A DNA stretch of 62,245 nucleotides, filler included, from Malassezia furfur (lineage: Eukaryota), in NCBI GenBank assembly GCA_052055015.1. It is 3 parts of 3 records of this genome, joined end to end, with 100 filler letters (N's around TTAATTAATTAA, not from the genome) between each part and the next. Parts side by side here need not be neighbours in the genome. Positions count along the whole stretch, not along the records: positions 20,977 to 41,699 come from JBQJIT010000175.1; 2 more parts are not named here. One strand, written 5' to 3'. A program made the position numbers and the translations under genes. The notes beneath the pieces are model-generated. The model was not told where the DNA came from and made no database searches. It saw only the letters and a program-made list of their open reading frames with translations. Below are positions 1-62,245 of the stretch, piece by piece. The stretch's first letter is position 1. Every line of letters begins with the position of its first letter.

Positions 1-1
1 C

Positions 2-283
2 ACGCGCCCGACGCACGCGCCGCACCCCACGCCCTTTGCCACGGCGCACGCGCCCGCGCGCCCCGGCGACGGCGAGGAGGGCAGCAGCTCGTCGAGCTCG
101 GCGTCGAGTGCGCACGACGCGGAGGCGCAGCACGCCCTGCCCATGCTCGCACAGCCGCAGTTTACCTCGCCCGCGCGCTACGACCGCGCGGTGCCCCACC
201 CCCACGCGCACACGCACCACCACCCCGCCTCGTCCCCTCAGCCGTTTCCTCACGGGCACGTGGGGCCCGCGCTCTATAGTTAA
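2..283 (+). CDS. 3' end of a protein-coding gene running in from the window edge (His/Pro-rich C-terminus, function unknown)
   Basis: Open frame from position 2 with typical codon usage (…PGDGEEGSSSSSSASSAHDAEAQHALPMLAQPQFTSPARYDRAVPHPHAHTHHHP…LYS*) ending in TAA at 281-283. Confidence 0.55.
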   Translation, partial: TRPTHAPHPTPFATAHAPARPGDGEEGSSSSSSASSAHDAEAQHALPMLAQPQFTSPARYDRAVPHPHAHTHHHPASSPQPFPHGHVGPALYS

Positions 284-863
284 TGGTCGGTCTGTGTAGG
301 AAGCGCCAACCGCTCCGTGGTGAGACACAGCACATGGTACAATGGCAGGGCCCACACGGCGCCGGCGAGCAGCGCGACGACCTCGTGCGGCGCCGCGCGC
401 GGCAGCACGGGCACGCCACCATCCAGGCCATACAGGTGCGCGGCCCACGAGGCCTGTGCACGCGCATAGAACGCCACGAGCGCCCAGTGCGCGGCGAGCG
501 GCAGGCACCACGCCGCGCCCAGCACCGCGACGTGCGTCGGTGCGGCGTCCGACGCGAGCGCGTACACGGTGAACGCGGTGGATGCGCCAGCCAGTGCAGC
601 CGCGCGCATCGGCACGTACCCAAGCATCCACAGCGCCACCAGCACCCCGACGTTCGCCTGCGTCAGCCTGGAAGAAGACGCACCCATCCATAGCGCACGC
701 CGTAGCGCCGCGCGGTGCGCGGGTGCGCGTCGATCCACGCACTCAGCTGCATGAGTGCCAGCGCTGCATTAGTCTACGCGGAGGACCCACCCAGCGCCAC
801 GACAAGCAGCACCAGCGCGGCGCCCATCACGGCCCCCGCATACCACCCGAGCGCGGTCGGCAT
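280..863 (-). CDS. SVP26: Svp26/TEX261-like ER-Golgi membrane adaptor (2 short introns)
   Basis: Spliced model MPTALGWYAGAVMGAALVLLVVAL|…LMQLSAWIDAHPRTARRYG…|…GAVWALPLYHVLCLTTERLALPT; hydrophobic pattern and C-terminal W-x-x-P…LP motif recall the TEX261 family; 27- and 26-nt introns with CTAAT/CTGAC branch points. Confidence 0.55.
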
Positions 864-886
864 CGAGGTGGAGGCTCCGCGCCGCG

Positions 887-1559
887 ATGGACGCCGCCCG
901 CCCTACGGACGCGTCGCCGCTCGTGCACGCGTTCCCGCGCATTGCGCAGCTCTCGCGTGACGAGCTGCGCGAGCTCGTCGAGACGCCCGCCAACACCCAC
1001 GAGGCGCGCGACCAGGCCGCATACGTCGACGCCTTGCTCCACACGCTCCCCGACGTCCGCGCCCTGTACGATGAGCACGAGCAGCTGCTCCATGACGTCG
1101 AGCTCGCCGCAGGTACGCACGCACGCGTCTGCCTCACACAGCTCAAAACGAGCAGCTGCGCCCCACGCTGCTGGCCCTGCGCGCTCAGACCCGCGCGGCG
1201 TACGATGAGGCATGTGCCGCCGACGCGGCGTGGCCCGCAATCGAGCGCGAAATGGACGAAGCCTACAAGGTTCGTACGCTACTCACTCACGAAGCGCTTC
1301 ACGCCTGCTGCACTACAAACGCGCCTGCAGCTGGCGATGAACGAGGTGCACGACGAGAGCGAGACACTCGCGAACGCCTACGTCGAGGGCCTGCCGACGT
1401 CGGCGGCCGGTGACGTGATCGACGTGCGTTGCACCTACTGCGCTGCTTACCCAGGACACTACGTTCGTTCGGCAGTACCGCGCGCTCCGCACGCTCTACC
1501 ACCGCCGCGCCCTGCTCCTTGAGCAGTGCGCGCGGCAGCGTGTCCAATGGCACCCCTGA
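887..1559 (+). CDS. VPS37: ESCRT-I subunit Vps37 (Mod(r) domain), 3 introns
   Basis: Spliced C-terminus RFTPAALQTRLQLAMNEVHDESETLANAYVEG…FVRQYRALRTLYHRR matches the Mod(r)/Vps37 pattern. Confidence 0.75.
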
Positions 1560-1673
1560 CTCCCAGTTGGGCCCACGTGCGCAGATAACAGGTGGAGGCG
1601 CACGTGTGCTGCGTGCGGCGGCCGGGCCCAGAGCCGCCGGTGGGGCCACGCCCGCCGCCTCTCTCACGGCACC

Positions 1674-2111
1674 ATGTCGACGCAGCCTCTCTTGCAGCGC
1701 ACGGCGGGGAAGCGCATCGCGCTCCCCGTGCGGGTGGAGCCCAAGGTGTTCTTTGCAAACGAACGCACTTGTATGTACTGGCGCATCCTCACGCAGTCCT
1801 CTCCTGGCTCAGCTTCACCGTGACGCTCTCGGCGCTGGCCGCGGGCCTGCTCAACTTCGGCGACAAGGTTGGCCGCGTGAGCGCTGCACTGTTCAGCTTT
1901 GTCGGTACGTTTGCAAATGCGCGTTGGCCGCTTACACACAGCCGTCGCGATCATGCTTTACGCGCTCGTCACCTACCACTGGCGTGCGAACGCGATCCGC
2001 AACCGCGGTAGCGGCCCTTACGACGACCGTCTGGGCCCGACGATCCTCTCAGTGCTCCTGCTCACGGCTATCCTGGTCAACTTTGTGTTGCGCTTCAACG
2101 AGGACGCATAG
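1674..2111 (+). CDS. VTC1: Vacuolar transporter chaperone subunit 1 (polyphosphate VTC complex), 2 introns
   Basis: [37 protein letters not shown]…[23 protein letters not shown] are hallmark Vtc1 motifs. Confidence 0.95.
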
Positions 2112-2241
2112 ACGCGCCGTTGCCCGGCACCCGCCCGGAGGCAGACGGGCAGTACGATAGGTAGAGGATTAGCACAATGCGCGCCCGTTGTCGGTTGACG
2201 CGGGATTGGACACACCGCGGGGTATCTACAATGCCAGTGAC

Positions 2242-2793
2242 CTACGCAATCGTCTTCTGCGCGATGGGATTCGCGTGGATCGTGACGCCTCGCATGCGGA
2301 TCTCGTCAACTGGCCGGTGCTTGGCGTCGACGGGCACTTTTTCCATCGCATCGAGTGTGCCGCCCAGCTCGGCACCATCGATCACCTTGCCAATAATGGT
2401 ATACTTGCCGTCCAGATGCGGCTGCTTGCTGTAGGTAATGAAAAACTGCGGTCAGAGCGCGCGCCGACGCACCTGTGACTTGTTCGTGTTTGGGGCGCTG
2501 TTGGCCATCGCGACGATCCCACGCGCATTAAACTTGAGCGTGGGCCGGATCTCGTCTTCAAATGGCGCGCCCCAGATCGACTCGCCGCCTTTGCCCGTGC
2601 CTGTGGGGTCGCCAGTCTGCGTCAGTATACGACGTACCTGGATCATGAACCCAGCCATGTTCCGGTGCCATTTCACCTCGTCATATACGCCTGCAGCGCA
2701 GAGTCCAAGGAAGTTTTCGGCGGCGCGCGGCACGATCTCGCAAAATACCTCGACCTTGATGTCGCCCAGCGAGGTGTGCAGCGTCACACTCAT
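2242..2793 (-). CDS. PPIL3: Cyclophilin peptidyl-prolyl isomerase, PPIL3/Cyp10 type, 2 introns
   Basis: [19 protein letters not shown]…[20 protein letters not shown]…[30 protein letters not shown]…VTIHANPIA. Confidence 0.9.
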
Positions 2794-2873
2794 CGTCTCG
2801 GTGCGGAGGAAGGCCTCTCGGTGCTTTGTCAGCCCAGGCAATTTCGGCACTTTTGTGCACGGGCGTCGTCGTC

Positions 2874-5800
2874 ATGCACACTGACGACGTCAAAGCGGCG
2901 CTCGACGATGTGGCGATCTTAACGGGCGACCGCGACGCAGGGCTGCGCATTGAGCGTGCACGGCGCTCGCGTGAGCAAATAATGCGCGGCGAAGGCAAAG
3001 AGGGTACGTCAACCGCTCACGCCAGCGGGCATGCAACAAGTGCTGGAACAGCGCTTGCACCACTTTGCACAGACCAACACGTTTCGCAGTGTGTCGCACG
3101 ACCTGCCCCTCGTGCAGCCAGAGGGATGTGAAGCAGACCTCATACAGCTGCAGCGCAATACAGGATGGCTTTCGCTCGCGTCGCTCGCACAACTCCATCA
3201 CCTCGTCGCGCACGCCCCGACTCCTGCCCAACAGGGCAGCGAGCCTGCCGCGCTGCTTGGAGCACGAGACTTGGGCGTCATCAAGCAACTTCTCACTGCA
3301 AGCTTAGCGTGGCTGGTCGTTCCGCTCGTAGAGGCGTACGACGCCGCGTACGGCGTCATGTTTCCCAGCCTGGCCGACAGCGTGTCGGACAAGGCGCGCA
3401 TCCACGAGGTGGGCGAGGACGAGACATTGTGGCACAGCGCCAACATGGGCCTCGTCCGTGTTGCGCGCGTATTTCTTGCGCTGCTGCAGCCGGGTGAGCC
3501 GTCGGCGTCGCACACCGCGCTGCCCGTTTCGCGCGTCGCCCGCACGGACCTAGCGGTGCTGGTCCTGCGCGTCTACTTTGTGGATGTGCTGCGTGTACTT
3601 GTACGCACTTCGTTTGGACCTGCACCGACAGAGTTTGCCGATGATGCACAAGAGGCACAACAGCAGCTACATGCTCTGCTCGAGGCGCTCCCGACGTCGA
3701 TCGACCTGGCTGCACTGCGCAGCGTCCCAGCTGTGAGCGCCCTGTCTGCGCACGTCCGCGACGGGACGCCCCGTATCCCAGCATTTGTGCGCGAGCACTG
3801 CGGGCGCCTTTTGTCCGTTCAGCTGCTGCGCCCCGAGGGTGTGCGCTCGCTGCTGATCGGCGTTTTGGGTGCCAATGAAGCAGATATGCTGAGCGGCGAT
3901 ATTGGCGACGATTTGGGCGATGCCGATAGTACGTCCCTCCCCACCCCCCTGACCCAGCCACATTCAAGCGTTTGGACGGCGCTACCAAGCTTTTGATGAC
4001 GCCGCCCAAGGCCATGGGCCGTGCGGCATACTACGAAGCCATCCTCCCACACGTCCTTTCTGTGCTCGACCCGGTAACGCCGCAGCACACCACTCCCGTC
4101 CATGGCATGCATCGGCGTGCGGCCGCCTTTACCGTCATGCGCATGTATGAGCGCAGCGCCGACGCCGTGAGGACCTCGCTGAGTCCCGTTATTTTCGACG
4201 TGTTGGGTGCCAACCGCGCCTCGGCCGCCGACGTCGACCGCGCGCTGCGTTTGCTGGCCGCTGCGGTGCTGCTCTCGCCACCATCGCCCGACTTTATTCA
4301 GTTCCTCGTGGGCACCAATGCAGCGCGCCTCTTTGCGCTCGACTCCTTTTTGGAGCGAGCGCCTGCGGCCAAAGTGGCCATAGCCGATGAGACGCGGTCG
4401 CTCGAGACCCAGCGGAATGAAGTGCGCGAGGTGCTGCACACTTGGCTCCGTCTTGGTGCGAGTCGCGAGATGGGCCAGACGCTGGGACAGGTGCTCGACA
4501 AGGCGGGGAGCGCCGACACGGCCGGGTGGCAGTCGTCGAGAAACGGTGTACATTTGGTGCCACAAGAGTACGTGAGGTATCTCACCCAGCCCTGCGATGG
4601 CCAACGAGGCAAGCGTTCGCGCCTTTTTTGACTCGGGTATGCTTGAGGTTGAGCCGGTGGTGTCCCTGGACCAGGACGCCGAACCGCGCCTCCCTCCGGA
4701 CCTGATGCGCTCTCTCGCCTTTCCGATCCAGCCACAGCGGCTTGCTGCGCTATTGAAGCGCGCCGACCGCAAAGATGTGGCGAGCGAGCTACTAGTGCGC
4801 ACCCTCGAGGGTTATGCCCGTGCGCAGAAGCAGAGCGAAGCACAGGTCACGGTCGGCGATGTGAGCATTGCTGAGCTCGAGCGACAGGCGGTCTTCAATT
4901 TGCAACTTATGGGCCAGCTGCTCGAGAACTTTGGCTCGGAGCTACTCAATGGCGATCTGGATCGCATCTTGCATTTTATTGACTATGCGTGTACGCAACC
5001 AGCACATGAACCGAGCCAGGAGCAAGGGAACATGGCGTCACTGCTGAACATTCAGCACGGCTCATCGGACACTGTGCCCGCCCACGACTGGGAGCTCATC
5101 ACCACGGCGTTGAATCTGCTTCTCTCCCTGCTCGAGGGCAACCCTACCGTCACGCCCCAGACCACGCCCATGCTCCACGTGCTTCGTGCAAAGGTCGAGC
5201 ACCTGCGCGATGCACCTAGCGCCGATGTCCGCTCGCTCAGTCAAGAGGTTGTCCTGGTGCTCACCGCACGCGAAAAACAGGCTGCACCGACCGTGGCTAA
5301 CGAGCAGCCCAAGTATCTCGAGGTGTACCAAGAAGCGCTGCGGTATCTACAGGACCCCATCATCCCGGTCCGTGCGCACGGTCTGCACCTCCTAGCCCAG
5401 CTAGTGTCCAAAGACACTCGCGACGTATCGTACGGAAACACCCTGGACCCGGCACTCCTGCCGGCCATCTTCGATATTTTCGTTCATGCCATCCAAGACG
5501 AAGAGAGTTTCTTATACCTGAATGCTGTCAAGGGGCTTGCCCAAATGACGGCGCATTGGCGCGACGTGACGCTTCGGCCTCTCATGGCTCTGTATGTTGG
5601 CGGCGAAAAGACGGAAACGAGCATGACGCGCGCTTTGGCCTATGGACAGGAGCTGTCCCAGCGCGAAACAGACAAGCGATTGCGGATTGGCGAAGCCATA
5701 CTGCAAGTCCTCCAGCACTGTGGTGAAGCCATCACGCCGGCCGTGGACATGATTGTGAATCCGCTTCTCACGGGCGTGCGCAATCCTCGGTTCTCCGCGA

Positions 5801-6447
5801 CATTGCGCAGCTCGTTCATCTCCATCCTGGGAACCTGTGTGGAATTTGCGCCAACCGCACTTGCCTCCAGTGGTGCATCCAACGAGATGGTGCAGCTGTG
5901 CAACGACTTGGTGAAGATGGAAAGTGTGCCTCGATCTATGATGCATAAAAGCGCCGTCACCGGTCACGTAATGGGCCGCGACGAGCACGGAAACACAAAA
6001 ATTATGCCTCTCGATGAAGAAGAAGAAAAGGAACAACGCCACGAACGCGAAGCTCGTGCAGGGATTGATGTGGACCCCAAACTACCCCAACTACGTCGCT
6101 CCGCCTTACTGCTCCTTGCAGTCCTTTTGCGTTCGACCCGACATCAGCTCGAAGCCTTTGTGGAAGATCGGAGCCGAGAAATGGAATCAGATGGGCCGGA
6201 CACGCTAACCTCCCTGCGCCTACCGGGCGGCACTATGCTTCCCGACACGGGGACGAAGAAGAAGAGCCGTGCGGTACCCGCGCTTCTCGTTTCGCTGGAT
6301 GCAGCCCGTCACATTCTTCCGACGGTTTCCTATGCAGAAAGCAAAGACGTGGATGCGCTCGTTCAGCAGCAGGCACGAGATTGCATCCAAGAGGTCCAAA
6401 TGCTCGAAGCCACCTATGTCACGGCGCACGCTGCGGGACTCTCCTAG
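2874..6447 (+). CDS. RTP1: Rtp1/TANGO6-like HEAT-repeat RNA polymerase II nuclear import/assembly factor (about 3 introns)
   Basis: Long helical protein with LQDPIIPVRAHGL…DEESFLYLNAVKGL and DKRLRIGEA motifs typical of the RTP1 C-terminal domains; short introns (e.g. 4568-4589) join the ORF segments. Confidence 0.8.
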
Positions 6448-7166
6448 TCCTCCACATAGCCATCCCCGCAATGCAGTACGCTTGCCAAAAAAAATTATGA
6501 CACGTGCGCGTACCGTGAGATGTCACAGCCACATGGACCGGCAAAATTTCGATAAGACGTCGTACCCCAGGGTTACACCAAGCTCTTCTTGTACGCATAG
6601 CTCCCCTTCGATTAGAATCACACTGCCAGCAAAGTATGCGGTAAATTGAGGCTGCATAGCCATAGTACAAAGCCTACTTGGACACATTGATCGCGATTTT
6701 CTTTGTCAAAGGGCACAAGTAACACTCGCACTGCGCCCATCTTGTCGGCCAGTTCCGACTATCTAGCTATGGCACTCGGGCTGGTATTGTCAAAGCTTCC
6801 GGACGATTCGCCTCTCCTGCACCATTTATCTGTTCGAGTATGTTCGCTTTGATCGAGCCGTGTCACGCATCGGTTCTACACCGAGGTACAGCCCGGGGAA
6901 AGATGCACCGTGACAAACGTCACAGGTCCATGGACCGATCGACGCCAACGGGGCCTTGTGAATATGCATCGAAGTCCCCGTGTCAACTTTAATTGGCCTT
7001 ATTGCGCACGTGAGGCGCGGGGCCGCATACACTTTTCCCAACGTGCAGCACGTCCACATTATTGCCTGGCCTGTTCGCGCCAAATTCACCGTGGTTGACA
7101 CGGAAAACAGTCGACCTGTGGCGCCGCATAGCATCTTTCTTCCTTACCCTTCCCACGTCTGCCAAG

Positions 7167-8217
7167 ATGTCGACGACAGCTTTCCAGCCACCTATGCCCG
7201 AGTGCTGGTAGGTTCAATCCACTCACGCGCAGGGGCCACCGCGGTGCCTCGGCGGCATTTCCTGAGAACACGCTGGCCTCGTTCGAACAGGCCATCCGTG
7301 ATGGATCGGAAGGGATCGAGAGTGGTATGTGATCGCACTTATGCAGACGTCCATGTGACTGCCGATGACACGCTCGTGATGTTCCACGATACGACGCTCG
7401 ACCGGACAACCAACAGCAAGGGCGCGCTGGCGCGCAGGCCCTACTATGGCCCGGACGGTATCGAGCATGTCCGCACGATTGAAAAGCCCGTGCAGCAGAT
7501 TCCGACGTTTGATCAGCTGTGTGAGTTACTGATGAAGGAGGAGAACCGCCATGTGAAGCTCAATGTACGTCTTATCGGTAGCTAACCCAGGTCGATATCA
7601 AGCCGGACAATGACCCTGAGCGGCTCTTCCCCCTGATGGACAAGATTGTGCGCAAGTTCCCCGGCTATGAGAAGGAGCTGGCGCCGCGGCTGATCCTCGG
7701 TCTGTGGCACCCCAAGTTTTTGGCACCTGCGAAAAAGCATGTGCCCACGCTCTTCCGAGCGCACATTGGTGCTTCGCCGGCAGATGCGCTCAAGTACTTC
7801 TGGGACGACTGTGGTGCCTTTTCGCTCTGCTTCCCAGCGCTGGTCACCGGCGAGGGCCAAGCTTTCCTGAAGCGCGCCAAGGAGGCAAACAAGGATGTGA
7901 TGGTCTGGACCGTTAACCGCATCGACGAGATGATTGAGGCGACGCGCTGGGGCGTCAAGGCCATTATCACGGACCGCACCGATGTGCTACACAAGCTGCG
8001 TGAGGAGATGGCCCAGGACTTTGTCGCCACGGAGAAGAAATACGTCAGTCCGTGGTTCCGCTGGGCGAACTACCGTTACTATACACCGACGGCATGGATG
8101 TATGGCCAAATGTGCTCCCACAATGTCGAGGAGCGTGCGGGTGTACGTACAGAATGACTCACTCAGATCACCTATGCTCAGAGTGCCCAGCAGGCCCGTG
8201 CGGCGGCGGCGTCATAG
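7167..8217 (+). CDS. Glycerophosphodiester phosphodiesterase (Pgc1/GDPD-like), 4 short introns
   Basis: Spliced ECW|GHRGASAAFPENTLASFEQAIRDGSEGIES|DVHVTADDTLVMFHD…VMVWTVN…AIITD contains the GDPD catalytic motifs. Confidence 0.88.
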
Positions 8218-8252
8218 TCATGTGATTGTACAAGTGCGTTGTGTTCTCCACC

Positions 8253-9407
8253 ATGTGGATGCTCCGCGCGGCGGTGATGGTGCTGGTGAGCGCTTGGGCG
8301 GCGCTTGCGCTGCCCAGCGTCCCCAAGGACGTTTCTCGTTTTCCTGATGACCTCTTGCAACCGCTGCCGGTGGTGATTTGGCACGGTCTGGGCGACTCAG
8401 CTTACTCGCCTTGGTTGCTAAAGCTGAAAGAGCACATTGAGACTATATATCCCGGCATCTTTGTGCATCTTGTGGCCATCAAGCCGACGCTCTTCTCTGA
8501 CCAGCGTGCAACAGTGTTTGGTAATGTCAATGACCAGATCGATTTGGTGCACCGCGAGCTGAACGCGATCCCCGAACTACGCCATGGCTTTGACGCTGTG
8601 GGCTTCTCCCAGGGCGGGCAATTTATGCGCGGCTATGTCGAGCGTTACAATGCACCACGGGTGCGCAACCTGATCACTTTTGGCTCGCAGCATATGGGCA
8701 TCACGGACCTGCCCGCATGTCAGCCCTTCGACGCGCTGTGCCGCACCGTGCATGGGGTGCTGATGGGCCGTGTGTACTCCGACTATGCACAAAAGAGCCT
8801 CGTCACGGCGCAATACTTCCGCGACACGCGCACGGAGGAGCAATTTGCGCTGTACAAGGAGCGTAACAAGTTTCTGTACGACATCAACAATGAGGGACCC
8901 TGGAAGAACGCCACCTACAAGGCCAACTTGGAGCGCCTCGACAAATTCGTCATGGTCAAATTCTCGGAAGAGAGCACCGTCGTACCGGCCGCCTCATCTT
9001 GGTTCGCCGCGTACCCGGACCCCGATCACCACGAGGGGTGCACAAACGAAACGACACCCCTGCGTCAGAGTGCCCTGTACGAAGAAGACTGGGTCGGAAT
9101 GCGAGCGCTCGACCGAAAAGGCGCGCTTGCATTCCACGAGTGCCCCGGCATACATATGCACCTCAGCCAAGAGTGTCTTGCACTGACCTTTGGACAGTAC
9201 ATCGGCCGCCCGCGCGTGGTGCGTCCGTGGCTGGAGCACGTCCATCCCTGTCATGCTGCAACCGCTTCGACCGCTGTGCTTCTATGCAGCTGTATTATAT
9301 TTGTTCTGGTCGGCCTTGGATTATGGCGCGCGCGGTCCCGGCGTGCTCCAGAGCATGGTCCTATACATCTCATGTCTGAGACGCCGAGCGAGGAGAAGAG
9401 CTATTAG
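8253..9407 (+). CDS. PPT1: Palmitoyl-protein thioesterase 1 with signal peptide and C-terminal TM segment
   Basis: PLPVVIWHGLGDS, GFSQGGQFMR nucleophile elbow, LITFGSQHMG, AQYFRD, PGIHM. Confidence 0.9.
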   Translation: MWMLRAAVMVLVSAWAALALPSVPKDVSRFPDDLLQPLPVVIWHGLGDSAYSPWLLKLKEHIETIYPGIFVHLVAIKPTLFSDQRATVFGNVNDQIDLVHRELNAIPELRHGFDAVGFSQGGQFMRGYVERYNAPRVRNLITFGSQHMGITDLPACQPFDALCRTVHGVLMGRVYSDYAQKSLVTAQYFRDTRTEEQFALYKERNKFLYDINNEGPWKNATYKANLERLDKFVMVKFSEESTVVPAASSWFAAYPDPDHHEGCTNETTPLRQSALYEEDWVGMRALDRKGALAFHECPGIHMHLSQECLALTFGQYIGRPRVVRPWLEHVHPCHAATASTAVLLCSCIIFVLVGLGLWRARSRRAPEHGPIHLMSETPSEEKSY

Positions 9408-10923
9408 AGCTTCTTGGGTCGGTTGGGCAGCTCCACCTGGGTCTGATGGAAAGGCTTCAAGGCTCGCCCCAGCCCCAGCCAGAAGGCCGCCAGGGAGACA
9501 GCGAGGATCACAAATCCATAGTAATCGGCGCTCTTCCATGCACGCAGTGTTGAACTGAGGTCAAGGGTGAGGAACGAGATCACTGCGAAGTCGACGGTGA
9601 TTTGCGTTGCGAGGATGGAACAGATCGAATACAGCACCTGGAGTGGCGTGTATTTCCGGAACGTGCGCAACGTCGGATCCGGCGTGCGAATGTTGGCAAA
9701 GAATACGGGACGCAGCGATTTGCGCAAGAGCCGCGCAATGTACTGGTAGAAACCAGCGATAATAAAGGTCATGTAATATCCCAACGAGATCCCGTGCCAG
9801 AATGCACTGACCATGAAGGTCACCATCATGCTCTTGAAGCCTGGGCGCTTTCCTGGCTTGGCGACACGCTTGTATACATTCTCACGGAGCCACACATTCG
9901 TGTTGGAGTTCCACGCATCCAGCAGCTCCTTCCAGTTGTTTGCTAGCATCACGCCGCGCACCGACACGTTTTTGCACCGCGTCCAGATCGGCTTCTTGGT
10001 CACCGGATCCTCGCCCACGTAGCCCAGACCTGACATGACGCATGCGGCATCCGACATCGCCCAAAGCCCAAAGTAGCGGAAGCGCACAAACACGCCAGCC
10101 ACTTGGACAAAGCCGAAGCGGTGCCAGAACGAGGTCGTCTGCAGCACATCGTTGGGGTCCGCGAGGCGCTGGTAGCTGAACTGCTCCATCGAATAGCCCT
10201 GCATGCCAAGGGCCAGCGTACCAAACGCCATGCTCTTGAGCGAGTGTACGAAACCGCCAGGCGGCGGCAGACTCCGCGGTGCATAGATTTCGTTCTTGGC
10301 CCAGCGATGGTAATCAGCAAACCGCGTCGAGGGTCCCACAAGCACACCCGGGAAATAGAAGCTGGTTCAGTACGGTGCGTGCGTACCAGTATCCGAAAAA
10401 CTCGAGCAGCGAAGGCATCTGCGTAATCTTACTCGCCCGTTGCGTCTCGTCCAGCTCCTTGACAGAGCGCATCTGCCCATCGTAGCAGCTCCATGCAAAG
10501 GAAGTCAAGTTCATGCACAAGACCATGTGCATTGCCGAGATCTCCACGGTGGTGAGCGGGACGTCGTTGAGCTGGCGCACGAGATGGCTAGGTGAGTTCA
10601 GCGACGTACGTGTAGAGCATGTGCGCCATTTCAAACATGAATGCAACCCATGGCATACGTTTCCCGCCAATGCGGAAGTACACAATCAGGTAGACCACCA
10701 GCGAGGTTGCCACGAGCTGCACGGTGCCGCTGTACAGATGCAGCACCCCCGACAGGAAGAACAGCGACACGCTGATGTTCATCACATGGCGCAGCGATGC
10801 CGATGGAAGCCGCGGCAAAATGGGGCTTAACACATAGGCCAGCAGTAGACATCCTACAAGCTTGATATAGTCTGGCGGGATCTCGAACTGCTCCGAGATC
10901 CAATGAGCCGTACGATCAATCAT
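9404..10923 (-). CDS. ALE1: MBOAT lysophospholipid acyltransferase, 2 introns
   Basis: AWSCYDG, PSLLEFFGY, LVGP, WNSNTNVWLRENVYKR and TFMVSAFWHG MBOAT motifs. Confidence 0.9.
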
Positions 10924-10975
10924 GGTGGAAGGCCGGGAGCCAACACTTCGGGTCGGCCGAATGCACGGGCCAAGC

Positions 10976-13050
10976 CTAGAACATACCCCCGAGGGATTTG
11001 GCCGCGTCCGCCGCGGACAATCCTCCGAACCGACGGCGGCCCGTCGAGAGGCGCGACTGCACAAGGGATGAACACGGTGGGCCCTCGCTTGGAGTAGGTT
11101 CAGGGGCGACCGGCGCGGCATCTGGCTGCACATGAGTCGTGGCGCGCTCCGTCGACGCCGTGGAGTCGGCACTTGCCATGCCCTCAGAATCCGCAAACGG
11201 AGCTGACCATTCGTCCGAGGCAGGTGGCGCTTGCAGCGGCGTGCGGGAATGCGTGTCCAAGTTGTCTGCATCCGCGGCCCAGACGCCGGTCGTCGGATCC
11301 TCGGGCGCTGGCGGAGGCAACTGGCTTTCCTCCGCCCAGGGCGACGGCTCCGGTGCGTCCAGCGCTGCCCTGGGCTCGGCTAGCGACGAAGTAGCAGGTT
11401 CGATTTTGTTTGCTTCCTCTTCCATACCATTGCCCTCGTCGGGTTCGTCCAGGGCTGGCGGATGGGGGGTGATGCTGGTAGCCGATGTCGGCGCCGTTGC
11501 CGGTGCCTCGGCTTCTTGGGCCTGATTCCCCTTCAAGGCACGCGCAGCAGCGGCTTGGGCCGGAGTGATTTTGCGTTTGATGTTGGCCTTAGCCATCGCC
11601 GCCTTTTGTGCATCCTGTGCTGCAGCACTCAAGTCCATATCAAATAGACCAAGCATCTCGAGCACGCGCTGTTCGTACACGCCGCTGATCCGAACATGCT
11701 CGAGGATGAGGTGTTGCAAATCCTGGTGCGTCTGTATGCTGTGTCGCTGGAGGCTCTCCCGTAGCGACTGGCTGATTTGATTGAGGTAGCGCTCGAGCAG
11801 TTGTTCGTGGTGCTGCGCCTCACGCACTTCCTCGACGGCGACTTCCACGCGATCCGGACGCAGTTGACGCGCCGTACGGAGCTGTTCAGCGTCCTGGCGC
11901 TTGTTGGCCGTGACGCGACGCGCGATATCGTGTTCGAGAATGACCGACGTGCGCTCCTGCAGCACGAGCCGCGCGGTGCGCAGGTTGCGTTCTTGGTAGG
12001 CCATCGCGTCCTTCAGCGTAACTTCCTCTGCGTGCATCTTAGTGAGTGCGGCGATCACGTACAATGGTATCCGACAACGTCCCAACATTGGTGTACATGG
12101 TATGGGCGCTGCGCAGTGTGCGCGGCAGACGACCCTGGAGCGACTCTCCGCGTGCCTCTTCCAGGGTGGCCAGCGGTAGGAAGGCGTCGGCGACGTCCTG
12201 CATCGCTGCGTGCACGGCACTGCGCGCCTCTGATACGCGCACACTGGCCTGCACCACATCACCCAGCTGTTTCTCGAGTCGGGTAAGCTCGATGCGCGCT
12301 GTGGCCAAGTCCTCGTGGGGGTCGCTCACCCCCACCGCCGATACCGCCGCCAAGTGCACCGGAACCAGCGCCGCGGGCGGCGGTTTGGGGTGCGCACGGA
12401 TGCCCAGCATCGATGCAACGCCCGACGTGCTAGGCTCGGGACCAAACAGCTCGCCTGAAAATACGTGGGCAAGCGATTGCACCTGTGCGGTGGCCTTGGC
12501 CACCTGCTTCCGCTGCCCATCGGGCGCTTCGGCCTCGACGGGAAGCGGTTCGTAGCTGTACTCGGATTCGATAAACCGACGTGTCTCCTTGTGTGCACGC
12601 AGCGTTGGTTCGTTCAGGATCCGCTCAAACCAGCGCTCCAGCATATTGCGCAGTTCGTGCAGTTCGCGCACATCTTCGTCGTACCCAGCGTCAGGCATGT
12701 GAATCATGGCTGGAGTCGGCAGGGGCAGCGCGGGAACAATCAGGTTTGGCCCAGTCATGGACAGCGCCGAGGCATACATAGCAAGCTCGCGATACGTGCG
12801 CTCCACGTTGTGGAACTCGCGCCGATAGAAGCTCGGCATGTTGGTCTGAGTGAGTGAAATGACGCACCGTGCAATCAAAACGGATGCCGAGCTCGTGCAT
12901 GGACCGCGTGATCTGCAACTTCGAGAGAGTAATGTGCCATGCCGGTGCATTGCGCACCGGAGCCACGGCCTTGGCGGGCGGGCCGCTGGACGCAAGAGGC
13001 GCCGCGTCCTTGGGCGGTGGCTTGGGCGCCGCCTGGGCCGGTTGGGACAT
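10976..13050 (-). CDS. VPS17: Retromer sorting nexin Vps17 (PX-BAR), 2 introns
   Basis: IRFDCT|TNMPSFYRREFHNVERTYREL…LIVPALPLP PX domain followed by a coiled-coil BAR region; the start codon is uncertain. Confidence 0.75.
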
Positions 13051-13088
13051 CGCGAGCGGAGGTGGAGGGATCGACTATCCACAAGACA

Positions 13089-14194
13089 CTATTCTGGCTC
13101 CACTTCGCCCAAAAGCAGCGTACGGTCGGTCGACGCCGAGACGACTGCATAAGCATAGCAAACGTACCGATCGGCTCGCGCGGATGCATGTCCACGGCTG
13201 TACACGTTCCCCTGTGGCCTGGGAGTTTGTACAATATCGCGCCTTTTTCCACACTGAGGTCAGTCGTCGCCACGTACTCCCAAATCGTGCAGGTGCGGTC
13301 TGCGCTGCCACTCGCAACACGCTCCCCGTCCATGCTCCATGCCGCCTTCATGAGAATATTTTCAAAGCCACTCGGCGCACCCGTAAGCGTGCGGTACAGT
13401 CGGGGGCTCTCTGTGTCGCCCGGCCGCGGCTCCGGAGCGAACGGACGCACATCCCAGATGCGCAATGTGTCGTCCAGCGAGGATGACAAGAGGTGAGTGC
13501 CCGAGCGAGACAGCGCAAGCGAGCCAATGGTGTCCAGGTGGCCGCGAAGCGAGTACGGCCGCTGCTTGGTCGCTAGGTCCACCGCATGGATCGCATTGTC
13601 GACGCCGCCAACAAACAGCTGGGTGCCGTCTTCCGAAAAGGCAACGGCCGTGACAGGGTATCCGAGATCCAGCGCGTCCACAGCGTGCCGCTCGTCCAAG
13701 TCCCATAGCAGCACTCTCCCATCGTCTGAGCCCGAGGCAACCAGCGTACGCCCCGAGCGCGTGCATGCCACGCTGTTTACAATGCCCTTGTGCCCACGGA
13801 AGCGCCGTAGCTTTTCGCCAGTGCGTGCATTCCACACAATGACGGTGTTGTCTGCCGAGCCCGACACGAGGGTTGGCGTCTCCTCCGCGGGCGCCCAAGC
13901 CACCGTGGTCACGGCGCGCCCATGGCTTATCAATTGCCCAATATTACGGTTCCCCCCGTAGGTCTCCCATAATGACACGGTGTGGTCCGCGGACACGGCA
14001 GCAATCGTCTGACCGTCGGGCGAAAACTTGACGTCGAGGATTTCGGCCGCGTGCGCGCCTTGCAGTGAGATGATGGACGATGACAGCGAGCTAGTGCGCC
14101 GCTGCGTCTGCGTCAGGGTGCCCTCGTTTCCCTGGCGCACACGCTTCACCACCTCGCCCGCGGCCAGCGGGGGCGATTTCCGTTTGTCGGCCAT
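13089..14194 (-). CDS. SNRNP40: U5 snRNP 40 kDa WD40 protein (Cwf17/Spf38), 2 introns
   Basis: RTSSLSSSIISLQGAH…, LRIWDVRPFAP, ILYKLPGHRG, HPREPI|VVSASTDRTLLLGEV. Confidence 0.9.
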
Positions 14195-14254
14195 CGTGGA
14201 TGCGAAAAGCGGCGGCCCGCTGACTAAAACTCTTCGCCGAACGCACTGACGCGA

Positions 14255-17200
14255 ATGCCACCGAGCAAGGCGTTCAGCGCGCAGAACATCCGCAATTGTA
14301 CGCTCATCGGCCATGTCGACCACGGCAAGTCGTCGTACGCGGACTCCCTGCTAGCCGCGAACGGGATTATCTCGTCCCGTTCCGCGGGCCAAGTCCGTTA
14401 CCTGGACTCGCGCGAAGACGAGCAGGAGCGAGGCATCACGATGGAAGCAAGCGCCGTGTCGCTCAACTTCAAGTTGCGCACACTTGCGGCAGACGGCGAG
14501 GTATCTGAGGTGAAGGATTATACACTGAATCTGGTTGATACGCCTGGACACGTCGACTTCTCGAGCGAGGTGTCGTCGGCGTCGCGCCTATGCGACGGTG
14601 CGCTTGTGATTGTCGACGTGATCGAGGGCGTATGTTCCCAGACAATCGGTGTACTACGCCAGGCGTGGCTCGATGGGCTGCGTACTGTGCTGGTAATCAA
14701 CAAAATGGATCGCCTCATCACTGAGCTGAAGCTGACGCCAACTGAGGCGCACTACCGCCTGCTGCAGCTTGTTGAGCAAGCCAATGCGGTCATTGGCGGC
14801 TTTTTTGCTGCCGAGCGCATGGAACACGAGCAACGCATTCACGAGGAGCGCGAGCGTCTGCGTGAGGAGCAGAACGTTGAGCCTGACGACCTGCCTGGCT
14901 TTGAAGAGGGCAGCGACGAAGATCTGTACTTTGACCCCTCGAAAGGCAACGTGATTTTCGCAAGTGCCATGGACCATTGGGCATTCCGACTGGAGCGATT
15001 CGCGCGCCTGTACAGCCGAAAGCTCGGGATCAAGGAGCAGACCATTCGGCAGTTCCTATGGGGCAACTACTTCCTTGACCCTAAGACGAAGCGCGTCCTC
15101 ACGCAAAAGCAGCTCGACAAAGAGCGGCGTACGCTCAAGCCCATGTTTGTCCAGTTTGTGCTGGACAATGTGTGGAGCGTGTACGAAAACACCGTGGAGC
15201 AGCGCAACATGGAGAAGGTGGAGAAGATCATTGCGGCACTCGGTTTGACCATTCACCCCCGCGACCTCAAGGCGAAGGAGGCATCGGCACTCATGCAGGC
15301 GCTCATGAGCCAGTGGCTCCCGTTGTCCGCATGCACGTTCGCCGCAATTGTGCACAATTTACCACCGCCGAACGAGGCCCAGCGGACGCGCGTGCCGCGC
15401 ATGGTGCGCCCCGACTTGGGCTACTTTGCCAGCGAAAAGGAACTGGAGCCCCACAATGCGTTTGAGCGCGACACGTTCACTGGCAATGCCCAGCAAGACG
15501 CGGCGATGGTGGTGTACGTGAGCAAAATGTTTGTTGTCGGCGCCGAGGATCTTCCAGAGAACAAGCGCGTGCAGCTCACTGCCGACGAGATGCGCCAGCG
15601 CGGACGTGAGATGCGCGAGCGGGCGGCCGAGGTCGACTCGGCGCTCGCGGCGACCGGCACGGCGGTTGCACCCGGGGAGCGTGGGGAGGCGACCGAGCCC
15701 GTCGCCTCCGACGACAACGCGCCGCAGGGGGGCGACGCTGCTTCTGCGCCGCGCGAGGCCGTCCTGGGCTTTGCGCGGATCTACAGCGGGTGCCTCAATG
15801 CAGGCGACACGGTGTATGCTGTACTGCCCAAGTACAATGTGCAGTTGCCCCCGACGCACCCGTCGAATGTGCCCTATCTGCGGCCAGTGCAGATCGAGGC
15901 ACTCTACATGATGATGGGCCGTGACCTCGTGGCGGTGCAGCGCGTGCCGGCCGGCAACCTGTTTGCCGTGCGCGGCCTCGATGGAGTTGTGTTGCGAAAC
16001 GGAACGCTAATCCGCGTGCCTGGCACGGAGGGCCCTCCCTCCGACCTGGTCAATCTCGCTGGCGTACACCGCAATGCGACACCGATTGTCCGAGTGGCAC
16101 TTGAGCCCAAGAACCCGTCCGACATGCCCAAGTTGGTCGAGGGCTTGCGTCTCCTCAACCAGGCCGACCCGTGTGTGGAGGTGATGGTGCAGGACAATGG
16201 CGAGCATGTGATCATGACCGCCGGTGAGCTGCATTTGGAACGATGCATGAAGGATTTGCGCGAGCGGTTTGCGCGGTGCAAGATCCAGCAGTCGCCGCCG
16301 CTTGTGCCTTTCCGCGAGACGGCGGTGCGTGGTGCAACGATGGCGCCGCCCAAGACGCCCGGGGCCCAGCGCGGCACTGTGAGCGGTACCGCGCTGAACG
16401 GCGCGTTGGCGTACACGGTGCGTGCAGTTCCGCTCCCTGCCGAGATTACTGAATTTTTGGTGGTGAACCAGCCGACGATTCGGCGACTGCACCGCAAGGG
16501 CGCGGGCGCGCACGACGACGGTGACGTCGAGCAGTCCACGCACGACCTGAGCGACCAGCATACATCTGCGCCGCAGCAGGATACTGAGACGGACGCATCC
16601 GAGGAACGTGCGCAGCGCGTGTCCGTGCGACAGTTCTGGCCCGAGCTGCAGCGCGTCTTGGAGCGCGCCGGCCCGCGCTGGGCAAACATGGCCGACCAGA
16701 TCTGTGCGTTTGGTCCGCGCAACACGGGCCCCAATGTGCTACTGGATCAAAACGTGCTACACCGCTCGCTGCGTGCGCGCCATGACGACTTGTCCGCGCA
16801 GATGGCGCACGCGTCGCTCGAGGGCGGCGGTCTGCCGCGTGAAGTGGCGGATGCGGTGGAGAACGGCTTCCAGCTGGCTACGGCGAGTGGTCCGATGTGT
16901 GCAGAGCCGATGCAAGGCATGGCGTTTGTGGTGGAACGCGTGGCACTCGAGGAGAAAGAAGGGGTGAAGCCGTCGCAGGTCATGTCGGCGGCGATTTCGA
17001 GTGTGCGCGAGGCATGCAAGTCGGGCCTGCTCGACTGGTCGCCGCGCCTGATGTTGGCGATGTACTCATGCGAGATCCAGGCAGCACGTACGTATTCTAC
17101 GCGCGATACGGGACTAACCCTCAGCCGAAGTTCAGGGCAAGGTGCATGCGGTGCTGTCGCGCCGACGCGGGCGCATTGTGTCGGAGGAGATGAAGGAGGG

Positions 17201-17507
17201 CACGCTCTTCTTTACCATTGGCTCGCTGCTCCCCGTGGTCGAGTCGTTTGGGTTCGCCGAGGAGATTCGCAAGCGCACGTCGGGCGCCGCGAGTCCGCAG
17301 CTGCTTTTTGCTGGTTTCCAGCTGTTCGATTTGGACCCGTTCTGGGTTCCGACTACGGAAGAAGAGCTAGAGGACCTGGGCGAAAAGGGCGACCGCGAGA
17401 ACGTGGCCAAGCGCTACATGGACATGGTGCGCAAGCGCAAGGGTCTGCAGACCACGCGGCGCATTGTCGAGTCTGCCGAGAAGCAGCGTACGCTCAAGTC
17501 CAACTAG
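14255..17507 (+). CDS. EFL1: Elongation-factor-like GTPase for 60S maturation (Efl1/Ria1); 1 intron at 17088-17124
   Basis: [67 protein letters not shown]. Confidence 0.95.
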
Positions 17508-17839
17508 GGGCCATGCGCCCACGTAGCGACGTAGCTGACTCAGCTCACCGCATATAAGCACGTGGCCTGTGGCGGCCGAGCTGCGGCGGACTGCAGGTGC
17601 CCCCTATTGGCCTGCAGCACGCTGCAGCGGTGCATTGGCGCGGGGGCGGTAGGCCTGTTTGTCGCGCGCCGCAGGCACGCTCGGGCGAATCGCAACAGAT
17701 CGGGGGGCTGGGGCACTGGGAGGAACGCGGCAGGGCCGATCGCCCGTCGCGACGGGGGGCTTTCGGTCCTTTCTTTCCCAGCACGCCCGGCGCGCAGCGT
17801 TGGCCTCTCGGCGCAGACACGCATCTCGTGGGAGCTGCG

Positions 17840-20800
17840 ATGCCCAAGACGACGTTCCTGGACTCGATTCTAGGGCGCCCGTCGCAGACGTATCTCTCGG
17901 CGTACGGCGCGCCTTCGAGTGCCGACTCCGAGCGCGTCGCGTCCGACATCGACGCGCCCAAATCCGCGTCGGGCTACGGCGGTTTCTCGCAACTGCTTTC
18001 GAGCCCGCGAAAAAAGTCACACAGCACGCATGGCTCGGTAGATGAGCGCGGGGATGCGCTCAGCTCGAGCAACTCGCTGCGCTCGCGCCTCGGGCGCCGG
18101 CGCAGCAACCGGACACCACAGGCACGCGAGTCGCCCAACCTTCCGTCGCCACGGGTGCCCGAGGCGAGCTCGCCAAGCACCTTTACATCCTGGTGGGAGA
18201 ACCACAGTTTGACCAAGGGTGCGGCGGGCCCGGGCAGTGTACTGAGCGAGCCGGGTGAAACGTTCGCGGAGCGCTGGCGGCGCGACATGGCGCAGGGCCG
18301 TCCGGCGCGCAGCGAGGTCGGTGGCCCTGCGTCGTCTGCTTCGGTGCTGCGCAGTGCGTCGCGCCTCAAGCGCGAGCCGAACGTTGCGCCCCTGAGCAAC
18401 GACACGCCGACACTCTCGGTTCCGGCGCACATTCGCGCCATGCCCAAGTCCCAGAGCACCCCCTCGACGCGGTCGGAGCCCGGCAGTGCTGCAGGACCGG
18501 TATCGTCCAAACCGGCGGCCGCCACGGCGATGCACTGGTCGTCGCCGACCACGGCGCGCACGCGCGAGTCGGGGCAGTGGTACGAGTTTGTACGTACGAT
18601 GGAGCAGCGTGAAGCGGCGCGGCGTACGCAAGAGGCGGGTAGCGCACCGGCGACAACGAGTGCATCGACGGTCCCGGCGCCGGCGAGCGCGCCCAAGCCG
18701 AGCACCGAGCGCGCCGAACCGAACGAGGCCGACGTGTCCGAGTTTGGTGTGGCGCTGTCGAACGGCGATGCATCCAACACCTCGGCATCGGAGCTGGCGC
18801 CGCCGATCGATGCGACGCTACCCTACTTTAGTGTCTTCCCGCCCTCGGCCAACGCCGGGTCGCAGAAGCTCACGGCGGTCACTGAGGAAGACGAGACGGG
18901 CGGCATGTATGGCCTCGGCCTGCGTGGCGCCAATGCGTCGAGCACCGAGGTGTCCGGCACGGCGCTTTCGCCGCCTACGCCGCCGTCGACCGCTGTCGAG
19001 CTGCAGCCTGCGCAGGCGCCGCGCACGACAGCGGACCGCTCGCCAGTCGCGATGCTGGCGCCGCCCGTTCCGTCGTCGTCGTCGGCCACGGCACAAGCCA
19101 TGGGCCTGGCCCCCGCGCTGGACACGACGCCGACCAAGCCCAAGGATGGTGCGTCGTCGCCTGTGGCATCATCGCCGTCCAACTATGCATCGCCGACGCC
19201 CTCGCCGCCGCGCGTGACCCAGGCGGCGGCCGAGGACGACGCGGGGCCCCCAACGCCGGCCAAGCCGAAGCGCAACGTGGTGTACCAAAAGTCCTACCCT
19301 GCGCCGCAGCACACGCAGGACGTCTTCCAGAGTGCGACGCGCCCCGTGCCTGTGCAAGCGCCCACCTCCGACGCGCTGGATGAGCCGTTTGCGGCGGCGG
19401 ACCTCGCGCGCCTGTCATGGTCGCCTGCACTGTTCTATGCGCAGGAGGACGCGGCTTTCATGGACCCGTCGCAGAGCAGCGCGGCGTCGAGTGCGACGCC
19501 AAGCGCTGCGTCGAGTGCGCCCCCGAGTGCGCCCCCGAGTGAGCCCCTGAGCGCTCCGATGCACGCGCGCGATGCACTGGCGCCTTCGCCGATGGTGCAC
19601 GACAACACGCACCGTCCTGACTCGCACTTTGTCTCAGCGCTCGACCAGCACAACGAGGGCAAGCCGAGTGAAGCGGCTGCCGCCGCGGCATCCGCGGCGG
19701 GCACCACCACGTCTGAGACGTCGCCCGCGCTGGGCAGCACGCTCGGCGGCGCCCACGGTGCCGCGGGTGGGACGGCGTACACCGTGCCAGCCTCGCGCGT
19801 GCCTGCCGTGGCGCGCAGTGGCGAGGCGCCGCACGGCTTCAAGCAGCCGTCGACCTACGCGCCGCGGCGGGGCGAGGCGACGACGAGCCGCGGCCTGTCG
19901 CACGGCACGAGCCGCGGCCTGGGGTCCAAGTACCGCAGCCCGTTGAACAACTGGCCGAACCAGATGGCGACGCTCAGCCCTCCCCGGTGGCATTCGCAGA
20001 CGGCCAAGCAGCCGACGCGCGCCATGTCGTACGGCTCGCTGCAGGCGGCGGCCCCTGCGCCGCGCACCACGACGACGCGCGTCGCATCGACGCGGCCGTC
20101 GGAGCGGACGCTGGCACCGCCGGCGCCTGCACCGCGCTCCGTCTCGACGCCGCACCGTGCTGCGCAGCGCCTGTCGACCATGTCGGTGGCCGAATCGGAC
20201 CTGCTGGACCTCGACCCGGCCAATGCACCGTGGACCATGACCAGCGAGGTGGGCCACTACGACCGCTCCGAGCTGCACGGCACCGACGGCCAGGACGATG
20301 GGGCGCCGACGACGCCCGAGGGCACGCCGCGGGGCAAGCAGCACGACACGCCGACGACGCCGTACGCGTATCAAGTGAACGCTGCAACGACGCCTGCGAC
20401 GACGCCCGGGCGCAAGGTGCTCGACCGCCCCCGCAACCGCGGCCCGCGCCCCACCGAGATGGGCGGCGTGCCGATTGCGCACGGCACGCTGCCTGCGCAG
20501 ATGCCGACGCCGCGCACGGCGCGCAGTGTGTCGGACAGTGTGCGGCCCACGCCGCCTGTGCCGCCGATGCCCACCACGCGTCATGCGTCGGCGGGCGACG
20601 CGCGCCTCGTCGCCGAGGATGCGGCCGAGGCGCGTGCGGCGCTTGCGGCGCGTCCCGCCTCGGCGCGCGAGCGTGCGGACAGTGTGCCGAGCGACGTCCG
20701 CTCGGTGCGCTCTGCCCGCTCCGCCCGCTCCGTGCCCGACGAGGAGTTTTACGATGCGGGTGGCGAGGAGATGCCGCTCGGTGCGGCATCGAGCGACGCG

Positions 20801-20876
20801 GACGACGCGCTGACGTTCACCTTCCACGACGTGCCCGACATGCGTGCGTCGGTGTCGTTGGCGGACACGCTCGTCG
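17840..20876 (+). CDS. Large Ser/Pro/Ala/Thr-rich, probably disordered protein of unknown function; truncated by contig end
   Basis: More than 1000 uninterrupted codons with strong GC3 bias from MPKTTFLDSILGRP; no domain recognised. Confidence 0.7.
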
Positions 20877-20976
20877 NNNNNNNNNNNNNNNNNNNNNNNN
20901 NNNNNNNNNNNNNNNNNNNNTTAATTAATTAANNNNNNNNNNNNNNNNNNNNNNNNNNNNNNNNNNNNNNNNNNNN
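20877..20976. other. Artificial contig-joining spacer (N44 + TTAATTAATTAA + N44)
   Basis: Exactly 100 nt with a six-frame stop linker at 20921-20932. Confidence 0.97.
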
Positions 20977-21387
20977 GCGCCCCCGCCGCTCGTGCCGTCC
21001 GGCGACGCAGGCGGCCCGTCGATCCCGACGCAGCCGCTGCCGCTCGTGATGCCCATCTCTGCGGTGCCGCGCTTGACGGCGCTCGGCATCAACCTCGTGC
21101 CTGCATCGCACCTGATCCCCGCGCTGTCGCTCGCGAGCGCAGGGCAGTCGATGGCGCTGAACCCCGGGCTGACGGCGCCACGCCCCGTCGTCGGCGTGCA
21201 GGAGGAGCCCGTGCTGCTTGTGGGCATCACCGACGCGCCGGGCGCGCCGGGCCACGTGTCGCACCAGCGGCTGCACCTCAGCGTCGTGCTCGCCAAGCTG
21301 CGGCCCGAGCAGCTGAGCGGCCTGGCGGCACTGATGCAGGCGCTGCAAACCGACGAAGGCAGCGGCGAGACGCGAGCAGCGACGTAG
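20977..21387 (+). CDS. 3' end of an unknown protein (5' truncated by contig start)
   Basis: Open frame …PLPLVMPISAVPRLTALGINLVP…LHLSVVLAKLRPEQLSGLAALMQAL…* with coding-like codon usage. Confidence 0.6.
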   Translation, partial: APPPLVPSGDAGGPSIPTQPLPLVMPISAVPRLTALGINLVPASHLIPALSLASAGQSMALNPGLTAPRPVVGVQEEPVLLVGITDAPGAPGHVSHQRLHLSVVLAKLRPEQLSGLAALMQALQTDEGSGETRAAT

Positions 21388-21416
21388 CGAACCAGAAATT
21401 AACAAACATACCACAT

Positions 21417-22834
21417 CTACGAAACAGGCGCGCGCTTTTCATCGGGGTACACGCCGGGCGTCTTGTCCTGGTAGCCGGGCAACGAGGAGCCGGCAGCAGT
21501 CTCCGACGTCGTCTTCGACGAGCCGGGCAGGAACCACGCATCATTGAGCTGCTGACGGCCAGCGCCGCTGCGCAGGTGCGACGGAAGCGCCGGCTCGGGG
21601 TCGTATGCGCCCACACGTGGCGCCGCGCCGACCGGCGACGCGACCGTCGTCGTACGCACCGCACCGGGGGTCTCGGTGGTGATCTTCTCGACCTGGTGCG
21701 CGTTCTGCAGGTAGAGCGGCAGGCCGGTCGTGCGAGTCGCAGCAACGTGCTCCGTCGGCGCAGTGCGAGCGTCCTCGTACTCGCTGTTCTCGACCGAGTG
21801 GAACTGCGACGAGAGTGCCGACGAGCGGCGGCCCGCGTCCATGTCCACCACCGTGTCCGGCTCAGGCGCGAGCACAGGCGTCGTCTTCTGCACCGAGTGC
21901 GCCGTGACGGGCGACAGGTAAGACAGCGACGCGGGCTCCGCCGAGGCGGGCACCAGCGCCACGCTGGATGCCCCCGGACCCTCCTCGAACTCGTCGGCGG
22001 TGGGCGCGTAGTAGGGTTCGGCGCGTGGCGTCGACGCAACGCCGGTGTCGTACGAGGCCGACTTGGTGTGGCCAGTGGTGATCACGGGCGGCTCGGCAGG
22101 CGCCGCAGTGTGCGTCGGCTCCATGTTGATGTGCTCCTCGGTTGCGTACGGGCGCTCCGACGGCGGCGCAGCAAACAGGCGGTTGTACATGGTCGCATCG
22201 TCCGCCGTGTGCTCCTTGCGGGAGCGGCGCACGTTGCAGCAGATCCCAATCCCGAAAAAGAAGGACGCAACAAACAGCGCAATCGCCGCCGCGACGTCCA
22301 GCCAGAACGCCGTGCCAAACTTGAACGCAAGCGCGGGGTCCAAGTGCCGCTTGAGGATAAAGTAGGCCACCACCACAATGACAAACGCGGTGGTCGCGAC
22401 GGCCGCGGCAAAGAACGACAGGATGGCGACCAGCGAGCCGACCACCACCGGGAAAAAGACGCCCAGAATCGCCAAAAAGAAGGTCACACCGGCCAGGCCA
22501 AACGCTGTGGTCAGAACGGCGTCGGGCAACGTACCGATCGGGAAAAGAACAAACACATAAGAGAGCGTGTGGATCGAAGAAGGGAGCGTGTAGGGGTCAA
22601 GCGCCGCAAATTCTGTGTGAGCCAGAAACACGTACGGCGCGGGTAGCCGAGATGCATCGAGGTCACCGCATCCCGCACCTTGTAGCCCAGCACACCAAAG
22701 TGTGCTTTGCCTTGCGGGAGCACGGCCTCGAGCAGCCACAGCTTTTCAAACACAGGCGTGCAGAAGGTCACAAAACCCAGCAGCACAGTCGCCGCACCGG
22801 CGAGGAAAACACCCAGCGCGGTCGGGCTCTTCAT
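21417..22834 (-). CDS. SUR7/PalI/Rim9-family four-TM membrane protein with long cytosolic tail, 1 intron
   Basis: N-terminal TM, FGVLGY loop motif, three further TMs, KFGTAFWL motif. Confidence 0.75.
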
Positions 22835-23078
22835 GCTGGCGTGAGGAGACGCGTTTGCGCTCCTCGTCGGCATGCAATTTGCTTGCTGACTCAGCGCGAC
22901 GTATGCGCGCCCCATACGCAGGGCCAGGGCTGGGCGCAGCGTGGGCGCCTGCGCACAAAATGGGTCACGGGCATTCACGACCAATCCGGCCGCCGACATC
23001 GGGCGTGCGCGCGCGCGCGCGAAATTGCCAGGGCCGGTGCTGGAAGGAAAGAAGGCTATGCTATTGCGTACGCTACGC

Positions 23079-24167
23079 TCACAAAACGTCGTCCAGACGC
23101 AAACGCAGGCCAGGGCCCTGCGTCGAGCTGAGGTGCACCTGCTGCACCACCGACAGTGCTGAAAGGTGTTAGTTCGTAGTCGTACATACCCCGCTTCAGC
23201 GCACCGGGCGTGCGCTTGGCCACCTTTTGTCCCTGGGCATCCACCGACTCGGTGTCGCGCGCATAGCCAGCCACCACATGCGCACTCGTCTTGGTCCCCG
23301 CAAGGCCGCTGACCGCCTTCTCGATCACTGCGTCGAGCAGCGCCTGCACATTCTTCCGCAGGTCCGCCTCGGAGAACGCAATGCGGCCCACAGCCCCACG
23401 CACCACACCGGCGCGGTCGCCACGCCAGTCGACGCCTGTCACGAGCTGCTCGACGGCGCGCTGCATCTCCTCGCCATCCTCGACGGCCGTGCCACGCTTC
23501 GTGCTCGGCATGAGACCACGCGGACCAAGCGTGCGCGCAAGTGCCTTGCTCAGCGCCGGCAGCATCGCCGTCGTACACAGCACACGGGTGTACGCAGGCA
23601 CACGGCCGGATGCCGCGTCCGTGATCATCTCGCTGCCGCCAATGATGAGCTGCGTCGAGGAACCGGACGCCTGCAGCTGCTCGGCGGCACGGTGCGCCGC
23701 GGCGGCCGCCTCAGTGCCCTGCTCGGCAAACACAAGCACAGTCTCGCCCTTGATACGCGGCTCTTTCGGGAATACGATGCGCCCACGGAAGGCGTTGGTC
23801 TGGTTCGACGGCACATTGGTCACAATGTGCAGTTCGTATGCGTTGCGTGGCCGTGCGGCCTCAAGCGACTGGGTTAGCGTGATGTACGTACGCGAATCAC
23901 GTTCCGCGCCTCGCTCAGCGTCATGCTCTGTGTGCCCTTCTTTTCGTCCGCCTTGACGGCGTGCGCTGCGTCGTTCTCGGCGAGGAGCTTGGCCGCAGCG
24001 GCCGCCTCGGCGCCTTTCAGCTTGCCCTCCGCATGGAGGCGCAGTAGCGTCTTGGGGCTCTTGCGCGCACGCCCACGCGCCAGTGCACTCTTCTTCGCGG
24101 CCGCCGCCGTGGTGCTGAACCACCGCGCCGCGGCTCCGCGCGTCCCACTCACCACGCTCCGCAGCAT
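23079..24167 (-). CDS. MRPL1: Mitochondrial ribosomal protein uL1m, 2 introns
   Basis: Mitochondrial-type presequence; FRGRIVFP, LARTLGPRGLMPSTKRGT, VGRIAFS, VHLSSTQGPG. Confidence 0.9.
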
Positions 24168-24233
24168 GACGTTTGTCAGGAAGACGTCCGAAATCGGCAC
24201 GTGACCTCGACGCGCGCGGTGTTGCTGTGTGCC

Positions 24234-25871
24234 ATGTCGCTGCTCGGCTCGAACACGCAACGCGTCAACGTGTACGGCCGGCGCGCCAAGACGCGCGTCG
24301 TTCCGTGCGACATCGAACAGGACACTGAGCAGGTTGCGCCACCCCCACCCCCCAAGCCAACCGGCTGGGGCTTTTTTTCTGGTCTCGATATGCGTGCGGT
24401 CATCGACAGCCCCCGCAAGGTTCTTGCGCACTGGACGCCAAAGCGCGGCGCGGCATCCGCAGCGCGCAGTGGTACCGAGGCCAAGACACCAAACAAAGTA
24501 GCGCCGCCGCCGGAATCGCCGTGCGCACACCGCGCGGCGCTCGCCCCGCGCGACAATACCGCGCCGCGTCCAGTGTCGCCGACGCCGCGTCCAGCGTCGC
24601 CTGCGCTCACCACGGCACTCGAGCAGCTGACGCTTGATGATGCCCACGATGATATGGCACAGCTCTTGGCTGCAACACACCAGGAGGCGTCGCATCCGTT
24701 TGACGAGTGCATTGCGTCGCTCGTCGCGCAGGGCAGCGTCGTCAAAGTCGGCGAGGCGAGCTACTCGGAGGTATACCGGATTACGCGACCACTGGGGAGC
24801 GCCAAGGGGCGACCTGCGGTCTCGGTCATGAAAGTCATCCCACTCGAGGGCGACGCCGTCGTGCCCGGGCCGGCACAGTCGCCGGTCGCGAGCGTCGCGC
24901 GCGAAATCCGACTCACCTCGGCGCTGTCGCCGACGTCGCCCGAGGGGGCCCAGTTTGTGCGTCTGCAAGAGGCCTACGTCGTGCATGGAACCTACCCACA
25001 ACGCCTACTCAACGCATGGGATGCGTTCAAGCAGCGCGATGCACGCAGCGAGAACCCTCGGCCCCATGTGCTACCGCCGTCGCAGCGGTACGCCTTGTTG
25101 TGCATGGACGACGCCGGAACAGAGCTAGAGCACACGCCGCTCGCATCGTGGGCGCAGCGCGCAGCCGTTTTCTGGCAAGTCGCCTATGCAGTCGCGCGTG
25201 TCGAGGCCAGTGCGGCGTTTGAGCACCGCGATTTGCACCTCGGCAACATCCTCGTGACGCGGACGCCGACGCGGCGCACGACACGATCCATGTCGGGCGC
25301 CCAAGCGAGTGTGGTGCCAGAAGCGCTACCGGCATCGCTCTGGAAGGCGTACGAGCCACGCACCGCGCATATCCAAGCGACGATCATCGACTACTCGTTG
25401 TCGCGCATGACGATCGACGGTACGGTGCATGCGTACGATTTTGCAGACACGACGCTGTTCGAGGGACAGGGCGACTCGCAGTACGACGTATACCGCACGA
25501 TGCGCTCGCTCGTTGCCGGTGATTGGCAAGCCTTCCATGCGAGCACCAACGTGCTTTGGCTGCAGTTTGTTGCGCAGCGGCTATTGGCCGCCGATGTGCC
25601 GCCGAGCGACAATGACGCCGCCGAGGAAGCGGCCTATACCAGTCTGCTGTTGGCCGAGCAGGTCGCTGAGGACGCCATCGAGCAGCTGCGTCGCGCTGCG
25701 CCGCAACGCAGCATCTCGACGCGGTCCAAGCGGCGCTCAATCCAGCGCAGCCCCGACGCGTGGAAGATGCGGCGCGCGCCGCATGCGCCGCCCGTCACGT
25801 CCGCGGCCGAGCTCGTGTGCGCCACCGCTGAGCTGCTCGACGGCGAGCGAGGCGCTGCAGGTAGTGTGTAG
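24234..25871 (+). CDS. Haspin-family atypical Ser/Thr kinase (histone H3T3 kinase, Hrk1/Alk1-like)
   Basis: KVGEASYSEVY, FEHRDLHLGNIL, IIDYSLSR, LFEGQGDSQYDVYR, WQAFHASTNVLWL. Confidence 0.92.
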   Translation: MSLLGSNTQRVNVYGRRAKTRVVPCDIEQDTEQVAPPPPPKPTGWGFFSGLDMRAVIDSPRKVLAHWTPKRGAASAARSGTEAKTPNKVAPPPESPCAHRAALAPRDNTAPRPVSPTPRPASPALTTALEQLTLDDAHDDMAQLLAATHQEASHPFDECIASLVAQGSVVKVGEASYSEVYRITRPLGSAKGRPAVSVMKVIPLEGDAVVPGPAQSPVASVAREIRLTSALSPTSPEGAQFVRLQEAYVVHGTYPQRLLNAWDAFKQRDARSENPRPHVLPPSQRYALLCMDDAGTELEHTPLASWAQRAAVFWQVAYAVARVEASAAFEHRDLHLGNILVTRTPTRRTTRSMSGAQASVVPEALPASLWKAYEPRTAHIQATIIDYSLSRMTIDGTVHAYDFADTTLFEGQGDSQYDVYRTMRSLVAGDWQAFHASTNVLWLQFVAQRLLAADVPPSDNDAAEEAAYTSLLLAEQVAEDAIEQLRRAAPQRSISTRSKRRSIQRSPDAWKMRRAPHAPPVTSAAELVCATAELLDGERGAAGSV

Positions 25872-26021
25872 CTGGGACAGGCGACGATACGCGGGGGAGC
25901 CGGCGGCAGCGGGCCGCACGCCGGGACGTGCCCCGCATCGCCCGGCAAACAAACCCCGCGGCGCGGGGTCGGTATGTGGAGAACTTCTTCGTCCACCGCC
26001 GCCTTATCCCTGCGACTTGCG

Positions 26022-26938
26022 ATGGATGGGGCCCCGGGCTACGGCGTTACGACGTTCGCGCAGCATGCGGGCGCGTCGCTGCCCCCTGCCCCTGGTCCAT
26101 ATGAGGGTACGTGGCGCGTGCTCATCCAGAATTCTCGATCCCGATGGATGCGCCGCTGACGATGGACGAATCGGCGGTCGCCGACTTGTCGAGGATGCTG
26201 CGCATGCACGCGAGTGGGAGCCCGCTGCGCTCGCACGGCTCGCCAATCCGCAACGTCTATGAAGAGATGAATCTACGAAATGTGCCGCGCACGCCCGAGG
26301 CTAGCACGCCCCTATTTACCGAGAACGAGACATCGCTCCTGTCGCAGTTCCTGTCGAACATTGAGCAGGGGCTCGCGCAGCCGCCGCCGCCCAACGGGGA
26401 TGTGCCGCACGCATCGACATCCGGGGCGCCACCTACGCACTCGCCAACGCCACCCACGAAGGAAGAGGCGCGCTCCGCGTCGCCTGCCGAGGGCGAAGGG
26501 CCGGCACCCAAGCGGCGGCGGCACATTGTCTCGGAGCAGCGGCGGCGCAACCAGATCCGGCACGGCTTCACGCAGCTCTCCGAGCTGCTCGACAGTGGGC
26601 GGCAATTAGGAGCGCGTGCGCTGGGCCTCAACGCCGGCGCAGGCACAGGCGTTGAGGACGAGGATTTGGACGACCGCACCGACAACGAAGAGGACCTCTC
26701 GCTGATCCTCGACGAGGAAGAGGCGCAGCGGCGGCGGCGGAATGCGCAGCGGCGTGCACGTTCGCGTGCGGTAGCCGGAAAGCAGGTGCGCGGGCGCGGA
26801 CGCGGGCGCGGCGGGAGCGCCGGCGGGTCGGGGAGCAAGAGTGCGGTGCTGTTCCAGGTGATTGACCTGCTGCATTGGCTCGATGCGCGGAATGCGGCGC
26901 TGCGTGCCGAGCTGGACGAGATGCGCCGTATTGTGTAG
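26022..26938 (+). CDS. bHLH transcription factor, Ino4/Mlx-like, with a long loop insertion; 1 intron
   Basis: RRRHIVSEQRRRNQIRHGFTQLSELL…SKSAVLFQVIDLLHWL followed by a short zipper-like tail. Confidence 0.8.
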
Positions 26939-26972
26939 ATCCGTGTTCTGTATATACCCCTAGTTGTACACG

Positions 26973-29900
26973 CTATGAGCGTTCGGTGAGCGGCTCGTAT
27001 TGCCCGCGGTCGGAGCTGCGCCGCGCGACAGCGTCCCAGAGCTGGGTGACGAGGCGCGGCATGGCCGGGGTGTCGAGGCTGTGTTCGCGCTCGACCGACG
27101 CAAGGAAGCGGGGGTGTGTACTGATTGAGTTGCGCACGCGGTGCACCTCGGGGTCAGAGGTGGCCGGGGAGGTAAACTCGTCGTCGTCCTCGCCACCGAG
27201 GTGCTGGGGCACGGGCGCCACTGCGTCGCCAAAGATGGCGTCCATCTCCTCCAGCGGCACGCCCTGGGTCTCGGGGTAGCAGTAGTACACCACGACAAAC
27301 GAGCAGAGGCAGAAGAAGGCATGCAGGATGTACAGGCGCCACTCGATCGTCTCCTGGAGCACCGGGGTGAGCTGCCCGACGATCCAGTTGAAGACCCAGT
27401 TGGTGGCCGCGCTGAGCGACGCGCCCTTGGCGCGGAACGCGAGCGGCATGATCTCCGGGGTCCATGCCCAGGGGATCGGCCCCCATGAGTAGCCGAACGC
27501 CGCGTTGAACAGCACGACGCACACGACGACCGCCTGGGGCGTGTACGGCTTCGCCGCGCGCAAAAACATGCCGCACAAGCCGAGCATCAGCGCACACAGC
27601 AGCGCGCCCGAGAGCAGGATCGGGCGGCGTCCCCAGGAGTCCACGAGGAACCACGTCGGGACGGTGGACAGGACGTAGACGATGGCGTTGAGGCCGGTCA
27701 TCAGCAGCGCGTTGCGGCCGATCCACCCCGCGCTCTCAAACACGAGCGGGGCATAGTACGAGATGACGTTGATGCCGTTCAGCTGCGCAAACATCTGCGA
27801 GGACATGCCGATCAGCGTGCGCTTGCGCAGGCGGCGCCACATGGCGCCGTACGAGCGGTCGCCCTCCTCGCGCATCTGGAGCACGCTCTGGCGGATCTCC
27901 CAGTACTCGAGCTTGGCGCGCACGTTGCGCGGGTCGCCCGAGTTGTGCAGGTCGGTGAGCACGAGCATCGCCTCCTCGCTGCGGTCCTGGTCGAGCAGCC
28001 ACCGCGGGCTCTCGGGCAGGAGCACCGAGCCGAAGGCCAGCGTCAGGCCGATCACGGGTTGGACGAGCAGGGGCGCGCGCCACGCCGCGTTGCCGCGCAG
28101 GAAGCTGCACAGGTAGTCGAACCACACGCTGCCCATGTAGCCCACAATGTTGCCCGTGAACTCGATGCAGGCGAGCTTGCCGCGGTTCTCGGCGGGGGAA
28201 ACCTCGGACTGGTACGTGGGCACAATCATGCTCAAGAAGCCCACGCCAAAGCCCGAGATGACGCGCCCGACCACCATCGACATGTACCCGCGCGCGAAGG
28301 TCTGGATCGTGCCGCCCAGCGAGAAGACCAGCGCGCCCCACACAAGCACCTGCTTGCGCCCGTAGCGGTCCGCGAGCACGCCGCTGAGCAGCGAGGTGAT
28401 CAGCGCACCAATCTCGAGGATCGCGACCATGGTGCCGATCTGCGACGCGGTGGGGTGCGCAAAGTAGGTGAGGAACGCGGGTTGCGTCAGAATGCCGCTC
28501 ATCACGCCCTGGTCGTAGCCAAACAGAAACACGCCGAGACTCGCAAAGCACGTCACAAACAGCATCAGCGCACTCCCGCGGATGCCCGCGCGCGACAGCG
28601 GGTTGGTGCTCGCATCCAGCTCCACGGGCGGCGGGCGGATGCCCTGGATCGACGTGCGCGACACGCCGTACGGCAGCGACAGCGAGCGGCGCACCGGCTC
28701 GACGGGCGGCGGCGACATGGCGGGCGCTTCCTGCGCACTCGTCGGGACTTGGAGCGGCATGGCCGCCGGCGTGCTGCCGCTCATGTGCGACGTCGACGTC
28801 GAGGCGCGCGGCGCGTCGCTCCACGCCTCGAGCGGGTCGACGCGCATCTTGAGGTCGGGTGTCTCGAGCGTCGAGCGCGTTTCAATGTGCACGTCGTCGT
28901 CCTTGTCGACCTCCGCGGGGCGCGGCGTCGCATGCCCGTCCGACTGCCAGCGCCGCGGCGCGCCGCTCGTAAACAGCGCCAGGGCCGACTGCGTGTCGTC
29001 CGCGTCCAAGTCCCGCGCGCGCGCGCGCTCGGCGATCTCGGCCTTCTCGGCGCGCAGGCGGTCGGCCTCGCGGATGCCCCACGAGTGCCGGAAGATGTAG
29101 TGCACCTCTTCGAGCGACAGCTGGCGCGTGTCGGGGAAGCCAAAGATACACAGCACCGCGCCGAGCGCACAGAGCCCGGCATAGAAACCAAATGCGCCCG
29201 ACGGCGTGATGGCGTTGCTCAGCGACAGGTAGGTTGCGTTGATCAGCAAATTGCACCCCCAGTTGGTCGCCGTCGCGATGCTCGTGGCAATCGCGCGCGT
29301 CTCGATCGAGAACAGCTCGCCCTGCTGCCACGGCACGTTGCCGAGGCCCAGCGCATAGAAGAGCACGTAGATGATGAAGGACACGATCAGCAAATCGGCC
29401 CATACGTGGTTGATCGGCATGTCGGGCGTGATCTTGGACGGGGTGCCAGGCACCACGTAGTAGAAGCAGATGCTCGAAAACACCAGCGCGGCGCTCATCA
29501 CCGGCACCGTGTAGATGATCGCGCGCCGCCGCCCGACAATGTCGATGAACCAAAACGCGATGAGCGTGCCGAGGAAGTTGGTCACACTCACCACCATCGA
29601 CACGGCCACCGGGCTCTTCAGACCGACGCTCTCAAAAATCGTCGCACTGTAGTACATCAGCGTGTTGAAGCCGGACAGCTGCTGCAGTGCCTGCAGCCCC
29701 GCGGCGATCGCCAGCGCACGCGCGTTCGGGCCGGTGAGCAGCAGGCGCACGCGCGTGCGCAGCGAGTGCTGATGCACGCCGTTGGCGTCCGCGGGGCCCT
29801 CTTGCACGCTGCGACACACCTCCTCGGCGCGCATGCGGCAGTACTCTTCGCTCGCGTCGGGGAAGATGCGCTGGAAGGTGCGCGTGACCTTGTCGACGCG

Positions 29901-30666
29901 CCCTTTGCGCCCGTCGAACCGCGGCGATTCGGGCAGCCACGACATGCTGATCAGCGACACAATCGCGGGGATCGCACCGCCAGCCACCGTGTATCGCCAG
30001 CCACCGTGGACATCGACAAAGCCAGCGCCGACACCGTTCGCAATCACCTGACCGAGCGTCAGGAAGGCCACGTTGAGCGTCACCAGGCGCCCACGCAGGT
30101 GCGTTGGCGCCAGCTCGCCGATCCACACAGGCACAATCATGCTCGCGACGCCCACGCCGATACCCACAATGAAGCGCCCGGCGATGAGCGTCCCGATGTT
30201 GTGCGCGGCCGCCTGGACGACCGCGCCCACAATAAACACAATGTTGGCGATCGCAATCACAACTTTGCGCCCAAACCAGTCTGAGGGAAACCCGGCAAAC
30301 AGCGCGCCAATGAGCGCGCCGAGCGACGTCGAGGAGGTCGCCATCTCCTTTTGCCAGTCAGTCAGGGGATGGCCCAGGTCGGAGCCGACGCTGACCAGCA
30401 CGGACGAACTGCGTCAGTGAAGCACACACGCACATGTAGCCCGTGTCGTAACCAAACAGCGAGCCAGACAGGCCCGCACACACGGTGAGCATCCACAGCG
30501 TCCACCCGGCGCGCTCCATGCCGCTCCGCATGAGCGCCACAGACTTGGGCGACACACCCAGCTCCGTCGTGATGAACGTTGGACTCGGCGGCTTGTCGCG
30601 CACCGCGTCCTCAGGCACATGGGACGTGAGCGTGTCCATCGCGATCGGCGGCTCACGGAAGACCAT
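26973..30666 (-). CDS. Tandem double MFS sugar porter: N-terminal myo-inositol transporter (Itr1-like) plus a C-terminal second sugar-porter domain; intron 30409-30433
   Basis: Domain 1: LFGYDTG, DWFGRK, ELAPTHLRG, PESPR, QQLSGFNTLMYY, GLGNVPWQQGELF. Domain 2: LFGYDQG, DRYGRK, EVSPAENRG, PESPRWL, QLNGINVISYY, WGPIPW, PETQG. No stop codon between the two. Confidence 0.85.
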
Positions 30667-30780
30667 CGCCAGCGCCCCGAACCGTCGTGTGGAGATACGT
30701 GCGCGACACGGATCGGCCGAACCCTGGCGTGCTGCACCGGCACGCGCGCCGCGTGGCTCCTCCGCATCCCTGTGGTTTGT

Positions 30781-33189
30781 CTACACACGCCAGCCGTCCA
30801 GGCCGCTATAGGACACGCCGGGCGTCGACGTCAGCTCGCCCATCGCCACGGCATCCTCACCGGCGTCGCGCAGCTGTGCAAGCACCGCGTCCGCCTTCGC
30901 CGCAGGCACCACCAGCACCATGCCGATGCCGTTGTTGAACGTGCGCGCCATCTCCTCCGGCGCAACGCCGCCCGCATGCTGCACCCATGGGAACAGCGGC
31001 GGGCGCTCCCACGCACCAAGGTCGATGTGCGCACCGAGGTGCTTGGGCAGCATGCGCGGCACGTTCTCGGTAAAGCCACCGCCGGTGATGTGCGCAAGGC
31101 CCAGCACGTCGTGGTCCGTAGCACGCAGCATAAACGACAGCGGCTTCACATAGATGCGCGTCGGCGCAAGCAGCGCATCGCCGAGCGTCGCAGGCGTCTC
31201 AACGCCGGCCACCACCGAGCCAGGCGCGCCCCACGGCGGCGGCGCATCGAGCGACGCCTGCGCCCGCGCGACGCACTTGCGCAGCAGCGAGTAGCCGTTC
31301 GAGTGCGCGCCGCTGCTGCGCAGACCGAGCAGCTTGTCGCCTGCCTGCATCGCGTCGGTGCGCGGCAGGATCGCCGACCGCTCCACAGCACCGACCGCGA
31401 AGCCCGCGACGTCGTACTCGTCGCCGACGTACATGCCGGGCATCTCGGCGGTCTCGCCGCCAATCAGCGCACTCTCCGCCTGGCGGCAGCCCTCGGCAAC
31501 GCCCGAGATTACCTGCGCGGCGGTGTCGACGTCCAGCTTCGAACACGCAATGTAGTCGAGGAAGTAGAGCGGCTGCGCGCCTTGCACAACCAGGTCGTTG
31601 ACCGACATCGCCACAAGGTCGATGCCGATCGTGTCGTGCTTGCCGTAGTCGAGCGCGACGCGCAGCTTGGTGCCGACACCGTCCGTGCCGCTCACCAGCA
31701 CCGGATCGCGGTACTGAAGCGCGGCCAGGTCAAACACGCCGCCAAAGCCGCCGAGATGGCCCATGCACCCGGTGCGCTGCGTGCTCTTGGCCATCGGCTT
31801 GATGCGCTCCACCAGCGCATTGCCGGCGTCGATGTCGACGCCCGCCGCGGCGTACGTCAGGCCAGCGTCACGCTGCTGCTTCGCGGCAGCCAGCGCACGG
31901 TGCGCAATGTCGCGGCGGTACACCATCCCGTCAAAGTGCACACACCGCACGCCGTCGTACGCATGCTCCAGCGCCTCCTCGAGCGTCGCACCCGTCGCGC
32001 TCACCACGACGACACGCCCGCCCGCGGTGACAAGCTGGTCATTCTCGAGGCGCGTCCCGGCATGATACACGGTGACACCCTTGGGCAAAGCGTCGACCGT
32101 CATCGGCACGCCCGTCGCATACTTGCCGGGGTAGCCGCCGCTTGCGATCACGACGCTGACGGCGTAGCCGGGCAGGATGGAGAATTCGGCACAGTCCAAG
32201 CGGCGCTCCACGCACGCCATGAGGATGTCGGCGAGCGCGCCCGCCGGCTGGAGCAGTTCCAGCACCGCCTCGGTCTCGGGGTCACCAAAACGCACATTGT
32301 ACTCGAGCACCTTGGGGCCCTTGGAAGTGAGCATCAGGCCGACAAACAGCATGCCCACGAACGGATAGCCGTCCTTGCGCATGCCGGCGATCGTCGGAAG
32401 CAGCACCTCGTTGCGGATGCGCTCCTCCATGCCAGGCGCCGTGCCATCGGGCGTCGGGCAGTAGGCACCCATCCCGCCCGTGTTGAGGCCCGTATCGCCC
32501 TCGCCGATGCGTTTGTGGTCCTGGCATCCAGGCAGCGCACGCACGGTGTACCCGTCCGAGAACGCCAGCACGGACAGCTCGGAGCCGTCGAGACGCTCCT
32601 CAATGACGAGTGCATCGCCCGCATCGCCAAACACCTTCTTCACCAAAAGGTCCTCGACGCCCTCCTTGGCCTCCTCCTCGGTTTCGGGCAGAAGAACACC
32701 TTTGCCGCCCGCCAGGCCGCTCGCCTTGAGCACGACACTCTTGGCGCCGCCAAGCTCAGCAATGTAGCGCATGCATTCATCCACCTGCGATGCGGTGAAC
32801 GACCGGAACGCGGCCGTGGGGATGTTATGCCGATCCATAAACTCCTTGGCAAACTTCTTCGAGCCCTCCATCTGCGCCGCGACAGGCGATGGGCCGAACA
32901 CGGGGATGCCCACCTTGCGGAAAGCAAGCTCCACACCCTCAACCAGCGGCGCCTCGGGGCCGGGCACCACCAGGTTCACATTGTGCTCGACTGCCCACTG
33001 CGCAATCGCACCAAAGTCGCCGGACGCTTTCGGCGACGTGACGTTCGAGCAGCGGTCGCCCATCACGGCAGTGCCGCCGTTGCCGGGCGCAACATACACA
33101 TGCTCCACGCGATCGGAACGCAGCAGGTGTAGTGCCAGCGCATGCTCGCGGCCACCGGCGCCGAGAATGAGAGCACGGAGGGACGACAT
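30781..33189 (-). CDS. ADE5,7: Bifunctional GAR synthetase / AIR synthetase
   Basis: [78 protein letters not shown]. Confidence 0.97.
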
Positions 33190-33226
33190 CGTAGCAGCAG
33201 GCCGTGCATCCGCGGCGCCGATGCGC

Positions 33227-33233
33227 TGACTCA
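33227..33233. promoter_or_regulatory. TGACTCA (Gcn4/AP-1/Bas1-type element) in the ADE5,7-RRB1 divergent promoter, next to a poly(T) tract
   Basis: Exact motif about 40 nt upstream of the ADE5,7 ATG. Confidence 0.45.
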
Positions 33234-33304
33234 GCCGTTTTTTTTTTGCCCGGCCGGAAGAAAAAGCGGAAAAGCGCCCGCAGCAGGCTCCTTGCCTTTG
33301 CACC

Positions 33305-34987
33305 ATGTCGAAGCGCGAGCTGGCCGAACCGGAGGAGCGGCCTGCGCGCAAGCAGGTCGAGAACGACGACGAGATGGGGGAGTTTGAAGACCCCTTTGAG
33401 GACGAGATTGAAAGTGATGAGGGCGAGGTCGTCGATGCGGCCGACGAAGACACCATGGACATCGACGGGCAGCCGCTCCACGGCAAGATCCAAGAGCTTG
33501 GTGACGACGAGGAGGAGGAGCCTGCACCGACCGAGGCGTACATGCCGGGCAGCAAGCCCCTGCCCGAGGGCCAGACGCTTGTGCCGGACCAGTCGGCATA
33601 CCACATGCTGCACCGCATGAACGTCACTTGGCCGTGCCTTTCGTTCGACTTCCTGCGCGACAACCTCGGCAACCAGCGCCAGGCGTTCCCGCACACTGCG
33701 TACCTGGTCACGGGTACGCAGGCGGACGTTGCGAAGAACAATGAGGTGCTCGTGATGAAGGCAAGCTCGATGCACCGTACGTCCAAAGACGATGGTACGT
33801 ACCCGAGCGACAGCGCCCGCGGCGGCGAGGATGCCTTGAGGCATTTGGCTGTATGAGCATTTGCTCGATGCCGAAAACAAACTCGCTACCTAACTTTTTA
33901 CCACTGAGCCTGCTGTGGACGCTGTCGCCTTGCGCGAAAGAACATGCTCACCACAGACCTGTCCGACGACGACGATGACGACGACGACGTGGATGAAGAC
34001 GCCGTCCTCGAGTACCGTACCATCCCCACACTTGGCGCGGTGAACCGCGTGCGCGCCGCACCGACGTCGACGCCGACCTCGGACCTCGAAGTGTGTCTTG
34101 ACCCATACCCGGTTGCCGTCTGGTCCGAGACGGGCAAAGTGCCCATCTTTGACGCGCGGCCGCTGTATAACGTGCTTCAGAACCCGGGCACGACGTTTGA
34201 CAAGAAGCGCGCACACACCCCCTTGTACACCGTCGAGGCGCACCGCGGCGTCGAGGGCTACGCGATGGACTGGGGCGGCTTGCTGGGCGGCGGCTCGAGC
34301 AGCAAGGGCGGCCACCTGCGCCTCGTCACCGGCGACATCCACAGCAAGATCTTCTTGACCACGAGCAACAACACGGGCTTTACCACGAACCCGCAGCCGT
34401 TCGAGAGCCACACGAGCAGCGTCGAGGATTTGCAGTGGAGTCCATCGGAGCCGACCGTGTTTGCGTCGTGCTCGGCGGACCGGAGCATCCGGATCTGGGA
34501 CGTGCGCGTCAAGTCGCGCCGCTCGGCACTCGCCATCGAGGACGCGCACGCGCAAGATGTCAATGTGATCAGCTGGAACCACGGCACGCAGTATCTGCTG
34601 CTGTCAGGCGGCGATGAAGGCGCGCTGAACGTGTGGGACATGCGCAACTTCCAGGCGAAACAAAAGGCGGCGCCTGTCGCGCACTTTGAGTGGCACCAGG
34701 GCCCGATCAGCTCGGTGGAGTGGAACCGCGACGAGGACAGCATCTTTGCGGCGAGTGGCCGCGACGACCAGGTGACGCTCTGGGACCTGGCCGTGGAGCG
34801 CGACGAAGACGAAGACGCGTCGCAACTGCCCAAGGGTCCGAACGGCGAGCCGGTGCCGAGCCAGCTGCTCTTCTGCCACCACGGCGCATCCGAGATCAAG
34901 GAGGTCCATTGGCACCCGCAGATCCCTGGCATGCTTGGCAGCACGAGCGCCGACGGCTTCCACTTCTTCAAGACGATCTCGGTGTAA
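33305..34987 (+). CDS. RRB1: Ribosome assembly WD40 protein Rrb1/GRWD1; 1 intron at 33795-33956
   Basis: DQSAYHMLH…[59 protein letters not shown]. Confidence 0.95.
33823..33912 (+). ncRNA. snR13: Intronic box C/D snoRNA, snR13/U15-like (guide for LSU rRNA 2'-O-methylation near yeast A2280/A2281)
   Basis: C-like box AGGATGC (33828), 13-nt guide GAGGCATTTGGCT (33838-33850) complementary to conserved LSU AGCCAAATGCCTC, a GCTACCT element, D box CTGA (33904-33907), and a flanking stem GCGACAGCG/CGCTGTCGC. Confidence 0.8.
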
Positions 34988-35021
34988 CTTAGCAATACCC
35001 ATTGAAACGCATGTAATGAAC

Positions 35022-35630
35022 CTATTTTCCACGATACGCCCATGCTTCGAGCGCATCGCGCAGCGCCTGCGGCATCGGCGCTTTTTGCAGCTTGTTGTAG
35101 TCGTACGTCACGGTGTCGTTCTCGCCGTCGGCGACCACCGCGCGCTGGTTCACCGAGTAGATCACCGAGCGCGTCTTAAAACGGTCGTTGCGCTCAAGCG
35201 GCATCTTCACCGCCGTGCCGATGAGCGCCATGTCGGGGTAGTTGAGCGGGCGACGGTAGCGGCAATAGTTGGTCGCGAGAATCACACCAATGTTGCGGCC
35301 CTGTTCGATGTCCTCGTACAGCGACTGCGGCAGGTTGCGCGAGAGCTGTTTAAACCAGTGCATGCGCCCGTTCTCGAGCCAACGGATGTAGTGCGCATTG
35401 TTCACATGGCGGAACTGGTCCACGTCTGCCCACGCGACTTGTTGGCGGTGAATGCCCTGTTCCGGGAAACCGAGCGCTGCAACGGCGCTCTCAGCCTCAC
35501 GGATCTCCTGCTCACGTCGCTCCTGCTCCGCACGAATCTCCTCCATGGGCGGGAGCGACTGTGCACTGTACATGCGCACCGCCTGTGCGGGCGGCGTTCG
35601 GGCCACAGCGCGGCGCAACAACGAAGTCAT
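35022..35630 (-). CDS. Mitochondrial 4HBT-like hotdog-fold acyl-CoA thioesterase
   Basis: Presequence MTSLLRRAVAR; VAWADVDQFRHVNNAHYIRWLENGR, YRRPLNYPD. Confidence 0.85.
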   Translation of the reverse strand: MTSLLRRAVARTPPAQAVRMYSAQSLPPMEEIRAEQERREQEIREAESAVAALGFPEQGIHRQQVAWADVDQFRHVNNAHYIRWLENGRMHWFKQLSRNLPQSLYEDIEQGRNIGVILATNYCRYRRPLNYPDMALIGTAVKMPLERNDRFKTRSVIYSVNQRAVVADGENDTVTYDYNKLQKAPMPQALRDALEAWAYRGK

Positions 35631-35667
35631 GGTCACAGGGTCGAGGAGCTGACTAACCGCTACCGAG

Positions 35668-38600
35668 CTAACTGGGCGAGAAGCGCCGCGTGCGCCGCCG
35701 CTCGCGTGCTGTACGCAGCTGCATCCGCGGCGGCGACGCAGACGTGCGCGCACGCTTCAACGACGGCTCCTCCAGCACCTCGAGCTCCTCGATCGAGACA
35801 TCCGCCGGCGACGAAGGGCGGTGCGGCGGCGCCTCAGGGGGCACATAGTTGGCCACGTCGCTGCTCGGGTCCGACTTGCGTGGGCGGCGGTGGCGCCGGC
35901 TATACGTCTGGCGCACCGCGTGGGCGGGCAGCATGTCCTGGGTATCGTCCAGCGACGCGCTGTCAGACTCGCTGTCCGACTTGTCGTGCGCCATCCACTG
36001 CGCACCCAGCGAACTAGGTGTGACATACACATCGTCCAGCAAGCTCGGGCTCACAATGCGACACAGCGCGTGGTACACCGACTCAGGCAACGCGCCCGGA
36101 TCGAGCGGAATCATTTCGAGCTGGTCGGTAAACAGATCCTGTTTCTCGGCGCCTTCCTCGTCCAGCGTCTCGGCGTCCAGCGCACACGACGGCACCAGAA
36201 ACGTCGGCGCGCCTGCTTCCCGCAGCAACGTGACGCGTTGCAATGCACAGTGCGACCGAGTAATGGGTCCATCCGACGTGTGTCGGCTCGTATGCGCCGC
36301 ATGCGCCTGTAACGTCGTTACGGAGCCTCGTTTCGGTAGCACCGCCTCGACTTGGTCGGCGGAGAGATCGCCGTCTTGGGGTATCTCGGACGCGGGACTG
36401 GTCTCGGCCGCCTCCAGGGCAGGGTCGTCGGGCAAAGCGGGAGACGCCGCGTCTGGCTCGGCGCGGACAGCAAACGGCGAGGCGGAACGCGGACGGCCTG
36501 TTGTGTGCTTGTCCTCCACATCAGTGACGCGCTCGGTTCCGGCGTCCGGCTGGACGGCATCGTCGGCCTGGTCCGTGCCGTCTTCCGGAGCGGCTGCATG
36601 TTCGATAGAGGCTAGGTCTGCATCACCCGATGCGGACGCGGCGGCGTCGACCGGGACGCCTTCCGGCGCGTCAGCAACGTCGGCCACATCAACGTCTTTC
36701 GCATCGTCGGCAGTGTCCTCTTCGGCAGCCTCAACGTCTTCGGCAACTTCTGCGCCTGTCTCCTCGGCAGCACTTACTTCTGCACCGGCATCCACATCAT
36801 TCTCATCAGCGCCCACCGGTGAGAATGCGTGGCTCTTGGTCGGAGAAGACGGTTCGATCGCTGCGTCCTCTGGATGTGCCTCATCTGCCTCGTCTTCCTG
36901 GGCTGTTCCGTGGGCCCCGTGGCCGTCCATGGGTAGGGTGCCATACCGCAGTGGTACACGGTGGTGCTCGTCGCTGCCTTGGGCCTCCATATACTCGTCC
37001 TGTAGCAGAGCCGACATGTCCAGCCGCGGGTGGCCCTCGTCATCCAGCAAAAGCGGCGCGGAAAGCGGCGCGTCGGAATGCAGTGCATGCGCAAACGAAG
37101 GCCAGGCATCCTCGGCAATGGCACCGGATGCCACGGGCATGGACGACGGAATATCCAGCCCCATCTCCGACGCCAACTCGCGCGCAAAGGTATCGGCAGA
37201 GTGACCTGCTTGTTGCGCCTCGTCGTGCGCCGCTTGTGAGAAGCGGACATGCGAAGATTTGTCACGGTCTTCGGCATGAACACTGTCCTCCTTAGCATCC
37301 AGAGCAACGCTGTGGTCCATTGGGTGATGCGCCTCGGCACGGTCCTCTTCGACATCTGCGGGGTGCTCGGCTTCTTCAAGTGCGTCGTGGGGTGGGGCAG
37401 ACTCGTGTTTGACTCCCTCCGTGGCGGTATCCATAGTAGGGCCATCCGCCTCCGCGCTGGCCGCTTGTGTTGTCGATTGTACATTTGCATCATCGTCCTC
37501 TTCCAGCATGGCATCGTCTGCAACAGCCATATGGCCAGTTGCGTCGTCGGCAAGCTGTGCCCCGGCAGGGTCGTCGATCTCGTCTTCCGACGCCGCTTGT
37601 GATGAAATAGAACGGTCTGCGGTATCCGCATGTGCATCGTCCATCGCGTCGTCTTCATCCATCTCGTCCAGCTCGTCCCCGTTCGCATGCGAATCGTCGC
37701 TCTCGTCCGAACGCTGTGTCGCATCCGACCATTCGGCGGGTTCCTCGTCGGGAACCGCTTCTTCGGCACGCTCTTCGTCCTCACTCTCGGAAAGAACGAC
37801 GATTGGGGAGTCTTCCTGGCCTCGGTGGGATGCATACGAGGTGTGTGCTTGAGTCGGTTTCGACAGCATCGCCGACGGACGCATCATGAAGCGGTCGGTG
37901 GATGGCATGGATGGATAGGAGGCAGAGCCATACATGGATTCCGAGTCGTGAAGAGACTCGCCTGCATCATGGTGGCTCGACGTCGGCACAAGATCATCTT
38001 CGTCTGCTTCTTCACCGTCCTCGTCTTCGTTGTAGTCGCCGTAACCCTCCTCCTCAGAGCCGTATTCTTCGCCTTCTTCGGAATTGTAGGAGGACTCTTT
38101 CAGTTGAGAGGGTGCGTTATGCGTGGACGAACGGATCTGTGCCTCATCTGTGGCCGAGGGAACTTGTGATGAATCGAGCCCATGGTCATCGACGAGCTCG
38201 TCCTCTTCCTGGTCCGAGGCACTCTGCGACGTATCGCTTGCATCATCCTGTTCGCTCTCCTCGCTCTCACTCTCCTCACTCTTGCACTCCTCGCACTCCT
38301 CGCTCTCCTCGCTCTCCTCGCTCTCCTCGCTCTCCTCGCTCTCCTCGCTCTCCTCGCTCNNNNNNNNNNNNNNNNNNNNNNNNNNNNNNNNNNNNNNNNN
38401 NNNNNNNNTCGCTCTCCTCGCTCTCCTCGCTCTCCTCGCTCTCCTCGCTCTCCTCGCTCTCCTTGCTCTTGCTCTCGTCTTCACTGCTCTCTTCGCTTCT
38501 CCGTGCACTTTCCCGTGTATCCGAGCCTATCTCTTCAATCATGGGCTTCGGTTTTGGCTTTGGCGTATGGTCACTCGCCTCCTCCCGCTCTGCCGCCTGC

Positions 38601-39004
38601 ATTCGGAATTGGAGCAGGGCATCGATGTCGACGCCGGTGCCGCGGTCAAATGCGGAGAACAGCGACGATGGCCTCGACTCTTCCGGCGGCTGGTCGACGC
38701 GCCATACGCGGTCAGCAAAGCCATCGATATGCACAGGCATATTTTGCTCCTCATCGACGATCCCACCGAGTGCGAGTAGTTCCTGCATCGCGTCCGACGC
38801 GCGCTGCATATGCGCCTTGGCATGCGGATCCTCGGGCACATCGTCGTGCTCGCTGGGTGCGGCGGGTGCAACCGTTTCGAGTGGCTCGCTATGCTCCCAT
38901 AGTGCCGTGCGGAGGCGCTCGCGCACGCCCGTCAACCAGCGGGTCTCGTCAAAGTGCTCATACGCGGACCGCCGCTGCGCGCGCGGCTCACCACGCCGTG
39001 CCAT
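35668..39004 (-). CDS. Large, very acidic protein of unknown function spanning an assembly gap in an (ESE)n repeat
   Basis: ORFs 38276-39004 and 35668-38508 both read ESEESE… into the gap; D/E-rich body with a compact C-terminal PITRSHC…PTFLVPSC segment. Confidence 0.7.
38298..38461 (+). repeat. 9-bp tandem repeat (CTCGCTCTC)n encoding Glu-Ser-Glu on the minus strand; contains a 49-N gap at 38360-38408
   Basis: Perfect units directly visible on both sides of the N run. Confidence 0.95.
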
Positions 39005-39087
39005 GGTGGAGGCGGACGGACGTGTGCGTGTTCGGCCGAGTAGGGCACCACCCCGCTTCCTCGTGAGCGTCGTGCATTGCTTGGGCG

Positions 39088-40183
39088 ATGGCCGCCCCGT
39101 TGCAGGATGCGATTGCTGCGGCGCGGATTGAGTCTGACCTGCTCAAGGACCGGATCCAGAGCAGGAATGCGAGTCTATCTGATACAACGCGTACGTCAAC
39201 CCCCTGACGCAGTGCGCGCAGCTGCAGCGAATGTACCGTCCCTGCGCATGCTCGCATTGAAACGGCGCAACGTGCTCCGGTGTCCCCACGCCAAGGTATA
39301 CGCGGTCGACTGGGCCTCAGATGGCCTACATGTTCTGTCAGCGTCGCAGGATGGCCATCTGATTTTGTGGAATGCGTACACCGGCCATAAAGTGCAGGCC
39401 GTGACGTTACGCATGAACTGGGTCATGTCGTGTGCGTACGCGCCGTCGGGGCACCTGATCGCCTCTGGCGGGCTCGACAATGTGTGCACCGTGTACGACC
39501 TCCGGCGGAAACAGTCGGTCGTCGAGGTGCCGGTTGCACGCGAGCTCATCGGCCATACGGCGTATGTGAGCGCCTGCCGCTTCCGCAGCGACCGCGAGAT
39601 GGTCACCGGCTCCGGCGATGCGACGTGCGCGCTATGGGATGTAGACACCGAGTGTCGCATCCGGCACTTTACCGGGCACATGGGCGATGTCACCAGGTAC
39701 GTATGCCCCCGCTCACCCAGCGTCGCCCTCTCGCCCAAGGACCCCCACCTGTTTGTGTCCGGCTCGTGCGACGCGCGCGCCTTCGTCTGGGACACACGCA
39801 CCACACACCCCGTGCAGACGTTTGCGGGGCATGCACGCGACGTGAACGCCGTCGACTACTTCCCGGACGGCTTGGCGATCGCGACCGGCTCGGACGACGC
39901 GACGTGCCGCCTGTTTGACATGCGGGCGAACCGCGAGCTGGCCACCTATGCGCACGGCACGGACCACGCGGGCGTGACGTCCGTCGCGTTCTCCAAGTCG
40001 GGGCGTGTGCTCGTGAGCGCTTCGGAGGACAACGACGCTCAGCTCTGGGATACCCTCCGCTCCGAACGCATCGGCGTTCTGCGCGGACACGATGCACGGA
40101 TCGCGTGCGTACGTGTGAGTCCGACGGGCGGCTCGGTGGCGACGGGCGGCTGGGACGCCAAGGTCATGATTTGGGGTATCTAG
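39088..40183 (+). CDS. GPB1: Heterotrimeric G-protein beta subunit (divergent); introns 39191-39212 and 39697-39720
   Basis: N-terminal coiled helix, SASQDG, WVMSCAYAPSG, SGGLDN, TGSGDATCALWD, TGSDDATCRLFDMRA, FSKSGR. Confidence 0.9.
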
Positions 40184-40197
40184 CTGGCATAGAACGT

Positions 40198-41699
40198 CTA
40201 CGGATCACGACGCACCACCGGACTCGCCGCAGGGCTCGGCGCAGGGGTCCAGCGCTGCGCCCCGATCCGGCTCTGCCGCACCGCGTCTTCCCGCGTGGCC
40301 GTACGCGGTGTGCGTCCGGGCGTTGCAGCGCCGTAAAGCCCGGCACGCTGCCCACCCGTGCGGTGCAGCAGCGTCCGCGCTGCAGGACTTAGGTCGGGGT
40401 GCCGCGACGCGCGCGTCGAGCCGGGCGGCTTGCGCGCGAGCACGGGCTTGGCATGCGTGGACGCTGTTGCGGGGGTCGCGTTCGGCGGCGCGCTGGGCGT
40501 CGCGCTGGGCGTCGCGCCCGGCGTTGCACGCGGCGTGTCTAGGCGGCGCGGCGTCGCGGCCAGTGTGCCCCACGTCATGAGCTGTTGCAGCCTGCGCTCG
40601 CCCAGGTCCTCGGGTCGCGGCGTCGCAACCGCCCCTACATAGTGGTAGCCCTGGATCCCGGGCGTCGACGGCACATAGGCCTCGCCCTCGATCGCCGCGT
40701 CAATGACGCTGCTGTTCGGCGTGGATGGTGCACTGAGCGGCGCACTCGGCTCCTCGCCCAGCCGCGTATTGGCGTGGCGTACGCGCGGGGCATACGGGCC
40801 GTACGCGCGCGGCACATGGGCCTCGCGCGAACTCGTGCGGGCGGTGAGCGTCTCGCGGTCCTCGTCGGGGGGGAACATGAGTGAGTTGCGCGCCTTGAAC
40901 GCCCACGTCGATGGTGCGGCCGGCGGTGGCATACGGGCCGTGTCTTGGTCGTCCGATGTGCGCACGAGCGCCGACGATGTGCGGCGACCCGGTGCGGCGC
41001 CCTCGCCGGCGCCGGGGGCGTTCGGCAGGGCAAGGCGTTCGGTCGTTGGTAGCGCGCCGGCGTGCGCGGGCGGCAAAGCGCGTGCGGCTTGTGCACGTTC
41101 CTCTGCATCGTATGCCCACCGGTTGCGCGCACGGCGCTGGTTGCGCGCGAGCTGCATGAGCTGCGCAAAGGACGCATTGTCCTCGGACGTGTACTTTGCC
41201 TGGTACTCGTCGAGCGTCATGTTGACGCGCACGGATGCGAGCGAGTCCGCGCCATCGCCTGCTTCGTCATGCGCCCGCACGCTTGTGTCTGTGTCGCTGC
41301 GCGGCGTGCTCGCCATGGCCGACCACAGCGGTACGGGCGTAGCGGATTGCGGCGTGCCAGGTACATCGAGCGGCGTGAGCGGTTCGCCGGCGTCGCCACG
41401 TCGTGTCGTCTCCTCCAAGATGCCGCACCGCTCCTCTTCCCGAACAAGCGCACGCGCAGTCGCCTGGATCGCGTCGGGGTCACCCGACTCGAGCGCCTCG
41501 AGGTACGCATTCTCGGCGCGCAGGCGCGGGAGGTCCGGGAAAAAGTCGCGCTGGATGATGCGCGAGAGACCGCTGGTGTACGCATCCTCATCCAATACCA
41601 CCTGCCGCCGCAACGAGCGCTCGCCGGGCTTGGGCGGCGCGACAACGGCGCCGCGCGTCGTGCTCTGCGCGGCGAGTTGCACCGCTCGGTCGGACGCCA
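40198..41699 (-). CDS. ESS2: Splicing factor ESS2/DGCR14 (Es2/Bis1); 5' truncated
   Basis: VLDEDAYTSGLSRIIQRDFFPDL, LDEYQAKYTSEDNASF, WAFKARNSLMFPP, LMTWG, LSPAARTLL. Confidence 0.9.
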
Positions 41700-41799
41700 N
41701 NNNNNNNNNNNNNNNNNNNNNNNNNNNNNNNNNNNNNNNNNNNTTAATTAATTAANNNNNNNNNNNNNNNNNNNNNNNNNNNNNNNNNNNNNNNNNNNN
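41700..41799. other. Artificial contig-joining spacer (N44 + TTAATTAATTAA + N44)
   Basis: Same 100-nt structure as the first spacer; linker at 41744-41755. Confidence 0.97.
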
Positions 41800-41832
41800 C
41801 ATTTCCAAAAGCCGAAGCGCTTGCTGAGCGGC

Positions 41833-42224
41833 GGCACTCGTTCGGGGCGCCCGGCTCTCCGATGCTCGTCCCGCTGTGGGGCACGGGCGGGCGCTCGGCG
41901 GCGCAGGTCGCCGTGGAGCAGCGGCGTGCACGCGCCGCGTACGAGGCGCGTGTGTGGGAGCTGTGCAGCGAGTACGCGATGACGTCGCCCGCCCAGCTCG
42001 TGCCGTTCATGGAGCGCGCGGAGGGCGACGTGGATGCGTGCCGCGATGCGGTGGAAGAGTACATTGAGGCGCTTGCGCACCACTATGACACGGAGCGCAC
42101 CACGGTGCTCGAGCTGCTCGAGACGCAGCTCGGGAGCTTTGCGCAGGTCGTGCGCGTGCTCGACGTGCAGCAGCGCGCCGCGGAGCGCTCGGGCAGCCGC
42201 ACACGTGAGCACATCATGCGGTAG
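41833..42224 (+). CDS. 3' end of an unknown helical protein (5' truncated)
   Basis: …AYEARVWELCSEYAMTSPAQLVPFMERAEGDVDACRDAVEEYIEAL…REHIMR* with coding-like codon usage. Confidence 0.55.
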
Positions 42225-42228
42225 GAAG

Positions 42229-44745
42229 CTAGTGCGGGGCACCGGCACGGAAGAGGAGTGCTGGGTGAGCCATACATATACATACATTTCCAAAAGCCGA
42301 AGCGCTTGCTGAGCGGCTCGCCCGGCTCGTTGTGCGGGCGGTGCTCGCCGCCGGTCTCGAGGTCCTTCTCGTCGTCGGCGAGCGACACGCGCGAGCGGTT
42401 GGACGGCGTGCCATCGTGCGCCGCGGGCTGCGTGCCGGGCGCACCGGGGCCGAGGCCGAGTGTGCGCCGCCGCTTGGCGCGCAGGTGCAGACTCAGCTTG
42501 AGGATCGCGAGCGCATCGCGCGTGTCGCGCCGGCGCACGATCGCCGACGGCGGCGGCTCCTCATTGAGCAGGTCGGCGGGGCCGTACGTCGCCAGGTCCG
42601 CCCAGTGCGTCCCGTACACGGCGCGGTCAAGGTCGCCGTAGTCGTCGAGGAGGCCCTCGGCCTGCGCCTTGCTGAGCATGCGCTGCGCGCGGCGCTCGAG
42701 CTTGGCGCGCGCACGCTTCACCTTGGCGGCGGTGCGCTTGTACCGATTGTCCCACAGCGTGTGGCCCTCCTGGAAGCGCGCGTAGGTCCGCGGCTTGATC
42801 AGGCCCACCTCCTCGTACGGCATCTGCAGCGCCGGCACCTCCGCGGGCGGCTCCATCGGCCGAATCTTGCCGTTGACGTCGACACGCTCGCGAATCATGT
42901 CGCTCTGGTAGGCGGGGCGCTGCAGCGGCACCTTGCCCGAGTACATGTTGTCCTGCTCCGGCATGGCGCGCGCACCGTCGTGCCGGTGCGGCCGTGCGCT
43001 GCGCGCGGCGTCCTCGGGCAGCGGACAGTACTCGGCGGCTGCGGCGCTGCTGTACTGCCACTTTTGTGCGTAGTCGGGCACGCTCGCGGGCGCCGTACTC
43101 GACATGGGCGCGCCCGTGACGTACTTGATAAACGACGCCATCGCGCGGAACGCGTACTTGGCCGCGGTCGTGTGCATGAACATGGTAAACACGTGGCACT
43201 GCCCGTCAAACACCTGCAGGTGCACCTGCGTGGGCTGCGTGCGGTAGCGCTCGTACGACGCGCGCGTCTGCGGGAAGCGGTTCATCAGCTCGTCGCGCAG
43301 CGTAAACTTGTCCGGGTTCGCCGCCTTGTGCGCGACGTACACCACCTCGTCACGCAGCACCTCGTCGTTGCCCGCGATGATGTACAGCGGCGGCAGGCCT
43401 CCCAGGCTGCCGCTCAGCGCCGGCGAACACAGCGGGTGGAAGAGCTGCCCATTCGTAGCGTACAGCTGCACCTGCGCCGTGATCGGCATCTCCTTGCCAT
43501 CCGGCTGCGTGACGTGCACCACGCGGTCCATCTCGCGCCCGCCGTCCAGCTCGTGTGCGTCGCGCGCCGAGGTGCGCTTGTGCCGCAGCGAGAAGAACGA
43601 CTTGCGCTCAAAGCGGCCCGTGTCTTGCGGGAGCGGCCACAACGTGCTTGGCTTATGGATGAAGCTGTACGGCGGGATGTAGTCCGTCTTGGTGTTTCGC
43701 AAAATCGACGGGAAGCTGTGCGTCAAGTCGACCCACGGCGAGATGAGCACCCCGCCGGCAGGCTTGGGCAGGCCGCAGTCGCGCAGCAGCTGCAGCAGCG
43801 CAAGCGACAGGCCCCCGCCCGCGCTGTCGCCCGCAATCACGATGCGCGACGGGTCGATCGGCGGGTGCTTGGCACCCTCGGGCGGGTCCACCAGGTACAG
43901 ATACGCCGCGAGGCAGTCCTGCAGCGCACACGGGAAGGGGAACTGCGGCGCCTTGCGGTAGTTGACCGCGAGCGCAAAACCGCCAAACTTGCGTGCAATG
44001 CGTAGGATCTGGTAGCGGTGTGTATTAATCGAGCCAAAGTAGTAGCCGCCCCCGTGGATATAGAGCATCACACGATTCAGCCGGTCGCGCTCCTCTTGCG
44101 TGTCTGCAAAGCGGCCGGCGTGCCCACGCGTGCCGTTCGTGCCGTTTGTATCCTGGCCCTCGCCACTCTGCTCGTGCCGCGGGTTGCGCCGCTCCGAGTG
44201 GCGCGTCATGTGCTTGGAAATCGACGCAGAGTAGGACGCATTCCGCCCGCTCTGCAGGTCGACGAGCGTATGGTAGTCAGAATACTGCGAAATCCACTCG
44301 GCAGGCACGCCGCTTAGCGTGCGCATCTGCCACCACCGTGCACCGCCGACGACACTGTACAACTCGTCGGCGCCAAAGTAGTCCTGGAGGTGCTGCGCCG
44401 ATGCGTCGCAGCACGACATGGGAATCATGACCTTTTCGGAGAAGCCCCACGGCGGCATCGGCACCTCGGTATCGGTGAGCTTTTGTGAATCCTCGGCAGT
44501 GTGGTGCGTGAGGTAGAGAACCAGCTGCTTCACCATGTGGAACGCCCTGCGTCAGTGCCCCGCGTCGTTATCACGCACTGGTCATAGAAGAATGCGTTGG
44601 CCGTCTCGCGCGGCGAATGCCGCCCAAACTCGGTCCAGAGCCGTACATAGTGCCGCAGCGCATTCTGCACATGTCAGTTCCCTTTACGCACCTTGACCAG
44701 CTCGGGCGTGACGTGCGCCAAGATCCCGAGCGTCGTGATGGTCAT
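42229..44745 (-). CDS. Hormone-sensitive-lipase-family alpha/beta hydrolase (lipase/esterase), 3 introns
   Basis: YIHGGGYYFGS oxyanion motif, YRKAPQFPFPCALQD, AGDSAGGGL, ISPWVDL, EVLRDE, CHVF; spliced C-terminus …FWKSLLFRAGAPH*. Confidence 0.9.
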
Positions 44746-44801
44746 GGCTGGGCGAAGGACAACCACGTGGCACCATGTGGAAGCCGCGCTGACCCGTCAC
44801 G

Positions 44802-45799
44802 ATGCATGCGGAGCAGGCCCTGTTGCTCGGCTCCACCGTTGCGACGTTTGGGGTGTGTTGCTTGCTCGCCAACCGTGTCGCAAGCTATTTCGCCGACTCC
44901 CACTGGATCCTCCGCGATTACAGTAACGCGACCCAATTCATGGACTACGGCGTAGTCGTCACCTTCGTGCTCGGCCTCGTGCTCTCGTGTGGCCTGCTCT
45001 ACCTCTTCTCGGCACCGAGCAAGCCCGTGCTGAGCAAGGAGGAGTGGCGCCCATTCAAGCTGATCCAGAAGACGCCCGTGTCGCGCACGTCTGCCATGTA
45101 GGTCGCGAACGCCGCTGACGCCCCAGCTACCGCTTCGAGCTTCCCGCCAACCAGTCGCTTGGTCTGCCGATCGGCCGCCATGTGTCGGTGCGCGCCAAGA
45201 TCGGAGACCGCTACGTGATGCGCTCCTACACGCCCATCTCGGAGCCGGACGCCAAGGGCTACTTTGAGCTGCTCGTCAAGACCTACCCGCAGGGCAACGT
45301 CTCGCGCGTGTTCGGCGAGCTCAAGGTCGGCGATTCGCTCGAAATGAAGGGGCCCAAGGGCAACTTCAACTACCGCCGCAACATGGCCGACACGATCGGC
45401 CTGATTGCCGGCGGCACGGGACTCACCCCGTGCCTGCAGATTATCGAGCAGGCGCTGCGCGACCCCGAGGACAAGACGCGCTTCTCGATGCTCTACGCCA
45501 ACGTCGAGCACGAAGAAATCCTGCTCAAGGACCGCCTCGACGCGCTGGCCGCGCAGCATCCCGACCGCTTCCGCGTGCGCTACTACCTGAACGTCGCGCC
45601 CCCGTCCTGGGAGGGCGGCGTGGGCTTTGTGACCAAGGATGCGATCGACACCCACCTGCCCAAGTCGTCGGAGCGCAACCGCCTGCTCATGTGCGGCCCG
45701 CCGCCGATGATCAACGCGATGAAGAGCCACATCTCCGAGCTCAGCTTCCCGGCGCCGGGGCCGATCAGCAAGGAACACGACCCGGTGTTTGTGTTTTAG
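44802..45799 (+). CDS. CBR1: NADH-cytochrome b5 reductase, 1 intron
   Basis: LGLPIGRH, RSYTPIS, KTYPQG, GPKG, IAGGTGLTP, MCGPPPM, VFVF C-terminus; N-terminal TM anchor. Confidence 0.9.
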
Positions 45800-45847
45800 C
45801 CAAAAAGGTCGTAGCGAACCGTATTTTTTCGTAATACTACTCGTACT

Positions 45848-47044
45848 CTACGCACCGTTCGCCTCGGCGTCGGCCAGGTGCTTGCGGAAGAGCGCCTCGG
45901 CGCGCGTCCACACTGCACCCTTGCCTTCCTCGTTGACGTGCTTCAGCGCCTCGGGGCCCGCAGCACCCGTCACGTACGGCAGCTGCAGCAGCGAGGGAAG
46001 CAGGTCGTGCGAGAACTGCTCCGATGCCTCGCGCGGCAGCAGCGTCGGCAGGTGGTCGATCGAGATCACCTCGAGCTTCGGCAGGCCCTCGGGCAGCTCC
46101 ACGGCGACCGTCGGCGCGTCAAACGTCGTGTTGATCGAGTAGACGGGCAGCGGGTTGTTGGGGTTCGTCGTGTCGCAGCTCACGTCGACAATCATGCCCA
46201 GGCGGCGGTCCTTGCCCGCCTTCTCCAGGAACGCATGGTCCACAAACGACGGGATCTTCTTCGAGAGGTAGATGCAGTTCACAAACAGGTCCGCATCCAC
46301 AATCTCCTGGTACGGACCGCTCTTGGCCGACGTCTCCTGGATGTCCCAGCGCACAATCTCCTCCGGACGACACCCCGACTTCTCGAGGCAGTCGATCGCG
46401 CCACGGCCGCAGCGGCCCAGCGCGCCGATAACGAGCGACTTGACCTGGCCATCGGGGCGGTGCTTGCGGATGGTCTCGACGGCAGTGCGCGTCACCTGGA
46501 GCAGCGCGTCCTCGTTGGGGTACGCCGTCTGCTTACCGAGCTGCTTGCCCTCCAGCTGGTCGGCGAGACCAATCAGGCCGAGCGCCGCACCAGCGAAGCC
46601 GGCGTGCCATCCAAACGCGGCGACACGGCGGCCGTTGGCATCCTCAAGGAACTCGAGATCGTACAGCTTGCCGCCGCCGCGCTTGAAACGCGCAAGCACA
46701 TCGACCCACCCCTCCTGGTGCTTGTAGCAGTGCGCAAACTGAATGTGCGTGTGGCACAGATCGGGGCCAGGCGTGTCGAGCTCCTTGAGACCAATGATCG
46801 GGAAATCCTTGGGCGCCTGCGGCCATGTGTGGTGGTCAACAAGCGTACAGCCGGCACTGGGTTAGTGGCGGCACACGTACGCCTCAAACTCGTCATCGTC
46901 AAAGATACGCTGGGGGTCGCGCTCAACGGTGATCGCGAAGCCGGCATCGATCAGCTTCCTCGCGGTCGTCGGCGTAAGTGCCGAACGGTGCTCTGCAGGC
47001 TTGGTTTCGCAGCGGAGCCACAACGGTTGCGTCTGTGTCGTCAT
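45848..47044 (-). CDS. LYS1: Saccharopine dehydrogenase (NAD+, L-lysine forming)
   Basis: LWLRCETKPAEHRSALTP, IIGLKEL, HIQFAHCYK, LYDLEFL, GALGRCG, DVSCDTTNP, IDHLPTLLPREAS. Confidence 0.96.
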
Positions 47045-47269
47045 GGCGTAGCAGTGAGAAGAACCGCCGCCCGCGCGCACGGAGTCATCGCTTCCCCGCT
47101 GACTAAATCACGTGTACAGGCGGCCCCTGCGCGGCGAGAGCCCCAAGCGGGGGCCAGGAAAAGCGGGGTGGGCTGCAAAAGAAGCGGGGGCGCTCCGTGG
47201 CGCGCTACATAAACGGTCCAGATCGTCGGGTCATGCACTGTGCCGTGGCGATGGATGCACAACAGGGCA

Positions 47270-47794
47270 CTATGCAAACAAGTTCCAGTCGATGATGCGC
47301 AGCGAGCCGGCGGTCGCACGGAACGCCGACGACTCGGCGTCCACATCTTTCGGCGCAGGGTCGTTGCGCGAGAGCACCAAGTCGACCTTTTTGTTCGGCA
47401 GGCGCCACACAGCGACCCAGATGTGCACCGTGTCCTCCTCGGTGGCCTTGCCAAACTTCTTGACTTTTTGTGTGCCGTGCAGTAATGAAGGACGTGGCGT
47501 CGTGTTCTCGGGGGCTTGTCCTGTGGGCGCATCCACCCAGTCGACATGCACATCTGTGGCATCGTTGTCGTTCGCAATAGAGTCGTAGTGGTAGCGCACG
47601 GCCTTGTCCATCGCCGGGGGGTCCGTCCCATCCGCGACCTGCTGCAGCACCTCGAGGATCACACTGATGTTCGTGTCGCCGGACAGCAGCACCTCTTGGT
47701 TGTCCGGCACTTGACGGAACTCACTCGCGTCCATAAAGTCGCCATCGAGCGCCATCGTAATGGCGCCGCCAAACAGCGAGTGCACGGGCGCCAT
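47270..47794 (-). CDS. MOG1: Ran guanine nucleotide release factor Mog1
   Basis: LFGGAI, DASEFRQVPDNQEV, GTQKVKKF, SLRIIDWNLF. Confidence 0.9.
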   Translation of the reverse strand: MAPVHSLFGGAITMALDGDFMDASEFRQVPDNQEVLLSGDTNISVILEVLQQVADGTDPPAMDKAVRYHYDSIANDNDATDVHVDWVDAPTGQAPENTTPRPSLLHGTQKVKKFGKATEEDTVHIWVAVWRLPNKKVDLVLSRNDPAPKDVDAESSAFRATAGSLRIIDWNLFA

Positions 47795-47828
47795 CGTGGT
47801 GAGAGATGTGGAGGCCTTCATTGCTGCC

Positions 47829-48617
47829 ATGGCCGCTGCGTCTCCGGCGCACGGCTGGCGCGCGCGCGTGCTCCGCGCCGCGACGAATGTACAGACTGTG
47901 TCTGCCGCATCACTTGGAAGCGTGCTTGTGGTACACCTTGCCGCACCCGTCGTCGCAGGGATTGTCGGCGCCGCACACATCGACGTCGCGGACCAGACCA
48001 TGGTAGGTCGGTGTGCCTGACGCAGCTGCTCGGCCGCGTGTACTACCAGAATGCGCTCGTCGAGCCCGTGCTTGTATGGGGCGCACTCGGCACGCACCTC
48101 GTCGCTTCGGCGGTGCGCGCCGCGCTGCGCCCTGCGCGCCGCGTCACGGGCAAGGCGTGGCGTTGGGACTGGGCGCAGTGGCAGCGCGTCGCAGGCTACG
48201 TGCTGGCGCCCGTACTGCTCGTACACGTCTGGGCAAATCGCGTGGTGCCGTCGCGCGATGTGCCGCCCATCTCCGCGCTGTCGCCGTCCGAGCTGGAGCT
48301 GAGCTACGTAGGCTATGCGTTCCGCACGCCGCGTTTGGCGGCGCGTACTACGGCGCTGTACGCGGTGCTGATTGTCGCGACCGCCGTGCATTGGATCGGC
48401 GGTATGCCCAAGATGTCGGCGCGTCTCGGCACGCGCCGCACGCGCACGCGCGCCGCGCAGATCGGAGCGGGCGCGTTGGCCGGCGCGCTGGCGCTTGGCA
48501 CTGCCGCGGTCGCGCGCGCCGGCGTCGCGGGCGTCGCGTCCCCCATGCTCGAGCGCGTACGTAATGAGGCTGACGCAGATGCGTGCGTCGTATGCACAAG
48601 TGTGGGTGTACAGATAG
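47829..48617 (+). CDS. MCP1: Mitochondrial outer-membrane adapter Mcp1-like protein; introns 48003-48025 and 48557-48578
   Basis: VHLAAP…M|LLGRVYYQNALVEPVLVWG…H…GYVL…HVWANRVVP…YVGYAF; four-TM pattern. Confidence 0.75.
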
Positions 48618-48622
48618 GGTAT

Positions 48623-50134
48623 CTAGCGATGTGCACCGACGTGCGTATGGACGAGATGCTGCCACATTTCGTCGTTGAGCGCCTTGGCGCGGCGCAGCTC
48701 GTCCTCGAGCTGCGCGACGCGCGCGGCGGCAGCTGCGTCCGGCGCAGGAGCGGGCGTGGTGCGCGTCGGCGCAGTGGCATCTGCCGGCGCCGCCACACTC
48801 GGCACGGTACGCCGCACACCCAGGTACGACAGCACGTCGTCGGCGGCCATGCCCGCGCCCGCGCCAATGCGCAGCGGTACGGTCGGCGTGTCTGCCGCAC
48901 GCACAAGTGTGCGCGCAAACTGCGGCGCGACCGTGCGGGTCGGCAGCGGTGCGACGTACGTGCTGCTCGCCGCGTCGGCATCGCTGTGCGCACTGCGCTT
49001 GCCGAGCTGTGCGGCGGTCAGCAGGTCCGGCGGGCGCGCCATCGCGACAAGGTTCGTCACAGGCGTGTCCGGCGCAGCAGTTAGCGAGGCCGTCGCGTGC
49101 AGCACCCGCACAGTCTGTAGCGTCACGACGTCGACCAAGTGCACTTGCCCGGTCTGTGTGCCAAGCGCGACATGCGACGACGCGAGCGACAGCGTGAGCG
49201 CGGTGATCGTGTCGGCAAGCGTGACGTGCGCATCGTCTGCACCGATGGCATACGCAACGCCCTCGGCGCCGCGCCCACCACGCGCCTGCCATGCGCCTGG
49301 GTCTTGCGTGTACAGTTCGAAGCGGTACGCCGTGTTTGAGTCGAGCAGGGTCGCGAAGAAAAAGCGCTCCAGGCGGTCGATGGCGATGCGTGCGACACTG
49401 CCCGGGAGCGTGTAGGTGCTGAGCAGTCGGCGCGTCGACAGGTCCCACAGCTTGACGCTTGCGTCGTGGCTTGCGGTCCAGAGGGCCGCACGCTGCGGGA
49501 ACGCGCCCGCGGACCAATGCAGGTCAGAGATCGGCAGCGTGTGGTCCGCCAGCGTGGCGTACGCGGCCGGCACCGAGCCACCCGCCAGGTCCGTATGGCC
49601 GAGCAAACTCGGCACACTCCACACGCAGACGCGCGCGTCGTCGGCGCCTGTCGCGAGCGCAGCGCCGTCGGGCGAGAAGCAGAGCGTGCGCAGCGCACGA
49701 TAGTGTGCCTCGAACGAACACAGCAGAGCGCCGCTCGCCATGTCCCACATGTAGAGGCGGCCGTCGTCGGCGCCGGTCGCGACGTAGTCGCCGCTGGGCG
49801 CAAGGGCGACGCACTGCATCTTGTGCGGGAGCACGATGCGCGCCATGGGCTGGTCGCGCTGGAAGGCATACACGGTGAGCACCGCCTTGTCGGCGTCGAT
49901 CGCAACCGCGCCGCCGCCCATGCCTGCGTCGCCCGCGGCGTGGGCTGCCGAGGGCAGCGTGTCGAGCCCGTGCGGCGTGACGTGCGTCGCGCCCTTCCAG
50001 TGCACAAGCGGCGTCTGTGACGTGGCGGCCGCATCGAGCACGTACAGCGCGCCGCGCTGTGCGGCACTCGCCGACGACGCGACCAGCACCTCGGGCGCGA
50101 AGAGCGCCGCGGCGGAGCGGTACGTCGAGGCCAT
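48623..50134 (-). CDS. IPI3: Rix1-complex WD40 protein Ipi3/WDR18
   Basis: [14 protein letters not shown]…AHYRAL…DHTLPISDL, with a C-terminal coiled coil. Confidence 0.85.
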
Positions 50135-50208
50135 GTCCAAGTCACGTGGCGTTGCGAAGAAGGAGTCATGCGCGGCGCTGCGCGCGGCTTGGCGCTTCCA
50201 CGAACACC

Positions 50209-52068
50209 ATGTGTGGCATTCTCGCCTGCATTCACCACCCCAATGCGCAGGCGTACCGCATCAAGATGCTGCAGCTTTCGCGCACCATCCGACACCGTGG
50301 TCCTGACTGGTCGGGCTGCGTTGTAGTCGACGAGCCGGTGGCGGGTGACGAGGCGCGTGGCAGCATCTTGTGCCACGAGCGTCTCGCGATCGTCGGCGTC
50401 GACTCGGGCGCGCAGCCGCTCGTGAGTGACGATGGCAAGCTCTTTCTGTGTGTGAACGGTGAGATCTACAACCACCGCCAGCTGCGCAAGTCGCTCAAGG
50501 ACAAGAACATCAAGTTCAAGACCGACTCGGACTGCGAGGTGATCATGTACCTCTACCGCGAGCACGGCCCCGACTTTGTCAACCAGCTCGACGGTATGTT
50601 CTCGTTCGTGCTGCTCGACACGAGCGTGTCGCCGCACCGCGTGATCACCGCGCGCGACCCGATCGGTATCACGACGCTCTACTACGGCTATTCGTACACC
50701 TACCCGAGCGCCGTCTACTTTGCCTCGGAGCTCAAGGCGATTGCGCCCGAGTGCGAGCGCGTGCACTCCTTCCCGCCGGGTCACATGTACGACAGCACAC
50801 GCAAGCACGGCGAGGAGTTTGTGCGCTACTACAACCCTTCGTGGTTCCACACCGACGAGGGTGCGCCGCCGACGAACCCCGCCGAGCTGCAGCTGATCCG
50901 CGAGACGCTCGAGAAGGCGGTGCGCAAGCGCCTCATGAGCGAGGTGCCGTACGGTGTGCTGCTCAGCGGTGGCCTCGACTCGTCGCTGATTGCGTCGATC
51001 GCCGCGCGCGAGACGGAGAAGCAGGCGCGCCTGCAGCAGGCGCTCATGGCCGCGCACGAGCCGAAGAGCAAGGTGCGCCGCACCGAGGGCGCCGCGGACA
51101 AGGGCGACGAAGAGATGCTCACCGCCTGGCCGCGCCTGCACTCCTTCTCGATCGGCCTGCCGGGCTCGCCGGACTTGCTTGCGGCGCGTGAGGCCGCCGA
51201 GTTCCTCGGCACCATCCACCACGAGTACACCTTCTCGGTGCAAGAGGGTCTTGATGCGCTCTCCGACGTCGTGTACCACCTCGAGACGTACGACGTGACG
51301 ACGGTGCGTGCGTCGACGCCCATGTACCTTCTCTCGCGCAAGATCAAGGCAATTGGTGTCAAGATGGTGCTCTCTGGCGAGGGCTCCGACGAGATCTTTG
51401 GTGGCTACCTCTACTTCCACGCCGCGCCCGACAAGCAGGCGTTCCACCAGGAGAGCGTCAAGCGTGTCAAGAACCTCCACACGGCCGACTGCCTGCGCGC
51501 CAACAAGAGCACCATGGCGTGGGGCCTCGAGGCGCGTGTGCCCTTCCTCGACAAGGCTTTCCTCGAGGTGTGCATGAACATTGACCCGGAGGCCAAGGAG
51601 TTCTCCAAGGGCGCGCACCAAAAGAAGGATGCCGACGGCCACCCGTACATGGAAAAGTACATCCTCCGCAAGGCGTTCGACTGCCACCCGGACGACCTCG
51701 AGGCTGGCAAGAAGGTGCCCGGCTCGCGCCCGTACCTCCCGGACAGCATCCTGTGGCGCCAAAAGGAGCAGTTCAGCGACGGTGTCGGCTACTCGTGGAT
51801 CGACGGCATGAAGGAGCACGCCGAAAAGACGGTCAGCGACGAGAAGTTTGCCGAGCGTGCGGAGCGCTACCCGATCGAGACGCCCGACACCAAGGAGGCG
51901 TACATGATCCGGGAGCTGTTCGAGCACTGGTTCCCTAGCGACTCGGCGGCCCGCACCGCCGTCCGGTGGGTGCCGCGCGGCGACTGGGGCTGCGCGAGCG
52001 ACCCGTCGGGCCGCAGCGTCGCCATTCACGACGCCGCCTACGACGCCGACAAGGCGAAGGCCGAGTAG
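50209..52068 (+). CDS. ASN1: Glutamine-hydrolysing asparagine synthetase
   Basis: N-terminal MCGI Ntn motif, [50 protein letters not shown]. Confidence 0.97.
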
Positions 52069-52155
52069 CTGCGCACGTAGACCACGTTCTAGGGTACATT
52101 GCTACATACGCGCGATGCACGCGCGCACGCGCCACGACCGGCCGGCTACGACCGG

Positions 52156-52691
52156 CTACGCGGAGGGCGGCGAATTTTCGGTGGCCTCCTTCGCGGCCTG
52201 CTGGAGCAGCTTCCACTCCTCCTCGATGCGCTCGCGCGCACGCACAACCTTGGACTGCATGTAGAACGAGCCCTGGCCACCGCCCGTCTTGCCCTTGGGC
52301 GCAGGCGGCGCGTTAATCGCGAACAGGCGCTCGTAGTTGTCCTCGAGCTCTTTCCGGAGCGTGTCGGTGATGCCGCCCTGCTTCTGCACGGTCGCCGCAG
52401 AGACATCTTGCCGGATATTCAGAATCATCTTGGCCTCATCGAGCGTCATACGGTGCGCGCGCGTCAGCATGTCGGACGGCGCACCCGCCTTCCCCCCCAC
52501 GTTCGACACGGCTTCTTCCACCTGTCCGGCACGCACATCTAAAGGTCAGCCATTCATCGCGCACGTACTCCGCACTGCCTGCCGCCCGGCCTCAACAAAC
52601 GCCCGGCCCAGAATACGGCTGCCCGTATAGGCAATCTGCGCGAGAATCCGCGGGAGAGACTGCGTCAGTGCCTGCCATCGCCACGCACCAT
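52156..52691 (-). CDS. PAM16: Mitochondrial import motor subunit Pam16/Tim16; first coding exon is ATG only
   Basis: M|SLPRILAQIAYTGSRILGRAFVEAGRQAV|…MTLDEAKMILN…GSFYMQSKVVRARERI. Confidence 0.92.
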
Positions 52692-52731
52692 GCTTGCCAC
52701 CGTCGCGAGAAGTCACGTGGCAACTGCGACG

Positions 52732-53751
52732 ATGGACGCGTTCAGCTCCGGGTCCGAGCTGAGCAGCGCGGAGGAGGTGTCGGGCGACGAGCGCGCGCCC
52801 CGCGCGCGCACATCGGATACAGCGGCGCACACACCCAATGCGCCGTCGGCTGATACACCCGCACGCGAGCGCGACGCTCCGCGCCGCAAGCGGAGCGACG
52901 CCCGCGAACGTACTACGACACCGGCGGTCCCACAGCCCAAGCGCGCACGCCTCGTGACGGACGACGACGCGCCGTACGAAGAGGAGCCAGACACACCGGC
53001 GCGTGCTTCGGACACACCGGCGCGCGCGCCCAAGAAGCCGGCCAAGCCGGCCGCACCACGGCCCGCACAACCTGCACCGCGCCTGGTGCCGCCCACGAGC
53101 GACGAGCCGGTGAACGTCGAGACACGCCCGCGCACCGCGCCCAAACCAGCGTCGAACGAGCCGGCGTTTGGGCGCAACATGAGCGGCTGGGACCAGCTGT
53201 TTGGTCCGATCGCGCAGTCGCCGGCACCCAAGACCGAGACGCGTGCCAAGGACGCAACGCCAGAGCAGCGCGCGGCCGCTGCCGAAGCCGCCGCCAAGGA
53301 GCGCGAGGCCGAGGTACGTGAGCGTGCGGCACGCGAGCGCGCAGCGCGTGAGCGCGAGCAGCGCGAGAAGCAGGCCCAGGAACGCGCGGCGCGGGAGGCT
53401 GCGGCGCGCGAAGCCGCACGGCAGCAGCGTATGGAGAAGCGTCCCACGTCGGTGACGCAGGCCGAGCTCGACGAGCACCGTGTGCGGCTGCGTGCGGCGA
53501 TTAACACGACCCGGCACCTCGACCTGCTGGCGGGATGCCGGCTGATGACCGCGTTCGAGGAGGATATGGGCGCCGAGCGGCGGCACCTCCGTGCGTCGCG
53601 CTTTGGCGCTGGGCTGCACCACCTCGGCGGCGTGCCCAAAGGCGAGAAAAAGGAGGGCGGCGCGCCGCCCGTGGCCCCGGCAGTTGCAGCGGCGGCGGCT
53701 GGGGGGTCTTCGGCGGCGGCGAGCGCCACGACGCGCGCCGAGGGCGCATAG
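52732..53751 (+). CDS. Hypothetical protein (disordered N-terminus, E/R coiled coil)
   Basis: Intact ORF with coding-like codon usage filling the space between known genes. Confidence 0.6.
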   Translation: MDAFSSGSELSSAEEVSGDERAPRARTSDTAAHTPNAPSADTPARERDAPRRKRSDARERTTTPAVPQPKRARLVTDDDAPYEEEPDTPARASDTPARAPKKPAKPAAPRPAQPAPRLVPPTSDEPVNVETRPRTAPKPASNEPAFGRNMSGWDQLFGPIAQSPAPKTETRAKDATPEQRAAAAEAAAKEREAEVRERAARERAAREREQREKQAQERAAREAAAREAARQQRMEKRPTSVTQAELDEHRVRLRAAINTTRHLDLLAGCRLMTAFEEDMGAERRHLRASRFGAGLHHLGGVPKGEKKEGGAPPVAPAVAAAAAGGSSAAASATTRAEGA

Positions 53752-53785
53752 CGATCTGATGTACAACACGATTGTCTCTTCATGT

Positions 53786-55697
53786 CTACTGCATAGCCAC
53801 CGTGCCCGTGGTGCGCGTGGGCGCTGCGTTTTCCGGCGGCACAGGTCGCAGTTCGGCGACCTGCGCCTGGGACGTGGCGTTCCCCGCAAGCAGGTACCGC
53901 AGTGTAAAGATGGCGTACTCGCGGATGTCTGGGTCAGTGCGTCGACATACATGGGTTGTGCTCGTCGAGCTGCGTCATGTTGAGCGTGTCGAGCAGTCCG
54001 CCGCGCTCGCGCACGCGGTCCTGCAGCGCAGAGACGTCCGCGAGGTGCGGCGCGCCGCTCGGCTCAAACGCGAGGGTGCCCAGCAGCTGCAGCACGCTGC
54101 ACTTGAGGCGGTACAGCGCCGGGCGCGAGTCTGTCACGGGGTGCGCCTGTGCGGTGCTGCTGGGCACGTGGCCGTCGGGCAGCGGCGGGGTCGGCGGGGG
54201 CGAGGCAGGCACGCGCCCAGGCGCACACGCGTCGTCGTCGGGTGTCGCGGGCACATCCGCCGCGGGGTATCTACTGGTGGCAGGTGCCGTGCCCGGCGCA
54301 TCCGTACGCCCCGGCTGGAACGGGTTCTGCGCGGGAAAGAAACGGTTCGACTCGTGCAAGAGTTCTGGGCGTCAGCCAGGGAACCACGTACCGACACATG
54401 CGTCGACGACACCACTGGCGGGCGCACGCATGCGCGCAAGGAACTCGGTGTCGCCGGACGTCTCGTGGTGTGCCACGTCTTCTTGCGCGCACAGACCGAT
54501 GCGATGTAGACACGCCAGCACCGCCAACAGCGCCATGTGCGCACGGATCAAGCCGCGGAAGTCGTCGACGCCGCCGCCGTCGACGTGCTGCTTCATCGTG
54601 CGTACAGCATATGCGACGAGTGAGCAGAACAGCGCGGGCAGAGGCTCGGTCGACTGGGTGAAGCGTTGGCTCTTTTGCATCACGCTGCTCAGCATGCGCA
54701 CTTTGCCACTCGGGCGGTGCGTGTTTTGGAGGCGCGCAAGTCGCTCGTCGAGGTAGTTTGCCAGCACGCGGAGCAGCGTGATCTGTGCAGTACTCACACG
54801 CGGTTCCTGGGTATCCGCAGGAGCGAGGCGGTCCAGCAGCTCGCCAAACAGACCACACTTGAACAGGCGCTGAACGATGGCCACACTGGGTCAGTCGACA
54901 TGACGTACGTGACTTGCAGCAGCTCGTCGGCCGCATCCGTGAGCTCGTCGGCGAGCAGAACCGCATCGTACATGTTCAACAGCGTCTCGATGAGACGCAC
55001 GCCCACAGGCGTCTGCACCACATTGCGTCTGGGTAAGCGGTGGCACGTACGCAAACGACGCCTTCTCGGGCGGCGTGCACATAGGTCCGATCATCTCCTC
55101 CTCATATGACGTATCGATGCAGTTCAGCACAAACACCGCAGAAGCAAGCACCGTCTGTGTGTCGCTGCTCGCCAGCATGCGTTGCACCGCATCGGGACTC
55201 GGCGCGGTCGGCTCCCCAAGCACATGCAGGCGCCAGATGGTGTGCTGCAGCGCGCTATCGCACGTCGCCGCATTCGCGACGAGCTGTGCGAGCGTGCGCA
55301 CCGCAGGCAGTAGTGCTGGGTCCGTCATGTTCTCAAAGAGCAGGCAGTAGGCCAGCACATCGCCGACCGCATCCCAGTGCAGCAGCACAGCATCGGTGTG
55401 TGTGCTCTGTGCGGCACTGTTGCGCGCGACGCCGAGCAGCGCCTGCATGCCGCGCGCCGCAGGTGCACGGAGCGCAGCGTCGGCGGCGTGTGCCGCGTCG
55501 TACATCCGCCAGGCGTCCCACCGCACCGCCAGCCAGTCCCAGAGCGCCGGGGCATCGACGCCTTCGCCCTTTTGCGCGGCGATGGCGCGCGCAAATTGCT
55601 GCGTGAGCGACACCGCACGCTCCGCCTCGGCAGTGGCCGGGGGTGGCGCAGCGTCCCAAGCCGCCCACGCTTCCGCAACGGCATTGAAGTCGGCCAT
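53786..55697 (-). CDS. ATXN10: Ataxin-10/Ctr86-like armadillo protein, about 4 introns
   Basis: C-terminal QDRVRERGGL…LDEHNP|YIREYAIFTLRYLLAGNATSQ ataxin-10 motif. Confidence 0.85.
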
Positions 55698-55835
55698 ACG
55701 GAGCTACGCGGCGGACCAGCGAAACTTTTTCCTCAGCGTGTGCCTGTGGGCCCGCGTGATTGGCCGCGGCCGAGTCAGGGCCCAGGGGGGTACGTGCGGG
55801 GTGATAGGCACACTTACTCCTCGCCGCTTGGCACT

Positions 55836-57843
55836 ATGGGCCAGCAAGCGTCACGCGACGCCGTCCGCGGCGAGGCGCGCTCGCCCGCCGACCGTCTGCG
55901 GTCGGCAGTAGACCGTAGTGTCGGTTCGTCATCGTCCGCCGCGCACGCACCGTCCGGCACACGCAAGGCGACCGGCGCGTCGGGTAGGACCCGCGCCGTG
56001 TCAAGCATCTCCGCGGATACCCGCGTTGACGGCGGCTACGTTGTGGGACAGGGCGTGTACAAAGGCAAAGCAGACTATGATATACACACTGTGCGCTCGC
56101 TGATCGTGAAGCGCAAGCTCGCGCCGTTCTTCAAACCGATTGATGAAAACGCCGAAGAAGACGGCAGCGGCGCCGATGACAGTGGGCCCAGTGACGCACT
56201 CCAGGAGAGCGAGTGCCCTATTTGCTTCTTGGTACGTACACACAAACTTACCACAGACATTCCCAGGACCGCTCAACACATCGCGGTGTTGTCTGCAGCC
56301 GATCTGCACCGAATGCTTTGTACAGATTCAGCGCGTGGATCCCAAGCATACAGTCCCGCCGTCGTCCCAGCCGGCGATGTGCCCGTTCTGTGTCACCTCC
56401 GAGTTTGGTGTCGTATACGATCCACCCGAAACGTCCGATGCGTCGCGCAACACACCCAAATCCTCCGCACAGACTGCGATCGAGTGCGCCGAAACCGCCG
56501 TCGGTACCGGCGGCGCATCGACCAATGGGCGCACATCGTACCCACCCGACCACCCGCGCGTGGTGCTGGTTGACACCGTGCACCCCGACTGGCACACCAA
56601 GCTCGAGGCTGCGCTCGAGGCCCAGGCACGGCAAGCGAACCGCCGCATGATTCTGCGCCAGGTCGGCGATACCCTCGTCCCAATCGGCGTGTCGTCTTCG
56701 CGCACAGGCGAGACACTGGCCAATGCCGTGAGTCACAACGCACGCCTCGGGCACAACGGGCCGGGCGGAAGCATCATTCTCAACCAAAACGCACGCGTTA
56801 CCGACCTGGAGCTCGACGGTGCTGCGCCGCGCTCGTCTTCGCTCAGCTCCAGTTTGCCGGGCCCACTGCAGCGCGGCCTGCCCTTCTCGCGCTTCCGCAG
56901 TAGTGAGCGGCGGCATCACCCGCAGATTGGCGACTCGCTCGCGCGCTCGGTGGTGCATCTCACACCCTACGAAATGGAGCAGCTCGTACTCCACGAAACC
57001 CTGCGTGTCTCACGCGAAGAGGCTGAGGCCCGTGCGCGTGCCGAGCAGGCTGATGCACGCGCTGCACGCACCTCGGCCTCCGTGCCGCCGCGCACGACGG
57101 AGCAGCGCGCGCAGCGCTCGCCGGAGACGCGCCGCAGCAGCGGCGCACGCCGCTCATCCGAGACACGCCGGACACTCCGCCTCTCCTTTGACCTGTCGCG
57201 CTTCCGCTCGTCGTCCGAGCAGCCGCGCGCACGCTCGTCGCTCGACACTGCACGCGCGCCGCATTCGCCTGAAGCACGTCGTACGCCGCATTCTCCCGAG
57301 GCGCGCCGCGCGCCTTCCAGGGCTGGTGCGTTCGACGCCGCGGACACGGTGCGCGCACCGAGTCCCATCGAGGAGGTGGTGCCTACGCCGGGAGCCGCTG
57401 CGTCGGAAGCTGCTGCGCCGGAAGCTGCTGCACCGGAAGCCGCTGTGCCGGATGCTGCCGCGCCGAGTGCGGATGCGCCGCATAATGCCGCGTCGAGCGC
57501 TCCACAGAGCACCGCACCGCCGTCGCTCGCTCCTGCACTCGTGTTGCAGTCACCCTCCCCTTCTCCTACGCCGTCCGCACTGCCGCGAACGTCGATGTCG
57601 CTCGACACGGACGGCGCCGCGTCACCGGTACCTTCGCAGTCGCCGGTAGCGGCACGTGCGCCGGTACGCCACCCTGCGACGCCCGACACACAGCGTGCGC
57701 GGAGCTCGTCGAATACACCTGTGAATCTATCGAAATCTGTTATGGACGACCTGCAGCAGTTGAGCGGCAACGCAACACCACCTGCGCGCCGCTCGCCGAG
57801 CACGAATCCATTCCGCCGGCGTATGGACGCCGCGGCTCCGTAG
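55836..57843 (+). CDS. SIP5: Sip5-like RING-type zinc-finger protein, 1 intron
   Basis: MG myristoylation-like start; VDGGY…DYD…VRSLIVKRKLAPFF, ECPICFL|…LNTSRCCLQPICTECFVQIQR…CPFC…FGVVY. Confidence 0.88.
57391..57465 (+). repeat. Degenerate 15-bp coding tandem repeat (EAAAP-like) in the SIP5 tail
   Basis: gaagctgctgcgccg / gaagctgctgcaccg / gaagccgctgtgccg / gatgctgccgcgccg. Confidence 0.7.
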
Positions 57844-58014
57844 GCAGGCACGCTGACTCATCCGCGGGCCCTTTATAGAATACAGGCCTCCATTGCCACG
57901 CTTCTTTCTGCCCCTCGCGCTGCGCCCTGCGACGGACGTTGGGTGCGCCTGGAGCGATAGTGTGTGCGGTCTTTGTCCTCTGGCTACGTGTACTGAGTTC
58001 CAAAGACATACAGC

Positions 58015-58674
<660 letters not shown>

Positions 58675-58769
58675 TTGCTCAATGCCCTTGCCATAGCCTC
58701 GTCGCGCGATGTGCAACTCGTTGTCTATACAGATTATTCGGCCCCCCCGCGTGCCCCTCCGCCTCCACG

Positions 58770-59963
58770 ATGCCGGCGTCGGAGCAAACGGCGCTGAGCG
58801 AGCGCCAAACGTCCCGGCTCGTGCTGTACCTTGATCAGCACATGCTGCAGATCCAGCGCGGCTTCCAGAAACGCCACGAGCCCAACGCACAGCTCGCATC
58901 GCTCCCCGCGTTCCTCGACGCGTGGCAGCCGATGCTCGAGGTGGTCAGTGCTACGCCGCTCCGCGGCTCGGCAGCCGCGCTCCGCGACGCGTACCTGCTT
59001 CGCCTCACCACCGAACTTACCGAGGGCATCGTGGGGTACACCATCCGCGACGCGCCGGACCGCGTCGCCTTGCTCACCCAGGTGCTCTACTGGACCGACC
59101 TGCTCGACCAGCTCTGGGATGCACGCATCCGGCGTATCGCGCTCCCGCTCGTCGACGCCAAGCACGCAGCCCACGATCGGTTCCCAGAGCACGCATCGGA
59201 AGCGGCACGCATCGAAGACGCCGAGTCGGTGCGCCCGTCCGCCCAGGTCACGGGCGACACCGACGCTTCTATCCCGGCATACGACCAGACCGAGCGCGTG
59301 CGGCTCCGCGACGTGCTGTCCCAAGCCGAGCAGCAGCTCTTTGCATGGATGCGCGACGCACTCGGCGCACCACCCCCTCCCGTGCAGGACGAAGAGGACG
59401 ACGAGGTGGGCGGCATGCCGATGCCGTCGACCTTGCTGCCGAACAAGGCGGGCCAAGAAGGCAGTGAGGACGGCGACGCCGCGGACAACGACGAGGATGC
59501 GGCGGACATGGACAATGCGGCACCCAGCGATGGCCCAGCCGTAGAGGCTGTCGCTGACGATATTGCAGCGGATGCCGAAGCCCTGCGCGGTGCTGCACCG
59601 CACGCCGAAGCGGCGCGCGACCCCGATGCCGCGGACGCCGACGCGGGCGAGCCCCGCGGACCGCCGCTGGAAGCGGCCTCTCCATCTCCGGAGGAACTTA
59701 CCGAGGAGCAGCAACACTACGCTGACATCTTTGAGCACAAGGTACGTGCCTCACTCACCCAGCTCGACCCCGACGCGGACGACAGCGATGCCGAGGAAAG
59801 CGGCAGCGCCGAGGGCGAATCCGACGACGCCGACGCTGAGAACCCGCCACGAAAGCGCGCACGGCACGGGCCAAGCGTGAGTGTCGAGGCACTCGGGTGG
59901 TGGGACATGCACTATACTCGTGCCTTTTCTCGCGCAATGCAAGACCTACGGATCAGCGCGTAA
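58770..59963 (+). CDS. Probable Tfb6-like TFIIH-associated protein
   Basis: LVLYLDQHMLQIQRGFQKR, QTERVRLRDVL and C-terminal WDMHYTRAFSRAM recall the fungal Tfb6 pattern; probable 21-nt intron at 59742-59762. Confidence 0.5.
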   Translation: MPASEQTALSERQTSRLVLYLDQHMLQIQRGFQKRHEPNAQLASLPAFLDAWQPMLEVVSATPLRGSAAALRDAYLLRLTTELTEGIVGYTIRDAPDRVALLTQVLYWTDLLDQLWDARIRRIALPLVDAKHAAHDRFPEHASEAARIEDAESVRPSAQVTGDTDASIPAYDQTERVRLRDVLSQAEQQLFAWMRDALGAPPPPVQDEEDDEVGGMPMPSTLLPNKAGQEGSEDGDAADNDEDAADMDNAAPSDGPAVEAVADDIAADAEALRGAAPHAEAARDPDAADADAGEPRGPPLEAASPSPEELTEEQQHYADIFEHKVRASLTQLDPDADDSDAEESGSAEGESDDADAENPPRKRARHGPSVSVEALGWWDMHYTRAFSRAMQDLRISA

Positions 59964-61233
59964 TGTCGGCTTGGTTCTGGACGTGGGCGATCGTAGCACT
60001 GCCGAGACATACGTCGTCGTCGTACAGCGCAACCGCCTGGCCGGGTGCCACTGCGAGCATTGGCTCGTGGAACGCAACACGGACGCGGCCGTCGTGTAGC
60101 GGCTCGATGGTGCACGGCGCAGCGGCCTGGCGATAGCGCACCTGCGCAAGCAGCGTTGCCGGCATCGGCGGCGCCTCGGCGGTCCACATGAACGCATCCG
60201 TGTCAAGGGCAGTGCATTGCAGGAGCGGGTGCGTCCTAGGTGAGTGCGTGTACGTACTTGCTCGGCACAACAACGATCGTGTTCGTTGCCGCGCATTTGC
60301 GTGCGACAAAATAGCGCGTCGGCTGTCCCGCGATGCGGGCGCCCTGGCCGATCGTGAGCGTGTGCAGCCCCGCGTGGCGTCCAACGACACGGCCGCTTGG
60401 GTCGACGAAATCGCCCGGACGCCGCTCGACGTACTGGTCGAGGAAGCGCGCAAATGCGTGTGCGCCTGCACCACGCTCACCGACAAAGCACAGGCCCATA
60501 CTCTCGCGTTTCTCAGCGGTGGGTAGGCCAAGCTGCCGCGCCAGGGCGCGCACGTCGGCCTTGTGGAGCGCGCCAAGGGGAAACAGGGTATGGGCGAGGC
60601 GCGCCGAAGGCACAGAGGAGAGGTAGTATGATTGGTCCTTGGTAGCATCCACGGCTCGCTGGACGTATGTGTGAGTGCCGCTCGGCGAGGTGCGCTGCAC
60701 CAGGCGCGCATAGTGTCCGGTTGCGAGCCAGTCGGACGACGTGCGCACCTGATCGAGGAGCGCGCCAAACTTAATGGCCCTGCGTCAGGAAACAGAAACG
60801 TACCGGTTGCAGGTCACGTCGGGGTTTGGCGTTGTGCCGTCGGACCACTGGCCGATGGCCGGCTCAAACACATCCACCCAGTAGGCGCGGGACAGGTCGA
60901 CGAGGCGCACAGGCAGGTTACCGAGATGCCGGCAAACGCGCTGCACGTCCTCCCACTCGCGCTGCCACTCACACCCCATGGCCCCGCCACTGCCCGCCTG
61001 CAGCGTGCCGCGCTCGTCCATCGTCGACCAGTTGCGCATGTACACCGCCTGCAGATCGACGTCGGTGCGCGCCAGCAGCGCAGCGACGACCGAGGAGTCG
61101 ACTCCGCCCGACATGGCGACGGTTACTGTGTCAGCCACACCCACGTACCCCGCTCGCCCTTGCGCGGTTGCGACGAGCCGCGCTGCGCCGCGTGCCGCAC
61201 CGCTGCCGCGCACGCCTTCCACGAGGGGCGCAT
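59953..61233 (-). CDS. MTU1: Mitochondrial tRNA 2-thiouridylase (MnmA/Mtu1/Slm3), 3 introns
   Basis: AMSGGVDSSV, YMRNW, TPNPDVTCNR, ATGHYAR, KDQSYYL, ESMGLCFVG, TIGQ, VAPGQ. Confidence 0.95.
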
Positions 61234-61302
61234 CGCGGCACACAACCTCCACTTGGGCCACGTGCGACAACAACACACGCGCGCGGCTTGCGTCCTGCCA
61301 AG

Positions 61303-62245
61303 ATGAGCGCGGCGATCCCCGCGCGCCGCTTCCACGAGGAGGGCGTCGGCTCGCGTACCGGCCTGCGCATCGGCGCGGTTGAGCGCGATGCTGACGGGAA
61401 CGAGGACCTCGACGCGTTTTTCGCGGAATCCAAGCGCGTCCTCGACTGGATGGAGCAGTCGGACGACGACGAGGACGTCGGCGACGATAGCGGCAGCAGC
61501 AGCGCCGTCGACGCGCGCACCGGCCGCACCGAGCGTACGCCCGAGGCGGCCCAGGACGAGTGGGGGCGCCGCGTCTCGCGCATCTCGGCGCTTGCGACCC
61601 ACTCGCTCGGCGACGCGGACGCAACGCACGCGTCGACGTCGCGCGCCAACGACTCGATGTGGGAGTCGAGCGTCGACGTGTCGGCCGTGCGCCCATTCAA
61701 CCTCACAGAGCTTGCGGGCGACACCCCCACGCCGCGGCACTCTCGCACGCGGCGGAGCACGCTGCCGCCCCCCGAAGACGTCTCGTGGCTGCGCGATGCG
61801 ACGCGCTCCTCGAGCCGCACAGATACCCCCCGGGGCCGCTCGGTGTCGGTCGACACCGAGATCCCCGAACCCCTCGATGTGAGCCGCTTTACGCGCGACT
61901 CGCTCGCGCCGCGCCGCGACTCGGTGTACGGCACCTCGATGTGGGACGACACGCGCATCGACCGATCGTCGGTGACGCCGCAGAGCGTGTCGCGCCCACC
62001 GAGCCTCGATGCGTTCGGCAGCCGCGCGTCCAGTGTGGCCGAGAGCCGCGCGTCCAGTGTGGGTCCTGCCCCGCTGGCGCCGCTCGAGCCGCTCATGGAG
62101 CCGTATGCCGACGACACCGTGTCGGAGCCGGCGTCAGACCTGTATGCGCCGCCGGCGGCGCCGGTGCGCATGCCCGAGCCGCCCAAGAAGCGCGGGCGCG
62201 GGCGGCCGCGCAAGTCGGAGACGCTGCGGGCGATGGCCGCCGCGG
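61303..62245 (+). CDS. MIF2: Inner kinetochore protein CENP-C/Mif2, N-terminal part (runs off the window)
   Basis: N-terminal GVGSRTGLRI…RDADGNEDLDAFF resembles the Mif2_N motif; AT-hook KKRGRGRPRK near 62190-62213. Confidence 0.7.
   Translation, partial: MSAAIPARRFHEEGVGSRTGLRIGAVERDADGNEDLDAFFAESKRVLDWMEQSDDDEDVGDDSGSSSAVDARTGRTERTPEAAQDEWGRRVSRISALATHSLGDADATHASTSRANDSMWESSVDVSAVRPFNLTELAGDTPTPRHSRTRRSTLPPPEDVSWLRDATRSSSRTDTPRGRSVSVDTEIPEPLDVSRFTRDSLAPRRDSVYGTSMWDDTRIDRSSVTPQSVSRPPSLDAFGSRASSVAESRASSVGPAPLAPLEPLMEPYADDTVSEPASDLYAPPAAPVRMPEPPKKRGRGRPRKSETLRAMAAA

Follow-up and report, generated by a model that had tools for sequence, protein, structure and literature searches.

Fused whole MFS porters are already known, and have been studied, in bacteria. 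In Paracoccus NarK, a NarK1-NarK2 fusion, two different full MFS porters are carried by one 24-TM chain, and, as described in PMC5217062, they are joined by a linker that varies both in length and in sequence, and each of the domains is also known as a single gene. Sugar porters are typically single 12-TM polypeptides. Glucose sensors of the Snf3/Rgt2 type have long C-terminal signalling tails.

The locus described here combines two domains in one frame. Within the window, a stretch of 62,245 nucleotides of Malassezia furfur DNA, the minus strand from 30666 to 26973 encodes a product of 1222 aa in which two sugar-porter domains, each of them complete, follow one another, and the first-pass annotation's observation of a two-porter fusion is confirmed. 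Databases label the gene after one of its halves or as hypothetical. Among the matches listed by a search of the open literature, there was no paper on the fusion gene, no fungal fusion of whole MFS porters and none joining two sugar-porter subfamilies.

Gene structure and linker

The coding sequence starts at the ATG at 30666 and, once the intron is spliced out, ends at a stop codon at 26975-26973. Exon 1 (30434..30666, minus strand, as all features below unless indicated) encodes the cytosolic N-terminus plus the first helix (TM1) of the Itr half, including Asp74 within GYDTG, in agreement with the annotated M. furfur protein P0117. It is followed by a 25-nt GT..AG intron (30409..30433) and by exon 2 (26973..30408), recognized by ORF scan and translation as a single open frame through the stop codon; the open frame itself spans 30413..26973 and comprises 1146 codons. 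Only 1 of the 1222 residues differs from the annotated M. furfur protein KAI3626013.1, and the intron is absent from 5/5 metagenome orthologues, both TM1 motifs being there inside a single ORF. Pfam Sugar_tr (PF00083; E 3.8e-203) and TIGR00879 (682 bits versus a cut-off of 237.8) each match two stretches of the protein. Thus, the single frame of about 1220 codons with a 25-nt intron near its 5' end, and the two full sets of sugar-porter signatures, both claimed in the first-pass annotation, are borne out. The helix list of an AlphaFold model of the exon-2 product, whose mean pLDDT is only 58, fits, as we read it, 11 + 12 membrane-type helices, half 1 showing 11 rather than 12 because its TM1 is encoded by exon 1. 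A plain hydropathy scan of the fusion protein gave only 18 peaks above threshold.

The linker, of ~140 aa (~aa 549-689; 28575..28997), extends from the Itr tail helix to TM1 of the second half. Translation and allele comparison indicate that it is coding and under purifying selection, and the model predicts it as disordered, with pLDDT <50 over aa 467-591 of the exon-2 product. Its absence of in-frame stops (2 and 1 in the other frames), its GC3 of 0.94 and the lack of matches to the donor patterns GT[AG][ACT]GT, GTGCGT and GTACGT concur with its earlier description as stop-free, coding-like and devoid of an obvious donor. Base composition by itself would give so long an open stretch with p ~0.05 at this locus, and with p 0.001 in a relative of 50% GC; a chance reading is removed by the conservation of the frame in relatives, in a second allele and in metagenome loci. 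Within that second allele, from the same genome, the linker is open throughout, the comparison yielding a dN/dS of 0.19 (0.18 over the 74 codons upstream of Met620) and an indel of 3 nt as the only one. Similarly, the five independent fused metagenome loci are each one ORF, with in-frame linkers of 132-169 aa (5/5), and the PDTR-to-TM1 distance ranges from 146 to 250 aa across fused sequences. Since each predicted 12-TM unit would begin and end in the cytosol, the linker would be a flexible cytosolic tether.

Three short motifs are found along it. D-P-L-[DE]-x-W (28821..28838), upstream of a conserved Met, is kept as D-x-L-[DE] in 23/23 Malassezia linkers, while the three smut linkers display a looser D-rich/W pattern in its place. 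M620-x-G-x-[ST]-P-A-h-P-x-x-h-P (28743..28784), a possible internal start, relic or live, is shared with the linkers of Thecaphora frezii, Pseudozyma flocculosa and Violaceomyces palustris. The basophilic site R-R-S-x-S-x-P (28671..28691), which we take to be a putative kinase/14-3-3 site, occurs as R-[RK]-[SA]-x-[ST] in 23/23 Malassezia linkers and in 0/3 smuts. When scored with a profile built from Malassezia linkers, each of the three smut linkers outscores 200/200 shuffles, although with low scores of 8-14 bits. The linker could also act as a signalling tail of half 1.

Identity of the two halves

Half 1 (~aa 56-548; 29000..30501), with a predicted 12 TM and a cytosolic tail helix, is an Itr-type (myo-inositol) sugar porter according to profile, tree, model and residue table. 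As previously proposed, it clusters with Itr-annotated fungal porters, whose names are database annotations, and shares with them the motifs QQLxGFNTLMYY and GNVPWQQ, already quoted in the first-pass annotation and here located at aa 320 and 434, as well as all key residues. Single Agaricomycete members match it at 49-50% identity over ~490 aa, and the fused record of M. sympodialis carries the name "similar to ITR2". Asp74, Arg156, Gln320, Gln321, Asn326, Trp438 and Asn460 are invariant, and PET is changed to PDT in 25/25 fused sequences versus 0/51 single relatives. Family membership suggests myo-inositol with H+ as its putative substrate. No other Itr-type gene was found in the M. furfur genome examined. 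An INO1-type synthase is present there twice and, therefore, inositol uptake is not obviously essential. A search for MIOX, run without a positive control, gave no match.

Half 2 (~aa 690-1137; 27231..28574), also with a predicted 12 TM, is placed by the same lines of evidence (profile, tree, model and residue table) in the Stp1 / An07g10370 / UMAG_11171 family, being orthologous to this conserved single-copy Dikarya family (Stp1/UMAG_11171) and the only Stp1-type gene of the genome examined. Trichoderma reesei Stp1 is the sole match of the family motifs among 61 characterised fungal porters (PMC5968117 supplement), its comparison with half 2 having been made by eye only over the first 400 residues. 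The Stp1-like protein P0525, 59% identical to half 2 and with half 2 as its best match in the M. furfur genome, served as stand-in for the alignment. An07g10370 is the only Aspergillus niger match to the TM5 motif, and Ustilago maydis UMAG_11171 is 67% identical to half 2. Two half 2 relatives, P0234 and P0505, bear the automatic name "putative STL1", while Stl1 was not retrieved among the 61 porters by the family motifs (a motif search only). Stp1 is referred to as a glucose/cellobiose transporter in a one-line review statement (PMC11466781) and in a FASTA header (PMC5968117 supplement), and half 2 would, from family membership, probably transport glucose, perhaps cellobiose. Nonetheless, glucose is not assured, because Ala952 and Phe828 occupy family-wide the positions held by Gln in GLUT/XylE-type porters, the first TM7 Gln being Ala in half 2 and in 66/66 single relatives. 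Invariant residues are Asp710, Arg793, Gln953, Asn958, Trp1058 and Asn1081. WLYPPE is replaced by WAWTPE in 22/22 Malassezia, and three TM7 residues are changed in the stand-alone proteins of Ustilaginaceae (6/6). The chain ends in a cytosolic tail of ~85 aa (26976..27230) with a R-x-S-I-S-[TS]-H-P-R motif, also present in stand-alone smut orthologues.

The halves are only 24% identical to each other versus 49-50% and 63-71%, respectively, to single-domain relatives, in agreement with the earlier proposal that non-identical genes of different subfamilies were fused and ruling out an internal duplication. The TM1 Asp, TM4 Arg, TM7 Gln/Asn, TM10 Trp, TM11 Asn and cytosolic salt-bridge residues are kept in both halves of 25/25 aligned fused sequences, single-domain relatives keeping the same transport and salt-bridge residues, and the A-motif, PESPR and PET motifs are also present (PET as PDT in half 1). 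Hence, the proton-coupling and gating residues checked, roles that we presume for the TM1 Asp/TM4 Arg, TM7 Gln/Asn and TM10 Trp residues, are all intact in both halves. The role of the TM4 Arg in sugar porters is also stated in PMC11466781. Predicted as a complex, the two halves scored 0.00 in two runs, carried out without alignments and with controls not folded, which is evidence neither way.

Occurrence and history of the fusion

Among 113 matches in a protein search, 22 cover 96-100% of the query and the other 91 at most 50%. Fused models are annotated in 14 named Malassezia taxa, every named Malassezia found having the fused form, as well as in T. frezii, P. flocculosa and V. palustris, whose gene models may include predicted introns. 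Orthologues in other Malassezia and in some other Ustilaginomycotina are, thus, indeed fused, and a Malassezia-only fusion is ruled out. The M. sympodialis model SHO76040.1 (1169 aa) would belong to a curated annotation in which, as stated in PMC5389616, all genes have RNA-seq evidence; a peptide search of the M. sympodialis supplement text (14,595 characters, without the peptide list) gave 0 matches. Ustilago and its kin have the second half only, and a gene for this half on its own is found in Ustilaginales and Exobasidiomycetes as well as in other fungi. ESM Atlas matches carry generic names only.

The upstream neighbour is ADE5,7 (GARS-AIRS; 30781..33180, start approximate), whose stop lies 114 bp before the fusion-gene ATG, and downstream there is a convergent bHLH gene (26105..26938, plus strand), with the two stop codons 34 bp apart. 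Both neighbours are syntenic in 5/5 fused metagenome loci, while 75 of the 80 loci of the metagenome scan hold a C-half relative only, without any of these neighbours; no Ustilaginales or Exobasidiomycete contig was recognised among the 80.

Fused N-halves form one clade with SH-aLRT 100 (13 fused versus 27 single rows) in a tree whose outgroup is not clean and which has several long branches. C-halves were analysed through a quick 47-row tree, followed by a careful 24-row tree and an AU test of a group picked from the quick tree. Stand-alone Ustilaginales C-halves join the fused smuts at 100/99, and monophyly of the fused-only C-halves is rejected (p-AU 0.00023). P0430 replaces P0004 in trees and tables, the N-terminus of the latter being copied from another cluster. 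The trees, together with the linker motif held in common, suggest a single old fusion, apparently far older than Malassezia and later broken in Ustilaginales. Its probable origin is one event, in which an Itr gene came to be read through into an adjacent Stp1-type gene before the Malasseziomycetes / Ustilaginomycetes split, Ustilaginales afterwards losing the Itr half. The pattern bears on smut evolution without settling the placement of Malassezia, since both placements, as given in PMC4634964, need equal numbers of events unless an exobasidiomycete proves to carry the Itr orthologue as a separate gene.

Readings of the fusion and comparison with known systems

Altogether, we consider it probable that one gene gives rise to one 1222-aa 24-TM protein of two self-contained H+/sugar symporters with a single old origin. 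An Itr-type myo-inositol porter would be followed in the chain by a Stp1-type porter, each half cycling independently, and the fusion would place both under one promoter, hold them at 1:1 stoichiometry, send them to one membrane destination and have them removed jointly, the short linker motifs perhaps serving as shared control sites.

That two separate genes were merged by an assembly error or by a missed stop or intron is hardly credible: compact Malassezia genomes do yield merged models, as described in PMC5389616 and as seen in the older M. vespertilionis model P0130, which joins ADE5,7 to the fusion gene, but the second allele, 22 clusters and 5/5 independent contigs are in frame, the linker codons are under selection and no splice signals appear, so that an artefact is largely refuted. 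Translation as a polyprotein cleaved in the linker into two porters is very improbable; the predicted disorder and exposure of the linker and its short conserved motifs would suit it, but no conserved cleavage motif was recognised there and, from the topology, the linker would be cytosolic, away from secretory-pathway proteases. The first-pass annotation had also considered an internal start of the downstream porter near 28720-28780. Such a start cannot replace the fusion, since no fused sequence has a stop closing the Itr half, and two of the three candidate Met codons are not conserved, Met642 being missing from the second allele and Met628 being Leu in M. brasiliensis. An additional short product from Met620 (28784) is possible, since this Met is kept in 15/26 fused sequences. 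A locus producing the full-length fusion plus the second porter alone, through an internal transcription start at Met620, is nevertheless unlikely. The motif Met lies 68-75 aa before TM1 in 12 of those 15, close to the 71-78 aa of the Ustilaginales stand-alone start Met, and an internal start would ease later loss of the Itr half. Against it, the other 11/26 have lost the Met by replacement or deletion, conservation extends to the residues upstream of it, base -3 is C in 3/3 DNAs versus a purine at 8/10 true starts of the same loci, the synonymous rate upstream is not lowered (dS 0.279 versus 0.278), and stand-alone N-termini reach no more than 4.9 bits for the motif.

Coupled uptake, or one half acting as a sensor, had also been suggested for this gene, and is not supported so far: both halves keep transporter residues and no coupling appeared in anything tested. 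We find it doubtful that the halves pack and that one controls the other, for example with the Stp1-type half sensing or moving glucose and gating inositol uptake. That the fusion has been kept by all the named Malassezia found, and by three smut-group fungi, would fit, as would the fusion-specific fixed changes (PDT, absent from single relatives, and the Malassezia WAWTPE), the three TM7 residues altered in Ustilaginaceae after partner loss, and the precedent of NarK, whose NarK1 and NarK2 domains are mutually dependent according to PMC5217062. However, transport residues are lost in neither half, linker length is variable, the second half works singly in other groups, and the tail of ~85 aa differs from the long tails of Snf3/Rgt2-type sensors. 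By analogy, interdependence could equally explain the prolonged retention of the fusion. A wider version is rather unlikely as well: glucose and inositol porters regulating each other in cis, fused since before the split of skin yeasts and smuts and with a tunable internal start, glucose status gating inositol uptake or one ligand removing both from the membrane, and fusion and breakage providing a rare genomic marker that bears on where Malasseziomycetes, whose position is disputed, belong.

The preferred reading, two self-contained symporters in one chain, concerns, in a lipid-dependent genus, a gene that supplies the genome examined with its sole porter of the Itr type and its sole porter of the Stp1 type. 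The same porter exists fused in Malassezia, the Thecaphora group and Violaceomyces, and unfused in Ustilago, Tilletia and other fungi, so that the effect of tethering on MFS transporters becomes directly testable.

Compared with Itr1/Itr2-type symporters, half 1 has no stop after its tail helix, carries PDT instead of PET, forms its own clade on a long stem and has only been found fused in its fungal group; regarding half 2, members of the Stp1 family are single 12-TM proteins with WLYPPE instead of WAWTPE. Metagenome double sugar porters of ~900 aa (P0061, P0062, P0064, P0606, P0618, P0629 and P0638) also have two Sugar_tr domains per chain (7/7), but their own halves are 34-39% identical, 24-32% to either M. 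furfur half (4 compared), and their linker is of a few dozen residues. They are probably bacterial and appear to be of independent origin, probably by tandem duplication. Finally, NarK joins bacterial nitrate/nitrite porters of one pathway with demonstrated interdependence (PMC5217062), whereas the M. furfur protein is a eukaryotic pair whose best families are sugar porters, with apparently unrelated putative substrates, and its linker, which carries shared motifs, is far longer.

Structure of the gene and coding character of the linker

The fused transporter gene lies on the minus strand, its first exon starting at 30666 and being joined by a 25-nt GT..AG intron (30433-30409) to a 1146-codon open frame that runs from 30413 to a stop at 26973. 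This intron is present in both alleles and absent from the five fused metagenome orthologues, L022-L026 (0/5). The predicted spliced product of 1222 aa differs by 1 residue from an annotated Malassezia furfur protein, and both Pfam and NCBIfam detect two sugar-porter domains in it. Since the halves share only 24% identity, internal duplication was ruled out, in agreement with the two non-identical porters proposed in the first-pass annotation. The 13.7 Mb assembly contains a second copy of the gene with 92% DNA identity, as expected if the strain is one of the M. furfur hybrids reported in PMC4634964. Upstream, ADE5,7 terminates 114 bp ahead of the transporter ATG, while the stop codons of the transporter and of a convergent bHLH gene are separated by 34 bp (26939-26972), so that their 3' UTRs probably overlap. 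The N run between contigs C174 and C175 (~20877-20980) is far from the gene.

The linker (~28997-28575) is coding. It shows 0 in-frame stops, a GC3 of 0.94 and 0 donor-site matches, and its dN/dS against the second allele is 0.19 (183 codons; 0.04 for the Itr domain), with 0.18 across the 74 linker codons preceding Met620 and a sole indel, of 3 nt. Both halves occur in 5/80 metagenome-scan loci, in all five as a single ORF with a linker of 132-169 aa, and always with ADE5,7 upstream and bHLH and haspin downstream; at the 50%-GC metagenome locus, the other two frames contain 6 and 8 stops. The single frame originally reported is thereby upheld, with an assembly slip or a stop missed by the consensus ruled out and an artefact considered exceedingly improbable. 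According to the abstract of PMC5389616, every gene of the curated M. sympodialis annotation is backed by RNA-seq, and the fused model SHO76040.1 (1169 aa) probably belongs to that set. In an older M. vespertilionis model of 1942 aa (P0130), ADE5,7 and the double transporter are run together, whereas a later annotation keeps them apart (P0006, P0131).

Distribution and history of the fusion

Query coverage reaches 96-100% in 22/113 matches to the fused protein. As the first-pass annotation had suggested checking, the fusion extends to other Malassezia and Ustilaginomycotina, its named carriers being 14 Malassezia taxa (furfur, brasiliensis, yamatoensis, psittaci, obtusa, japonica, vespertilionis, pachydermatis, sp. 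CBS 17886, cuniculi, caprae, equina, nana and sympodialis) together with Pseudozyma flocculosa, Violaceomyces palustris and Thecaphora frezii. Among the best 120 of at least 1123 matches, half 2 stands alone (600-730 aa) in Testicularia, Ustilago (UMAG_11171), Sporisorium, Moesziomyces and Kalmanozyma, and also in Tilletia, Exobasidium, Ceraceosorus and many other fungi. Half 1 alone, among the best 120 of at least 983 matches, is represented by Agaricomycete-type proteins (53-60% identity), with 0 named smut or Malassezia proteins and no stand-alone Itr orthologue from Exobasidiomycetes. Two metagenome proteins are chimeric, P0004 having an N-terminus from another cluster and P0571 a start resembling an unrelated bacterial protein; four long proteins with 4-6 Sugar_tr stretches (P0029, P0538, P0562 and P0627), including one nematode protein, may stem from gene models that run the members of tandem arrays together.

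In the half 1 tree, with 13 fused and 27 single rows, the fused sequences group together as a single clade (SH-aLRT 100), outside which the Testicularia Itr falls as a different paralogue. A profile trained solely on Malassezia linkers finds M-x-G-S-S-P in 3/3 smut linkers, each beating 200/200 shuffles with modest scores of 8-14 bits. Ustilaginales stand-alone half 2 clusters with fused smut half 2 (support 100/99), and a constraint uniting all fused half 2 sequences is rejected (p-AU 0.00023). The T. frezzii preprint (10.64898/2026.02.02.703329) has Violaceomyces branching before Urocystidales (Thecaphora, P. flocculosa), which in turn branch before Ustilaginales. The simplest reading would be a single fusion predating the Malasseziomycetes/Ustilaginomycetes split, with Ustilaginales later losing the Itr half. 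The half 2 tree gives a three-way split without resolution, and Exobasidiomycetes may either never have had the fusion or have lost it.

The two porters and their possible cooperation

Both halves retain, in 25/25 fused sequences, the TM1 Asp, TM4 Arg, TM7 Gln and Asn, TM10 Trp, TM11 Asn and cytosolic salt-bridge residues, whose roles are taken from work on XylE, GLUT and STP10; neither gives the impression of a degenerate scaffold. Single Itr-type proteins share 49-50% identity with half 1, bearing out by family the inositol-type porter first proposed, and half 1 is the only Itr-type porter in the genome (next best 31-32% to the Itr probe), which also encodes two copies of inositol-phosphate synthase. 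Half 2 falls within a fungal family that is conserved, and among 61 characterised porters (PMC5968117 supplement) the family motifs retrieve T. reesei Stp1 as sole match. An Stp1-like stand-in is 59% identical to half 2, its best match in the genome, Stp1 itself being compared by eye; Stp1 accepts glucose and cellobiose according to the review PMC11466781. The near-invariant TM7 residues Asn955, Ser961 and Ala964 are changed in 6/6 Ustilaginaceae stand-alone half 2 proteins (P0192-P0194, P0495, P0504, P0517) and unchanged in Testicularia, a possible substrate shift following loss of the Itr half.

In the structure model (mean pLDDT 58, pTM 0.43), a disordered linker accompanies two helical bundles. 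We favour, with some reserve, two H+/sugar symporters that work autonomously while joined by a cytosolic tether, and which would share promoter, stoichiometry, destination and turnover, with D-P-L-D-x-W, M-x-G-x-T-P and R-R-S-x-S-x-P as candidate control sites in the linker. For the internal start suggested earlier for the downstream porter, the candidate is Met620 (28784), which 15/26 sequences retain at a position matching the start of Ustilaginales proteins, but its -3 base is unfavourable and 11/26 sequences lack it; an additional short product beside the fusion, which can coexist with tethered symporters, is rated unlikely. Slightly less probable still is that the halves are interdependent or that one acts as a sensor; on the side of this reading, fixed residue changes accompany the fusion and others its loss, and PMC5217062 offers a NarK precedent for interdependent fused porters. 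Cleavage of the fused protein is regarded as highly improbable.

Comparison with known systems

Models of the fused gene already exist in public databases, named after one half or as hypothetical. No published description was found in the literature searched, although subscription journals or other supplements could contain one, and the gene is unmentioned in the accessible portions of PMC7451774, PMC2817709, PMC8154325, PMC6899921, PMC10774165, PMC10500205 and 10.1101/2025.06.24.660996. The two-porter fusion is real and old, and undescribed as far as searched. Its layout is like that of NarK1-NarK2, but the fused sugar porter is not a member of that system. Unnamed metagenome double sugar porters of ~900 aa (P0061, P0062, P0064, P0606, P0618, P0629, P0638) carry two whole domains (7/7 checked) and a short linker, several of them missing the TM1 Asp from the second domain; they are an independent double porter, unrelated in origin to the fused gene.
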